From positions 98,956 to 162,955 of the forward strand of contig DF237075.1 of the NCBI GenBank assembly GCA_000708835.1: a stretch of DNA of 64,000 nucleotides, in the 5' to 3' direction. The notes beneath the pieces were generated by a model. The model was not told where the DNA came from. It saw only the letters and a list, made by a program, of their open reading frames with translations, and searched no databases. The position numbers were made by a program, and so were the translations under genes. Source of the DNA: Klebsormidium nitens (taxonomy: Eukaryota; Plantae; Klebsormidiophyceae). Positions 1 to 64,000 of this stretch are shown piece by piece (position 1 is the stretch's first letter; the number at the start of each line of letters is the position of its first letter).

Positions 1-69
1 CCTGCTTCAGGGAGAGAATTCTGGCAGCGTCCCAGTGACCGGGCCAGTAAGGTGATTGTCGAGGACATT

Positions 70-3000
70 ATGGATAACAAGCTCGAAGCTGAGGAGGGGC
101 AGCCGGGGATACCCAACACTAAGACTGACAACTCGATTGGTGTGCACAGTCCGGCAGGGCCCTCTTCTGGAAGGGGAAGAAGAAAGTCGGGGGCAAGAAA
201 AGGGGGCAACAAAGCCCCCTGGTCCTGTTCGACTTGCACGCTCCTCAACTCTGCTGCAAGCGAGGAATGCGCCGCTTGCGCAGTTCCTAAAGTGCAGACC
301 CTGCAAAGTGTCGCAGTAGAGGGCGGGGGGGAATGGCGGTCTCCGTACGGAGAAAATGACAGCGTGGCGGGCCCGTCGGTTGTTCCTGTGGGACCAGACT
401 GGGCGTGCGCTTTGTGCACGTTTCAAAACAAGTACGGAGCAGAGGAATGCGAAATGTGCGCTCAAGGTAGAGCCCCAGAGGTTCCTTCCTCAAAGCAGAC
501 CCAGTCAGGCCCCCAAGCAAGTGGCGATGTAGAGCAACTAGGCACGGAACAGGACGGAGAGGCTTGGACGTGCGCTCGCTGTACTTGCCAGAACAGGCAT
601 GCGGTGGAGTGGTGTTCAGCATGCGCACAACCAAAAGCCACAGAGAGTGGTTCTGCAACTTCGAATCAGCCTGAGTCATTGGGCCTAGACAAGACCACCT
701 CAAAGGCTCCTTGCTTGGAGCCCCACGCAAACAGGGCTGCAGAACAAACCGGAGCAGTGCCGGCGAAAGCAGAAGTGCTTGTTGATGCGACAAGCAATCA
801 TGAACCGGCAAATGGAAAGGCAACAGAAGCGGGGGCTGAGCCTCAAAACCTTGCACCAACTTCAGAAGCAAGGGAGGTGCCGAGACTCTTCTTGGAGTCA
901 GCAAAGGAACGGTCAGGACCCAGCCTTTTTGAGGATCAGGCGGGTGAGATCATCCTTTCTTATGTTGAAGCTGATGTGTTTGATCTTGAGGCTTCTGATT
1001 CTTTGAGTGAGTGTTTGAGAAAGGCTCCTACCTCTGAGGACTCCGTACTTAAGCCTCCTGGTATGCCAAACGAAACAGCAGAGACAAAGCACTCACTCAG
1101 GATCATGCATCTTTTAGTCAACATTCACAGGGAATGTTTGTTACTTTCTTCCACCCCCGCTGTCCAGATTCCCAGCTCATAGAGATGCACACTTCCTTCT
1201 ATATTCTGGACCCTTCTTGCGGTCTCCATGCCGCCCTCATCTTGTATGTATGCTGACTCAGCACCTTCTTGCAGGTCCATCCTTTCTGCTGCAGTGTGGG
1301 ATCTGTTCCAGCGACCAGACTTCCGACACGTTCTGTCTAGATGGCTGCTCCCATCGCTTCTGCACCTCGTGTTTGAAAGAAGCTGTGCAAAAACAGTTTA
1401 CTGCTTTGCCTCCGGCTGAGGCTGCCTCAATCCAGCAGATCTCGGAAGCGTGTGTTTGTCCTAACTCAAGGTAAGTGTTTCGTCAGGTCACCTGTTGTCC
1501 AGGCAATTTGTTGTTTTCATATGAAACCGCTTGCTGTGTCGAGCGTGATGGTCAGGGGACTTATCTTCTGGAAAATCCGTTCAGTAGATCTGAACGGGCC
1601 GTCCAAAGTAGACGTCCCTCCATAGTACTCTGCAACCTTGTAGGATCAAGGAGTCTGTTAACGAACTTCATACTCCGCCCCCAAGAAACGAAATTTCGTC
1701 GTGCAGCCAATTGAGTTCTATGGACGGAGATTGGTACGAGTAGACCTGAAAGCCGTCAAATCTGTACCTCGAATTGTGGGCCTCCTTATACACCTATGCT
1801 GCAGCTGCCTCCTCATATTCGACTATCGCTTGCTTTATTTACGACTTGGAATACTTGTTCTAATGCTGCTTATAATCGTAGGCCAGTCGCAGACTGTGGA
1901 GATCTTCTTGTGAAGGGCCGCATGGACGGCTTTTCCGATCACAGAACGTTGCCTCCGTTTGCAGCTGCAAGACGCCCCTGACCCAGCGAGACCTTATTCT
2001 CACTGCCGGCGAGGAGCGGGCCCGTTCACACCAGCAATGGCTGTACCGAGTGCTGACTCGAACGTTCGACCAAGAAGGGGCCAGCCCGAAGTGCGCCCGC
2101 TGCGGGGAAGAGCAGCTCTCGAGAGTCAAGGTGTCACAGCTGGGTAGCCTCTCGCTAAGAGACTGTGAGCTTTTCAATCGCTCTTCTGCCGTGGCGATCT
2201 GTCTGTTGCGCACTTTTCCGAAGCAGTTGGCAGGTTTCTTGGTGAGTGCCTGACGTTACGTTGAGCGTTATATTCCGTATGTAAGAAGCTTCGAAGCTTG
2301 TGTATGTCTCGGTGAACAGAGATGGGCATGGCCGGAAACCGGAATCCAACATCCTACTTTTTCCATGTTGGAGCTTGCTTTAGTCGTTCGAAAGGGACGT
2401 CTGCAAGGTTCTCGACTCCTCTGGGGAGCTCTCGACGGGGCAGCTGTCTCCTTCATGACCCGTCTTTACAAGGGAGCACTTCGGCCGAGGCGCTTCAAAC
2501 CTGGAGGCTAGATTTAGACCTTTCTGCAGAACTGCCCTCTCAAGTACTTATTCTTAAAAGTTTCGACCCTGGGACCTGGTCGTTGGCCAAATCCTTTAGG
2601 ACAAATGTTTCAGCGAATGGGAAAGCGAAGTAATAATTGGAAATGGAGAAGCCCGTTTGCGCGACCTCTTACCAATCGCGCAGCTGAAAGCAGAAATGTT
2701 TTCGTTGCTTGCTACGACTCCCTCCACCCCGTTAGATGTCATGGATTTCGACAAGTACGCGGCCCGGTTGAATCGTCTTGGACTGTTCGATAAAATTTCC
2801 TACTCTCCCCCAAGCATAGCTATTTCCCCCTCCTTTCAGTGCGTAAGGCCCTCAAAGCCCGCGGCCTGGACGCCTCGGGGAAGCACCCCGAGTGCGCACA
2901 GCGGCTGGTGGACGTTTTCGCTGCCGGCGCAACCAGGGCCGACGATCGGTGGATCTGCATCGCCTGTCCCGAGTGCAGCTGCGTCAACTGCGGCGCGGGG

Positions 3001-6000
3001 CTGAGCGTTCCGGGCCACGACTGCCGACAAGCGCTGTGGGGGAAAGTGCACGACGCCGTTGCTGAGCTCGACAAAGCGTACAAGGTACGAGCTGTATCGC
3101 TTTTTCGCTATAGCACTCATGCCCTCACCTTTGTATGAGTCGAAAGTCTGCTTCTCATCGAGGCAACTGACTAAGCTTTTCTTACATACAAGCGGGTGAG
3201 GCGTAATTTTTACGGAAGAGACCCGCAAAAAAGTTGAGCCAAGTCGTGAGTGCCTCAAAGTTCCGTCGAACTCCAGGCGTAATCGCTTCGCGTTGGTTCC
3301 GGACGTTTGCGTCTGACGTGATCCCCATTGTCTGCAGGTGTCAGCCTTTTCTCGTGTATTTCAATTTCTCGCTCGGAGGGTCATTTGCACTCTGAAGAAA
3401 CATCCTCAGAACTCGATGGAGCGCAGGTTGGGTGACGATTTTTTATTTAGCCCGCTGTGGCTCAACACGCTCATGACGTTCCCAAACCTCGGTATTTCGC
3501 GAGCCGGTTTTGCTAACCCCTTGGCGCACTCCGGTTTCAGGCGTACCTTGTCAGCTCCATCAGCCCTCACCCCCAAAAGCTCGGCAAGAAGCAGAAAACG
3601 TCACATAAGGGCGGCAGCGTATGGGCCGCCGGAACGGGCTATGGGGGCGCCAGCGACTATTCACACCACCCCCACTTCTGGGGGGGCAAGCACGGCAAGC
3701 ACAAGCAGCCCCCGCAACCCCCCCGCGAGAGCGCCGCCGAGAGCAAGGCAAAAGAAGCGGAGCGAGAAGCGGATGGTCGGCTGGGAAACGCCATGGATGC
3801 GCTGAGTGCGTGCCTTTCCGGGGGGGTGGGCGATGGGCTGGTGACGGGTCTGAGCTTGCCCCTGGTTGCGTTGGTGCACGAGTCGGGGGTCCCGGCGAGA
3901 GTGCTCCGGGCACTGCTGCTGAACGACTCGATGATCGACGTGTCCAAGCGGGGGGCGCTGTATCTGAAGGCGTTGCAGGTGAAACTAGTTGCCGTTGCTT
4001 TAGGTTGACACTGGCCGTTAAAGGTTGGATGAAGAACTCCGGGACGTGAGCTCGACCAGGGTCAAGCGGGTCCCAGGGGCCCATGTCACGTCAGATTCTG
4101 CAAAGATCTTCGATGAGGTGCCCTTGGATCGCACTGACCTGGACTTGCGAGGTCTCTTGCTCGAACAGCGACTAGACCAGTTCTACGCACTGTTTGCAAA
4201 GGTATGCTGGTCGTTTCATATTTGAATTTTATGCCTACAAACTTGATGTGGTGGTTCAAAGCTCCAAAGCTGAAGTCTTGCTGGGGCGTGCAGCTGATGC
4301 GGGTGCTCGGGGCTCGAGAGGAGCTGCTTCCGGTCATCTGCGAAAGCCCACCGAAACGACCGAAAGAGGTCCCAAAACCCGCACCCACTCCACCTCCTAT
4401 ACTTGAAAAGACACCGCCGCCGATTGTAGAGGAGTCCCCTCGGCGCTCCGGCCGGCGGGTGAAGTCGACGGATCGGAAAGGGAAGCGGAAGCTCGAGGAG
4501 GTCGACGAAGACCTCAGCAAGGATGACGTCAGCGAGGTGGCGGGAACTAGAGCGGAGGAGCACGAGGACGACGTCGAGGGGACGGTGCTGGGCGCGATGG
4601 AGAAGCTGTACAAGCAGGCGTCGGTTGTCAAAGTGGGGCTTATGGCGGGCGTTGCCGATGAGGGCGGAAGCGACGAGTTAGATATTGGGTTAGTGTGCGA
4701 GATTTGTGACGCGTTTGAGGAGCTGCAGCGCGCGAAGAAGGGCTGGGAGGAGGCGCGCGGCGCCCTGCGGAGCGCGCAGGGTTTTGGCGGGTTAGCACAG
4801 GGGTTAGGGGCCGGGGCGCAGGGGTTAGGGAACGGGTTACGACAGGTTTTACTAAACGGTGCTCCAGAAGCAGAAACAGCGGAGGATGACGAAGATGAAG
4901 ACTGCGTGCTTCTGGATCGGCAAACTAGGAAGGGAAAGAAAGTGGAGGCGCCCGCGCCGAGCCCCGAGGAGCGCGCGCGCGCGCACGCATTGGAGGTGGT
5001 GGCGTACAAGGACGCGCTAAAGGACCTGCAGTTCCGGATGGAGCCCCTGGTGAATTCCGGCGGAAAGCCGGACCACTACTTCCGAGAGAAGAAGAACGCG
5101 ATCGACAACGGGGGGGTGCACTCGCAGAAACGGATGCTGGCGATTAGTAAGGAGATTGGGAGCCTGGTAACGACGCTCCCCCTGGAATGGGGATCGTCCG
5201 TGCATTTGAGGGTGGATGAGGAGCGAATGGACCTGGTGAAGGCGCTGATTATCGGGCCGGGGGGGACGCCGTACCAGAACGGCGCGTTCCTGTTCGACAT
5301 CCTGCTGCCGCCGGACTACCCACAGGTACGTAAGTCGTAGGTGTTGTCAGTAGGTGCAAAAGGAGTTGCTGAGTGCGCAGCCAATCTTGTGTGCTGTGCG
5401 GACGCCGGCCATGCCAGACGTGGCTGCACGCGTCTCTGGTTTGACCTGACCTGCTCATTGAGTGTGTTCAACTGTTTCCTGAAGTCGTAACCCGGGGAAC
5501 AAAACACGCTAAAACGTTGACGCCCGCATTGATTAGTTGGCCGGTCTTCTGTTTCTTGTTCGCCTCCTCTCATCCTGCTCTTTCGGCTTCGTTTTCCGAC
5601 TCTTTGCCCCTTACATCTCGGCTTTCTACCAACCAGCGGCGACGCCAACTCCGTCGCAAACTTCATCGAACGTCATCGCCTTTGCCTCCACTGATCCGAC
5701 GGCCGTGCTTGCGCCAGGTGTCGCCCAAGGTGCAGTTCATGACGACGGGCGGCGGCCGCACCCGGTTCAACCCCAACCTGTACGCCGACGGCAAGGTCTG
5801 CCTCAGCATACTCGGCACGTGGGCGGGGCCGGGGTGGCAGCCCGGGAAGAGCACGCTCATGCAGGTGCTGCTCAGCATCCAGGGCATGATCTTCGTCCCG
5901 GAGCCCTACTTCAACGAACCGGGTGAGTAGTTCGAGCATGCCAGTTGTTTCTCTCAGGTGCGGTCTCGATCGACCATATTGCTTGCAGTCTAGCTTCCCT

Positions 6001-6870
6001 GGTCTCACCCTCTGTATTTGTGTATGGACTAATCCTAGGAGCATCACCCTGTAGCTCTCGGACCGTTCTCGTACCCAAAGTCGATTACCTTTGACATTTG
6101 AAGCTTGCTCAAGCCAGGCGTTTCAGACAAACAGCTTGCATGTCAACTTGAAAACGGTCCTCGATCGAAGCGAATGCGGTGGCATAAACGGTTAGGTGTT
6201 GGTCAGTGCGCCTTGGCTCGTGTGCATCTCCCGCCTTACCTGCAGGCTACATTTCGAGCGTAGTTACTCGAGGTCGTTAATATGAGGCTTAATGTCCAAA
6301 GATCCATCCCATCCGGAAAGAGCTCTTACTCCGACTTATCCATGTTTCGACGGTTTGGAAAGTTCTCCGGAGTCCGGGTACAGTCTCTGAAACCCGTTAG
6401 CTCCACCTCAAACCCTGAATTTCATTCCAGGTTACGAAGCGCACGGCAACAAGACCGCGTCCCACAGCTACACCCGCAACCAGCGGCGCAACACGCTCCA
6501 GCTGGCGGTGCTCGGCATGCTGCGCCACCCGCCCGCGGTCTTCGCTGACGTCATCCGCACGCACTTCAAGCTGAAGCGGCGGGAGATCGAGGCGCAGTGC
6601 GACGAGTGGGCCGCGGACGACTTTGCGCCGAAGCCCGCCCCCAAGGCGAAGGGAAAACCGGCAAAAAAGCCCAAGAAGAAATACCACGGAGTGGATGATA
6701 TGATGGATTGGGATAGCAAAGATGATGCGGATGAAGAGTTTCTCTCGGGTCTAGTCGGAGCTGCCATGGGCGGGGCAATGGGTGGGGTGCACATCGATCA
6801 CGAGACGGGGCGCGGCAGTCCGATCCAGGCGACGATGAAGGAGCTTCTGGTAGAGCTCGCCAAGTTGTGA
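70..6870 (+). CDS. Multi-exon ubiquitin-system protein: 3x RanBP2/NZF zinc fingers, RING1-IBR-like Cys/His domains, SAP-like motif, C-terminal BIRC6/Bruce-type UBC (E2) domain
   Basis: Frame 1 is open from base 1 (first ATG at 70), so the gene may start upstream. NZF motifs W-x-C-x2-C-T-[LFC]-x-N-x6-C-x2-C at 220-279, 400-459 and 565-624. Exon 1275-1470 [18 protein letters not shown] joins 1965+ CKTPL (RING1). SAP-like [22 protein letters not shown] and [15 protein letters not shown] at 2840-3084. BIRC6-like WAAGTGYG and [21 protein letters not shown]|LMRVL at 3541-3978/4294+. UBC: [50 protein letters not shown]|[42 protein letters not shown]|YE.. (exons 4294-5325, 5718-5922, 6431-6870), catalytic Cys intact. 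Exon structure between 2241 and 2840 is unresolved. Confidence 0.85.
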
Positions 6871-8203
6871 TTGTATGATCATACGTCCTTGAGTTGTGTT
6901 TGCTAGTCAGGCTGGTATGATCTGCAACAGAATGGTTCATAGGTAGATTGATTAGAGTGACTGCCTTGTCCCTGGTTATTATGGCGGAACTCAAGAAGCC
7001 GTATAGGCTTGAGTTATAAACTAGTGGGAGCGCTTAAGAATCTGCCTCTGCGTGCACTTTGTAAATGGAATAATCGAGAGGCGAAGTTGTGTGTCCGACC
7101 GAACCAAGTGACGATTATCATATTGCCAGCTATCCAACGTACGACTTGGTTCTGGTACCACTTTTGCAGTTTTCAATGTCAGCGAAACATGATCGCGGCG
7201 CCCTCGGCCACTGATGTACGCGTGATCTCGAATCGATGAGTCTGTAATATAAGAAACCTTGCTCTGGCACCACTTAAAGCTATTCCGATGCAGCCGCGGC
7301 CCAGTATACGTCCTTGCATAAACATGTACGTGCAATTAATATGAGCACCGTCTTTATAACAGCTTCGTGCGGTGTCCGGATTATACTCGAAAGCACATGT
7401 GCACGTCCTTGACAGATCGGCGGCCGCGCGGGCAGCGTCTGGTGCTGACGTCCACATGTGCGCGCAACGTTCATTGAGGATCGGATCGCGCGCACATGCA
7501 TGATTAGCTCGACATATTCAACGAGGCGAGTGATCTTTATTAAGCCGGGTCTCTTGTCACTGTGAGACTCAGAAAGAAGTCACGTCATGTGCCCAAAAGA
7601 GCATTAACAGCTGCAAGCACGCGCTCAGACCTGGCTAACCTTAGTTATCCGATGATCGAGATCGATTGTCTGGGAACTTTTATCCATTATAAATCTTATG
7701 GGCTGAGCACCAACCCTCTTTTCGTTGCAGCATGCGCTACTTGCGCGCATGTCTAAGAGTTTGCACTCCGCTGGTCGCTATATGCTACATCCGTTGACCA
7801 CTTGGCCAGCTTGATTTCTAGGACTATACGGACACGACCACGAGCAATGTGGTGCGGTGAACTTTTCAATCCTGACCAGCCAAATGGCTCCCGAGATTCT
7901 ATGTGAGAACTGCCAGGGTTGTATTCTGCAATGACTAACACGTACCGACTCTCAAAGGAAGCAGGAGCACGTTCTAACTGCTTTCTTGCTTATTCATGTC
8001 CGACAGAAGCGACACTGATTGTACATTTGATGCACGCTCAATCCACGGTAGCACGAGGTGACTGCATTCTATCCTTTCTTTTCCACCTCACGATTGACCA
8101 GCTGTAAGAGGCGGTCACACCAATAAGTACAGCCCTTGCGAGCGCGTGGCAGCCTCTCGCTAGCGCGCGCACGAACACCAAACTTGTCGTCACACGGAAT
8201 ACC

Positions 8204-11200
8204 TTAGTAGCCCATCAAGTCAAGCCCCGCGATCAGGTATCCCAAGCCTTGCATGCCCAAGTAGACGGAGAGCCCATACCGTCCGGCGCTTATACCATAC
8301 GTCATGGCGCCAAACACAAACGCGGCCCATCCTAGTTCTGGCACGTGTAACGTTCGCACTGCCATGAATCCCCTGACGTTGGCCCACGTCACCTTCTCCC
8401 ACACCTCCCGCAGCGACGGCAGCCTATACAGCGTCCGCTCCAGGCGCCACGCGGCCCCGGCCTCGAATGACGTCAGCAGCGACGGGTCCCTCTCCGCCCT
8501 CTCTTCCGTCGGCGTCAGCAAAGAGAGTCTCCGCCCGGCAGACGGGCTCCACAAGCCCCGCTTCATCGGGCTTGACACGTGGCCGAAGTCCCGTCGTTTT
8601 GCGGAGGAGTCGAGCCCCGTGCAATGGCCGCTCGTCTCCTCACCGCGCCCGTGCGCCGTCCTCACTTTTAGCCCCACCCTTAGTTCTGGCAGATCATACG
8701 CTATGAGCGGATCCATGCTAGCGTGCGCCACGAACGCGTCATCCGACGAGCCCTCCGAAACGGGGCTCACCGGCTCCGCGTCGTTGGCCACCCCCCCCTC
8801 TTTTCCCACGCATTTTGACCCCCCCGATTGGATGTTTTCGGTCTTGGCGTCGATTCCAGTCTTGGCAGTGACGACCCACACGTGGGCGCTGCGTAGGTTG
8901 AAGAGGCCGCTGAAAATGGCCTGCGCTTTGACACGGTACATGACGTTCTCGAAGGCGTAGTAGGGGAACAAGAGGCACCAGCTCCTGCGCAAGAACGGGA
9001 AGGAATGTTGCGGGGACGGGCCTTGCAACTGATTTTATGATGGACGAACTCAAATGAACGTCTCGAAGTGATAGCTCCCCGGAAAGAGGCTCACGGAGCT
9101 CTAAACATGCGAAGCAAAAGCGCTGAGAACTCTTTCAAGAAGGCAAATCGGAGAGAGGTCCACTGAAACGGAGCTTCTTGGTTGGTATAGTCTTTTTACC
9201 TTCAAGTCTTACCCAACCAACAATAGTACGTAAGTTGTTTATAGAGTAAACGCCTCCTTTTTAACTCGCTTCTCGCCCCAGCAGTCCCCTCGCCGGAAGA
9301 TAAAGCCTCAAAAAGGCGGCATATGAAATCCAATTCGTTGCAGTCAGAAAGTACGTGTCCGTACTCAACAGCGTTCCCTGCCCAAAAAGCTCACCCGCGG
9401 TGCGGCAGCCAGTGCAGGATCGCCTGTGTCTGCATATAAGCAAGGAACCAGAGCGGCAGCGATGCCTCGGGCAGTAACACGGCGAGCGGCATTATGATGC
9501 AGTAGAGCAGGAATCCGGTGACCGGAAGCACGAAGCGGCGGAACCAGAAGAAGCAGACCAGCAGGTTGAACTTCTGGTACGCGCTCAGCGTGGGACACGT
9601 CAGCGAGCGGTGCCACGTCAGCATGAACAGGCGCGCGGGGCCTGCGCAGAGGGGCGAGATGCGTCAGCACTGGGTCATGTGGTTGTCTGCAACTTCGTAG
9701 AATGAAACTTCAGTTCTGAAGGAGGCATGGCAGAACGCTTTGGGTGGAGAGGGGCGAACCAGAACGGCTGGAGGAAAGAGTGGGGGAAGAGGAACGGCCA
9801 AAAGCTAGTTAGTCGGTCAACCGCCTGATGCTATTGTGAGTTGTGGCGCAGGTTCTTCTACTTGGGACTGTTCCGTACCGTACGCTGAGAAACCATCGAA
9901 CGAAAATTGTGATGGTCGGCCCGAGCCTTTGAAAACTGTTGGTTGGAAGGAAAAGCCGATCGAACTTTGTGATGAGGTATGGAAACTGTGTTTCAAGCGG
10001 CAGTGCATCGACTTGTGCGGCGGGGCATCCTGCTTCGCAAGCTTCCACATCAGATGTAAAGTCGGTCTGCAGCCTTGAATCTGAAGCGCCCCTTTCCACA
10101 AAAAAGTTGATCGCAACTGTTGCTGTTCAGTACCTTGTTTCGGTGGTCGAAAGATCCGCCTTGCCACGTGGCAAGCTCACCTGCGTGCCACCTTTGCTGC
10201 TGCTTGCAGTAGGCCTTGTACGTGCAGGGCAGCTCCGAGGGCACCGTGACGTCATTCAGGTACGTGAAATTCCAGCCTTTCATGTGGGCACGCACCGCTA
10301 GATCCTGCGGGGAGTTACATAAGAGGGCGAGGGAGGGTCGGACAGGGTAAGAGAGAACAAAAGCTACAAAAAGTAAGAGAGAGTAAGGAACGACAAGGGG
10401 GATAAGGGAAAAGAGAGGCGAAGACGGCAACGATCAAAAGAAGGTTAGTCAAGCAAGAAAGGGTGAAAGCCCGCCTCATTTGGTCAGCCGCTTGTGCCAC
10501 ATCTGTCTGTCAGTGGTCTTTTCGACTTTTCAGCTACGTTACGGTAGGAGCAACTTCGGGCCCTTAAAAAGCAGGAAGTACTTGTTCTTTTCGACTGTTT
10601 TTAACCTGTCGCATCCATGGCCAGGAATCAAACACGTCACCAATATTTTGTAAGTTGTTCGCACCAATTACTATACAGACTGGCGCTGCACTATATTTCT
10701 TACCTGCGTTGGACGGGCTGATATTCCTAAAACAAGACACGAACTAGAGCCTGTAGTCTCAAAGAGGATATCCGGAACGTTGGTTAATCAGCATTTCTAA
10801 ACAAACCAGTCGTCCAAACGGAACCTTGACTAGGGACACTCTGACCTGTTTGGGGCGGCGTGACGGAATCACTGGCAACGAAAGAACTAGATACATGCGC
10901 AAACAAAGGTGAAGGACGAGCTCGTACCATATCCTCAGTGGTCGTTCTCGCGAGCCACCCCCCTGCTTCTCGCAGCGCCTGAACTCGCCACACGCCCGCC
11001 GTCCCGTTGAAGCCAAAGAACGCGTTGAAGTGGTTCTGCACCTGTTGCTCCACTTCGAAGTGGTACGACATGCTGATGACCTGGAATCGCGTCAGCAAGT
11101 TCTGCTGCGCATTGGCAAACGCCCACCGGGCCTGCAAGGCGGGTTAGCGCCAGGTTAGAGCCGGCTATCAGCTGGTTATGTAATCAGATTAAGAGGAGGG

Positions 11201-13489
11201 TGGAAAAACGACGGGTCACTGACTGGGCTTCAGCTTGGTAAGGACTGAGCCGGAGGAGGGGTACTCCGACTTCAACCAAGTTTCTTGGTGGATTAGGTTC
11301 AGGCAGATTAAGGACCAGGTGTAAGACCAGGTTGTGAAACAGTTGTGGGATGGGATTCGAACGCACGGGGTAACGTTTCGAGTTCGGTGATTGGTACGCT
11401 TCGCTTCAAAATTAATAGCTTCAGACCAATGTGGTAGTCAGAGGCACTCTTAGCTGTACGGACAAAGCGGGACTACTGGGGGAAGGGCAGCCTTCTATCA
11501 GAGGGTTGAAGAGATGAGTCTCGTTGTTTTTGTTTACAGAGAAGTTTTCCTGTCTGTGGGTCTGGCCAACCGGTGATTGAAGCTGCTTCTGGCATGCTTA
11601 GATACTAGATACGAAGCCTTTGGTGCTCCTGCATTGACTTCTATTACTGAAAAGGGTCCTAACAATCCCAGGGGTTGTGGTCGGACGAGCTAAATGGCCC
11701 CAAGCTTTCAGAAGATATTTCAGAAGCTTCTTCCTTTCATCTCGCAGCCTAGCCGTATACCAAAATCGAGAAATTCACATCGTCCGCCAATGCGTCTTCT
11801 GACAATCACGTAATAGCGCACCGTCTCTGGCCCCCTTTTCGTACCAGGCCACAACTGAAGTGGATTAAACCCAGTCCGAAAAAGGACCCCTCCTTTCAGC
11901 CTACCTGCACAAGGGCCAGCTTTGGCTGCCCCTCAAACTTTGGCACCGTCCTCCGGAGGAAATCCTTGGCCGGCACGAAATCGGCGTCAAAGATGGCAAC
12001 GTACTCGCAGTGCTGGATCGCAGGGTCCTGCATTCCGTGCGCCAGGGCACCAGCTTTGAACCCCGTCCGCGCCGTGCGGTGCGTATATCTGATGGGAGCC
12101 CCCACCGCGCGCCAAGCATCGACCTCGTCACGGACAAGCTGCTGCATGTCTGGGTCGTCGGAATCATCCAAAACCTGCGTTGGGGACGATAAGAGAGGGC
12201 TTCAGGAAAAGCAGAGCGCAGAGTGGAAAAAGTCGAATTAGAAATGCAAGTTTGTCAACCTGACTGCAATGTTGGTAATCCAGTGGTTGTGACACTTGCT
12301 GTGGCTGACCTCAAGGAAAAGCGAATATGCGTTTCTTCTACTGGAGGGCCACTTATTTGCCATCAAAGCAACGCTAATGTATCTCAGAAAAGTAACGTGC
12401 CACACACATTGCCGCTAGAGGCAAGGCTTTTTCCAATATCACCAATACTGGAGGGGCATAGCTTATCAGACAAGCAGCTTTTGACCTAGAAGCTACAGAA
12501 GGATGAGGATTTGGTAGCAATCTAGGTGAGAAACTGGGGTGCAAGGCGCTACCTTGGATAACACTCCATCTCTGGTGACATTGTGAGCTCCTGCGAGGAG
12601 CTCAGTGAGTAGCCTGCCATAAAGTAGAACAGTCACTATCACTTCAAAAAGCACCAAGTATTTTGTTCTTCAATGCATGCAAGTCAGCAATTCGTTAGTT
12701 ACCTGTACCACCAGTTTATCCTGAGGCCAATCCAGCCGGCATGCCGCCATGATACCCCGCTTGTAACACTCCCTTTCATTGCGCATCGGGATCTGCACCA
12801 GCACAACCGGCTCGAATGCAGGCTTCTCTTCATTGCCCCCACAATCTCCGACTGCTAGGGAGCCTGAGTCCCCCTCCTTAGTTGGCTGCTTCCAACTGAT
12901 GTAAAAGTACCCCGTTATCAGCAGCAGCTTGTCGATGCTCTGCAGGAGACAAGCAGGGGAAATTGACACCAGATGCCACATCAAGAGTACAAGCAGTCTG
13001 CTCAGCATGCCTGGTGAGATTAAGGAGGCCAAAAGTCAAAGTCGCCTGAAGCAATAAAGGGTGCCCATGTCTCATTGAATCGTCCATGCCAGAGTCTTTC
13101 TGTACCTTCTTTTGTTCATGTTGAAGGCCCCCATACTGACAGTACTGCTAAAAGCTTGCTATTTGTTTCCTACTACAGGCCAAGTCCATGATCACATGGT
13201 CCCACTAAGAAACCACCAAGTAGTGTCAAGATCTGAACAAAAGCTTTCTAGATCTGGTTTACCCCCCAGCTCAAGACAGTGCAGGCGTGCTTGTTTTACT
13301 TAAGTGAGGTCTTACCTGGACAATAAAGGCGAACATGAGCACGCTAATGACTGGCTGCAGCACACGGGCTGTCCACACTTCCCGAAACCCCTGCCAAGCT
13401 GCACCGGAATGCACAGCATTACTGCATGCCAACCTTACCAGGGCCGCAGACAGTGCTACACACAGGGCAACTCGCAGACCGGACGCCAT
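8204..13489 (-). CDS. CSLC: Cellulose synthase-like C (GT2; xyloglucan glucan synthase-like), multi-exon
   Basis: Spliced: [35 protein letters not shown]|[23 protein letters not shown]|[32 protein letters not shown]|[38 protein letters not shown]. The D,D,D,QxxRW motifs are intact. QSID-x-[10 protein letters not shown] and the C-terminal GLDL(M/I)G match CSLC better than CSLA (recalled comparison). Confidence 0.9.
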
Positions 13490-14499
13490 TGTTGCTACTT
13501 TCTTATCTTTAGCGAACCAAGGTTTAGCTTTAGCTGTCCACTTATCTATCTAGAATGCAGTGACAGCTCGCCGGCCGCCTGCCTAGAGGTCCAACAGTAG
13601 GCAGGGAGGGCGTCTGATGCAGCCATGTTGGTCGCTGCATCTGCAATGTACGACAGTGACAACCTCACAGTCACAGTCACAGTGGCAGCCTCAAACGCCC
13701 TTGATGTTCCGTTGGGACGCACGACGCCGCCATTGCACGGAACTTTCAAGATCAGACACCAGCTTCCTTCTCCGCATCGGAAGTGGCTCTGCCAGAGCCC
13801 GACTCTGACTCTGAGGCTGAGGCCTGCATGTGCCATATGCGGCGGTCAACGCACTCACTGTCAGCCGTCAAGTTCAAGTCTTGCGCAATGCGCAGGCCAA
13901 GACTGACAGCGCACGTTCGAAGTTCCGAGGATGCAGGCGCAGAATCCAAGCCGGTGACCCCGGGTTGTAGCCCCGGGCGTAGTATCACCCCAAAATTGCC
14001 CAAATGCTGAAAGGCCTTGCATGGGCCCTCCGTTCGGGGCCCCTACCGCCAGTGGGACGGGCCGCTACCGACTAGGTAGTCGAGGCTTGCGCCTGGGCGG
14101 GGAAGCCAGAAACATCCTGGGGCAAACTACCGGCTGCCGCACCAGCCGACATTGACGGGTTCACTTCCGGCCATTCATTTGATTTGAAGGTCGATGATTG
14201 GGTCCAATCTTGTTCGAGAGTCCCCGGGCGCGACTCGTTTTCCATAACCCAGGGTTTCGCCGCTTTGAAAACTGCCAGACTATATAAGTAACCCTACCGG
14301 TCTAAGTTGGCACGTCAGCAGGCAGGGAGAAAGTTATGTCCGGGAGGAAAGCAGCTCTGAAATCCGAGCCTCGCGGCCAATCATTGCCTCATGGAAACGG
14401 TCGCGGTAACGCTCAAAAAGAGGTCAGCTTTGAGAGTTTGTTGAACGAAAATGATTCCGCTCGAACTCATCAAGGTCCATGAAGGCATTGAAGGGTTAA

Positions 14500-15041
14500 A
14501 CTGGGACGGGTGGGGTTAGCCTGGGGGTTAGGGTGGGTACGGGTGCGGAGCGTGTAAACTTTGGGTTTAGGTTTTTAGTTAGGCGCTTACCCTTCATAGA
14601 ATCGAGAGTTACACGAAAATGTAGCATGGATGAATCGGCGGGCAATAATTGCTAGTAGGTATGTCGTGACCCGTCATGGCCATGATCAGGGAATCAGGAT
14701 CGATATGACTCAAGTAAGAATTCTTAATACCGTACGGTCACCCATGATTTCGGCAAAAAATAAATAATTATTTGGCCGGCTGAAATTTTCAGAAATTATC
14801 TTGGGGCGATAATGGTTCGATAATGGTTATTTTAGCAGGTAACGTCGAGCCTGCTGAAAGGAATAAAAGTTTCATAATCAACTATTTTGCGTCGAAGGTG
14901 CCGAAATCAAATACAGGTACGGTAGGTAAGCCAAGACAATAACAAGCTCCGCCTAACAATAAAACTCCTAACCCAGAAACATGCCTGCTCCGCAACCAGA
15001 CCCGCCCTATCCACCAGACTATTAAACCGTGCCCGACCCAG
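14500..15041. repeat. Degenerate long inverted repeat (old foldback/MITE): arms about 14500-14585 and 14950-15041, enclosing a smaller TA-flanked MITE
   Basis: The reverse complement of the left arm (cgcctaactaaaaacctaaaccca..gctccgcacccgtacccaccctaacccccaggcta) aligns with 14950+ (cgcctaacaataaaactcctaaccca..gctccgcaaccagacccgccctatccaccagacta). Confidence 0.65.
14730..14922. mobile_element. TA-flanked Tc1/mariner(pogo)-like MITE
   Basis: TA|CCGTAC..TGATTTCGGCA at the left and TGCCGAAATCA..GTACGG|TA at the right, AT-rich interior, no ORF. The subterminal sequence resembles that of the element at 59088-59387. Confidence 0.55.
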
Positions 15042-15234
15042 TGCGGTTAGGTACCTTATAAAATGTTACTTATAGTATGTCCATGAATCATGCATCTCGG
15101 CTTATTGGAAGGTGGGTTTTGCAGAGTAAGTTGTAACCATGCGAAGTTAATGTCCGTACGAAAAGCTTCATGACCCTCCGTACAGTGACACTCATGAGAT
15201 GCATGGGGCGAATTGACGCGATCATGATGTCATG

Positions 15235-15461
15235 CAGGGGTTCTAGCGGGGCGCCATGCAAACGGGGCGCAGAGCGCCCCCGGGCAGATCCTGGCGTCCC
15301 CGGGCGACAGCCCGGGGCGCCAGAGCGCCCCGGCTCGAAGCGCCGACGGCCGAGGCCCTGTCTGGCCTGGGCAGGGGCGGCCGGCCGCGCCCCGGGGTCG
15401 CGGAGGGGCGCCCCGGGGCGGAGCCCGAGCGCCTCCGGGCAAATTCCTGCCAGAACCCCTG
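15235..15461. mobile_element. GC-rich non-autonomous hAT-like element (227 bp)
   Basis: TIRs CAGGGGTTCTAGCGGG and (reverse complement) CAGGGGTTCTGGCAGG, 14/16 identical. Flanking 8-mers atgtcatg (15227-15234) and atgtcagg (15462-15469) give a 7/8 TSD. Repeated CGCCCCGG subterminal motifs. Confidence 0.8.
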
Positions 15462-15550
15462 ATGTCAGGTATCCTGAGCGTGTCGACTTCCACGTGGCAA
15501 TCTTAATGCTTATATAGATTTAAAAGCTGCTGTGCGAGCATCCCGCTGCT

Positions 15551-15654
15551 GGTGAGATGGCCGAGTGGTCTAAGGCGCTGGTTTTAGGACACGCAGCTCA
15601 GCGTGAAACGCACCAGTCCAGAAATGGGCGTGGGTTCAAATCCCACTCTCGCCA
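15551..15654 (+). tRNA. tRNA-Leu(UAG) with a 22-nt intron at 37/38 (15589-15610)
   Basis: GGTGAGA..TCTCGCC-A acceptor stem. D arm TGGCCGAGTGGTCTAAGGCG. Anticodon stem CTGGT/ACCAG with TAG at 15585-15587. Long variable arm, T-loop GGTTCAAATCC. TATA-like sequence about 30-40 nt upstream and TTTT at 15693-15696. Confidence 0.95.
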
Positions 15655-16902
15655 GATGCAGAACTTCCCGTTCCGTGCACTGCCCAACCTCCTTTTAGCT
15701 ACCGTATCACCGCCCTTTCTTTTACACTTAAAATCGGGGGGGCTGCCGCCCCCCCGAGCCCCCCCGCTCCCTCCTCCTCTGGAGGTCTTAGCGTCGTTGC
15801 ACGAAAGTGGACCATAATTGTCGCTGAGTAGCTATAGAGTCGAGGTGGCAGTCGCGCCATCAGGGCCCCATCAGGGTTTTTCATGTGAGTCCCGGGACGG
15901 TTTTTCATGTGAGGCCTCATGGTGGATTAGTTATTTACTTGAGATCAACCTGGTATACTTCTTGGACATTGGTAAGTTAACGGATACTTTTCATTGCGAT
16001 GCCCATGAGGCGATGCCCTTGCAGTGACAAGGCATGGGGCCAATACGGCCGGCAAGACCGGCTCCCAAGAAACAATGTAATGAGGGATATGGCGCGCAAA
16101 GATTGCCATCATGTCCCAAATGACAGGAAGCGCGTGTATGCATCCAAGTCCTATCGTTAGCATGCCTAGTAGCATTTGCTTGTAACGTCCGCCTTCATAC
16201 GGTTATTGCCCCGTTATTGCCAATGCCTAAACAATGTGAAGTGCTCGTGAACTTTGTGCCAGTCTTTTATGTTCAATGACTAGCTCAGCTCTAATTCCGT
16301 ATCGGCCACTGCTTTACAAATTGTATTGTGGACCCCTGCAACATGTATCATGTGGACCCCTACTAAGGTAGCTGCCATCATTGCCAATATGTATATTCGA
16401 AACCAAGCAGAGTCCATATATAACTCCAAACACATTCAATGATTGCCAGGATCAAAAGCCTTGGTTGGGCTTTGCAAATCGAGCATGTGCGAAAGAGCTC
16501 AAGACAACGCGATTGCTCACATGATTACTGGCGGGTGGGTGTGAGAAGGAAACCGAAATCGATGCTATACTTGCATTCGAATATATGACGGGTGCGGCAC
16601 ACAATTTCGTATCAAATCACGTGCCTAGCTATCCAGAACAACATGCAACAGCTTGTGGATTACGGTGCCAAGGCTTAAAGCTTGCATGACATGATTACCA
16701 TGGTGATTTTCTGATAACGGAAACGAAACTTGATATTACCGGCATGCTATCTCCGTTTACTAGTGCAGAGCACGGACAGGCAATTGAAAACTTGTCGTTT
16801 ACCTGGATAATGTCGTGGAACTTTGGTAGGAGGCCTCAAGCTCATTATAGAATATTTTTGACTGGGGCGGTTTCCATCCTACTTGTCGACGTGTCTTCTT
16901 TA

Positions 16903-19747
16903 TCAAAGTAGTTGCGCCTCAATAATGCTAGCCATAGGAACAACATTACAGAGCTTTGTCAAGCGGAGACCGGATCTTTTTAGCAACTCCTCAAAGCTCG
17001 TCCTTGTCCGCTCTCGTCCATTTACCATTGCTAGCATACTAAGATCCGAGACTAACTTGGGGATTAACAGCCCATCTGGACAAGAATCTTCTATGACAAA
17101 GTCGACAATGATCAGTCTTGACTTATTATGCATGATCGTGCATGCATTTCTTAGGATCTCCACACACTCTTCATCGCCCCAATCATGTAAAATGCGCTTC
17201 AAAATTACTGCGTCTGCTGTAGCCACCCGCTCAAAGCTCTTGGAATCGAATAGATCGCCTGGGACGAATCTGACAGACTTGTTTCCAGACTTCGAGTTCT
17301 TCAAAGCGGCGTCAATCACACTCTGCCGCTCAAAGATGACAGTCTCTAGATGGGGATGCCGGTCGACTAGGTGCCTAACAATGGTCCCATTGCCTCCACC
17401 GATGTCGACCACCGTCCTGCAGTGGATAAAAGCATTTCTTATGCTCATTAGAACGAGAAACTCCGGAGAGAAAAGATTGACGGCTGATTCCGTCCTCCGA
17501 AGACTCGCACTTGCAACGACCTCTAGGGAATCAAAGTGCGGCCGACAGATTGTCGAAGCCGCTTCTGTCGACCTAGAGTGTCAATAAAAGAGAAGTCCCG
17601 GAATTGAGCAAATCTTAAATCCTTCATTGCGCGAAAGTTACAGCGGATTGATGTGTTGCAAACAGAGCACAATCTGGGAGATAGGTGTGGAGAAATGCTC
17701 GTGCTCGACTCTAGCTTCACTCTACTCCAGATGAAGGAACAGGATTGAATCCATACTTTGTCCATCGTCGAAATGGGCTGTTATTTGAATCGAAACGCGC
17801 TTGAATACCCACCTTATGCGCTTCCAGTTCACCGCCTCGGCCAGCGCGTACTTCTCCCTCACGCTCATGACCTCCATCATTTCGTCGAACCGCGCGCCTT
17901 TCTCGGGGTGCTGCGTGTACCACTGCCACAGGTCCTTGCCCGCCGAGTGCTCGAAGCCCGCCCCCCCTTTCCGGAGAGCGGCGTCCAGGGCGCCCCAGCC
18001 GAGCTGGTGATCTTGGGGGTCGTTCATGGTGAGGACGCACGAACGGAGCGACCAGCCGGTGCGGTCCGGAACCAGGGTGCGCCCAAGCCTGTGGCAATGC
18101 GGGAGGAGTCATGAGAAGTTGGGGCCAGAGAAGTGTGTCAAAATATAGCGGACAAGTATGCGATGATGAGGTTGAGATGAGTCGACTTCCACGAGAAGCG
18201 ACCGGTGTATTTAGAATTGCGAGTAGACTTACGAGAAATTCGTGAAAATAAGGGAAAGAGGGTTGTGTCAGGAAGATCAGGAGGCTGTACACGCAATGTA
18301 CAGCCTGACTCCAAACACACACTACACACTTGGTGAAGCGTGCAAAACACATTGAGACAACAAAGACGAGTCTCAGATCAGGCTAGGAAGCCCGCCGCAC
18401 TTGGAGAATACCAGTTCAAATACCGCCAGTCTTACGCCAGGTATCCAGAACTGATCAGACCCTGCGCATTCAGCCTGCCAGCTTGGACTCGAGCCCTCCA
18501 GGCCTCTGGTCGATCCGAAGTATCATAGGTTCTACGGGTCCTTCTCCGGGCTTTGTTTGACACACAACTATGCACCATCTGGTCGATATAATGGGGCCAC
18601 TTTTCAACCATGAGAGGTTGATGAAGATGATGCTCAGACACTTGCAGCACGTCGTCGATTGTCCTTTCTTCCTCACAGCTTGATACGAATCAGGTGTGCC
18701 TTTGAAATTGCAGCGCAATCAAACTTGTCAAGATCTTCAAGCCAGAGCAGGCGCCAGTTTCCTCCCAGTTGACCAACCTGGTTGGAGAGAAGCGCCCCTT
18801 CTTGTCCATCTTGTACACGCCCAGCGAGGCCAAGAACCGCATCATGCGGTACAGGTGGGGCACGTGCACCGGTTCTGGCAGAGCAGCGGCGATCTCCTCC
18901 GCAGTGGCGGCGCCGAGGTCAGCGAGAATGTTTGGCACCCCCGCTTGAGTGACGACGTAGAGCACCCGGGGCGGGACGAAGGCCATGGTCAGAACCAACA
19001 TCTGCAGCAACAGACCGCCCTTGTGTCGATTCATTTTAGAAATCCAATGTTCAACAGTGTAGCGATAGAATGTGAGAATGCGGAGGGAAGCCTTCTCTCG
19101 GCTGCCAGGTTCTGGCCAAGATGAGGGACTTCAGTTCGAAAGTCTTGTCATAGAATGTTGAGGAAGGAGACCCTGTTGACAGTTGACACAGCCCAGCTCG
19201 CCGTACTATGTCTGAACGAATCTGACTAGACCCACTCGAGAATCTGCCAGAGCGCAGTTAACTTGGTCAGAGATGCGAAGGAAGGGGCTAAAATAGAACG
19301 AGAAGCCTCCGTCACGATGAACTTGGATTCCACCTCCACTACATCTTACTGGCATTTTGAATGCACGATAAGATGCTGTCAACATAACATGGCAGAAGCG
19401 CAGCCATACATTAAACTACTTAATTACCGCCAGCAAACTCTAAATGGGCATTCAAACAACATCCAATGGGTGCGAAACGGTCTGCATGCAAAGCCCCCAA
19501 GCAGCACATCTTGTTGACTTTTCTTGTTGCAACTCTTGCAACTTCTGCAACTCACCTGTATGTCCACAGGCACAAGCCATTGCGCCACAGCTTGTCCAAC
19601 GATGAATGCATGTGAGAGGCCCCACATCAGCCATGAGCGTCCAGGCTGGCCAAACAATCTTCCTCCCAACCAAAGCAGCACGTACAAGCTGAAGCATGTG
19701 ACAAACCCATAGGCGAACTGACCCAGGAGCTCCGGCGCCACAAACAT
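16903..19747 (-). CDS. SAM-dependent O-methyltransferase family 2 (COMT/ASMT fold) with a hydrophobic N-terminal extension
   Basis: Frame-consistent exons 19747-19556, 19001-18778, about 18089-17811 and 17416-16903. Dimerisation region (VTQAGVPNILADLG..EEIAA..LYRMMRFLASLGV), SAM motif VVDIGGGNG, VPGDLF, catalytic LKRILHDW, final GRERT. Confidence 0.85.
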
Positions 19748-20211
19748 AGCTTCTTTGACTTTTAGCGCTAGAAAAAGAGCGAGGCGACAAGAAATCCGGT
19801 TGAGGCTACCGTACAATGACTTCCCACTCTTTCCACAGATAAACAGGAAGCCAGACGGAGAGCATGGCCTGGACTCGGAGGGGCTGGGGCAAGAAAGAGA
19901 ACGCTTGCATTGATCGAAGTTTCTGATCTGATTGAAGTGACACCCCGACATTGACACCACGCCAACTTCTTGATGGAAATCTCTCTAGAAGGCGGCTTCA
20001 GTGTCAAACTTATCTTCTCAGAACCCAAGTTTTCTGACATTGACAGACTTTTGAAGACAATGCGCAAACCGAGCAGGACCAAAGTTGAAGTTCAAAGGGA
20101 GGAGTGCGAAGATTCAGAGGGCGCCAGTGGCAGGAGGGGCATATTTGCAGCGTTGCGAGTTTCTTCCCCTGGTGCTTGAAGCTTTTCAAATTTACACGAG
20201 TGTTTGTCGCC

Positions 20212-22198
20212 ATGGCAGCGGCAATTGCAAGCAAAGGTTTGCTGAGCGGGGGTCAGCTGGCGGCAGGAGCGGTTCCTGTTCAACAGAGCAGGCGCTGTTC
20301 GCAGGGGCAGCCGACGCTGCCGGCATTGCAGGCTGGGAATTACTCTGGGTTGAGGGGGCTGAGTCTAGTACCGACCAGGCAAATGAGGGTTGAATCCAGA
20401 CGTGAGTATCATGAGGAATGTTGAGCACAGCAGTACACCTCCATCTTGGTGTACCACTAGCTTTTATGCAATGGAAGATTTCAAAGGGTTTTGCAAGGGT
20501 ATTGACACTCAGCGTCCTTCAGGAGCCTGTTCCTGACAAGCTGCCACAATTGCTGTTCTACTTTTATGCGCGGCCGCATCTGCACAGCACCACCTAATCT
20601 ACTCTCTAATTGTCTGCTTCTGTTAGACGTTGCCTCAGAAGCTAGTCATCATGTGGTCTTTACAATTCACCCCGGCATTGTAGTAAGCGCTGGTACTACG
20701 GTCTGGCGCGTTACATCTGCACGATTAACCCTGAGCTTCATCTACAATGTGTGAACCGATGGTCACAAGAAACGTTTCAGGCAGAATTGCAAAGGGTTCA
20801 TTTCAAAAGTTGGCTCTTGGCAGCGACATCTTGTAAGGGGGCCTCCTCAGCTTGTGACCTCTCTTACCACTCTTGGATTCAATATGCTCAACCAACTTCA
20901 ACCTCAGCGCACCATCTCGCAAGCCTTCTGCTCAGACTCAGTCAACCAATTTTGTAACCCCTCTGCAGGCCGCCTTGCCCCCGGCATCTCCTGCCAGCTT
21001 TCCTCCTCTCCCCATTGGCCCCTCGCCGTTGTGTCCACCCTCGCCACCCCCTTCGACCTCCACGCAGCTCCCCTAAGCCTAGACCTCCCGCCCCTAAACC
21101 CCGTCTATGGCGAAGTCGGCGCCGTCCTCGAGCTCAGCGTACAGCTCATCTACTTGCTGGGGCTGCTAGCGCTCCTGGGAACCGGCAGTTTCCTGGTGGT
21201 ACGTCAGGTCTTGATCCGGCGCGAGCTTGAGAACGCGGCCAAGGATTTGCAGGACCGTGTGCGCATGGGAATCGCGTCGGCGGAGGAGTACTTTGAGCTG
21301 GGGGCGGTCATGCTGCGCAAGCGGCTGTACATCCAGGCCAACAGGTACCTGGAGCAGGCGATCCAGAAGTGGGAGGGGGACCCCGAGGAGCTCGCACAGG
21401 TAAGAGTCTCATCACTCTAGTTGTCATGCTTCTGTTTCTCTGGCGATGCCATGAGGGGTGTCTCTCTGTGTAGTTTGCAAGAGAAGCGGTCTCCAGTGGC
21501 AGAGTCAGAGTGCGTGTCTGCTGGTCAAGTACTGCGCCAGTCTGAAGCAAGAAGGTGGTGATGCGTCGTGCAATGAGGCAAGCTGTCTCAAGGACTGCAG
21601 GAAGCGAGCGGTGCCTCTCCTAAGGCTAAACGGGCAATCTCGTTACACAAGCCGTGCTTCAAAGGGGAGGGAAAGTTTCAATTCAGCTTCATGTGTCGTC
21701 ATGAAGGCTCTGAGTGCAGAGCTTCAAAAAAAAACTTGCTTTCACGTTCTTGTCGTTGTCTTGTTCTCGTCTATCTCCCCTGATGAGAGTACAAGGCATC
21801 AATCGATGTTGCATCCTGATAAAAGAGACGTCTGATGAGCTCGGATATTCTTGAACCCATCATTTCTTGAGGATTGACAGCATGCAACTCATACTTTTGT
21901 GCTGACCTTGGCTTTTCTTTTGCAGGTTTACAATGCGCTTGGGTTCTCTTACACCAAGGAGACACGATATGACGAGGCTGTTGCTCAGTTTGAGAAGGCC
22001 CTTCGATTGCAACCAGGTTACGTGACTGCCCGCAATAACTTGGGAGATGCATACGAGCAGGCGAAGCAGATTGAGAAGGCCCTACAAGCCTACGAGCAAG
22101 CTCTGCGGTATGATCCGAACAACAATCTGGCCAAGGATAAGGTGGAGGCGTTGAGGCGGAGAGTAGACCGGAGGAAAGGGGTGACGTCAGAATCTTGA
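20212..22198 (+). CDS. PYG7: Plastid TPR protein PYG7 (Ycf37 homolog, photosystem I assembly)
   Basis: Transit-peptide-like exon 20212-20401, exon 20969-21399 ([42 protein letters not shown]) and exon about 21928-22198 ([28 protein letters not shown]). Close match to the recalled plant PYG7 sequence. Confidence 0.9.
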
Positions 22199-23067
22199 GC
22201 ACTTCTTTAAAGTCACTATCCATTTTGCCTGACTTGGTTTCATTGCGTGGAGCATGGATTGAGAACTTTTGAAACGCGTCACTCAAGTTCGGACGCTGGC
22301 CCCCTAACATGGTTACCCCATTTTGGAGGTAGCACTCTGCAAACCAAGTCACTCCTTAAGGCTCAATCAAGCATCCGTCTCAGTCTTTTCATTAGTCTGC
22401 CCGGCCCAGGCAACGGAAAAGCTTTTTCAATATGCAAAGAGCATCTTCATCTTGCCATGATCATATCAGCACTGAGTCGCACATACCGTTGCCCAAACTC
22501 AACATCAATAGAATGGAATGCTCGCATTTGTGTTCGATTCGATCGGCGCAGATCAGATGTATACGCATATACGCGACTCTTGAAACCGCTGAGAAGCCAT
22601 GCGTGTTTGCGTGAATGTGCGGCCTGCACCATGCGCCATATATGTGATCGTTGTGCCCGCGGCCAGGGCCGCCCACAGCGCGTGCGCCCCCGGCCGCAAC
22701 TTGGGTATCATGCAGGACCCCTAGCCGGGCTGCCCATCATTATTGGTTCGATGATAACCTCGACGAGGCAGGGTATCATGACTGCAGATGAATCACCCTC
22801 AGTAGATACGGCCAATCAGCACCTAGCATGCACGATTCTCGAGTACTCATGTCAAGCAACAGCTTAGCTCTGCGATCATCCTATTGAAGGCTTTTGGCGG
22901 GCGAGAGCTTCCATGATCTGCATGTTTCAGTACCACTTTGGGAGTGCCAGAGTGACAGGCTCTTGACCAAAGAACATACAAACATACAATCAACCGCAGC
23001 CGTTTGCTGAACCCACAACAGTTTTTCGAGACATAGGCCCAGCCTCTTGGGGTCGGAAGGGGGCGCC

Positions 23068-26000
23068 CTAATCATCCTCATCGCTGTCCGTCATGACGAC
23101 TCTCCGACCCCCCGCTTTCTTGCCCGTGCTTTTCCGCGCGGGCGGTTCTTCAACTTCTTTCGCCCGTTGCTTGGCCCGCTTCTTTTGCTCCTTGGCCTCT
23201 TCTTCCGAGTCCTCGTACTTGTCCTCCTCTTCCGAGAAGATGTCCTCCTCCTCTTCCTCCTCTTCGCTGTCCGTCTCGAGCTCCCTCCCACCTGCACCCA
23301 AGAATGGAAAACCCGTCAGCGAAGGCACAGCTTCCGCACGGGCTTTGCTGCCTCTTTACACAAGGGCTGACTGCGGTTGCAGCTGAGAAACTCGTCACAG
23401 AAACTGAATCTGCACAAGGGTCGATGCATTCTGCTTCTGTTCAGAGCGGCAGACTGTGGCTGCAGCCGGGTTAAAGTCGCCACAGAGACCGAAGTCGCAC
23501 ATGGGTCGATGTCGAATCGCTACACATTGTACCAGCAGCCGTGAAGCTCCCCTTACCGCCTGCCCCGCTAGTCTTCTGACATCATCCCCTTGCACGAATA
23601 CATCAACAGCCGTCGAGCTTGGATGAGCTTGTTCAAGCGCATCCTAAATACGACGTAAGAGCGACACGTGAACCCAAAGTCCACACAGAACCTTCATAGT
23701 AACCCAGCTTCGTAACGGGCAAACTAAATAGCGGACCGATCGCTGCCTCCTTTCGCGCTGCCAGCCCTCACCTCGGCTTTTCTTCCTCGGCGGCTCCCTT
23801 GCGGCCGGCCGCGACTCCCGCTTCGCCCGGATGATCCGCTGCTCCGCCTCCTCTTCGCGCGCCATCCGCTCCTCAAAGTCTCGCCGCCGCCGGTCCGCCC
23901 GGCCGCCGCCGTCTTCGTCGTCCTGCCAAGGAGGGCAAACTTGCCGTCAGCTTACGGAAACCTGCCGACACTGGAGCACGGAAAACCTTCCAGAAAGATT
24001 TTAAGGAGGCTTCGACAGAAGCTGCCTCGTCCTGGCGGTCGTTTCTTGAATGAAGCTTTCTTTCCTTTCGATGCTCGATCAGTTCGCCACACGTGGTTCT
24101 GGTGGGCCCTGGGAGTTGAGATGGTCGCAGGGGCAAACCAGAGCGTTCGAACATAATCGCTGCATTTCCATGCTCGTATGCTCAGACTCTGAGCTATGTC
24201 GAGCAGGCCTGATGCGGGGGGAGTGACCAATCGTGCTGTCCACTCGTTCGGGCATATTTTCACGACATCCGTCTCGATGCATGGAGCCGTCAAAGAGGCG
24301 TTTGACATCCGAAGCATCCAACCGCACCCTGGACTTCGAGAATCACATACGCCTTGTTGATACTGCTGGTTCAGCTCCAACTCGAAACAAAGTCGTCCAC
24401 AATCAAATCCCAGGCTTGACGCCTTCCTTTGTCCAAGACACAACCAATCGTGGGCACGTGTAACCGTCTCACCGACTCCTCCAGCTCCTCCAAATAGTCC
24501 GGGTTCAGCGCCCTCGGCGCATCCCTGTCCCTGCTGTACGTATCGTACTCTCCAGCGAACTTGCGCATGTGCCGGTCCTGCCGCCGCGCCAGGTTCTCTG
24601 AGGCCTCCACCCGGTCTTGCTCCGCCTGCGACGCAGAAGGGTTCCTTCAGAATTTGTCTGCGTGCTGCGGTCCGTCAGTAACCGGAACAAAGAAGACCCA
24701 CCGCCGAGATAAAGTCGTCTGCCCTTCTCATCGCTTGCTAGAAAAACTCGGGAGGAGTCGCTCGGTTGTGCGGTCCTACAGATACTTAGTGTTGACTGGT
24801 CCAACGCCGAGGAGACTTCTCGCGTTTTCGTAAAAGAGTGGTCACAGACCATTCGACGGGTCAGGCGCCGCTGAATCGGAGGCGCTCCGTTTGCTGAACC
24901 TGTTGCAGAAACTCGGCTCCGCTTCGCTCGGCTTCACACTTGCCAACGACAATAAGCGGAACGCTCGCGAAAGACTGAAAGCTGCACCCCGTCGTAACGA
25001 CAAGGACTTTACTGCAACCTTGCCGAAAAGGACCAGGAAAAAAGTAGCTCTCATGACGCCTTTCAAAAAATAAATAACAAAACTGCTTCAGCGCCAAAGG
25101 TCTCTCAATGTTGCTTTCTGTCTTACCAGTTGCCTGCTACTAATGTCTCACTTTTCTGCTCTTCGGCCAGATCCGCGAACAGCACGCTTGAAATATACAC
25201 AGTAGTCTATCGAGCCCTCTGCATAAAGTACTTGAAGCCTCGTAGCAGAAAGTGACTACATCTCCAAATCACCCATTCGACCTTTCGTCGCAGCTTGAAA
25301 GCATTTGCATGCTCCACAACACCAATTCTAAGTTCCATAGCGGAAAGCGACTGCGTGTTCCCCATCGCCCATCTGAACATTCATAGCGGAAAATGACTGC
25401 ATGCCCCACACGAGTGTCGTCAACGAGATTGACTGCTTGCCCCACATCACCCACTTGGACCACGTGGCGGAGAAATGCGACTACATGCCCCGGTAAATCC
25501 GGCTCACCTTTTCCCGCGCCAGTTTCTCCTTCTCGGGGTCCACGGTGGTGGCGACCGTCTTGACCTTGTACACCTTCTTGTGCTTGCTGTCCACCAGCTG
25601 CGTCAGCTTGCGGTGCGACTTGCTGTCCAGGCTGCTCGGCATCAGCCGCATCTTCCACACCAGCTTGCCCTGACCCTGTAGTAACCCCTGTAACGCAACA
25701 CACACAAATCTTATTAATTCAGCTCCAAGGAATTCACATAAGCAGCCTTTGTTCGAAGCTTAAGGAAAATGGCCATGCCCGTCGCTAGAGAGGCCGGGTT
25801 TCTGCTCAGCGGCCTTCGTTGCAAGAATTTGGGACCCGTGCCTATTCTCAGAGCGGCCAGGAATAGGCTCAATCCGCGCTTCGTCCCGAGGGTTAGAAAA
25901 CCGTGCCCATTGCTTGAGCGACTGAACTCCTGCTTCCTTGCCCCTGCGGCGGGTGGTGTGTGCGAGAAGGAAGCATTTGCCGTGCCATCGAGAAAGTAAT

Positions 26001-28414
26001 TTTGATAAAGGCAGGACCGTGGATGCGTCTACTATCATGAAACAAGTCGCCCCCAATCGAGGTTTTGGCTGGCCCGCTGGGGTGTTAAGACTCGTCGGAC
26101 TTACATCGGCAGGCCTGGCAAACAGGCCCCTGACCAATCTGAGAACAAGGCTGCTGGCGCTTTCGACTCGTAACTTTCGACACGAGTGAGCGCTGGCGCT
26201 TTGAATCAGAAGTTTCCACACAACTCAGAGCTGGTCTGCCCATGAACGACGTATATGCAGTGCATACTAGGAGACAACGGTGCAGGCGGAGATTACTAGA
26301 ATACAAATGATCAGGCGTGTCCAGATCTTCCACAAGCGAGCCCTGAGTGGGCCTCACCCGTGGGTGTTTGACAAAGAGCTGCGCTTGGTCACCGGCCATG
26401 CTCTGCTTCTGCATGTTGAGCACCTCCGTGCCAATCATCAGCTGCCACGTGCCATCTGACCACTTGACGAAGCGGGCGTTGCTCTCCCTCTGCAGGGAGA
26501 ACGTGCTCTGAGCTCAGGCGGATTGCACACTGATCAGAGACCAGCTTGACACTGATTGCAATGGTAGATTGCTCCGATGGAATCTCTTGTCGCCGGCAAA
26601 CCTCTCTCTTTTCTTGGGAGGCAGCAGCATTAGGATGCAGAATCTCGCCTCTCTTTCTTTGTGGTCAAGAAGAATTCTTTGAGGTCGTTTTTGGGCAGCA
26701 AAAAGAAGGGCACAAGTCGATCTTCCAAGGAGGAGCTCACCTTGACATTTCCGTCAGCATCTAGTACTTCCCGCCACCGTGCAATATTGTCGTCAAGGCG
26801 TACCCTCTTTAGTCCCTTCTCGTCCAGATAGACTTCGTCCTCGTCAAAAGTGTCCGGGTCGAAACGCTTGGGCTCGACTGTGAGGATATTCGACGACCGG
26901 AGAACAACAAGCTGGAAACCAGGAGATCAAAATTAACGACGACAGGATGTGTCAACCAATGACAACGTTGGTTACAGACGATGAGCTCCGTGATCGGACA
27001 CCAGATCTTTCAGGCCTCTATGTACATCTGTGTGTCGCACGCTGCCCCTTACCACATTGAACCTGACCAGGCTTCCAGCACGGATATGACAAAATACCAA
27101 TCAGCATCAAGACGCTAGTTTTTACAGAGTAGACAAACAACCTGGACGCCTGCCAGATGTCCAAACCAGATAGAAGGCCCATCCCCCACCCTTATGCACT
27201 AGCATGGTCAAGTGCCACCCTTAAACACATACGCAGCTCGTCAGTAAGGTGACTGTGGGACTGATGTGGACTCACGTTTTCTGCTTTTCCTGGCGGGGGC
27301 TTCAACGGCACTTGCAAGTGCAGCGGGGGTCCGTACACCTTCTCGGGTTTGCGCGGACCCCGGTCCTCCTTCTCCGAGGTTTCCTCTATTTCGTCCTCTG
27401 ACTCAAGCCCCGTTTGCCGAAGGATGTCCTTTTCGGTGGACCTCTGGTGCAATCCCGCGTCCTCCTCCTCCTCGTCATCACTAGATTCAAGGCCAGTCTG
27501 CGCGACAACGTTATGACAGGGGATCAGTCAAGTTTCTGTTGAGGTTCCAGCTGGCTGGTACTCAGACCCAGCGTTATTGCCAGTAATCTCTCATGTAGTG
27601 CAGGTCCTTGAACCATGCATCATGGCACCTCCAAGCGGGCAGAATTGGGCCTGATGGCTTACCGCTTTCATAAGGTTCTTCTCAAGGTCGCTGGGTCCTG
27701 CTACGTCACTCTTTCGCCGCTGCCCCGAGCCAGGCCCCGCTTCCATCTCCTCATCCTCTTCTTCCTCATCACTGCAGCGAGTCAAGAAGTTGCTCTAAGT
27801 CATGCTCAATGATTAACTATTTGATTGATGCCAGCTAATCCAATGCACAGAAACTTCTGAAAGCCAGATGCACAATCCTCGCTGTCGCCAGCACTGCGAA
27901 GGGAAACCTCCACCTGAGAGCGCTCCAGATTTGCCACGGGCTTCAATAAAGATCCACTGAAACTTCACATACCTCTCCAGTCTTGCCCTCCTCTTCCTTG
28001 GCTTCGCTTCAATCTCATCGCCACTGTTTGTAGGGCTTTCGATATGCTTCCTCATGATCTCATCAACACCCTGCCACAGGTTGTCAGTGAAGGATCAGCA
28101 CAAAAACTTTCTGACGGACTCAAAGTGGTGGTCCTCGAAGCTTCTCACAGAAGCACAATACAGATAATAAGGAAATAGCGTAATCTCAGGATGGACGTTG
28201 ACATTGAAGTATCAAACCCCGTCAACGTACTTGCACTGAACGCAGTGGCAAATTGTGCACTTTATTGACTCAAAGCAGCAAAGCGTGAGCAAGACCAGCA
28301 CTCAACTCCAGTATGCTGCAATGTAGAGGAGCTCACCTGCTGCACGTTCCTGCCCTCCTCATCAGACTCATTGTCGGACGTTCCAAAAAGTTCGTCCATC
28401 ATCTCTTCCGCCAT
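23068..28414 (-). CDS. LEO1: RNA polymerase-associated protein LEO1 (Paf1 complex; VIP4 ortholog), multi-exon
   Basis: Acidic N-terminus MAEEMMDELFGTSDNESDEE. Leo1 core SNILTVEPKRFDPDTF..RVRLDDNIARWR, ESNARFVKWSDGTWQLMIGTEVL, QGKLVWKMRLMPSSLDSKSHRKLT..KVKTV..DPEKEK. C-terminal RRVVMTDSEDD. Confidence 0.92.
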
Positions 28415-29183
28415 TATAAAGGATGCCTGCTTTCAGATGGGAGATGGACGGATAGGGGAGGCTCCTGAATGCCTCGTCCTGAAGGCTACAGGGTTGCTAG
28501 GATATGCGCCCTCTCTGCGTGGTGCCTACAGGCTACAGCTTCTTGGACTTCAGCAGCTGAGCTGTAATTTGTAAACAGGCTCATGGCGGCCCAGCCGCCC
28601 AGGACTCGGAGCGCCGGCCCGGTTTCAGGACGGTTTGGATCTAAACCTGGGTTTATACGACGGTCACGGGTCACGGGCCGCGGCGGAATGTAGCACAATG
28701 ACCGGCGCCGGAGCAGCGGAACGAAGCACGGCATATGCCGCATGCGGGCCGGTGTACGGCGCAACGACACTGCCGAAACTTTCATTCCATACAAATGCAT
28801 TGCATGGCCGGTACTCGATCAACGACTCTTTTGACCGAAATGCAACATTCCATTGGATCTGCAACTGTATAGCCCTGTTATGTGCGCACAGATATTTTGT
28901 GCGCTTCTCTGGCTGGCATGCATGATATTGTGCATCATCATGACGATTTTCCGCAGCTCAGGAGTATATGCATCTATACTCCTGTGCCGATTTAGATTGT
29001 GATGCATTACCAGAAGGCCTCCAGCATGGGGCGTGCTAGGCGTCTCCTCCAATTGGCCGTCGTGCCATCCCCTATCGAAGGCGCATGACTGCTCCCAGCA
29101 ATATGACATGTGCGGGCACCAAGCTAAGATCATTGATTACAATGTCAAGATGCTTCCTTCGTTTCCAGACTCATTGTCTTGAT

Positions 29184-32100
29184 TCACAGTTGTGCAGGGA
29201 AGTTGGACACTTGGCCCTGTTCTAACACTTCGCTGCCGTTTACCTTGTAAGATATTCTCAGCCGCATGACCAGATTTTTCTGCATAGATCCAAGAACAAT
29301 TATGAGAAACTTGCTTCGCCAGAAAGTTGGTGATGCCCAGTTTTTGTCGAAAACTGGAGACAGCCAGTGCTCGCAAATGCACTCGGCAGACGTTCGTGGC
29401 GTTTCTTTGTCGTTTTTGAGGCGCGTTGAACAGGACGAGCAGCCGCACGGAGTCGAAGGAACCAGAAAGCCTACAACTTGGGCCGCATGATCCCTAGGAT
29501 CCGCCGGCCCGGCTACAAATAAGGATTGGTTGCTGAAAAAGACAAGGTTCTGGTCTTACCTGGCCCTGCAAGCTGTTGGTGACGTTGATGGTCTGCGTTA
29601 CGCTGCCCGCCTGTCCAGCCGGAACAACGGACCCACTGGCTGGCTCAAGGCTTAGGGTCATGAACTGCACGGACAAAAATCCAGTCAGCAGGCGACAAAT
29701 AACGCCTTGGAGTTGCGTCTTGTTGTACGACCATCTGAAAGTAGCGCAGCAGAGTTCGCTAGAAGATGGGTCCTCTTCAGCTAGACCTGAAGCAATCTAG
29801 CATCCGGAAACACGTCGCCAAATCTCGTCCATCGTTGTTCAAGCCTTGCTTCAGCAAACAAGCAATGACAATCGAAACACAAGATTGCTGCTAAAGTCCT
29901 CCAGTGTGATTGGTTTTTACATATCATCAGATGGAAAACTTGCTGCACATTCGCAGTCACCTTCGGGACGGCAGCTTGGAACACAAAGTCCGTGAACGGC
30001 GACGGCCCCGAGTTGGTGTACGTGGCCTTGATCGTCGTCTGCTGCGAGTTGGCGGCGGGTTTCGAGAAGTCGAAGTGAACCCGCAAGCCGTCCTTCTCAA
30101 ACGCGACAATGGACGGGAACGTGGGCCCGGCCGTGGGTGCGGCGCCCCCAAGCAGGTCGCCAAATGGATCCATCGCAGCGGGGGGTTGCGGAGCAGGGGC
30201 GGCAGGACCCCCCATAAGGGCGGCAAGGGGGTCCTGGACTTGAGCCGGGGGGGTGGTGGCTTGAGGGGCGGTGGAGGGTGCGAGCAGATCGAGCAGCATG
30301 TTGGCGCCAGCGGGCTGAGGGGCGGGAGTGGAGCGAGGGGCTGCAGTGGGGCAAATGTCAAGCAATTGGTAAGTGAAACGGAGAGAGAATGGAAAAGTTC
30401 TGCACTGCCACGTGATCTGGGGTCGGCAAGAACTGCACTAGTTTCGACGAGGGGTCAGACGCATACCCTGCAGCGGGTTGCAAGATTCCTTCGACTAGAG
30501 GATGCACTCGGCCAAAGTCGTGTTCTTACTCTCAAGAACAACCAGCGAGAAGGTCGTCCATTCGAATTCAGCTTTCCGCACAGCCCACATCAGCCTTGTG
30601 CGGTTCACGAGAGACCCGTTCAGATTCTACTTACACACAACTTCACCCTCACGCCTACAACCTGTTTCTGAAATCCCCAAACCGGAAAATCACACTTGGC
30701 GACCAACAAGCGTCGTGCACTCACGGCTCCCTAGCAGGTCCGCAAGCGCGCTGGCGGCGGCCGCGGGCGGGGGCGCGGGCGTGTCGTCCACGCTGAGGTC
30801 CAGCAAGTCCATCAGGTTGGCCGCCGCCGCCACCGGCTTGTTCCCGTTCGCCACGGCCTTGGGCGATTTGGTCTCCTTATCTGCGGTCACCAGCGTCTCG
30901 TCCGCGGCCGTGCGGCGCTTCAGGTGGGCCTCGTCCACGGCAGGCATGCGCTCCAGCAGCTGCGGCCTGCGGGGGGAAAGTGGACAGGTGTGACGGTAAC
31001 TGGAGTGACATGGCTAAGGTCTGCTGCGGTGAGCAGACCAGGGAGTGGAAGACGACGTTTTGATCGCAACTCGTAGCAAGCTCCGAGATGCAAAGACCGG
31101 AAAGGGGTGCAAACGGGCATGCATTTCAGCAGCTGTAGCCTAAAAGGAGCCGAATTTGACAATCTTATGGCACTGCGGGTCAGGCGCGCTTTTTGAAAGG
31201 GATAATAGAGTTGGAGTATCCTCGCCACGGGGATCAAAGCAGGTTGCTGGCAGGATCCATCTGCAAGAAGATTCGACGACCTGCAAAACTGGGGAGGCTG
31301 CCGATTCGGGGAGTCGACCTAGGCTCTGCTGAAGCTAGATAACCAAATGGAGAACGAAACGCGCCACGAAAGAAAGCAGCCGATGCAGAGGGCAGAACAG
31401 GAACGAGGAAAGAAACTGCGCCCGTTGCGGCACTCACTTGATGTTGGCGTGCTTGTCCAGGATCTTGCCATACTCGATGGCCCGCTGCTGCAGCTCCACG
31501 ACCAGGCTGCCCCGGTAAGACCCGATCAACGCCTTGATGCGCTCCGACGCGGTAGAGTAGCGTGACGTCAGCTTGAGCAGCGACGTCAGCGCAAATCCGC
31601 GCACCACGGGGTTGCTGCGCGAGTCCTTCAGGACGCTCTCCAGCACGTCCACCACGTCCTGCTCCGTCACCTGCGTTGGCGTTCACAAACGTCAGTGCTT
31701 TGTAAACCCCGCTGAGAGGCTAGTATTGAAGAAGTAGAAACAGGAGTGTGAAGTAGAGTGCGCACAGAGGAGCACGCGGAGATTGGAACCGGACGAGGGC
31801 ACGGGTGTAAAACGGCGAAGCCAAATCTCTGCACCACGAAGTGAGGGTCTAACTCAAAATGCCATTACACGAGCCAAGATAGATCCGGAAAGCACAACAA
31901 TTGGGCGGGGAAAGTCGAGGAAGACGCCAGTTGCGCGGCTCACGGTGAGCGGCTCCTCGCCCTCCAGCTCGTTGGCGTGGTTCATGAGCATCTCGCCGTA
32001 CTCGCCGAGGCACCAGACGGCGGTGACGGTGAGGCTCTCCTGGTCCTTGGTGTCCTGGAAGGCGCGGTAGAAGGAGCGCACCGTGTACCCCTGCAGCTCC

Positions 32101-35100
32101 GGCGCGTTGCTGATGAGCACGATCAGCACGCGCACCCAGTCGTCCTTCACGAAGCTGCCCGCCTGTTGGGAACAGAGACAGTCTCATGAGCAGGAGAACG
32201 TTGCAGCGTAGAAGTTGGTGAGGGTGTTGGAAGTAGTAAGCAGGAGAGGCTTTTTGTCGTACTCGGACATGACCGGTAGTCTTTCGAGAAGATGGCTAAT
32301 CATCTCGAGAATACTTGATGTATAGGTTCTTTTAAAATCGATTCTTTGGAGCCATAATAGTTGGCAAGGGCATCGAGGCCTACGCGCACGGCTCAAACAA
32401 TGCTCTTGGTTCATGTTGGGAAGTTTGCACGGTCAGCGAGTCGCTTCATGACGTGAGAGGTCAAATGGCGGGCCAGCGAAGCGGTGACTCTCCGCAATGG
32501 CGAAATGTGGCGCAAGTGCAGAGAAGAGGAGACACATAAAAGCCCCAAAATCAAAAGAACGAACAAGAGAGCAGCTGTAGCGAAGTGCAGTATTCCTCAC
32601 CTCGCTCATCACCCGGATCATGGTGTCAATATGCCACAGCTTGGTAGGGGCGTACCTGCAACCGGTTCCAAAGTGACCATCAGCTAGGGTCTCCCAATAC
32701 ATTATCTAGCTTCGACGCATGACCATCATGCAGTTGAGGAAACCCACGAGCAGCTATAACTCTCTTCCATGGGAGTTGCCATCGACACCCGCTCTATTGA
32801 GACCGTCACTTTCCGGTGACTTCCGTAGACATTTAGCCTCACGGAATACGCATTGCGAACCGGCATCTTGCAGACGCAAGCGCTGCTTTAGATGCAAGCT
32901 GCATGGACACCAAAGGCCTCTCTCCTCAGATGGACCCCATTCTAATTCCAAGCTCAGCCAAAGTTTCCGCAGACGCGCTCACTTGTGCACGAGCGAGCAG
33001 ATCTTGGCGGTGAGGTCGGGCTTGAACTCGGGGTCGGCGACTTTGAGGTAGTCGAGGAGCTCCTTGGTGAGCGTCTTGATGTTGTTCTCGTTCACCAGCG
33101 CGTACACCAGCTCCAGCGCACGCCGCCGGATGGACACGTCCGAGTCCTTGACACACTCCACGATCGTCGCGCGGTGCCGCTGCACCGCCTGCGTGTCCAC
33201 CGCCACCACGTTCACCAGCGTGTTCAGCGCCACGTACCTGCACGGAGGGGATGGACCGCTGTCAGACTTGTCCCCACTCTAGTTGCTCTTGTTCTGTAAG
33301 CGCATCACGGCAGGCTTGCAAGCGTTTCGCCCGGCAGCAATTTGTCAGTGACAACGATCCATTTGCACCAGGACTTCAAAAGGGGGCTCCTGATGATAGA
33401 AGGTTCTGCGACAACACAGCGAATGGCGATAAGCAATATTTTGGACAGCAGAACGATGTCTTTAGATGCGAAGCGAGTCAGTTGCACGAGCCCAAAATAA
33501 CAATGACTCCTCCGTCCTGGATCAAGCGCAGCCAATGTTCTCACCGAATGTTGTTATCCCGGTTAGCCAGGAACCGCCCCAAGATGTTGATGGCCAGCAC
33601 GCGCAGCCCGCCAATCGACTCCACGCCCATGATCGTCATGACGCACTCGTACAAGATGGCGTTGCCGGAGTTCTTGGCGGACTCCGTGTTGGTGGCGACC
33701 TGGGCCAGGATGTCGCTCATGATGTCGCTCGCCTCCGTGTCGCCCTTGCCAACCAAGCGCAACAGGCGCAGCACGCGCACCTGCACCAAGGGTTACCATC
33801 AAACTTCCAAACATTGAACGTTTCTCAACATTTGTCCTTCTCAAGATGGTCGTCATGGCCCTCAACCGTGTACGGACCTTCCTTCCCGCTGCATCAGCAA
33901 GGCAACCTTGAATTGACGGGACACAGGACCTCGAGCAGATTGAAGCTGCTAAAAGGCTCGATAATATGCGGCCAGAAGGTGCTCAACACACTCAGATGCG
34001 GACTTTCAGGAGCCCAAGGCATTGAGAAGCCCCTACGGCAGTCGTTGCACTGCAACATGAGGAGGCCGGATCGACAAGTTCTAAGATGAGGACTTAGAGG
34101 CGTCAAGGGAAGAGACAAAGTGGTACTTGTCAAGATTCAGGATAGGGATGTACAGCTGACACAGCTGACTTCCGCTCTGCAAAGGTATACGGAGACTCTT
34201 ACCTGCAGGAACGGGTCGGTGATGCCGCCCACATCATACTCGGGAGCATAGCCGCTGATGACAAGGTTCTTCAAGATCCGCACCAGGGTCGGGGTTTGCT
34301 GCAAGAAGACACCAGGCAAGGGGTTTTGCAAGTGTGTTCCACAATCTGCGATCTTCGAAGTCCACAGCGTGAACAGGTGCAAATGTGACAGGCTACTGTA
34401 AGTTGATGAAGGATTGCGCTTCAAAAGCTTAAGTCATCAATCAACAGAATCAACGCGTCAGTACTCTATAACGTTCGGACGTGATGGCTAGTGTATCAGA
34501 ACAGCTTACCTTTCTGAAGTGTTCGAGGGCCTCTGCGTTGGTCTGCGCCAGTTCTGTGGCGAGGCTGACCCCAGCAATGAGCACTCCATGGTGCTTGTCG
34601 TTCAGGAGCCCCGTTGCTGGTCCTAGGACGTACTCAATCAGCTCCGGCACCTTTCTGATGATGCGAATGGAGCAGAGGGCAGCCTGCAACATGGCACCAC
34701 GGAAAGTGACGTCAATGATCGGCACATCAGGAAAGTGATGAGCTTACTGGTGCAGGTAAGTAGTGCACCTTGGCAGCAGAAACTGGTGGAAGAGATGGAA
34801 AGATCTCGTTAGTCGGAAAGGTAGATGAAATGCAAAAGGATCTGGGGATCCTTGAATCCTTGAAAGCAGTCTCCTAACGAGAATTGCATCAGATGATGAG
34901 ATATGCGGATGAAGGAGCCACTGGTGAATGCCCTCCTCTCTCACCTTCTTCTTGATGTAGGAGTTGGAGGAAGAGAGCAGCTTTTCGACTTCCGGTGCCA
35001 GGTCTCGTGCCATTTCTGCAGAGCAGATGTTGCCCAAAGCGCACAGTGCAAGCCCAACAATAAACTGGTTGGCATGGTTCAGATCGCTGCAACAAAGAGA

Positions 35101-36219
35101 CGAGGCTCATGAGTATGCATAAGCTTCTCTGATGTACAAATCAATGCCTGCAAATCTTTAGTACCTCTATCTAACAAAGTTATGCGAACTCAAGACGGGA
35201 GTTCAGGGACACTCGAAGCCTCTTCCTGAGGGGCAAAAAGAAATATGTCACAAGATGGGGATACTCAAAACCATTCTGTCAGCTTCCTGAATTATCTCTG
35301 GAAGTTCCTAGCCTCGCCCTCAGGGATCTGAAGTGCTCACTTTTTGATGGAATTCGTGACCAGCATCAGCACCTCCTGCCTCTCATCGAGCAGGATCATG
35401 AGCCCCAGGTAGCCAATCCGCTTTTCCGGAAAGGACGGCGCCGCAATGAGCTTGAGGCACTCCATCTGTCCAAAGTGCGTCGGGTAGCCCAGCATGTGAA
35501 TGAACATGAGCTTGGCTACATTTCTGTGGCGTGTGTCGCCCTCCTCGTCCTTGAATGCATTCCGGAGTGCCGCACACTCCTTGGCAATTACTGCCCGCTC
35601 CTCTGCAGCTGTCTTGCAGGCCCGGACGGCCCGGATCATATCCCTGCAAAGGAGAGGGACACATTGATTGAGTTCCTTCTCAGTCATACTCCAGGACAAG
35701 ATGTCTTTGGCTTTTCGGAGAATCTCGAGCAACCGTGCTGTGAAAGCCCTGGCAACTTTTGTGAAGTACACAGGGGGCCACAAACAGAAAGTGCCTCTCC
35801 TTTTAGGTGCAGAATTCGTTCGCATATGAGCTGGTCAGAATTTGACATTACAAAACCCACGTTGACCACTCTCGAGCTGCTCTGAAGTGCAGGGCTTTGA
35901 TTTGTGAGTGAAAAGAACATGGAAAGCTTGGTTGATTGTTTCCCGCGGCAGGCAGATTTAGGCTTGCAGAGAGCTGGCGCCACTAGCAGAAGCCCGCTTG
36001 GCATAACCAACTGTCAGATCAGGGATTCTTCTCACTTGAGAGATTGCCTGCTATTGATTGCTGCAATTTTTCCGCTGCAGTTGTGGAGATTGACCTTAAA
36101 GACAAAGACGAAAAAGGAGATACAGAAGGAATAGTTACGGAGAAAAGCTCTTCAATCTGCGCAGAACCAGGTCCACAAGCCAATCCAATCCATGCAACTC
36201 ACCGGAGGCGAGTCCCCAT
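29184..36219 (-). CDS. AP1G: AP-1 complex subunit gamma (gamma-adaptin), multi-exon
   Basis: The 17-nt first exon MGTRLR joins [53 protein letters not shown]. Trunk exons [43 protein letters not shown]|[14 protein letters not shown]. Hinge with LMDLLDL clathrin boxes. Ear domain [19 protein letters not shown]|[11 protein letters not shown]..|[20 protein letters not shown]. All junctions checked were GT-AG and in frame. Confidence 0.95.
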
Positions 36220-36692
36220 GTTGAAACCACAGCGGCACTCCTCAGAAGAAAGGACAAGAACCTGATTGAAGCTTAGGAAGGCTTCCTCCTTGTTAACGCC
36301 TTCCCCTGCTCTTGAAAAGAAGCTCACAATTGTAACCGCCTCTCTGCCAATTGCAGTTTGCAGAACCTGAAAACAGGATCAATGTCATGTACGGTAGGCG
36401 AGTCAAGTTTTAGGGTTCCACATTCACCCCCAAAGCTAACATTTCGCGACTGTTTCTGGAGAGAAGAATAACCCAAACATGTAACCCCTTGAATCACGCG
36501 TCCTCCTAGCTCCTCCTTAATCTGCTGCTTGAGCGGTTTAACCAGCTAAGGCTCTAACCAAGATTGTCTGAATAGGCGTCTGAGCTGCGTTAAGGGGTAG
36601 GTGTTCCACCTGCATTCAAAGTCGTCCGATTATGCATTCGAGAGTCATCCGACGGCTTTTGGTGGCTTGCGGCACTTGTGCATAGCGGCCAC

Positions 36693-37076
36693 CAGTGTTC
36701 GTGGCGAAACCTAATTGATTTCGCCAATTAGGTTTGCGCATTAGTTTGCGCATATTCGCGCAAAGGGAGGAGTTTGCGCAGGGTGGCGAAATTAAGCGCG
36801 GCCGCGCGGCCGCGCATAGGCTCGCGGCGTGGAAACACCTGTGTCAATGACTTGTTCGGCCCAGGAGCAGTTACTTTTGACCTGTATGACCTGAAAGCAG
36901 CTAAATAGTTGAGTTAGCGTCAGACCAATACCATTTTTGGCACCAAGTTATAGGCTGAGGCGCCCGAAATTCCATAAGCATACAGATAATTTCGCCAATT
37001 TCGCCAATTAGGGTGAATTTGCGCTTCAGCAATTAGTGTTTGCGCATTTCCGAAAACAATTTCGCCACGATCACTG
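36693..37076. mobile_element. Non-autonomous hAT-like element (384 bp)
   Basis: 17-bp TIRs CAGTGTTCGTGGCGAAA and (reverse complement) CAGTGATCGTGGCGAAA, one mismatch. Perfect 8-bp TSD GCGGCCAC at 36685-36692 and 37077-37084. Repeated subterminal TTCGCCAATT and TTTGCGCA motifs. Confidence 0.92.
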
Positions 37077-37630
37077 GCGGCCACATATTCTGCGCTGCCT
37101 TGACTAGCTTTCACTACTACCGAGTACTGTAGTGACTACAGCTAGCTAGGCTGCGAAACTTGCGCCCAATGCATGAAGGCTACGGTTGTCTGCAAAATAC
37201 TGTTGGCAGTTGCACAATTCTCCTGTCTCGTCTTGTGAGAAGCTGAAGCAGCTCTTCGATTCGTTTTGCACAAAGTCTAGGGCTTTACAGGTGCTTCAAG
37301 AAAGTTGCTCACCAGAGTACTGTTGAAAAGCTAGTCGTGCGCTTCCATAATTGTGATCTGCTCAAAGAAGTAGGGGATTGGAGGACGGACGTGCTTCTCG
37401 AAAGAGACCAGGAACTTCAGGAGATTGTCTTGTATTCGGTATTTCACACTTCGATCGGGCTTTGGGAAAAGGAAGGCACCAGAAATTCCGATTGAATTCT
37501 GGTCGGAGTCCGGCAAGAGGAGGTTTTGGAAAGGAGCAAAATCTTGGCATGGCGTTGCGAGCTGCAGCGCGTGGCTGACACACCTAGACGTGTGAATAAT
37601 TTGCGCGACGAGGAGCTGCACGCTGCTGAT

Positions 37631-40600
37631 ATGGCCATGTCTCGAAGCCACGGAATGCTGCGAGTTGTACGTGGCCTGCCGCAATCCAGCTTTCTCCCAG
37701 ACAATCCCCTCCGGTGTCGCTCCTGGGTGAAGCCAGACTGCAGTGCCAACAATGCTGGCAAGACAGCCCAAGATGAAAGGCCCTGTGTGGCTCCAAATCT
37801 CGAGGGTCCGCCAGGCGTCAGCATCGTTGAGCGCTCCCTTGGGGACCGCCATCAGCCGTACTGGCTTGGAGTGGAGCAAAGAATGCTGACCCGAGCGATG
37901 ACCTTGAAGACTTCCCCACTCTGGGCGCACTCCAGTGCTTTGCCTGAGCAAGTGGGTGCTGACATCAGCACAGCCCCAGTCCAGAGAAGCATGCAGGGCG
38001 CCGCAACTCTGCGAGGGTTTGGCAGCGAAGCTGGGGCGTTGAGAGACGACGAGGAGGTGCCGGTGTGGAGGAGACAGGAGGCGAGCAGCGGGCTTATCAC
38101 TGAGGGAAGCCCCAGTCAGACTGCCGGAGGGACTAGCAAATGCAGGTGAAGCACCAAATGTTTGTTGGCCGCTTCAGACCTCCGCCCCAATCTTTGAGCT
38201 TTAAACTTAGTCAGGACTTCGCATGTTGAAGCGTCTTGGTATAGCAGACGCATGTGCCCTCGCGATCGCTTCAGTGCTGAGATGTGGCCACGTTTAAGGC
38301 CCCGGGAAGAATCTCATACCCGCTGCGAGAAAATCAGTCCGCTCATGCCATCGGTGTTTGTCGAGGGCTGACCTATACTTGGCAATTTTAGCGGCAATCA
38401 GGGGTTCAGTGTTTGGACCCCACCCCCATGACCTTGTAGTTGTCACAGGGACACCAGGGCCTAAGTCAGAGCACCCGGGCTTCACCATCTTTGAATCTTT
38501 TCCCTCAAGGGCCATCTATTTCTTCATCAGTGTTTCCCAAAAGCAGTAGCCAGGAAACCATCTCCGCCGGTTAGACCAGTCGTAGCTTCTATCATGCCCA
38601 TCTGATTGAGGGACCCTTCGATATCTTGGCGAGATCCGGAATTTTCCTCCCTGCATCTTGTTGCAGGTCCATCTCCTTTGGTTGCGCAACCATGCAAGGC
38701 AAGAAGGAAACAATGGACGACCGCCTGACCGTCCAGTTCAGTTTGCGCGGCAATCGGCACCTGGGCTTCTTCGGTGCATTTGACGGCCACGGCGGCTGGT
38801 CAGTGGCGGATTACGCGGCACACAAGCTGCACCGACACATCTTCAACAGCCCGCTCGCAGGGACTTCGCTTCCAGAAGCCATGATTGATGCATATGCACG
38901 GACAGATGAGGTGAGCCTAGCTCTTGGGAATTGGTATTGAAGCCCATTGAAAAATGTCTAAAGCTAGTGCTCACTTATCATCCCATGCCTGGTGCTTGTC
39001 CCCGTGATAGGATTTTTCCTACCACAGACAATTTCACTCTTCACGCTTGGCCTCCCTTGGTAATTCTCAGACTTCAAAGACCGCCGAGGCCTATTCCTCC
39101 CTGCTTCTTCAGATCTCAATTCCCAAAACTTCAGAACATCTCACCTTCGAAACCTCTGTGATCCCTTCGTGTGTATCGCCCTCGATCTTCAAAGTCTGTC
39201 GACCTCAGGACCCTATCAGTGCCAGCACCTCAGCCCCTCAGCCCCGTCAAACCCCCGAACCATCAGAACCCTCAAAACTCAAACCCTGTACAGGAGGTGC
39301 TGTGTTACTCGGACAAATCCCCGATGACTACATTCCTTGATTTGTGAAGCCCTTGCTCTCAGGACCACAGCATCACCTTGATCCCAGCCCCTCAGCCCTT
39401 TGTAAACCCCTAAACCTTCCTAAACCTCAAACTTCAAACCCCGTACAGGAGGTACTAATCGTTCCAAATCCCGGGGCGACTCCTCAGAGACTACGGCCCT
39501 TAAAGCCCTTTGCCTCCAGGACCTCAGCCTCACTTTAACCTCCGCCCCTCAGAGCCCTTTGCCCCCAGGACCCCAGCCTCACTTCAATCTCAGCCCCTCA
39601 GCCCTTGTGAACAGCTAACCCTCCATAATCTTACAAGAATCAAACCCTGTACAGGAGGTGCTGACATTCCCCGGGTGACCTCGGCCCTTTGATTCTTGAA
39701 GCCCTACTCCCTCAGGACCCCAGCCTTACTGAAACCCCAGCTCCTAGGCCCCATCAAACCCAGAATCTTTTCAAACCCTCAAAACCCAAACCCTGTACAG
39801 GAGGTTCTGACGTTCCCCGGGCGACTTGCCGGCGAATACGGTCCGGACCTGGTGGGCTCCACGGCAACCACAGCGGTGGTTGACTTGGGGCGTGGCCAGC
39901 TGGTCGTGGGCAACGTGGGCGATTCGCGGGCGGTGCTCTGCCGGGCGGGGCGCGCGGTTCGACTGACGGCAGAGCACACGGTGACGGAGGAGAGCGAGCG
40001 GGAGCGAATTGAGGGGAGCGGGGGCGACGTGGTGGCAGGGAGGGTGGGTGCACGAGTCGTGATTCTGCTTGCACTTCTTAGGTCACATGAGTAAGCGCGT
40101 GCGTTCTGTCCTTGTTCAAGAGTTAGGTTGAACGACATACATCCGTAGAGCGGTCTGATCTTGGATTCATTTTCAGGTTGAACGACATACATATATAGAG
40201 CGGTCTGATGTTGGAAGATTTGGAACCAAAAGTCGGTCTTTCAATGGAGCATTGTACGCAGTTGAGTTGCATTGGCGCTCTACGTTAGCTAACGAAAGCG
40301 GCCGACCATGGGTGATTGAAGTTCCACTTTGATTTTGCTACTCGGAAGCATAAAAGAAGAGAGATAGCTCTCCTGTGGTATGGATGATGTGGATCCGTGC
40401 GAAAGGGAGCTACCTTGAGAAGCGTTGGGCGTCTGGATGGCGACCGAGGAGTGGTCCCCCTTCATCGTGACAGTTCTATCGGGAAACACGTCTCCGATTC
40501 CACAATAGCCTCGCTGACTGTAGGAGGAATGGATACCAGAGGGGACTGCGCTTTGTCAGGGGCCCGATGCAACTGGTTTTGATTTGTGTTCTGGTGTAGC

Positions 40601-41574
40601 TTTTAAGGGGTCTTTGAATATGACGCACCCTCAAACCGGACTGTATAGCTTCTATGGTCGTAACACCGCCACAAGTGAAGTCCGGAATGGACAATCGCAA
40701 GCGACAGGATCCATGCGCCGCGCTTAATATCATGCCAGCACATTCTGCAGCGCAAAAGCCCAAGATTCGCGCGTACACCCTTCGAGAAGCAGCCTCCTCG
40801 AACAGACCACCCGGAGACCCCTCACAAACTCTGCTGACGTTCTATTTTTCCCTACGTGCAGTTGAGCGGTATCCTGAACGTGTCGCGGGCGCTCGGCGAC
40901 TCAGACCTGAAGCGGTGGGTCGTGTCGGACCCGTTCGTCCGGGAGCTTCAGCTGACGTCCGAAGACGCGTTCATGGTGCTGGCCACGGACGGGCTGTGGG
41001 ACGTCATCTCCAACGAGGGCGCGGTCGAGGTGGCGGAGCAGGGGGGGGATGCGCAGACGGCGGCGCAGATGCTCATGGAAGAGGCCATGATGCGACGGTA
41101 AGGCCTTTAAGTTCGATTTGCTTTTGAGAGTGGCTTGACGAGGTTGCGGGATGGCCAGTGGGAACGGATGAAGGCTTCGATGTCTTTGCTACTCTAGAGC
41201 CGCCGTTAGGACCACTTTTTCGAGAATGCCGCCCGACCTCTTCGGAGTACTTGCTTTACATAGTCCGATCATTGCTTCGTGTTTTTAAGCTGCGGTCAGG
41301 CATGACCTCTTACCAAAAAGCTGCTGTTAGAAGGAGCCGAAAGCAGTGGACATCGACGCCTCCTCAGACAACATGAAGAGGCGCTGCGGTCCCGGCGAGC
41401 GCTGTTAATAGGCGCTCTTTCTTGCGGTACATCCTTTTAATATCGAGGAGCCAGGAAGAAGTAGGCGCTACCAGATCCCGGGCGACTGGAAAATCTTGAC
41501 GCAGTGACTTTTCGCTTTGCAGGGCAAGGGATGACGTGGCGTGCTTGGTCGTCTATTTTCATTGGGCACGATGA
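37631..41574 (+). CDS. Protein phosphatase 2C (PPM family) with a long N-terminal extension (possible organellar transit peptide)
   Basis: Exons about 37631-38145, 38667-38910, 39801-40043, 40862-41098 and 41523-41574 splice in frame: SFGCATMQGKKETMDD, FFGAFDGHGG, GSTATTAVVD..VGNVGDSRAVLCR, GR|LSGILNVSRALGD, VLATDGLWDV, ARDDVACLVVYF. All metal-binding Asp positions are present. Confidence 0.88.
39200..39820 (+). repeat. Degenerate tandem array (four units, spaced 146-206 bp) of the PP2C intron 3' end plus exon start
   Basis: AAACCCYGTACAG|GAGGTDCT recurs with its AG at 39292-93, 39447-48, 39653-54 and 39799-800. Each copy is preceded by CAGGACC..CAGC..CAGCCCCTCAGCCC-like C-rich blocks. Confidence 0.85.
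40125..40214 (+). repeat. Direct duplication of about 40 bp (period 50) in a PP2C intron
   Basis: AGGTTGAACGACATACAT-(CCG/ATA)-TAGAGCGGTCTGAT(C/G)TTGGA at 40125 and 40175. Confidence 0.8.
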
Positions 41575-43024
41575 GTTGATGCGGCGCCTTTGTCATGGCG
41601 CGTCAGTGGTTCCTCTGCGGAGTCAGCGGGCTTTTCATGCAAAGAGGTGACACCTTGATTCCATTATTCATAAATCTCTCGGTTGCAAGTGTAAATAACT
41701 GTGCCTTACCGAAGTCTGACTCACCGTAATGATATCATTCGCTGCGCAACAAATTGTTGCCCAATGTTTGGGTGGAAGCCGATCCTCCCGAGAGGTTGAA
41801 CTTTCGGCTGACCGTTCCGATCGTTTGTGAGGAGTGCGCCTCCTGCAAGCGAGGTAGTACCTGTTGGACCTTATGGTTGATTTCTTTGACGGCCTGCTGT
41901 ACTACGAGCTTGTTTGATTAGAGACACACTTACCAGTAGTTTTGTATAAAGATTCGTTGTATTTGAATCAGTTGACCTTGACATGAAGCTCGAGAGAAAC
42001 GTGACATGCTTCGATATCCGCACTCGGACGCCTTTGCTTTTCGACTTCCGCACGCGCCATCGCATTGAAATTATGGTTGTGCACAGTCCGAGGCGGGAGG
42101 TCCTATCGAGATCAGTTTGAGGTGCAATTATGTGCTGTTAGAAAGCAGTTGTTTGGCCCGTTCTGCATGGCATGTCGGGTGTGTCAGATCATCTTATGGC
42201 AAAATATTGAAGCAAGCGTTCGCCCCTTGGTCGGGTACTGCTGCTTCCGAAGTTCTGAAAGGATTCGATCTTGCCGGTTTAGCTACTTGCAAGCGCCCAG
42301 TGACCGGGCTATGATGTGCACATGATAGGGCTGGCATCAGATATTGAGGTGCAATGACCTGAAATTGCCGCGCCTTGTTTGAAGAGTGCCGCCACTGCTA
42401 CACGGGCCACATGACCGTGCGCAGCATACTCACATGACGCGGACGCACATGCATGTGTGACCAAATAAGTACGTTTCTAAGTTTGCGTCAATATCCATTC
42501 ACATTTGCATGCGCACGCCGCCCTGGATATTACACTCGAATATATATGACCATATAATATCCGTATGTTTGATATTGCTAGCCCTGGCATGCGCATAAAG
42601 CTAGCACGGTCATTAGATTCAATCAAGTATTGAACATTATCATAATTACGACAGCCATGCATTCGGATCGCGCATGCCGTGCTCGCAAAGCATGCGACGT
42701 CGGACTTCAAGAGGCCTATGTCCTGTTGCCCTGCTTTGTGTTGCAAGAACAGGCCCGTGCATGCATATGAACCCGGCCGTCTGAGAACCGAGATGTTTTC
42801 TGGCTCGGCATGGTGGATGGCCCGGCAAGGTAAAATACGAGAATGTACCGAAAGTAAGCCGTTTCGAATAGTAGAGTCCCAGTCGAACCGCTCTTGAGCA
42901 ACTAACATATTGACGAACCGCGGTTCACATTCATGTCCGTCCTCAGTCGGTGCCTGATTCAAGCGCCTGCTGGTAGCTTGAGCATGGGCAAAGGTACACG
43001 TGCCGCGTTTGCCTTTCAATCCAA

Positions 43025-45036
43025 TCAAGTCCCGTCCTTGTACTTGAGTACGACTTGCTTTCGTCTTGACGACCTTCCAAACAACCGCATGTACGCCATT
43101 GTGGACACCGCTGCGAAAAGCGTCAACCTGACAAACAAGACGGAGATGACTCGTGAAGCTCTAGGTAGGGGCAGAAACTCAGGTGGTTTTTGAAGGTGAC
43201 CATATTGTTTCGTTTGCCGTAGGGCATCTTAGGCTGAGCGACAGACACGCAGCAGGTGGCAGCAAAGCCTTGATGACCAGACTTTCTTATGTGTCTCTTC
43301 TTGTCTTGAAACCAGAGAAAGCTTCCTGTCTTCCCTGCGTAAAATATCGTGAAAGAGTCGGGTGAGTGGAGAGCAACAGCTTTAATTCGCAGGTCGAGGA
43401 GACTCACCAGGTCATGGCGTAGTTGAGATGGTCCTGGGGCATGATCCTAAACTTTGCCAGTTCAAGGGGATCCCTCGGCTCCGGGTACCGAGCTACACCG
43501 GGTCTGCTTCCCACGTCCGAGGTCGCCTCTATCAGCAGAGCGTTGTCACCGATACCCGTTTCTCGAGCCATACGAGGGGCATCAATGAAGAACCACTGCA
43601 AGACAAATGGGCCTCAATCCTCAGAAGCGGGAGCCTAAAGATTAGGGGCTGAGGATCAGAACTGAGTGTTAGTCAGAGCACTTGACGGGAATACTCTTGA
43701 TGACAGATCTGCAAGGCGTCTTTGGATCAAAAAGGCAAACATTGCCTGGAGAAGGGCAGACAGTTGCTGCCGTCATAGTCTGTTGCTGCCTTGCTAGGCA
43801 GGAAAGCCCACAGCCCACATGTCCTAGGGAAGGAGAGCAATTGATCTGATGCGTGCAGGGGACGGACTATTAAATAGAGATTGTTACACGAGTGCTCGAA
43901 GGTAGAAGAAGGAAGCTTACCTCTCCCGCCTCGGGTGCATTTGGGGGCACAAACTGGCTCGGCTGGTCGCTGCCCCTGACTACGCCGCACACCGTCACTT
44001 TCGTCTCCCCCCCAGGTGGCTCTGTCCAATCATTTGGAACCCAGCCCCGGTTGACCAGCACCGGGGGGGCCCGTTTATCCTCCGGCATCAGGGGGGTGAC
44101 CACGTGAAAACCTTTCTCTGTCATCCCCCCAGGGGCAGACTTCACTCTAGGCCCAACAAATATCGACCGGCTGACGTCGTATGTCCCCGTCAGCTCGACT
44201 CTCCGGAACTCTAGATCTGGCGCGCTCTCGCTGCCTTGGGATGCGAGGAGCTCCGGCAGACTGACGGGGTCGCCGGCCAGCTTCTGCTGGCGCTCGGCGA
44301 GCATGGCGATCTTTTGTTCGCGCCGCTGAAGCTGCCACAGCCCGAGATAGAGCGTGATGCCACACGGGGCGAGCAGGACAAGGGAGGAGAGGCCCAGCTT
44401 GGGACCAGGAGGGGGGACGCCTGAAGAAGGACAGAATTGCTGTCACTAGCTAGCAGAAGAAAGAAAAGTGACAGGGAGTTGACACACGAGTTCAGGTAGA
44501 AATCTGTGGTTGATGAGTTGCAACACGGTATCCCTTTGGCGACATTGATTAAGAGGATACTGGGGGGTTGTCTGTATAATTGCGACACGCGTCGCATATC
44601 TATAGCGCTCCAGCTTTCACAGTGGCAAGCGAGGTTTTTAAGGAAGCGGTAAGCATCGCAGCCTGTGATTGTACCAGAAGAGTTACTTTCACCACTTCTT
44701 ATCATTGAAAATCGAATTCAGATTATAGAATTAAGTCTGAGGGACCGGAAACCCTTTCAACTTTGCACCTTGCTTGGCGGCACTTGTCGCCAGGCCCGCT
44801 GTCTGCTGATGGTGCAGTGGTGGAAGGACCCGACTCTGCTGCACCACGGGTCTGAAGACGGCTCCACCTGATCTTGGACCAGAAAGATTGGTTGCAACCC
44901 CAATGCTGTCAATCCCCAAGGCAACCGCCTGTACACTGTCTTGCTTTGCAGGAGTTTGGAGTAAGTAGTGATCCAGAATCTTTGCGGCCTGTCTCTCAAA
45001 CAGGTTTGCCCACCGGCGACCCAGGCGCAACGCCAT
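43025..45036 (-). CDS. SURF1: SURF1/Shy1 cytochrome c oxidase assembly factor
   Basis: Mitochondrial presequence-like exon MALRLGRRWANLF. TM1 LLAPCGITLYLGLWQLQRREQK, EFRRVELTGTYD, GFHVVTPL, VLVNRGWVP, GVVRGSDQPSQFVPPN, |WFFID, DHLNYAMTW|LTLFAAV (TM2). Confidence 0.93.
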
Positions 45037-45229
45037 CTCCAGAGCTGGATGTCACCCTCTCCTCACCCCTCAGGACGATCCTCCGTCAGTGGTGCAACCT
45101 GGATGCGCAATCTCCATCTGCAAGAAACGCAGAAGGGGCATCTGATCGCATCTGGTCCCCCCCCACACAACATTTCCCGCATAAAGCTGTGGCTTCCAAA
45201 AAGAGCGTGTGGGGGATTGCAAAAAACAG

Positions 45230-45301
45230 TGAAGACTAGGTGACTCGAACACCTAACCTTCCGATCTGGAGTCGGATGCACTGCCATTGTGCTAAGTCTC
45301 C
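45230..45301 (-). tRNA. tRNA-Trp(CCA), no intron
   Basis: Minus strand GGAGACT-TAGCACAATGGCAGTGCA-TCCGA-CTCCAGA-TCGGA-AGGTT-AGGTG-TTCGAGT-CACCT-AGTCTTC-A folds into a cloverleaf. T6 terminator at 45221-45226 and a TATA-like tract about 30 nt upstream. Confidence 0.95.
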
Positions 45302-45505
45302 TAGAATCGCTCAGAAAGCGTGCAGGCTTATAGATATAAACCTGTAAAGAAGGAAGACAGCTTTGACAAGGAGGAAGGTGTGGCACAAATATCCGGAGCT
45401 CCCAGTCCCACTTCCAAGCTACACAAAATCTGTCATTGTCAAGTTGGGGTTCAATTTCCACTAAAAGAGGCGCCCTTGAGAGACAGGAGATCAGTTTTTG
45501 GTGGC

Positions 45506-47372
45506 ATGGCTCCGCAGGAGAACAATTTTGTTCGTGCTCTTGAGGCACTAGCGGCGGGGAAGCCGGTGGCGGTCCTCGACAGTGAAGCACGGGAGGGGGA
45601 GACAGACTTGTTCATTCCAGGGCAGTTTCTACAACCTAAAAACCTACGGTGGTTGCGGACACTGGCGGGGGGAGAGCTTTACATCAGTGTGGGGCAGGAG
45701 GTGGCGGCATTGTTTAAGCTGCCGTTCATCGGGCCGGCGTTGAAGGAAACGAGCTGGGATGTCTTGAAGCAAATGCAGAAAGAGAACGACGGAATGTGCC
45801 AGGGAAGGTGAGGGTGTGACGCTTCCAGGCTTGCCTCTATATTCTTTATATGGTGGCGCCAGGCGGAATGTTTGCCTTGGCCCCTCCTTAGGTTTCTGAA
45901 AGCAGAAATATGGTCACATAGAAGTTTCTGAGGTTTGCTGGTTTAGGTGCTCTTGATCAGCCAATGCTGCAACTTGGGATGCTAATAAGGTTGGTGGTCA
46001 TGTTCAGTTCTTAAGTGAGACACCTGACCTTGGGTGCTGGTAATGATCTGAGTTGTACTACTAACTCAGGATGACCTTGATTGCCATTCGCTTCTGTAGG
46101 AGACAACGTGACAGCAGAGTCAGTCAGCATTTGCCAGCTTACACAGCAGTATATTTTTGGCCGATTTGCAAAACGTACTTAAGCTGGTGGTTAGCATGTT
46201 GCAAAGCGATGGCACTGACACCAGACGGCAAGGGTCTACTACAAGCCTGAGGAATCTGACTAGAGTGTGGCGGGTGCCATCTTACCCAGGCCTTGACGAG
46301 AGAAGACAGGGGACACTTTCTCTTCTTCTCCTCGCACAACGCTCCATGATTTGAATTGTGGGGCTGCCGACATACATTCATGCACTTTGAAAGCCATGGT
46401 TTGATCCTGGTTTGCAGCACACATATAGCGCTGAGACATTGCTAAAGTCATGATTCTCTCATTTTGTATCTTTGTATCACCTTGGGGAACTGTTCACAGA
46501 GTACTCTCTTTCCTTTACAGCTGCAGCGTGAGCGTGAGCCTGGACCACCGCAGCACAGCCACAGGCGCCCCTGACGTGGAGCGCAGCCTGACCTGCCGGA
46601 GGCTGGCGGAGCTCTACCAAGAGTCGTCCAAGAAAGGCCTCACGCCCGACGAGGCGTGCGCGGAGCTAGGGCGGGAGTTCCACACACCGGGGCACGTCTT
46701 CCTCTGTCGAGAAAACGATCTGGGGCTGAAGCACCGGGCAGGTCACACGGAACTGTCAGTTGCGCTGGCCAGGGCGGCGGGGGTGACGCCAGTGATGGTG
46801 AGGGGCTGGGCCTTAATGATTGGGTTTTTTGAGTCTGTAAAGTCGTGTAAGCCTCCCCAGGCCTAAGAAGTCAAAAACTAGTCGAAATGTATCTCTTAGA
46901 TCATGGCATGTGGGGGTGGAAGCTGACAATTCAATGCGCCAAATGAAAGGAAGTGCACTTGTCCTCTGAAATAAGGGTCCTGCTGGGGAACAAAGGCAGT
47001 ACTTGCCTTTAGACCCCGCTCTACTTCTCGTTTCCTGCTTTTCCACTGGATCGCTTCGATTCTTTCCGGCAACCATGATGCACACACATGACAGTATCAG
47101 GAAGATCTTTTGTGCCTGCTCTTGCATACCCTCAACGCAGATGCACCTGTCAAGCTTCATCTTATGATGTCGGATGTCTCCATCTGCAGGTGGGCTGCGT
47201 TATGCTTTCAAACGAAGGGGACGATTATGGTGCCCTCCCGCCCCGGCTAGCAGAGGCCTGGGCAGTCAAGAACGGAGTGCCGTTCCTCACAGGAGAGCAA
47301 GTGCAGCAACACATTCTTTCAAAAGCAAGCAACGGGGTACACAACGGGGTCTCAAACGGAAACGCACACTGA
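45506..47372 (+). CDS. ribB: Stand-alone 3,4-dihydroxy-2-butanone 4-phosphate synthase (RibB)-fold protein, archaeal-type, about 253 aa
   Basis: Exons 45506-45807, 46521-46797 and 47190-47372. Motifs LDSEAREGETDL, LDHRSTATG..ER, FHTPGHV, RAGHTELSVALA, AWAVKNGVPFLTGEQV. No GTP cyclohydrolase II domain and no transit peptide. Confidence 0.85.
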
Positions 47373-48444
47373 AATCCTTGCAATATGGCGATACTGTCGA
47401 GGTGAGACTGATGGGGTGCACGAGCGGAAGTAACTTATTAGTCTTATGCGTAAAACTACTTTATTAGGCAATGAAAGGAGAGATTAAGGTGTATGTAGTG
47501 AGCTTCAAGGTGGACAGGTCTCAAGAAACTTTTTAAGGTGCGCAAAGTCTTCCGGCAGCAATCATGGATCACGCGCTTTGACAGTCTCCTGGCAGGGGAG
47601 TTGATTGATGCTCGATTGGAGTCCTTTTCTAAAGATCCTCGAAGGAACAGCTTCGTGTTTCAAGTGCAAAGGTCTTGGTCGGATCCATTTCGAAGGGGTT
47701 GAGTCCAAGGTCACCGTACGTTTCGAGCTAGCTGTGCAACGAGGGGAGTACCTTCAGCTGTTGCTGTAGAGTACAGACTTATGAAGAGACTCGTTCGAGG
47801 CTGGAATCACATGCCAGTGCAGTGTCCTAAAACGCATGTAGCTTTGCATTCATGTGTTACCATAGATGACCATTGGGTGCTTGCGTCACCGTTGGAATGT
47901 TAGATGTCATTCGCGGGGCAACCGTCACCCGGGGCGTTCCCCGGCCATGGTCCTTGAACTTAGGCTGATTATACGATAGTATAGGGTCGCCATGCATGCA
48001 TGAGTAGAATAGCGCCGGAAGGCCGGACGCGACTCCGGGCAATCAGCTGTTACTGCTGCGACTGCAAACTCTTTGTTGGCGCGCAAGCCTACTGACCGAA
48101 CCCTTTGGACCAACCATTCTGCATCTAGGTACGACCAGGATTGCAGCCTTGTATTATGATGATTCTTAAGGATCTTCATCATTACCAGCATCACGAGCGT
48201 CGCCGTCGGGATAAATTGAGTTGACCACGTCACGCATTTCAAGTTTGATTTATCGAGTCACCTCATTGTATTGCCTGTATATATGCATGGTTCAATATGA
48301 TGAATCAAGAGCTTGTCGACAAGACGCGATGGCCGCGCAGGCCCGGCCTTAGTGGATCAGAGTCACGTGCAATCGACGTATTCTGACGCGGCCAGGACTA
48401 GGGTTGCGTTCAGTGGTTCTGGCTGTCGTATTTCGGCAGACCAA

Positions 48445-51400
48445 CTATGTCCAAGGTGTCGAAAAGGCTTCAACGAATGGATCCTGCACATGATGGATGC
48501 AGACGTCAAGTGCAGCATCGGTCTGATCGTCTGATATGAATATGTCACTGATTTGTTCCACTCTGAATTCAAGGTCGAGATCCTTGAAAAAGTCTCATTT
48601 GCGGAGACGAAGAGCAGGCGGCACGTGACGAGCCTTGCAAGGCTATAAGTCGGGCTTCGAAGCAAACGGAAGGTCTTCGGGACCTTCCGTGCCAAATGCA
48701 TGTCAGATGCTCTGAGTGGCCGCTCAGCTATATCAGAGAACCGTATAAGCTACTGTAGCCTGACGGGGACACGGCTGGATAACGCAGGATTTGATCCGCT
48801 CACCATGTAGATGTTGATGGGCATTCTTGTCTTCATACAATCGATCATCCGAAAAAGACGAGCTTGTGTTGCCGGTGACAAGGTCCGGTGCATCTTCAGC
48901 TGCTTTACAACTGTTTCAAGCGACACGATCGGAAGTCAACTTGCAGATCAAAAAGTGGCGCAGAGCGAGGGAACAGACAGTTTCGATTAAGCTGGCGACT
49001 TGTTTGTACTTGAAACGGAAAGCTCGCATGAATCCGCAATATATAAGTACTCTGCATACGAGAATCGGAGCCTGTTCTGCTCACCAGCGAAGACGTACCC
49101 AGCTCCGTCTCCGAACCTGGACTTCGAAAGTTTTAGATAAAGTCTGCACGAATCGAAAAGTCAAATGATTCTATGACCAGACGGAATTCGCGAAACATAT
49201 TGAAATCCTCTGTGCATCGATCTATCTAAGCTGGCAGAAGTCGGGATATAGACCGCCCCACGCGCAACACAGAACGATCTAAGTAACTGGGGGGAGCTGG
49301 TATACTGCAGTAGTCCATTTTCACAGCAGATTCGTACTGACGCCTAAGCCTTTGCTTAGGTAACTTGCTCTCAGATCTATTCAGAAACTTTGTAGGAAAA
49401 ATGGCCGAGCGAAGCAACTGACTCCGAGTATATTTGTCCAAGGTTTTCATCTGGGCTAAGGATCTTGTCATCAATGTCCCGTCTGATTCCGTCCACGTCT
49501 GGCTTCCCCGCTTCAAAAGCTGCTTCGAGACACGTCACCAGATTGTCCATCGTGTCTTCGCACGACGTCAAGAGCTCGACGTCGCTGATCTGCAGGTTGA
49601 GGTGAGACATCAGTCTTCGCGGCATTGAAACATAAAGCTGAACACTAAATTCCTCTCCAACCCAATTCATTCTGCAATCTCTCCTCGTAGACAGGAGGAG
49701 TTCGTCGCACGGTGTACCGAAATCTCGCTGACCCTAGGCTGGTCGGACTGCTTGGCGCTCAACACGTTCCAGGTCTCGAATCGCATTTAGCATACCGTCT
49801 GATCCTTTGAGTAGCACGCTGCACCAAGCGCCGATGTCAGCTCAAATATGTCAGATAGTTGGCAATAAAGTCGCATTTGTCAACAGGCTGCAATGCCCCT
49901 TCAAACTTAGAGAATTAGAAGACCTTTGATGTGAAAGATAAAAAGAAAGCAAGAATTCTAAATCACCTTGCAGTGAAGAACGTCACTTACGACCTCCCGT
50001 CTCAGGTCGGAGTTGCCAATGCTTTCCAAGACATGCTTCCAGCATGTGAGAAGATGCCCATAGGCTTTCGAAGACCTTCGAGTTGCAAGCACCGTGGAGA
50101 GCAGTTCAGAGACTGCAGATCACAGTAGCTTGAGTTAACAAAGGACTCACATTTCAATTAACATGGCGGAAACACGTAGTACAACAAGGAAAAAGTTCGG
50201 GTTCAAGCAACTCCATTGATTTGAATCGCTGGATCGACTGGAGAAGGTGATGCAAATCGAGCGATCGATGTATTTCGAGCAGAACTTCTGATGCTTTTCG
50301 AGGGAGTAGATTGGCTGTCCGCGTATCAATCAGAAAGGATTTGTAATTTGTGCATGAGGTAATCTGTCAATAGCCAAAGAGGAGTGTGATAGAGGCGACG
50401 AACCCAGGAAGCTCTTGTTTTCTTGGTGGAACGAGCCGAATATCTGGCCCACTGCCTCCACTACGGCCCCCAAAACGTCCCATTTCAAATGCAGGCACAA
50501 GCAGGATAGTAGCCCGTTGCAAGAAAGATTCCGGATCATTTCGCTGCATGAAGCAGAGCAATCTGATGAGAATCTCCGTTTTAAGAATTGAAGCTGTCAA
50601 CACCAGTGGAAGATAACGGGTTCAATATCAACAAGGATGATTTATGCGTACCCTCCTTCTTACTTGTTGACATGTTAAAACGGACAGGCGTTGACATCAC
50701 CCGCTCGCGAAAGCTGAGGGATCAAGCCTCCCTATCTGAGTCCGGTGACTGAAGCAGCTTGCAATCCAACACATGTTCACAGACCAGATGCGATAGACGC
50801 CTTTCAGTTTGGAAAGACGTCACCTCTCTGGAAGAAGTCCGCCATCCAAAAGCTTCCACAGTAAGTATAAGCAGTTCAAGTAAGCCTGACCGTCCCAGGA
50901 TATGAGCTCGTTCTTGCGTTCAAACAACTGCATAAGTAATCAGGATGCGTTCTGTTCCTCATTTTTTCAAGTTGACCTTGATGGCAAAGGGCTTTACAAG
51001 CAGATTGTCCAGATTTCTTAAAGATGTGAAAGAAGGGTTGCGATTTCCCTAGAACGCAAAAGCTTTCTGTGCAGGTTTTAGCCTCACCTTCATACTCAGT
51101 CTTTCTGCCGAGGCCAGCTCCTGCTCCTCGCAGCCTGATATTGGTCCTTTGTACCGATCAAGCTGCTGAGCGATATTTCTTAGGAAGGTGTTGCTATTAC
51201 CTGCATACAAACATCGTCTTTCATCATGCCGTTGACAGATCGTCGTGATAGAACCTTGTTGAAAGAACACCCTCCCAACTTCAAGAGTCGAAAGAACGAC
51301 TGGACCTCTTTTTAATTTAGCATCAATGGTCCTGGATCCTTCAGTAGAAACAGTTGTGCTGAATCAATGATGAATGCCATTTCGCGAAAACTGAGAAAAA

Positions 51401-51900
51401 CCCGCCAGCCGAGTAAGATTCACTCCATACTGAACATTCCCTGTCAGCCGTTCCTAAGAAAGGTCTCAATATTACACTTTCTTAATCAGCGACATGGATC
51501 CACGAAGCTCACTGCAAAACTCACCGGCTCTAGCCGTTGTTCCATGATCGTACGACGAACCCCCCACCAAATGTTGCTGATTACGCAGAAATTCTGAGAA
51601 TCGTTCCGTCATTGCATGCAAGCACCTGGCATGATAGTGAGATGTTGCATCAAGAACAGGGCTAAACGTAGTGTATCGCTGGTGCTGCATCGGCATGTTG
51701 TTAGGCTCAGCTAGGAACCTCAGTGCTCGTCTCTGGTGCTTCTCTGCTCTTGGTCTTTCTGAGACAGTCTCGAATTGCTGAGGCGGTGGGAGATGCAGAT
51801 CAGTCGAACATCTACCACATGGTAAGATGTTAAGATGGTAAGATCTTACTGCATTGGTGGCATCTGAAGCAGAGCATCTGCATGGCATTGAGCGCTCAAG
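48445..51900 (-). CDS. Probable multi-exon gene for an unidentified, alpha-helix-rich protein (boundaries approximate)
   Basis: Several AG/GT-bounded stop-free segments with helical character, for example NTFLRNIAQQLDRYKGPIS..RLSMK (about 51090-51200), GLLSCLCLHLKWDVLGAVVEAVGQIF, SELLSTVLATRRSSKAYGHLLTCWKHVLESIG..DVLHCK, ISDVELLTSCEDTMDNLVTCLEAAF and LETVVKQLKMHRTLSPATQARLFRMIDCMK. A single spliced ORF could not be assembled. Confidence 0.4.
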
Positions 51901-52969
51901 TATTAGTCGGCCCAAGTCGGCCGCTTTATCCGATGAGTCCCTAGCTTCACCTGACGTCCGCACTGCGTCCGCGTCGATCCGCACATAGCTTGTATCTGTG
52001 CCGGGCGGCCGGGCGGCCGCGATGGGCGACGCATGCGTAGGCTTTGCCCGGCGGTTTGAGGGTTCTATCATCTATGATAATTGGCTGCGCGGCCGGCCCG
52101 GCGGCCCGCGTGCGGATCCCCGCGTCGCCCTGCCCTTGTGCTAGGCAGCTGCTCTTCAGTCTTCCTCAATGATTGCCACCAATGCCAATGGGACCACAGC
52201 GTGGCGGCTGATCTGACAAATCGTAGGGCCCATTGCAAGCAAAGCGATTTGTTCAGCTGCATAATTACAAACCTGCGTTCATCCCCAGCTTGAGACCCGT
52301 TTGGGTCACCAAATGGCGCAGCGTTTTGTATCTCCCTGGGTGCAATACTGATTACACCAGGTAAGGCCACCTTTTCGACCCTTCGAAGCGGCGTAGTAAA
52401 CGTGTGAAGGGGCTTTTAAGCATTAAAGTAGAGTGCTTTGAGTCAATCTCTTTCACCACCCTTTATCCCGTTTTCATCTACTCCTTCCTATGTACTTCAA
52501 TGGGTTCTGACACTCATGAAGCAGCACTCTCCACAGAATGTCAGGGGGAGAGGTGGTGCAGGTATTTAGCTACCTTCAGTGGTTGAGCTCGTTCTGTTGT
52601 GCCAGCATCACACTAAAGGCGTTGAATCACTCTCTAGAGTGGCACTTTTGCAATGAACAGAAATCCTTGATAACTGATTGGTCGCTGAAAGAAGTCTTGA
52701 GTTGCTGAGTGCTTCTCAGCGACTTGGTTGAAATATTTGCAGTCGATTGTGGTATGGAAGAAAATGTTGGTACCATCAAACCCAATTGTCTATCTCAAGA
52801 TGAAGGGCATTTTGCAAGGAGCTGGGCTGTTTGTCTATCAGGCTTTTACTTCAATAGAACCATTGAAACAAATAGTGTGTTTCAAGTGTTCCATGACAGA
52901 GTCCTAAAGATTTTTTGAGTCAAGGTACTATAGGAAAGCCGGCAAGCCCCCTGATCTCCACTGGAAGAG

Positions 52970-55900
52970 ATGGCCAACAGCCGGTATGAGTATGTCAAGC
53001 GCTTTGAGCTGGCAGATGAGCTTCTGCCAGAGGTCTGGATAGTCATACGAATCGACGGAAGGGGCTTCACAAAGTGAGTGCTTTTTGAGTGAGTTTGCAG
53101 CAAAATTTCAAATACTATGATGATTTGACAGCCATCGAAGACTCTGCTTGCTTTTGCCCGTCTTTCTTTCAGTTATTGGCTGTAAGAAAGGACTGCAGCT
53201 ACTTTTGACCAATCACGCCTTTGTTGGGTAGACCTGACATGTTGTTTTGCAAAGTGGATGTGGGGATTAGGAACCTGTCAGACTAGTGGAGATTGTGTAC
53301 TTGGTTGATTCTGTTGTGAAATATCCTCGAACGAACAACTCCACTCATATGATCACCGTCTGCCTGCTCAAGTTGACGGTGCTAGCGCGCCTGTGCAGAT
53401 TTTCACAGGCGCACGAGTTTGAGAAGCCCAACGACGTGAGGGCGTTATGTCTAATGAATGCGAGCGCCAAAGCGGTGGTAGAAGACCAGCCAGACTGCAT
53501 CTTTGCATACGGGGTAAGCGACGAGTACAGGTGAGACCCCTTGTCAGTCTGATGTCAGCAGTCATGGCTGTCAACCAGGCTTCGTTTCCAGAAAGGCGGT
53601 ATACTGGCAGGCATCTCTCTTTTTGCAGAGTTGAGCAAAGTCCGCCTTTTCCTGGTCTGGTGAACTCGAGATGGTCTCAGAGACCCATTTATATAACGAC
53701 TACAGGAAAGGGAAGCGCGGAGCAACGTTCTGAGAAAAAGTCCAGCTGCCAGGACAGAGATGCTTGACGGCTATGATGCAAACGTTCTGAAAGAAGCATG
53801 TGACGCTGTGCAGTTTCGTCTTGAGGAAGTCGACCTCCTTATATCAGCGTCGTGCCAGGTGAGGTTTCCAATTTGAGTCGCCTCTGACTCGGTCCTTGAT
53901 CGATCGAGGATTGTTGAAGTCATCGTCATCTTCTTAACCTTCGGGCTAAGCCTGAATCGACTCTGCTGGCTTTCGATCTGGCTATCGCTCCTTTCACCTC
54001 TAAACGTCCGACATCAACTTTACTAGGGATGTCATACCAGTCTGTATTTGGCAGAGAAACAGTAGGAAAGGGGTCGCGAGGGCGCGCAAATTAAGCAAAA
54101 TGCGGCGGCCCCGACGGCGTTCCTTGCATTGCCATTGGTGGAAACTTTAGTCGGTAGTGCGCCGACATGCACGGCCTCGTACAATTTACATCGACGGCGG
54201 CACACCGCGTCCCGTCTATAGGTCGAATGAGCGGTAAACCGTCCGATAAAGAAATCAGACAGGAAAGTGGTTACAATCTTGTATCCGTACAGCTCCTCCG
54301 ACACGTGTTATATTCCTTGAAACCCGGAACAGCTTGCATATTCCGTTATCACGGTTATGCATAAGGTCACAGCCCGTCTTACATTCAGTAAAAGGTTCAA
54401 GGCACTGAAATGACATTGTAGGGCTCTAATTTTAAACCTTTCAGTGGTCATATGAAATCCAAGTACCGGTAGTTCCAAATAAACCCGAGTCTGAAACCCA
54501 GTCTATGGAGCGAAATCTATCAATAGAACCAGTAAACCTGGGTCTTACCTAATCACTTCTACTATGGTATAAGAGGATAAATCCGGATATATTTGAAAGT
54601 ACATGACTGATAATATTGTAGTGTGTTACGAAAATATCATCTTGCTATCCAAAACAGCCCCTCTGCCCGGGCGTAATTCCAATTTTTTTGATAGAGAATA
54701 CTTCCTGCGTACTGCTCAAAGAGGAGGGGGGTGACCCTAAGGGATTACCACGGGCGTTTGAGGTGTCCGCTTCAAGATTTCCAGACAAGCCTCCGTGGTG
54801 ACTGGTTCATCACGAACCGTAAAAGCTTGCTGAAGACACCCTACTTTTCACAAGATCAAAGTTGAGCTTACCCTCCTCAGGTTTCGAGGTGTCCGCTTCC
54901 CTGCTTCCAGACAAGCGTCTGTCACGTGGCCCGTCTGCCACAGTCTCACTTGCTGTTCGTGGCTGCGATTGCTCGTTGCCTCTCCCTGTCCTTCACTGCT
55001 CAGCTCGGTGTCATCGCTTCTCTCCGCAGCAAGCTGGTGTCGGTGTTTGTCTCGTACTTCGCCAGTAACTTCGTCCACCGATGGCCCGACTTCTTCCCCG
55101 ACAAGAATCTCCAGTACCTTCCTGCATTCGATGGCCGAGCGGTCTGCTATCCGACGGCTGCTATCCTGCGGGACTACCTAGCCTGGCGACAGGTCGACTG
55201 TGAGCTGCTGTTTCCGAATCGAAAATAGGTTTTCGTGTCGACTGGAAACGTAACTATCTTGCTGTCTCTTTGGTTAAGTATCCCTTGAAGATGAAGAACT
55301 TCCGATTCACTTCGCGGCGTGTGCCTGCCCAATAAGATTCAGATAAACTTCTGACCCTTCTTTCGTGTGCCTCCTTTAAGGGCACGGCTTTCACAAGAAC
55401 AGATTACTTCCACAGCAGCACTCACTCTGCAGGATCCTGTCTCCTTAATCGCCACATTGATCCAGAATAGGAACCGTGCAGTCAATTTCTCCACATGACG
55501 CTTTCCAAGGTCGAAGCCAAACATGTTTGGAACCTAGTGGCCAAAACACGTTGAGTGCGATTTTCCGTCACTTGTGTCCAAGCATTGGTCAGATTTACGG
55601 TCTTTTACATTCCGCCCGGGCTCTCTTGTGCTGCAGGTCACATCAACAACCAGTACAACGCGTGCTACTGGGCCCTCGTCAAGTCTGGCGCCACGCCAGC
55701 AGAAGCGCAGGCCACCATCAAGGTGCGCAAGCAGTCTCTCCGACACGGTTCTGCCTCCTGATGTCCAGCAAACCGCTTTCCCATCTGGAGCAAGAGCAGT
55801 TTTCCGCTTTTCACTGAGCCCACATAAACCGGGGACGCGTCTCTGATTTGCTAGTTGAGTGTCTTTTGTGATCTTCCCCAGCGCGTGCAGCAGCCAATAG

Positions 55901-57338
55901 CCGTTTGGGCGGAAGTGCGGTCTTTTGCTGTGGGAATCTCTGTAGTCTTTGTTGTGGTCTGAGCCGAGTAGAAATCGCGCCTTTGCTTATGTACGCAGGG
56001 TACGCAGGCTGACTTCAAGAACGAGCTCCTCTTCAAGCGGTTCGGCATCAACTACTCTACGTTGCCCGCCATCTTCAGAAAAGGCACTAGCATCTACCGG
56101 AAAGAGGTGAAGGTGTCCCCGATCGTTTATGGCTCCCTCCGTAGAAAGGACGTCAATGGGACATGCCGTCGCTTCCTTCTTGACGCAACGCACTCTAAAA
56201 GTTGAGCCTCTGTACGGGAGGTGCCGACATTCTTGGGGCTATCGAAGGGTCAAAGCGTCAAGGGCTTTTTAGACAAACGACTTACAGAAATTTTCCTGCT
56301 CGAGGCGCAATCGGGCAGTGGGTTTTCGGAAGTGACGATTCGCGTGCATCCTCGCAGCCAGAGCTAGTGCACCGGGCTGTAGACCAACAAATTTAATGCC
56401 TGAACGCTTCTGCTACCCCTTGCATACGTTGAGTATCGGGAGATATCACCATGTGCACTCCATCTTGCTTCTCAATGCCTCCTCGTCCAACTCAAGGGTG
56501 GCTGCCGCTTTTCCTTTCTGAGTGCAGGTCCAAAAGGCGCCGCCAGCCAAGAAGCTGCGCATTTCGGGGCGTGGCGAAAAGAACACAACAGCTTCTTCTC
56601 CAAACAACGATTCGCCGCCCATGACCATGGAAGACAAGCGCAACCTGAGCATTGCCCTAGCCAACATGGGTCCGGACCTCTTAAGAGGAATCGTCGAGAT
56701 CATCAAGGAGCGTCACGCTGAACTTATCTCGAACGACGAGGAGCTTACGCTGGACATCGACGTCCTGGATGACGCCACGCTTTGGGGGCTAAAGCGGTAC
56801 GTTGAAGAGAAGGTGGAGGGGCCACGGGCGTCCGAGGAGGCGGGACCGTCCGTGCCACCAGCTCAGGTGAGAGGCTGGCTTCGAAAGCCTGCCATCGAAA
56901 TCTCTGTGCTCGCCTTCTCCTAGCTAGGCCCCGTACGCCCATATAAATAGGCGAAAAGGGAGCATAGAAGTCAAGATTCACTCGGCAATCTCAAATTGAC
57001 GTCATGCGCAAGATGGTAGGTAAGATGCGCCGTTTAGATTGCGCTTTGACATCGTCATGAGTTGTTTCTTGCTGAATGCTTGTGTCAAACGACAGCTAGG
57101 TTTATCCATTGCCTTGCCTTCAGTTTTCGAAGTCGGTTTCCGCTTGTCAATACAGCCCTGCGAGGAGAACGGAGAGCGGGCACAGCGGAGAAAGCGACAG
57201 CTGGTGGTCGATCATTGTGACATAATAGGGCCCAGCTTCTGGAAAGAAAACCCAATGTTGCTAGGTCGTGACTTCCAGCCGAGAGACGAGAGAGAGTCGA
57301 ACGGTAGCTCCCCAGGAACTCGGACACAAGACACATGA
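52970..57338 (+). CDS. THG1: tRNA(His) guanylyltransferase THG1 with an internal ET-domain exon
   Basis: MANSRYEYVKRFE..IVIRIDGRGFT|..FEKPND..AYGVSDEY|SFVLRKSTSLYQRRAS|KLVS..FDGRAVCYP..YLAWRQVD|CHINNQYN..|GTQADFKNELLFKRFGINYSTLPAIFRKGTSIYRKE (ends 56106), then the ET exon 56528-56866, then PCEENG..VVDHCDIIGPSFWKENPMLL..* (57156-57338). Both catalytic Asp positions are intact. Confidence 0.92.
56528..56866 (+). other. 339-nt phase 0-0 exon encoding an NLS-like PAKKLR and a NET/ET (extra-terminal) domain
   Basis: MTMEDKRNLSIALANMGPDLLRGIVEIIKERHAELISNDEELTLDIDVLDDATLWGLKRYVEE matches the BET/GTE ET consensus (MT-x-EK-x2-L..L..EI-x-LDID-x-L..TLW-x-L). Flanked by tgcAG and GTGAG. Confidence 0.85.
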
Positions 57339-58346
57339 GTCTCAAAGTAATTGCGGAAAGGCTGCCTTTTTCATGCCTGTCCGGTCTGTCGAGTGGCACT
57401 GCCTGCATCCACTGTTGTGTGCAAATAACGGAGAGGTTGGACGTTACCCATAACATATATAGAGCGTTGGAGATTTTACACCGCAATACTAGTTCATTCT
57501 TCGTATCCCTTTGTATCCCATGGCAATACGCGAGAATGCGACAATTGAACCATGACACATGAAGAGTAATTGCGAACGTAGTGGAAATTACTCTCCACGC
57601 TTATTTTTTCACATGAAGAGCGGCCAAAGAAACCTTTGGCCACTGGATGATCGTAAGTGGCAGCCTAGATACACCTGCAGGAGTTGAACTCGAGTAAGGA
57701 GCGTTCCTCCTTAATTACCTATGTCTCCTTCATACTTGGTGTGCCACGAAGACATGTACAAACGAGGCTTAACCGATCGGATTAGCCTTCGATCTAGCCT
57801 CCTAGCTTGCTTGAGTTTGCGACCCCCTAGCTGCATTCTGCTAAATTTTGAAGACCGCATATCTTTCTACTTGCAAAATCGGAAGCCTAAGACCAATGCG
57901 TCGAACAGGCCGAACATTCCTGGGCGTGTCCTTCCGTGCAATCACCAACGTATGAGTTTGTCACTTTCAAAACTTGAAATCAAACTCATTTTTCCAATGC
58001 ATGAAGTTTTGCGACGGCGTTTGTGACGAAGGCCTATGTATCCACTATGTCGCTATGTCTAAGGCGCAGCTCTCTAGTTCGCCGCTTGAGTTTTTCGACG
58101 TCCCAGCTTCATGACTGCTGAACAGCTCAAATGCATGCATGAGCCCATTGCAAAAAACAAATCGACCTGCCTGCAAATAGAGCAATCAGGCTATCATGTC
58201 ACATGCGACTCGAGTGCTTTGAAGTTTGCACTTCTTTGGGCTGTCCAGTGCATGTGCTCATTGCATTTGTTGCATCTGCCATCAATGCATCTGCTCTGGA
58301 GCTGGTAGGTACAGGTAGTGGTACTACAGGTACCGGTAGACATACG

Positions 58347-58581
58347 GAGCGGGGTCAAGGAGAATTAGTAATTTCAGGACCGGGGCCGGGGATGCTGTTG
58401 GAAGGCGTGACGTGGCGAGGTTTAGGGTTTTGACTGGGGCCTTTTCATCCGTGATTGGCCGAAAGGAGCCTAGCCCAGGGTTTGGCCCCTAAACCTCGCC
58501 ACGTCACGCTTTCCAACAGCATCCCGGGCCGGCCCCGGTCCTGAAATTTTACTATTTCTCCTTGACCCCGCTCATACGGTA
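58347..58581. mobile_element. Near-perfect foldback hairpin / MITE (arms 58347-58427 and 58487-58573, 59-nt loop)
   Basis: The arms differ by 2 substitutions and 2 short indels over about 85 bp. The right end reads TACGG|TA, like the other TA-flanked elements in the window. Confidence 0.8.
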
Positions 58582-59087
58582 CTAACTTGTAAGGTGCTAT
58601 AATAGCCAGATTGACGTGGCTTGCGCTGTACGGAAAATGACGCAACTTCCTCATTCTCATTGGGCGGCCTGCGATCATCCTGCAAACTTACCCAGAAAAC
58701 GTACGGTCAATGGGGCGCCAATCACTTCTGAACAGCCGGGACCGACGCTTCATTGATTTTCTACATGTTTTGAGTCACTCCGGAGTCAGTACTTACTACT
58801 AAGTCTGTACTTGGCACATTGCACCTGTGTACAGTTTACGGTACGGTACCTACCTTGATTTACGGTAGGTATCTATACTGAGCATGGCAGAACGGCAACT
58901 GCCATACCGTACTAGGTAATAAGTACCTACTGGTCGGTGCGCTGTCACGCACCAATCGTGTGTACCTACCGTGTACCTCGCGTCGTGCCTCTTCCTGCAT
59001 TGGCAGACTACCGTAGGTACCTCCTACCACCTGGGGTACCGGTACACTGTAGCTACATGCAAGATTGAAGACAGCAGAATAGAGTTA

Positions 59088-59387
59088 CCCGTAGTCCAAG
59101 GTAATGATTCCGAATAAATAAATAACTATTTGCAGTCGGAAAGCCAAAAATTCGGATGTCTTTATTCGGAAAGTGGAAATTCGGAAAAGTTAATCAAATC
59201 TGGAATGGTCCTCGGAAGCCCAAAAACGGCCAAAAACAGCTCTAAAATCCCCCTCTTGAGTGGGAACATAGGGCATTCGGATTGTTTTCGGAAATCAGCA
59301 TAAATAAATCTGCTTCTTTGGTCGGATTGTCGGAAAATACTCGAATTCAAAATAAAATCGTTCGGAATCATCACGTTGGACTACGGG
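59088..59387. mobile_element. TA-flanked Tc1/mariner-like MITE (300 bp)
   Basis: 27-bp TIRs CCCGTAGTCCAAGGTAATGATTCCGAA and (reverse complement) CCCGTAGTCCAACGTGATGATTCCGAA, 2 mismatches. TA on both sides (59086-87, 59388-89). Internal TCGGAA repeats. Confidence 0.85.
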
Positions 59388-59881
59388 TACCTAGCTATGT
59401 ACAGGCGCAGGTGCAGAAGCTAATACGGTGTTCATGGCAGCATGGGCCGAAGATGGAGCCTTCCCTTTGCCAAAGATGGAGGGCTTCAGAAAAGCAGGCG
59501 CAGCGCGCTACTGTGACATGACACGAGACTTCGATATTTGTGGAGATCATTGAGGAACTTACTTAGTACTGACTAGAGTTCCTTCTGGTGGCAACGTCAT
59601 TGAGACTGTATCAAAGGGTCTTACAAACAGTGTCATCAATCTTATCCTGCGACGTCAGAGTGCAAAGCCTTGGCCCCTTTCTCCAAGCAATATTTATACA
59701 TGCGGGGAGCTGCAGGATCTTGGCGTCCGTTTTGCACGTCAAACTTGATCACGCCACCACCCTGACTTCCTTCTAGTAGAGCCTGCGTTAAGCGCTTCAA
59801 GCAAAGAGCTTTGCTCAAAAGTTCGAGCAGATTACCTGCGCATAGGGGAAGTGACTCGGAAAGGCTACGCAAAGCGGCACT

Positions 59882-62873
59882 ATGGCATGGGTGAAACCGA
59901 TTTTGAGTAGCCCTCGAATCCATGGCCTTATTGCTTTGCTGGGGATTGTGCTTCTTTGGCTGGCTGCCAGCTCAGACATTCTACGGGATGGCTTCTCCAC
60001 AAGCATGGCTGCCAGGCAGCTCGCTTCTGGAGACAGATACAAACAGCTCCGCGGGGTGCCGGAACCCGCACGGAGGTCTGATTCCACAGGGGTAGATAGT
60101 ATCTCCAAAAATAAGAGCTTACTGACGAGGATAGCCGGTCCCCAGGCCTTGTTGCAGAAGGAATCCAAAGACCACCCCAGCCAGGAAGCAGATAAACGGT
60201 GTGCCAAGCTCAGAGACGAGGCCTCCTCTCGCATTCAAAAGCTAGCGGCGCAAATGCCGCCCCGGCAGCTGCTCCCCAGCCCGGCGGCGCCGTTTGCATT
60301 TCTCCACAACCGCAAATGCGGCGGGTCTTCTCTGCGCTCAGCCCTGTGGGGCGCTGCGTCGGCCCTAAACTTGACGGCCATTGTGCCGTGCTTTCCGCCA
60401 CTGCATGATTGCTACCGGTACAATGTGGGGGGCATAGACCAGTCGGTGCTGGACGCATCCAGTGTTTTTGCGGGGCATCTGAGCTGGGATGCAATTGAGG
60501 ACCTGGGAGCTGAAAGAAACACATCGTGAGTCGAACCCTGCTTTTGTCTGAAGTTGGATGCTAGGTGGCTTAAACACCAAAATTCAAATGCCAACTGGTT
60601 GAGGGCAGACTCAGTGGCGCCGACCTTCTAACGCACGTTGTTCATTGGGGTGGTGCGAATCTCTAATGCACGACTTGATTTTAGTCCAGTGCTGTCAGAA
60701 AATGAAGCATCAGGGCATGCAATGTTGAGGAGCACTTGACCTGGGCATTAGAAGTTCTGCACCACCCAGCTATTTGTGCGACACTTGCACCACCTCCGAG
60801 TATCTTCGGTGACCACATATCTGGAGATGTCAACAATTCTGAGCGCCCCTGCTTCTGCTCTGATAAGTGACCAGCATAGTCGTTTCCCAGACGCCAGTCA
60901 ATGTGAAGATTGGAGCTAGTATCAACTTCAAGTTAGGTCGTCCGACACATGCTGCAAGACTTATCAATTTTCAATGCCACCCAGACGGCGTGCTACTTCT
61001 TTATACTTCTTTGCCTCGACCAATTCCTTTTCTGAAAACAACTTTTGGAAGATCTCTGAGGTCTAAAAGTTGGGGCTTTGATGGTTAGTGCTTGCATTGC
61101 CGCGCCTCCAACAGATTGAACCTAGCCCTGTTTATTTCTTCTGGCCCCCCTTTTCCTTCAGAGTTTTCCAACCCACTCACGTCCGCAGCCCCCACCTTTC
61201 TTGGATCTTTGAGTCACGGATTTGGAGAAGAGGTTTCTTAGCAGACCCCCCTTCAGCATTCAACCCCACAACAGTGCAGAAATTTGTCCTTCACTTCTTA
61301 CGGCCAGCTGAGATACTGTTTTGCTTGCGGTAAGCTGCCTTTCAAATTCGACCAGGCTTGCTCACTAGCCAACACGTGTCTCGACTTCTGCCAGATGCTT
61401 CACCATGCTGCGCGACCCGGTAGACATGTTCGCCTCCTACTTTTACCACCGCCACCCTCTGAGCTTCCGGGACAAGCGCGCCCTGTCCGACCTGACGTCC
61501 CAGGACCTGCGGCGGGCGCTCGACCTCAACGATACGGACGCGCCTTGGGAGTGGTGGGAGCTCGGCGGGCCAGCAAACTCAGGTCCGCTTGTTACAGAGG
61601 GCGTTTGCCTCCGTAGCTTGCAGCAAAAGAAAATTTGACGGGTCTCCACTGGCCGGCCCGGTGCAATTGTGAACGACTGTACTGTTGGGCGGCTGCCATT
61701 TTGGACCACATGGGTTTTGCACAGCCACTGCGAAAGTGGATTTGTAGGCATCATACCGCCCTGTAGGCATGTCCCAAGACGCTCAATAGAATCGACGGGG
61801 GCGATCTGAGTCCTCGGGCTGGGCTGCTTTGGTGTCAGACTACGTACTCTTTAACCCTTCTGGTTCGTCCCTCAAGGAGAGACAATCTTCCACTTTCGGG
61901 TACTCGGAAATCTTGGCATGCTGCACAGAGCCCCGTGAGTTGAGTGTCAGACCGTTGGGTCCCACCAAACACCGAGTTTGTGGTCGACGTTGACAGCATG
62001 CGCTCTTACATTGGACTAAGTTTCACCATCGGAAATGCATTCAGAGCTTCCCTCTAGTGCTCACTCGTCACACTCCATTCTGGGGACCCAAAAGGCGGGG
62101 TCCATTTTTGACCAAACGGGACGTCACTTGCAGCAACGCGGTTGCTAAGCGGTGCCGACATCAGCGGGCATGTGATCGGGCATGACGCCGTCCAGTACGT
62201 GGCCCGGCGGAAGGGGATCCCCCTCGACTTGGAGCTCGCCAAGCGGCGCCTCAGCCGCTGCGTCGTGGGGCTCCTGAGCGACATGCCGGCGACGGACAAG
62301 GCGCTCGCGCACTGGTTCCCGTGGGTCCCGAACTTAGCAGGCGCGGCTCTCAACGTGAACGTACAGAGGCCGCGGAAAGAGAGCCTACAACCAGGTAGGA
62401 TCTCTACCTCTGTCAGTAGACGTCCCAGCCCTTTTGAGGTTATGGAGAGGAAGTCAGCTCTTGCGGGTCTGCGAGCGGTACTCTGTCCTACGCAGACGTC
62501 CTTCGTGCGAAGGTTCGAGCTTTGCAGTCGGTAACAGATATATGGACGAAATACACGACGATGAAAGAGGGGTCACGAAGGTGCTCGCACCTGCTTCTGC
62601 GCACGGATTGTTCTGTCTGCTATTTGCATCACTTTTCGATGACTTCTCCGGTCGAAACGAATGCAGGAGCTTTTGTTCCCCTCAATGCCACGTGTATTGC
62701 CCGTCAAGACATGGATGATTTGTCTGCTGCGTGCAGACGTGAGGGATCTCATTCTGGAGTACATGTCGTTGGACGTCAAGCTGTACGAGTACGGACTGCG
62801 GCAGTTTGGGAAGCAGAAAGAGTTGATAGGTATGCTGGACCGCCAAACGAGACCAGAGGACGACTGTGCTTAA
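59882..62873 (+). CDS. Type II membrane (Golgi-type) sulfotransferase, Gal3ST/Sulfotransfer_2-like
   Basis: Exons 59882-60525, 61395-61582, 62134-62394 and 62737-62873 splice in frame. N-terminal TM anchor (LIALLGIVLLWLAA), stem, 5'-PSB motif FLHNRKCGGSS, VFAGH, 3'-PB motif TMLRDPVDMFASYFY, C-terminal LDVKLYEYG..F. Confidence 0.85.
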
Positions 62874-63771
62874 CCCATTACTTATTACTTTCGGGTCTAC
62901 ACTAGACCTTGCGTCAAACCATCTTCAAACTTCAAGATGCGATGAGCTTTGCTTCGAGCAGACTCCAACTTAGACCATGCACCTTAGTGTTCGTCACACG
63001 GGAAAGGCTTGTACTCCGCTTGGTTGTAGAAATGTAACTTAACTCCAAATCCTTTCAAGCCACAAGTAGGTCAGCGTTGGCGACGGGTCCAATATAGGGT
63101 CGACATTCCTACTCTCACTGTAGCAATCCAGAGATCCAGAAACGACGTTTAGATAGGCGGCTAGCTACAGCGCTTCTCATCCCAGTCCATGCAAGCTTCA
63201 TGAGAGGAGTCAAACGGTTTATGGTCGCAGCCAAAGAAGTGGGTGTTACGATTGAGGACTAACGCAATCATAACCTCTGAGCAGTATTACTTACACGCAA
63301 TTGGACATTTGCGGTAACAACGGACCTTAGGTCTTGGACGTTCGTTCTTCTGACAGCTTACTCGGCTGAGCGTTCGGTGGGCCGCCACTGATATCCGGAG
63401 AAATTGTAAGTGTTCAAAATCTAGGACCGGATGAGGTGGATATGATCGTTGAATGGCATGTGCACTGTCAGAAAATTGTTCATCGAATGAACCCCAATTC
63501 GTCTCGTGTATCGTGACCAATTTCTTGCTGAAAACAAAAGGAGCTGGAAAGGACTCTTATGTCTCGATACATTCAATGCGCTGCATGCACGGCGTGACTG
63601 CTTACTGTATTGAGCACGAGTTTGACTTGCAATATTGCGGCTCCGAGGCTCTGATCACATGGTCGGACCGGCCCAACCGGCTTAATCACGAGCTCTTCGC
63701 TATCATTGCGGGTGGCAAGTACGTCACGTCACGTGTACCACTCATAGACGATCGTACAAAATCGCTACTAA

Positions 63772-64000
63772 TGGCCTATTCAGACCAAAATCGGGATGTG
63801 GGTTTCTCAGGCAAACCGCGCACCCGGGTCTCGAAAATGACATCCGACATCCGGTTTGGGCTATTCAGACCGACCGAGTCTCCGCTGACGTCGGGCACAT
63901 CCCGGATGTCCAAAATTTGCAAAAATCGGCACCCGGCCCTTTGGCAGGATACCGATTGCGAAAAGGGGTGTCGCTGACGAGACCCTACTTAGAGAGCGTT
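63772..64000. mobile_element. Possible left end of a TIR element (PIF/Harbinger-like terminus), running off the window
   Basis: GGCCTATTCAGACC at about 63772, a second GGGCTATTCAGACC about 85 nt later, and repeated ACATCC/GGATGT motifs. No partner TIR in the window. Confidence 0.25.

What the first reader, a model, noticed from the sequence alone, without database searches (positions are those of the whole stretch)
45506..47372. Stand-alone, archaeal-looking RibB (DHBP synthase) homolog with altered catalytic residues
Seen: about 253 aa, no transit peptide, no GTP cyclohydrolase II half, three exons. Known: plant DHBP synthase is usually the plastid-targeted RibBA fusion. From my recollection of Methanocaldococcus RibB, the features DS-x2-REGETD, the QF after it, the KLPF..L insertion and the terminal AxKxxxxFLxGE look archaeal-type. 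REGETD, PGHV and GHTE are kept, but the GGLIC Cys position reads GGELY and the ICEMM Glu position reads GCVML. Both positions are catalytic in characterised RibB enzymes. Inference: a horizontally acquired, intron-domesticated, probably cytosolic RibB-fold protein that is a pseudo-enzyme or acts on a different sugar phosphate.
Basis: partly seen in the sequence, partly recalled or inferred. Interest (0 to 1): 0.7.

Follow-up and report, generated by a model that had tools for sequence, protein, structure and literature searches.

The report
Archaeal-type RibB relative, catalytic glutamate replaced
This green alga expresses a conserved gene that the green lineage took long ago from marine archaea: it keeps the fold and metal site of the riboflavin enzyme RibB but lacks the glutamate that normally starts the reaction, so it probably does something other than make the riboflavin precursor.

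Summary
At 45506-47372 (+) lies a three-exon gene for a 253-aa stand-alone RibB-fold protein. RNA-derived contigs from four studies confirm both splice junctions.

- **Closest structure:** archaeal M. jannaschii RibB.
- **Residues:** Cys55 reads Tyr and Glu185 reads Val. The metal and phosphate ligands are kept.
- **Not a local oddity:** the same residues are fixed in a family spanning chlorophytes, streptophyte algae, mosses, a liverwort and Selaginella.
- **Selection:** dN/dS against two Klebsormidium relatives is 0.04-0.07.
- **Origin:** the family nests (99/95 and 100/96 support) inside the RibB clade of Marine Group II archaea (Poseidoniales).
- **Cys55 is not diagnostic:** the archaeal genes sit in riboflavin operons and already carry Phe at position 55. 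Glu185 is Glu in 168 of 174 other RibB rows.
- **New glutamate:** position 53 is Glu in every family member and in no other RibB.
- **Prior work:** Yue et al. 2012 already listed the moss ortholog as a transfer from euryarchaeotes and filed it under riboflavin synthesis. The earlier timing, the Marine Group II source and the remodelled active site appear in no paper I found.

Function is untested. My best guess is a metal-dependent sugar-phosphate enzyme with changed chemistry. I did not search or fold the joined protein.

The parts
45506..45807 (+). Exon 1 (residues 1-100 plus two bases of codon 101). Holds the acidic loop REGETD (45590-45607), the new Glu57 (45674-45676, position 53 of M. 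jannaschii RibB) and Tyr59 (45680-45682, in place of Cys55).
45808..46520 (+). Intron 1, 713 nt, GT..AG, phase 2
   Evidence: Skipped by high-depth contigs in four runs; same position in L084 and L085
46521..46797 (+). Exon 2 (residues 101-193). Holds the family motif CSVS-x-SLDHR, His159 (46693-46695, = His147), Arg173, His176 (46744-46746, = metal ligand His164) and Thr177.
46798..47189 (+). Intron 2, 392 nt, GT..AG, phase 0
   Evidence: same position in L084 and L085
47190..47372 (+). Exon 3 (residues 194-253 plus TGA). VGCVML with Val197 (47199-47201) in place of the catalytic Glu185, then a low-complexity tail.
45464..45505 (+). Minimal 5' UTR seen in RNA-derived contigs. Some contigs run more than 500 nt further upstream.
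   Evidence: the X13 contig starts at 45464; in-frame stops upstream
47373..47700 (+). 3' UTR. It continues about 120-170 nt beyond the stretch I laid reads on.

Best explanation
This is a real, expressed nuclear gene of a Klebsormidium-type alga. It belongs to a conserved green-lineage family that descends from the RibB (DHBP synthase) of Marine Group II (Poseidoniales) archaea, through one gene transfer at or before the origin of Viridiplantae. On the stem of the eukaryotic clade the active site was rebuilt. In M. jannaschii numbering, Glu185, which from memory of Steinbacher et al. 2003 is the base that removes the C3 proton of ribulose 5-phosphate, became Val. Leu53 became Glu, Phe/Cys55 became Tyr, Tyr95 became Cys (green members only; Val in the dinoflagellate-type subclade), Ser99 became Cys, Asn106 became Asp and Arg143 became His. 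Kept were the metal ligands (Glu26, His164), the acidic loop (Asp21, Glu28, Asp30), His147 and three residues that I recall from memory as the phosphate binders (Arg25, Arg161, Thr165). The new set of residues then stayed fixed under strong purifying selection. The most likely mechanism (inferred, not shown) is that the protein still binds Mg2+ and a pentulose or pentose phosphate as a homodimer, but catalyses a changed or shortened reaction rather than ordinary DHBP formation, with Glu53 as the likely new acid/base. It works alongside the canonical plastid RibBA, not in its place. It looks cytosolic in streptophytes and probably plastid-targeted in chlorophytes.
For: Gene and expression. Family membership and fold: PF00926. 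The AF2 model of the moss ortholog has pLDDT 96.3 and matches 1pvy/1pvw at TM 0.87/0.94, rmsd 1.8. Conservation: 60 rows carry the same residues, from prasinophytes to Selaginella. dN/dS is 0.070 and 0.042. Origin: in the careful ML tree the eukaryote clade has 100/100 support. That clade plus MGII sequences P0124 and P0045 and the Rhodelphis sequence has 99/95. That clade plus all Phe55-type archaeal RibB has 100/96. All nest within archaeal RibB, with bacterial RibBA as outgroup. All 80 loci kept from the genome scan with P0124 are MGII or other Thermoplasmatota/euryarchaeal MAGs by record title, and 72 of them have ribB followed by ribL-like, riboflavin synthase and lumazine synthase genes. 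Residue pattern: position 185 is Glu in 168 of 174 other rows and Val in 47 of 47 family rows. Position 53 is Glu in 49 of 49 family rows and in none of the others. The metal ligands and the remembered phosphate-binding residues are invariant. Orthologs score 97-145 bits against the TIGR00506 equivalog cut-off of 177.45, while a canonical archaeal RibB scores 249.6. P. patens and Selaginella also have canonical RIBA genes (PMC3509567).
Against: No activity data exist. The role of Glu185 rests on my memory of Steinbacher et al. 2003 and Fischer et al. 2002, which the library does not hold. Here it is backed only by conservation counts. The tools return no model coordinates, so I could not test whether Glu53 reaches the substrate. 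All the active-site changes sit on one branch, so their co-occurrence counts as one evolutionary event, not as independent covariation. I did not check whether this genome has a canonical RibBA. Targeting is judged only from N-terminal length and composition. The absence from seed plants rests on named hits only.
Confidence: 0.5

Rival explanations
1. It is still a DHBP synthase. The catalytic glutamate has moved from position 185 to position 53 on another strand (53 lies two residues from active-site residue 55; whether the two strands are neighbours was not tested), so the family is a second, non-plastid source of DHBP.
For: Glu53 appears only where Glu185 is lost. Positions 53 and 55 are two apart on one predicted strand, so both should face the active site. 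All metal ligands and the residues recalled as phosphate binders are retained. The archaeal donors are operon-encoded RibB.
Against: About a dozen further fixed changes around the active site (Tyr95, Asp96, Ser99, Asn106, Arg143 and others) go beyond a simple swap. The scores fall below NCBI's equivalog cut-off. Species with this gene already have canonical RIBA. The gene has been lost in several lineages that still need riboflavin, judging by the named hits.
Confidence: 0.25
2. It is a non-catalytic pseudo-enzyme: a metal and sugar-phosphate binding protein used as a sensor, regulator or partner of another enzyme.
For: The one second-shell residue I recall as indispensable (Glu185) is gone. 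The binding residues are kept. There is strong constraint with no known pathway role.
Against: Pseudo-enzymes usually lose constraint on some catalytic-site residues. Here the whole remodelled site, including a newly fixed Glu, Tyr and Cys, is invariant over about a billion years. Copies that really decay look different: the Sphagnum paralogs read KEAKTN, PSH and QNGHIE.
Confidence: 0.2
3. It is a recent transfer into this alga, or archaeal contamination of the assembly.
For: The best solved structure and the nearest Atlas clusters are archaeal.
Against: Two spliceosomal introns are removed in RNA-derived contigs. G+C content matches the flanks. A nuclear tRNA gene and eukaryotic genes lie nearby. 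Orthologs occur across Viridiplantae and form one clade.
Confidence: 0.01

Closest known systems
[quoted passage not shown]
   Same: Full-length homolog (profile E 1e-42) with the same fold (TM 0.87/0.94, rmsd 1.8 for the moss ortholog). It shares the archaeal-type insertions, the acidic loop REGETD, His147, Arg161, His164 and Thr165.
   Different: Glu185 is Val, Cys55 is Tyr, Leu53 is Glu, Tyr95 is Cys, Ser99 is Cys, Asn106 is Asp and Arg143 is His. It is a eukaryotic nuclear gene with introns. Sequence identity is 31%.
RibB of Marine Group II archaea (Ca. Poseidoniales / Thalassarchaeaceae), e.g. P0124 and loci L001-L080
   Same: Nearest relatives in the tree (99/95). They share Gly183 (xGxxML) and the loss of Cys55. 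About 38-43% identical to the moss ortholog P0010.
   Different: The archaeal proteins keep Glu185, Leu53 and Tyr95 and have Phe55. Their genes lie in ribB-ribL-ribE-ribH operons, so they are ordinary riboflavin enzymes.
Physcomitrium patens 'ribB', listed as a transfer from Euryarchaeotes (Yue et al. 2012, Nat Commun, Table 1)
   Same: Ortholog (P0010) with the same family residues. It has the same stand-alone architecture and no Arabidopsis homolog.
   Different: The moss gene is intronless. [quoted passage not shown] Here the family also occurs in chlorophytes and streptophyte algae, and it lacks the catalytic Glu.
Plant plastid RIBA (RibBA fusion: DHBP synthase plus GTP cyclohydrolase II)
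   Same: The same Pfam domain, PF00926. RIBA3 members are a precedent for DHBPS domains that lost essential residues (PMC3509567).
   Different: RIBA is of bacterial type, fused to GTP cyclohydrolase II and plastid-targeted. It relates to this family only at about 1e-15 to 1e-20, and bacterial RibBA forms the outgroup in the tree.

Membership tests
DHBP_synthase domain family (Pfam PF00926) | Sequence match above Pfam's gathering score (26.4 bits) | tested here: met
   Exon 1 scores 47.7 bits and exon 2 scores 70.4 bits
DHBP_synthase domain family (Pfam PF00926) | RibB alpha+beta fold | tested here: met
   AF2 model of ortholog P0010 (pLDDT 96.3) against 1pvy: TM 0.87/0.94, rmsd 1.8. The window protein itself was not folded, because the joined sequence has no reference.
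Functional RibB (NCBIfam TIGR00506 equivalog; EC 4.1.99.12) | Score at or above the curated equivalog cut-off (177.45 bits) | tested here: not met
   Orthologs P0010 144.3, P0012 144.5, P0018 133.3 and P0046 97.3 bits. MGII P0124 scores 175.2 and canonical archaeal P0054 scores 249.6. The window's exons score 47.1 and 73.3 separately.
Functional RibB (EC 4.1.99.12) | Metal ligands Glu26 and His164, with the acidic loop | tested here: met
   REGETD at 45590-45607 and His176 at 46744-46746. Both are invariant in the family.
Functional RibB (EC 4.1.99.12) | Glu185, the base at C3 of ribulose 5-phosphate (role recalled from Steinbacher et al. 2003) | tested here: not met
   Val197 in the window. 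Val in 47 of 47 family rows, against Glu in 168 of 174 other RibB rows.
Functional RibB (EC 4.1.99.12) | Cys55 | tested here: not met
   Tyr59 in the window. This residue is not defining: 18 rows, including operon-encoded MGII RibB, have Phe.
Functional RibB (EC 4.1.99.12) | Forms DHBP and formate from ribulose 5-phosphate | not testable with these tools
   Needs an enzyme assay or ribB complementation
Horizontally acquired archaeal gene in Viridiplantae | Eukaryote clade nested within a donor clade with strong support, and integrated in a nuclear genome | tested here: met
   Trees. Introns and spliced transcripts. Donor identity.

The most novel reading that the evidence does not exclude
The green lineage turned an archaeal RibB into a new metal-dependent sugar-phosphate enzyme by moving its catalytic glutamate and swapping neighbouring residues. 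The enzyme would then act on ribulose 5-phosphate or a related pentose phosphate and give a product other than DHBP. It might stop at the 1-deoxy-2,3-diketo intermediate (phospho-DPD-like), or epimerise or isomerise the sugar. It would be plastid-located in chlorophytes and cytosolic in streptophytes, and it was lost in seed plants.
Probability: 0.4. Interest if true: 0.75.

Novelty: new variant of a known kind. Interest (0 to 1): 0.55.

Why it matters
Gene transfers from archaea to eukaryotes are rare. This one can be tied to a specific, ecologically plausible donor: planktonic Marine Group II archaea that share the water column with algae. The evidence moves a published 'land-plant' transfer back to the root of the green lineage. 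It also shows that databases and the 2012 paper annotate the protein as a riboflavin enzyme although it lacks the one glutamate found in 168 of 174 other RibB rows compared here. The family is small, soluble, strongly conserved and models with high confidence. That makes it a tractable case for studying how an enzyme with unusual rearrangement chemistry is repurposed, and it may mark an unknown step of pentose-phosphate metabolism in algae and non-seed plants.

Tried and rejected
- **Joined protein left out.** I searched the exons by reference and used stored orthologs for the profile, tree and model. To reach full-length relatives, the word search used the natural ORF 45320-45808 with region 63-162, which is exon 1. 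The dN/dS count pooled codons from the three exon pieces and left out the split codon.
- **Residue roles not confirmed from papers.** The two M. jannaschii papers are not held. The open papers I read give no residue-level role for Cys55 or Glu185, and one text search returned nothing.
- **No model coordinates.** I looked in /data and found none, so the distance from Glu53 to the substrate could not be measured.
- **Shared introns rejected.** The moss gene is intronless and the pedinophyte intron lies elsewhere.
- **Fe-S or zinc site rejected.** Of the conserved cysteines, only the one at position 99 is kept in the dinoflagellate subclade.
- **Rhodelphis origin unresolved.** The AU test does not reject a single eukaryote clade (p = 0.305).
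- **Earlier scan notes** hold nothing on a canonical RibBA in this genome.
- **An unrelated paper.** Dorrell et al. 2017 mention DHBP synthase, but they mean the ochrophyte RibBA.

Full report
**1. The observation**

The stretch holds a three-exon gene on the + strand: exon 1 at 45506-45807, exon 2 at 46521-46797 and exon 3 at 47190-47372, ending in TGA. Both introns are GT..AG, and the product is 253 aa.

I laid Logan contigs from four runs of four different studies on 45300-47700. Each run has one high-depth contig, 100% identical to the window, that skips exactly 713 nt and 392 nt at these junctions. Only low-depth pieces cover the introns. The run types are guesses, but spliced contigs show that the gene is transcribed and spliced as modelled.

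In-frame stops at 45293-45295 and 45302-45304 lie upstream of the ATG, inside the region those contigs cover. There is therefore no hidden N-terminal extension.

Pfam PF00926 (DHBP_synthase) hits exon 1 at 1.6e-12 and exon 2 at 1.8e-19. The window has no GTP cyclohydrolase II part and no second copy of the gene. G+C content matches the flanks. A nuclear tRNA-Trp gene sits 205 bp upstream. Earlier notes of this scan take the genome for Klebsormidium.

**2. Archaeal type and changed residues**

Each exon's best solved structure is M. jannaschii RibB (1pvw, 1pvy, 1snn). A profile of eleven full-length orthologs matches it end to end at E 1e-42. Bacterial and fungal RibB reach only about 1e-15 to 1e-20.

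That alignment places AGGELYISV on AGGLICTAL and PVMVGCVML on PITTICEMM. So Cys55 becomes Tyr (Tyr59, 45680-45682) and Glu185 becomes Val (Val197, 47199-47201). The acidic loop REGETD, PGH (His147) and R-x-GHTE (Arg161, His164, Thr165) are all kept.

An AlphaFold2 model of the moss ortholog P0010 (69-sequence alignment, pLDDT 96.3) superposes on 1pvy at TM 0.87/0.94 and rmsd 1.8. Bacterial RibB reach a TM of about 0.73.

**3. A conserved family, not a local oddity**

Using the natural ORF 45320-45808 with the exon-1 region as query, the word search found full-length proteins of 232-275 aa. All carry GGELY and VGCVML. Their junction-spanning motifs (MCQG-S-CSV and PVM-VGCVML) independently confirm the splice model.

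A profile search and cluster look-ups extended the family to these taxa:
- mosses: Physcomitrium, Ceratodon, Sphagnum
- a liverwort: Calypogeia
- a lycophyte: Selaginella
- Zygnematophyceae: Mesotaenium, Spirogloea, Closterium
- chlorophytes: Chromochloris, Scenedesmus, Flechtneria, Tetraselmis, a pedinophyte, Pyramimonas, Pseudoscourfieldia, Prasinococcus
- a dinoflagellate with a green plastid: strain TGD

No seed plant appears among the named hits. Yue et al. 2012 likewise report no Arabidopsis homolog.

Two related Klebsormidium-like contigs (L084, L085) have the same exons and splice sites. Pooled Nei-Gojobori dN/dS against the window is 0.070 (dS 0.52) and 0.042 (dS 1.6) over 252 codons. 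The gene is under strong purifying selection.

**4. Origin**

The exhaustive profile search (2839 hits at E up to 0.001) ranks a set of archaeal proteins directly after the eukaryotic family. These read GGL[LIV]F and xG[AC]EML, so Cys55 is Phe and Glu185 is kept. The best of them, P0124, belongs to a cluster named from a Euryarchaeota MAG.

A scan of GTDB species genomes returned 80 loci. By record title, about half are named Candidatus Poseidoniales or Thalassarchaeaceae (Marine Group II). The rest are labelled only Methanobacteriota, Euryarchaeota or Thermoplasmatota archaeon. In 72 of the 80, ribB is followed directly by three genes: a ribL-like cytidylyltransferase, riboflavin synthase and lumazine synthase. 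Of the other eight loci, the two I inspected individually are cut off by contig ends. These archaeal proteins are therefore genuine riboflavin enzymes that lack Cys55.

I built a maximum-likelihood tree (IQ-TREE, LG+C20+F+G4 PMSF, 75 rows, bacterial RibBA as outgroup). Support values, as ultrafast bootstrap / SH-aLRT, are:
- the eukaryotic family: 100/100, on a long stem of 1.14 changes per site
- the family plus the MGII sequences P0124 and P0045 and the Rhodelphis sequence: 99/95
- the family plus all Phe55-type archaeal RibB: 100/96

All of this nests inside archaeal RibB. The bootstrap had not fully settled, but two quick trees with different sampling agree.

The dinoflagellate sequences nest inside the green clade. 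This fits inheritance from the green endosymbiont.

Rhodelphis marinus has an unmodified Phe55/Glu185 copy with a 73-aa N-terminal extension. An AU test does not reject one eukaryote clade that includes it (p = 0.305). One acquisition in an archaeplastid ancestor is therefore possible but not shown.

The moss ortholog is intronless, and a pedinophyte has its intron elsewhere. The two Klebsormidium introns are thus lineage-specific gains.

**5. What is already known**

Yue et al. 2012 (PMC3493653, Table 1) list the P. patens ribB as the single family acquired from archaea. They name the donor as 'Euryarchaeotes', the category as 'riboflavin biosynthesis' and record no Arabidopsis locus.

In the held library I found no paper on any of the following:
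- the catalytic-residue changes
- the presence of the family in chlorophytes and streptophyte algae
- a Marine Group II source

**6. Function**

Twelve positions are fixed in the green members of the family and differ from both archaeal groups. In M. jannaschii numbering they are L53E, C/F55Y, P94M, Y95C, S99C, F101V, N106D, I114A, T115P, D118E, R143H and E185V. A thirteenth, D96Q, differs clearly only from the Phe55-type group. Two of them, Y95C and T115P, are not shared by the dinoflagellate-type subclade, which has Val and Thr there.

Still invariant or nearly so are Asp21, Arg25, Glu26, Glu28, Asp30, His147, Arg161, His164, Thr165 and Glu166.

Across all stored homologs:

| Position (M. 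jannaschii) | This family | Other RibB rows |
|---|---|---|
| 185 | Val in 47 of 47 | Glu in 168 of 174; three of the six exceptions (P0147, P0257, P0258) look like one-column misalignments |
| 53 | Glu in 49 of 49 | never Glu |
| 55 | Tyr in 48 of 49 | Cys 138, Phe 18, other 11 |

From memory of Steinbacher et al. 2003, Glu185 contacts the C3 hydrogen of ribulose 5-phosphate and is the only second-shell residue that cannot be replaced. I could not re-read that paper here.

Full-length orthologs score 97-145 bits against NCBI's RibB equivalog cut-off of 177.45. A canonical archaeal RibB scores 249.6. P. patens and Selaginella also have canonical RIBA genes.

Taken together, the metal and sugar-phosphate binding site has been kept for roughly a billion years. 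The initiating base has been removed, and a new carboxylate, a phenol and thiols have been fixed around the site.

I read this as neofunctionalisation of a metal-dependent sugar-phosphate enzyme (about 0.5). The rivals are:
- a DHBP synthase with a relocated base (about 0.25)
- a ligand-binding pseudo-enzyme (about 0.2)

Copies that are really decaying look different. The Sphagnum paralogs have lost the acidic loop and PGH.

**7. Location**

The window protein starts only four residues before the M. jannaschii N-terminus. Streptophyte members have extensions of at most 28 residues with almost no basic residues (one Arg or Lys at most). Many chlorophyte members have 45-106 residue extensions that are rich in Ser/Thr/Ala/Arg and poor in acidic residues.

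This is a composition argument only, because no targeting predictor was available. It suggests a plastid location in chlorophytes and a cytosolic one in streptophytes.

**8. Limits**

- I did not submit the joined spliced protein to any search or fold tool. Family-level conclusions rest on stored orthologs and per-exon searches.
- No model coordinates were available.
- No enzymology exists for this family.
- I did not check whether this genome carries a canonical RibBA.

Noticed in passing
window 45229-45301 (-): A tRNA-Trp(CCA) gene lies 205 bp upstream of the RibB-like start codon on the opposite strand. RNA-derived contigs of two runs (X1, X3) extend more than 500 nt upstream of 45300, across it.
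   Followed up: partly
P0039, P0047, P0052, P0055 (Sphagnum): Sphagnum copies of the family have degenerate motifs (KEAKTN for REGETD, PSH for PGH, QNGHIE/QNGHTK for RxGHTE). They look like decaying or strongly diverged paralogs.
   Followed up: no
P0035: A protein annotated from the bdelloid rotifer Rotaria sp. Silwood2 nests inside the chlorophyte clade and reads RQGPTE, so the metal ligand His164 is replaced by Pro. It is either algal contamination or a further transfer into a rotifer.
   Followed up: no
P0130 (Rhodelphis marinus): This non-photosynthetic relative of red algae has an unmodified MGII-type RibB (Phe55, Glu185) with a 73-aa N-terminal extension. A single origin with the green family is neither shown nor rejected.
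   Followed up: partly
P0042-P0044, P0046 (Dinoflagellata sp. TGD): The green-plastid dinoflagellate subclade has a long N-terminal extension with a hydrophobic segment and an insertion of about 20 residues after the VGTVM strand. It keeps only one of the green-clade cysteines.
   Followed up: no
L001 2307-5972: In one Marine Group II MAG, the riboflavin operon is preceded by a 1221-aa protein that combines an animal-haem-peroxidase domain with FG-GAP and ASPIC/UnbV repeats.
   Followed up: no
L081 3001-3717; L083 3001-4133: The P. patens ortholog is intronless. The pedinophyte gene has one intron at a position not shared with Klebsormidium.
   Followed up: yes

Follow-up and report, generated by a model that had tools for sequence, protein, structure and literature searches.

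An exon that encodes an ET domain lies among the exons of the THG1 gene of Klebsormidium, raising the questions of whether it belongs to the THG1 message, where it was acquired from and what it could do for the enzyme. Thg1, the tRNA-His guanylyltransferase, provides histidine tRNA with its additional G. To our knowledge, no 3'-5' nucleotide polymerases are known outside the Thg1 family and, plant tandem duplication apart, Thg1 has been treated as a stand-alone enzyme. The gene is analysed here within the window, meaning the whole 64-kb stretch of DNA under study.

Structure and expression of the THG1 gene

The + strand of the window bears an eight-exon THG1 gene with an ORF of 1167 nt (388 codons), every border of which is AG/GT. 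Its exons are the following:

52925..53073, + strand: THG1 exon 1 (CDS 52970-53073, ATG at 52970); Pfam Thg1 profile 1-30, AG/GT ends, ORF
53399..53530, + strand: THG1 exon 2, with the SDEY motif (catalytic D76, E77) at its end; RNA joint 53073>53399; Pfam Thg1 profile 31-73 (E-value = 6.7e-14)
53814..53858, + strand: THG1 exon 3 (45 nt); RNA joints; amino acids 100% identical in L001 and L004, two THG1 genes of other taxa described below
55030..55199, + strand: THG1 exon 4; RNA joints; Pfam Thg1 profile 90-130
55637..55722, + strand: THG1 exon 5, with the HINNQYN motif (H152); RNA joints; Pfam Thg1C profile 15-42
55999..56106, + strand: THG1 exon 6, with K186 and the end ..FRKGTSIYRKE; final Thg1C segment ahead of the insert (Thg1C profile 44-78)
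56528-56866, + strand: THG1 exon 7, the ET exon (339 nt, 113 codons); stop-free, AG before and GT after, phase 0-0
57156..57338, + strand: THG1 exon 8, the last (..RRKRQLVVDHCDIIGPSFWKENP..), with TGA at 57336-57338; joint 56866>57156; 3'UTR to at least 57519

An intron is also present in the 5'UTR at about 52362-52924 (GT..AG), as contigs of the RNA runs X17 and X1 carry 25 nt corresponding to 52335-52359 before 52923. For the RNA check, 20 candidate runs matched, and contigs of four of them were sought on 52800-57700; X19, X17 and X1 (three runs, three studies) provided them, and X20 gave none. Both joints of the ET exon, 56106>56528 and 56866>57156, were found in contigs of all three runs, and the five remaining THG1 introns are likewise spliced out there at GT..AG, seven in total. 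One X19 contig of 1158 nt extends from exon 2 to exon 8 and the 3'UTR with the ET exon included, and an X17 contig of 705 nt comprises the ET exon, the last exon and the 3'UTR. Intron-bearing contigs are present in the same runs at a much lower word depth and are probably pre-mRNA. Because the contigs show the introns removed and the ET exon joined, the three runs represent RNA and place the ET exon in the THG1 message. A processed DNA retrocopy was considered as the source of the spliced contigs and was ruled out (intron-bearing contigs much thinner, seven GT..AG joints in three studies). The 339-nt ET exon is a genuine coding exon of THG1, included in every assembled transcript seen. The original prediction, made from the letters of the DNA, had given the coordinates and phases of exons 6, 7 and 8 exactly, as well as the AG/GT ends and the freedom from stops of exon 7, and the two junctions by which it proposed to assign the exon to the THG1 mRNA are those recovered from the three studies.

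Pfam and PDB searches were done exon by exon. The Pfam Thg1 domain was detected on exons 1, 2 and 4 (profile 1-73 and 90-130) and Thg1C on exons 5 and 6 (profile 15-78), each above the cut-off. Exon 6 aligns to CaThg1 186-219, ScThg1 184-218 and HsThg1 chain residues 181-212, and exon 8, which is without a Pfam match, aligns to HsThg1 chain residues 239-268 (E-value = 3.6e-4). The spliced ORF keeps D29, D76, E77, H152, K186 and HINNQYN; H152 and K187 are active-site residues of human Thg1 (PMC8127990). Judged by its sequence, the 388-aa product is a eukaryotic-type Thg1 with its catalytic residues intact. It shares with canonical Thg1 (S. cerevisiae Thg1 and human THG1L; PDB 3OTB, 7CV1, 3WBZ, 5XOX) the Thg1 and Thg1C domains, the catalytic carboxylates, H152, the equivalent of K187, HINNxYN and ..HCDIIG..FWKE... 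Canonical Thg1 is, however, a single module with solved chains of 243-277 residues, whereas the product of the window adds 113 residues between Thg1C position 78 and the final strand.

Some further features of the locus are recorded here. THG1 intron 3 (53859-55029), of 1171 nt in the window, is shorter in both L001 (331 nt) and L004 (387 nt). An X1 RNA contig of 1965 nt matches 54048-54737 inside this intron and continues into unlike sequence, and X1 has loose ends at 54048 and 54683, which suggests that intron 3 holds a copy of a dispersed, transcribed element; a second copy of it was not found within the window. Near the 3' end of the intron there is a 40-nt direct repeat (54757-54796 and 54883-54922, 80% identity, spacing 126 nt). 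A tRNA-Trp (CCA) gene is located at 45229-45301 on the - strand of the window.

The ET domain and its place in the enzyme

The insert corresponds to protein residues 216-328 and consists of two disordered linkers flanking a complete ET domain:

56528..56620, + strand: N-terminal linker (protein residues 216-246), Lys/Pro/Ser-rich, holding PAKKLRI; pLDDT 48-58; dN/dS about 1
56621..56812, + strand: ET domain proper (protein residues about 247-310); Pfam BET; three helices and a long loop with the ELTLDID strand
56813..56866, + strand: short C-terminal linker (Gly/Pro/Ser), ending ..PPAQ at the GT donor; low pLDDT; junction PPAQ/GTGAG common to the bromodomain-ET gene L002

The Pfam profile BET (PF17035) aligns with its positions 1-63 of 64 to exon residues 31-93 (E-value = 8.2e-20; 71.1 bits against a cut-off of 24.5), and the ET exons of the THG1 orthologs score 73-76 bits to it. 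With Thg1 and Thg1C matching the THG1 exons, the profile search proposed along with the original prediction thus returns both modules of the protein. The PDB sequence matches of the ET exon are the ET domains of BRD4, BRD3 and BRD2 (E-value = 1e-6). An AlphaFold (AF2) model of the exon, built on 40 aligned ET sequences, places helices at exon residues 34-46, 49-62 and 82-96 with a loop at 63-81; pLDDT is 74-87 in the domain, and the linkers are of low confidence. Foldseek with this model ranks the ET domains of BRD4, BRD3 and BRD2 first, led by the BRD4 ET entries 2NCZ and 2N3K (target TM 0.75-0.77; rmsd for 2N3K 1.9 A over 70 columns), followed by Taf14 ET and AF9 AHD (ranks 8-17). Pfam, PDB sequence matches, AF2 and Foldseek therefore agree on the complete ET domain that had been read from the exon.

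The peptide-binding cleft of BRD3 ET is formed by L592, V596, I599, I616 and F618 together with the EIEID strand, in which acidic and hydrophobic residues alternate and which pairs with peptides of binding partners (bioRxiv 10.1101/2020.09.21.306696). By alignment, the equivalents of these five residues in the window are L, V, I, L and I, and the strand reads E-L-T-L-D-I-D, with T for the middle E of the E-L-E-L/I-D-I-D found in relatives; the L004 domain has A for the cleft V. Since the cleft residues and the acidic strand have counterparts in this alignment, the peptide-binding surface looks intact. A second motif lies in the N-terminal linker, where A-K-K-L-R of PAKKLRI (56546-56560), 20 residues upstream of the ET domain, resembles the LKIRL and IKLKI strands bound by BET ET domains. 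PAKKLR had also been noticed in the original prediction as resembling a nuclear localisation signal; the stretch is indeed there, but this reading loses ground, as it sits in a neutrally evolving linker and has been conserved in the window and L001 alone, KKLRI being absent from L004 and L005.

In proteins of the BET/GTE family, the ET domain is preceded on its N-terminal side by one bromodomain or two. The THG1 ORF encodes no bromodomain, and tblastn of the bromodomain-ET protein P0002 against the 64-kb window matched the ET exon only, with no bromodomain encoded; the earlier observation that no neighbouring bromodomain gene could own the exon is thereby borne out. With no bromodomain in the ORF or in the window, the THG1 product is an ET-bearing protein and not a BET protein. 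It has in common with BET/GTE proteins (BRD2/3/4; P0002, P0151) the fold, the cleft and the acidic strand and, with P0002, the exon end. Those proteins, however, are chromatin readers with a bromodomain, while the host in the window is an RNA-processing enzyme without one. Taf14 and AF9/ENL (YEATS with ET/AHD) likewise carry an ET-like module outside BET proteins that docks short motifs, although they are distant in sequence and weaker structural matches, and their hosts are chromatin readers, not enzymes.

Within Thg1, the insert sits between the ..FRKGTSIYRKE strand and the ..QLVVDHCDIIG strand and replaces a variable stretch. In HsThg1, the C-terminal region is a flexible beta-hairpin beside the tRNA elbow; in CaThg1, it is helical in the free enzyme and disordered once tRNA is bound; and in the archaeal TLP (MaTLP), it forms a hairpin that binds the tRNA elbow (PMC8127990). 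From the alignments of exons 6 and 8 to the PDB Thg1 chains, the ET module probably hangs from the loop of this C-terminal hairpin and leaves the active site untouched. Both these alignments and the published structures (PMC8127990) locate the insertion point in the flexible C-terminal part, in line with the length-variable region named by the original prediction.

Origin and conservation of the ET exon

Searching 1.84 billion representatives with the ET exon, HMMER gave 359 matches at an E-value of up to 0.001, the best 150 of which were listed. Among the matches listed, five are close relatives of the ET exon (62-73% identity), followed by ordinary bromodomain-ET proteins at 48% or less. Three of the five close relatives are ORF fragments inside THG1 genes: L001 (Logan SRR23617307), L004 (JGI 3300060285) and L005 (Logan SRR14092358). 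All eight THG1 exons with AG/GT borders are present in L001 and L004, where exons 1-6 equal those of the window in length and the ET exon occupies the same place in phase 0-0, with 339 nt in L001 (ORF of 388 aa) and 351 nt in L004 (ORF of 394 aa). The partial L005 has exons 5 and 6 and the ET exon, in the same place and phase. The remaining close relatives, as well as P0151, are encoded by bromodomain-ET genes. A bromodomain is combined with BET in P0002 (531 aa) and in P0151 (545 aa), and P0003 is a fragment; P0002 and L001 come from one sample. A protein search with the ET exon itself returned P0001 only, and one with the ET region of P0002 (lengths 292-929 aa) returned P0002 and P0151 only. 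Of different nature is P0006 (655 aa), an unrelated protein among the representatives, in which a single bromodomain is accompanied by two ET domains of identical sequence and, at the end, by a CAMSAP/CH-domain fragment; its architecture is either unusual or the product of a fused gene model.

When 76 ET domains were placed in a tree, the THG1 copies (four) and the bromodomain-gene copies (three) grouped together with 100/100 support, the stem of this clade measuring 1.13 substitutions per site. In the comparison with bromodomain-ET paralogs proposed earlier, the THG1 copies thus join those of their own lineage. The protein tree gives no resolved order inside this clade, and the DNA tree separates the four THG1 copies from the others (74/77) and pairs the window with L001 and L004 with L005, a pairing that matches the divergences of the Thg1 core. 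A single origin of the THG1 ET domain appears in 26% of the protein and 78% of the DNA bootstrap trees. Every THG1 copy is identical to the P0002 domain at 51 of 64 positions, and the latter looks like the slowly evolving parent.

DNA homology between L001 (6051-6389) and the bromodomain-ET gene L002 (7137-7457) amounts to 70% and covers nearly the whole exon, including the upstream Lys/Pro-rich stretch, stopping about 8 nt beyond the common ..CCAGCGCAG/GTGAGCGG donor. In the bromodomain gene, the homologous piece is the end of a long ORF. Because the homology ends just past the common donor and the piece ends a long ORF, the 3' part of the exon was copied into THG1 intron 6 along with its donor. 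Specifically, about 340 nt from the 3' end of the ET-coding exon of a bromodomain-ET (GTE-like) gene, together with the GT donor, were duplicated into the intron, where a new acceptor was recruited; in the window, the acceptor of the ET exon follows a pyrimidine-rich tract (..tttcctttctgagtgcag). The identified donor, the symmetric phase and the exon-confined homology show exon shuffling by duplication from the lineage's own bromodomain-ET gene, giving a source to the shuffling that had been proposed for this exon. The capture probably took place once, in the ancestor of the four sampled taxa, and gene conversion or repeated capture of the ET piece may also have occurred.

Between the window and L001, introns align only in short pieces, and the ET exon is 81% identical without any indel. 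Core synonymous divergence across the four taxa reaches 1.3-1.5. By the Nei-Gojobori method, the Thg1 core has a dN/dS of 0.03-0.04 and the linkers have one of about 1. The ET domain lies between them, at 0.16-0.33 in five of the six ortholog pairs (bootstrap intervals below 1), and is 5-10 times less constrained than the core. The sixth and closest pair, L004 and L005, has an ET dN/dS of 0.82 (95% interval 0.27-3.8), compatible with neutrality. The frame, phase, splice sites and predicted fold of the ET exon have evidently been kept by purifying selection, weaker than that acting on the enzyme. A separate observation concerns L004 (6043-6393) against L005 (1982-2332), in which Thg1 exons 5-6 are protein-identical, yet 13 of 64 ET residues differ (dN 0.107, dS 0.131); L004 also shows a cleft change from GIV to EIA. 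This divergence could be a relaxation or an adaptive change on that branch.

Role of the ET module and its significance

Thg1 is a tetramer, and the enzyme would therefore carry four ET domains. BET ET domains use the cleft and the acidic strand to bind basic/hydrophobic peptide motifs. As both have been conserved and differ little from their counterparts in the donor gene, the module would be expected to dock on the same motifs as the ET domain of the donor. In this way, tetrameric THG1 would be brought onto the short linear motifs bound by the bromodomain protein, gaining a nuclear or chromatin-associated tether, and tethering to nuclear partner proteins is the most likely role of the module. 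As a whole, the account that we consider likely is that of an expressed and selected THG1 with an ET domain copied once from a bromodomain gene and putatively serving to tether the enzyme to partners.

Other explanations have to be weighed against this account. An exon lying outside THG1, as intronic debris, a nested separate transcript or an assembly artefact, is hardly conceivable, given that spliced contigs from three studies join it to THG1 on both sides and that the same arrangement occurs in three independent assemblies of other taxa. It is unlikely, though a good deal less far-fetched, that the ET piece is a tolerated passenger, exonised in a permissive loop and slowly decaying with no specific role. 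The insertion site is the most variable and often disordered part of Thg1, the linkers evolve at a dN/dS of about 1 and the L004/L005 ET domain at 0.82, and the THG1 copies evolve faster than the donor ET domain with a lower GC3 (0.72-0.86 vs 0.91), all as expected of such a passenger. Nevertheless, frame, phase, splice sites and a full Pfam-length domain have been kept in four taxa despite the core synonymous divergence given above, five of the six ortholog pairs have an ET dN/dS (0.16-0.33) significantly lower than 1, and the residues of the cleft and the acidic strand are retained.

The two other alternatives, both improbable, assign the module a different function. The exon could be a facultative cassette, with a skipped 275-aa form as the housekeeping enzyme and the ET form as a minor or conditional isoform, along the lines of the skippable cassette proposed in the original prediction. 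The symmetric 0-0 phase of that proposal holds, so that skipping would keep the frame and yield a Thg1 of canonical length. Against it, the three runs, each of a different study, yielded inclusion junctions only, no contig connects 56106 with 57156, and the contigs with the ET exon are no thinner than their neighbours (a rough hint, as depth is per contig). Contigs drop rare variants, and for this reason the absent skip junction is no proof of absence and a minor in-frame isoform of 275 aa may exist. The chances are similarly small for a cis-acting regulator, in which the acidic ET groove would bind a basic/hydrophobic stretch of THG1 itself or of the neighbouring subunit, or would adjoin the tRNA elbow, thereby gating the binding of tRNA or the assembly of the tetramer. 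Two stretches are candidates for this. KKLRI of the linker resembles the BET-ET-bound LKIRL/IKLKI and, in the window and L001, precedes the domain by 20 residues; the other, RRKRQLVV, opens the last exon. The hairpin region, moreover, contacts the tRNA elbow in HsThg1 and MaTLP. However, KKLRI is absent from two of the four taxa and its linker is neutral, and RRKRQ is an ordinary feature of Thg1, basic in human as well.

The THG1-ET protein is a real, expressed and conserved new architecture of two known modules, so far restricted to one algal lineage. We found no paper on Thg1 with an ET domain or on Thg1 with Klebsormidium, and none relevant on Thg1 with a bromodomain, and the Thg1 section of a 2023 tRNA review mentions no accessory protein-binding domain. 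Searching from the ET side, none of the best 150 of 359 ET relatives among 1.84 billion representatives showed Thg1 similarity, and a scan of metagenomes that used the ET exons of the four THG1 genes met just three distant ET loci (33-38% identity), all of them lacking Thg1 exons. The statement of the original prediction that no Thg1-ET fusion was known accordingly stands in the literature and in those best matches; as the searches ran from the ET side, an independent fusion may exist elsewhere. The nearest comparison in the green lineage is Arabidopsis Thg1 (At2g31580/ICA1, At2g32320), which also departs from the single-unit architecture and is nucleoplasmic, with the whole unit tandem-duplicated (PMC2995067, PMC4423873). 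It has two Thg1 units and no reported ET domain, whereas the gene of the window has one unit and an ET domain. Arabidopsis ICA1 has cell-cycle and DNA-damage phenotypes (PMC4423873), and an interaction of Thg1 with ORC in yeast is cited in the same paper.

THG1-ET represents a clean and datable case of exon shuffling, in which the donor gene, the acceptor intron and the inherited splice donor are all visible. The tolerance of the Thg1 C-terminal region for a whole inserted domain is useful for tagging and engineering. The fusion also offers a handle on the debated nuclear or chromatin-linked roles of Thg1 beyond tRNA-His identity, of which the ORC interaction in yeast and the ICA1 phenotypes have been earlier hints, as any protein bound by the ET module becomes a candidate for a physical partner of Thg1. 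A more far-reaching and rather doubtful possibility is that the fusion acts as a 'Rosetta stone', with Thg1 at chromatin, coupled via ET-binding motifs to the transcription or replication machinery and sharing the partners of BET/GTE proteins, such as subunits of TFIID or of remodellers. If so, G-1 addition or the 3'-5' repair of other RNAs would be co-transcriptional, and behind the roles reported for Thg1 in yeast and Arabidopsis (nuclear, ORC-linked and cell-cycle) there would be a real and conserved interaction, hard-wired by Klebsormidium into a single polypeptide.
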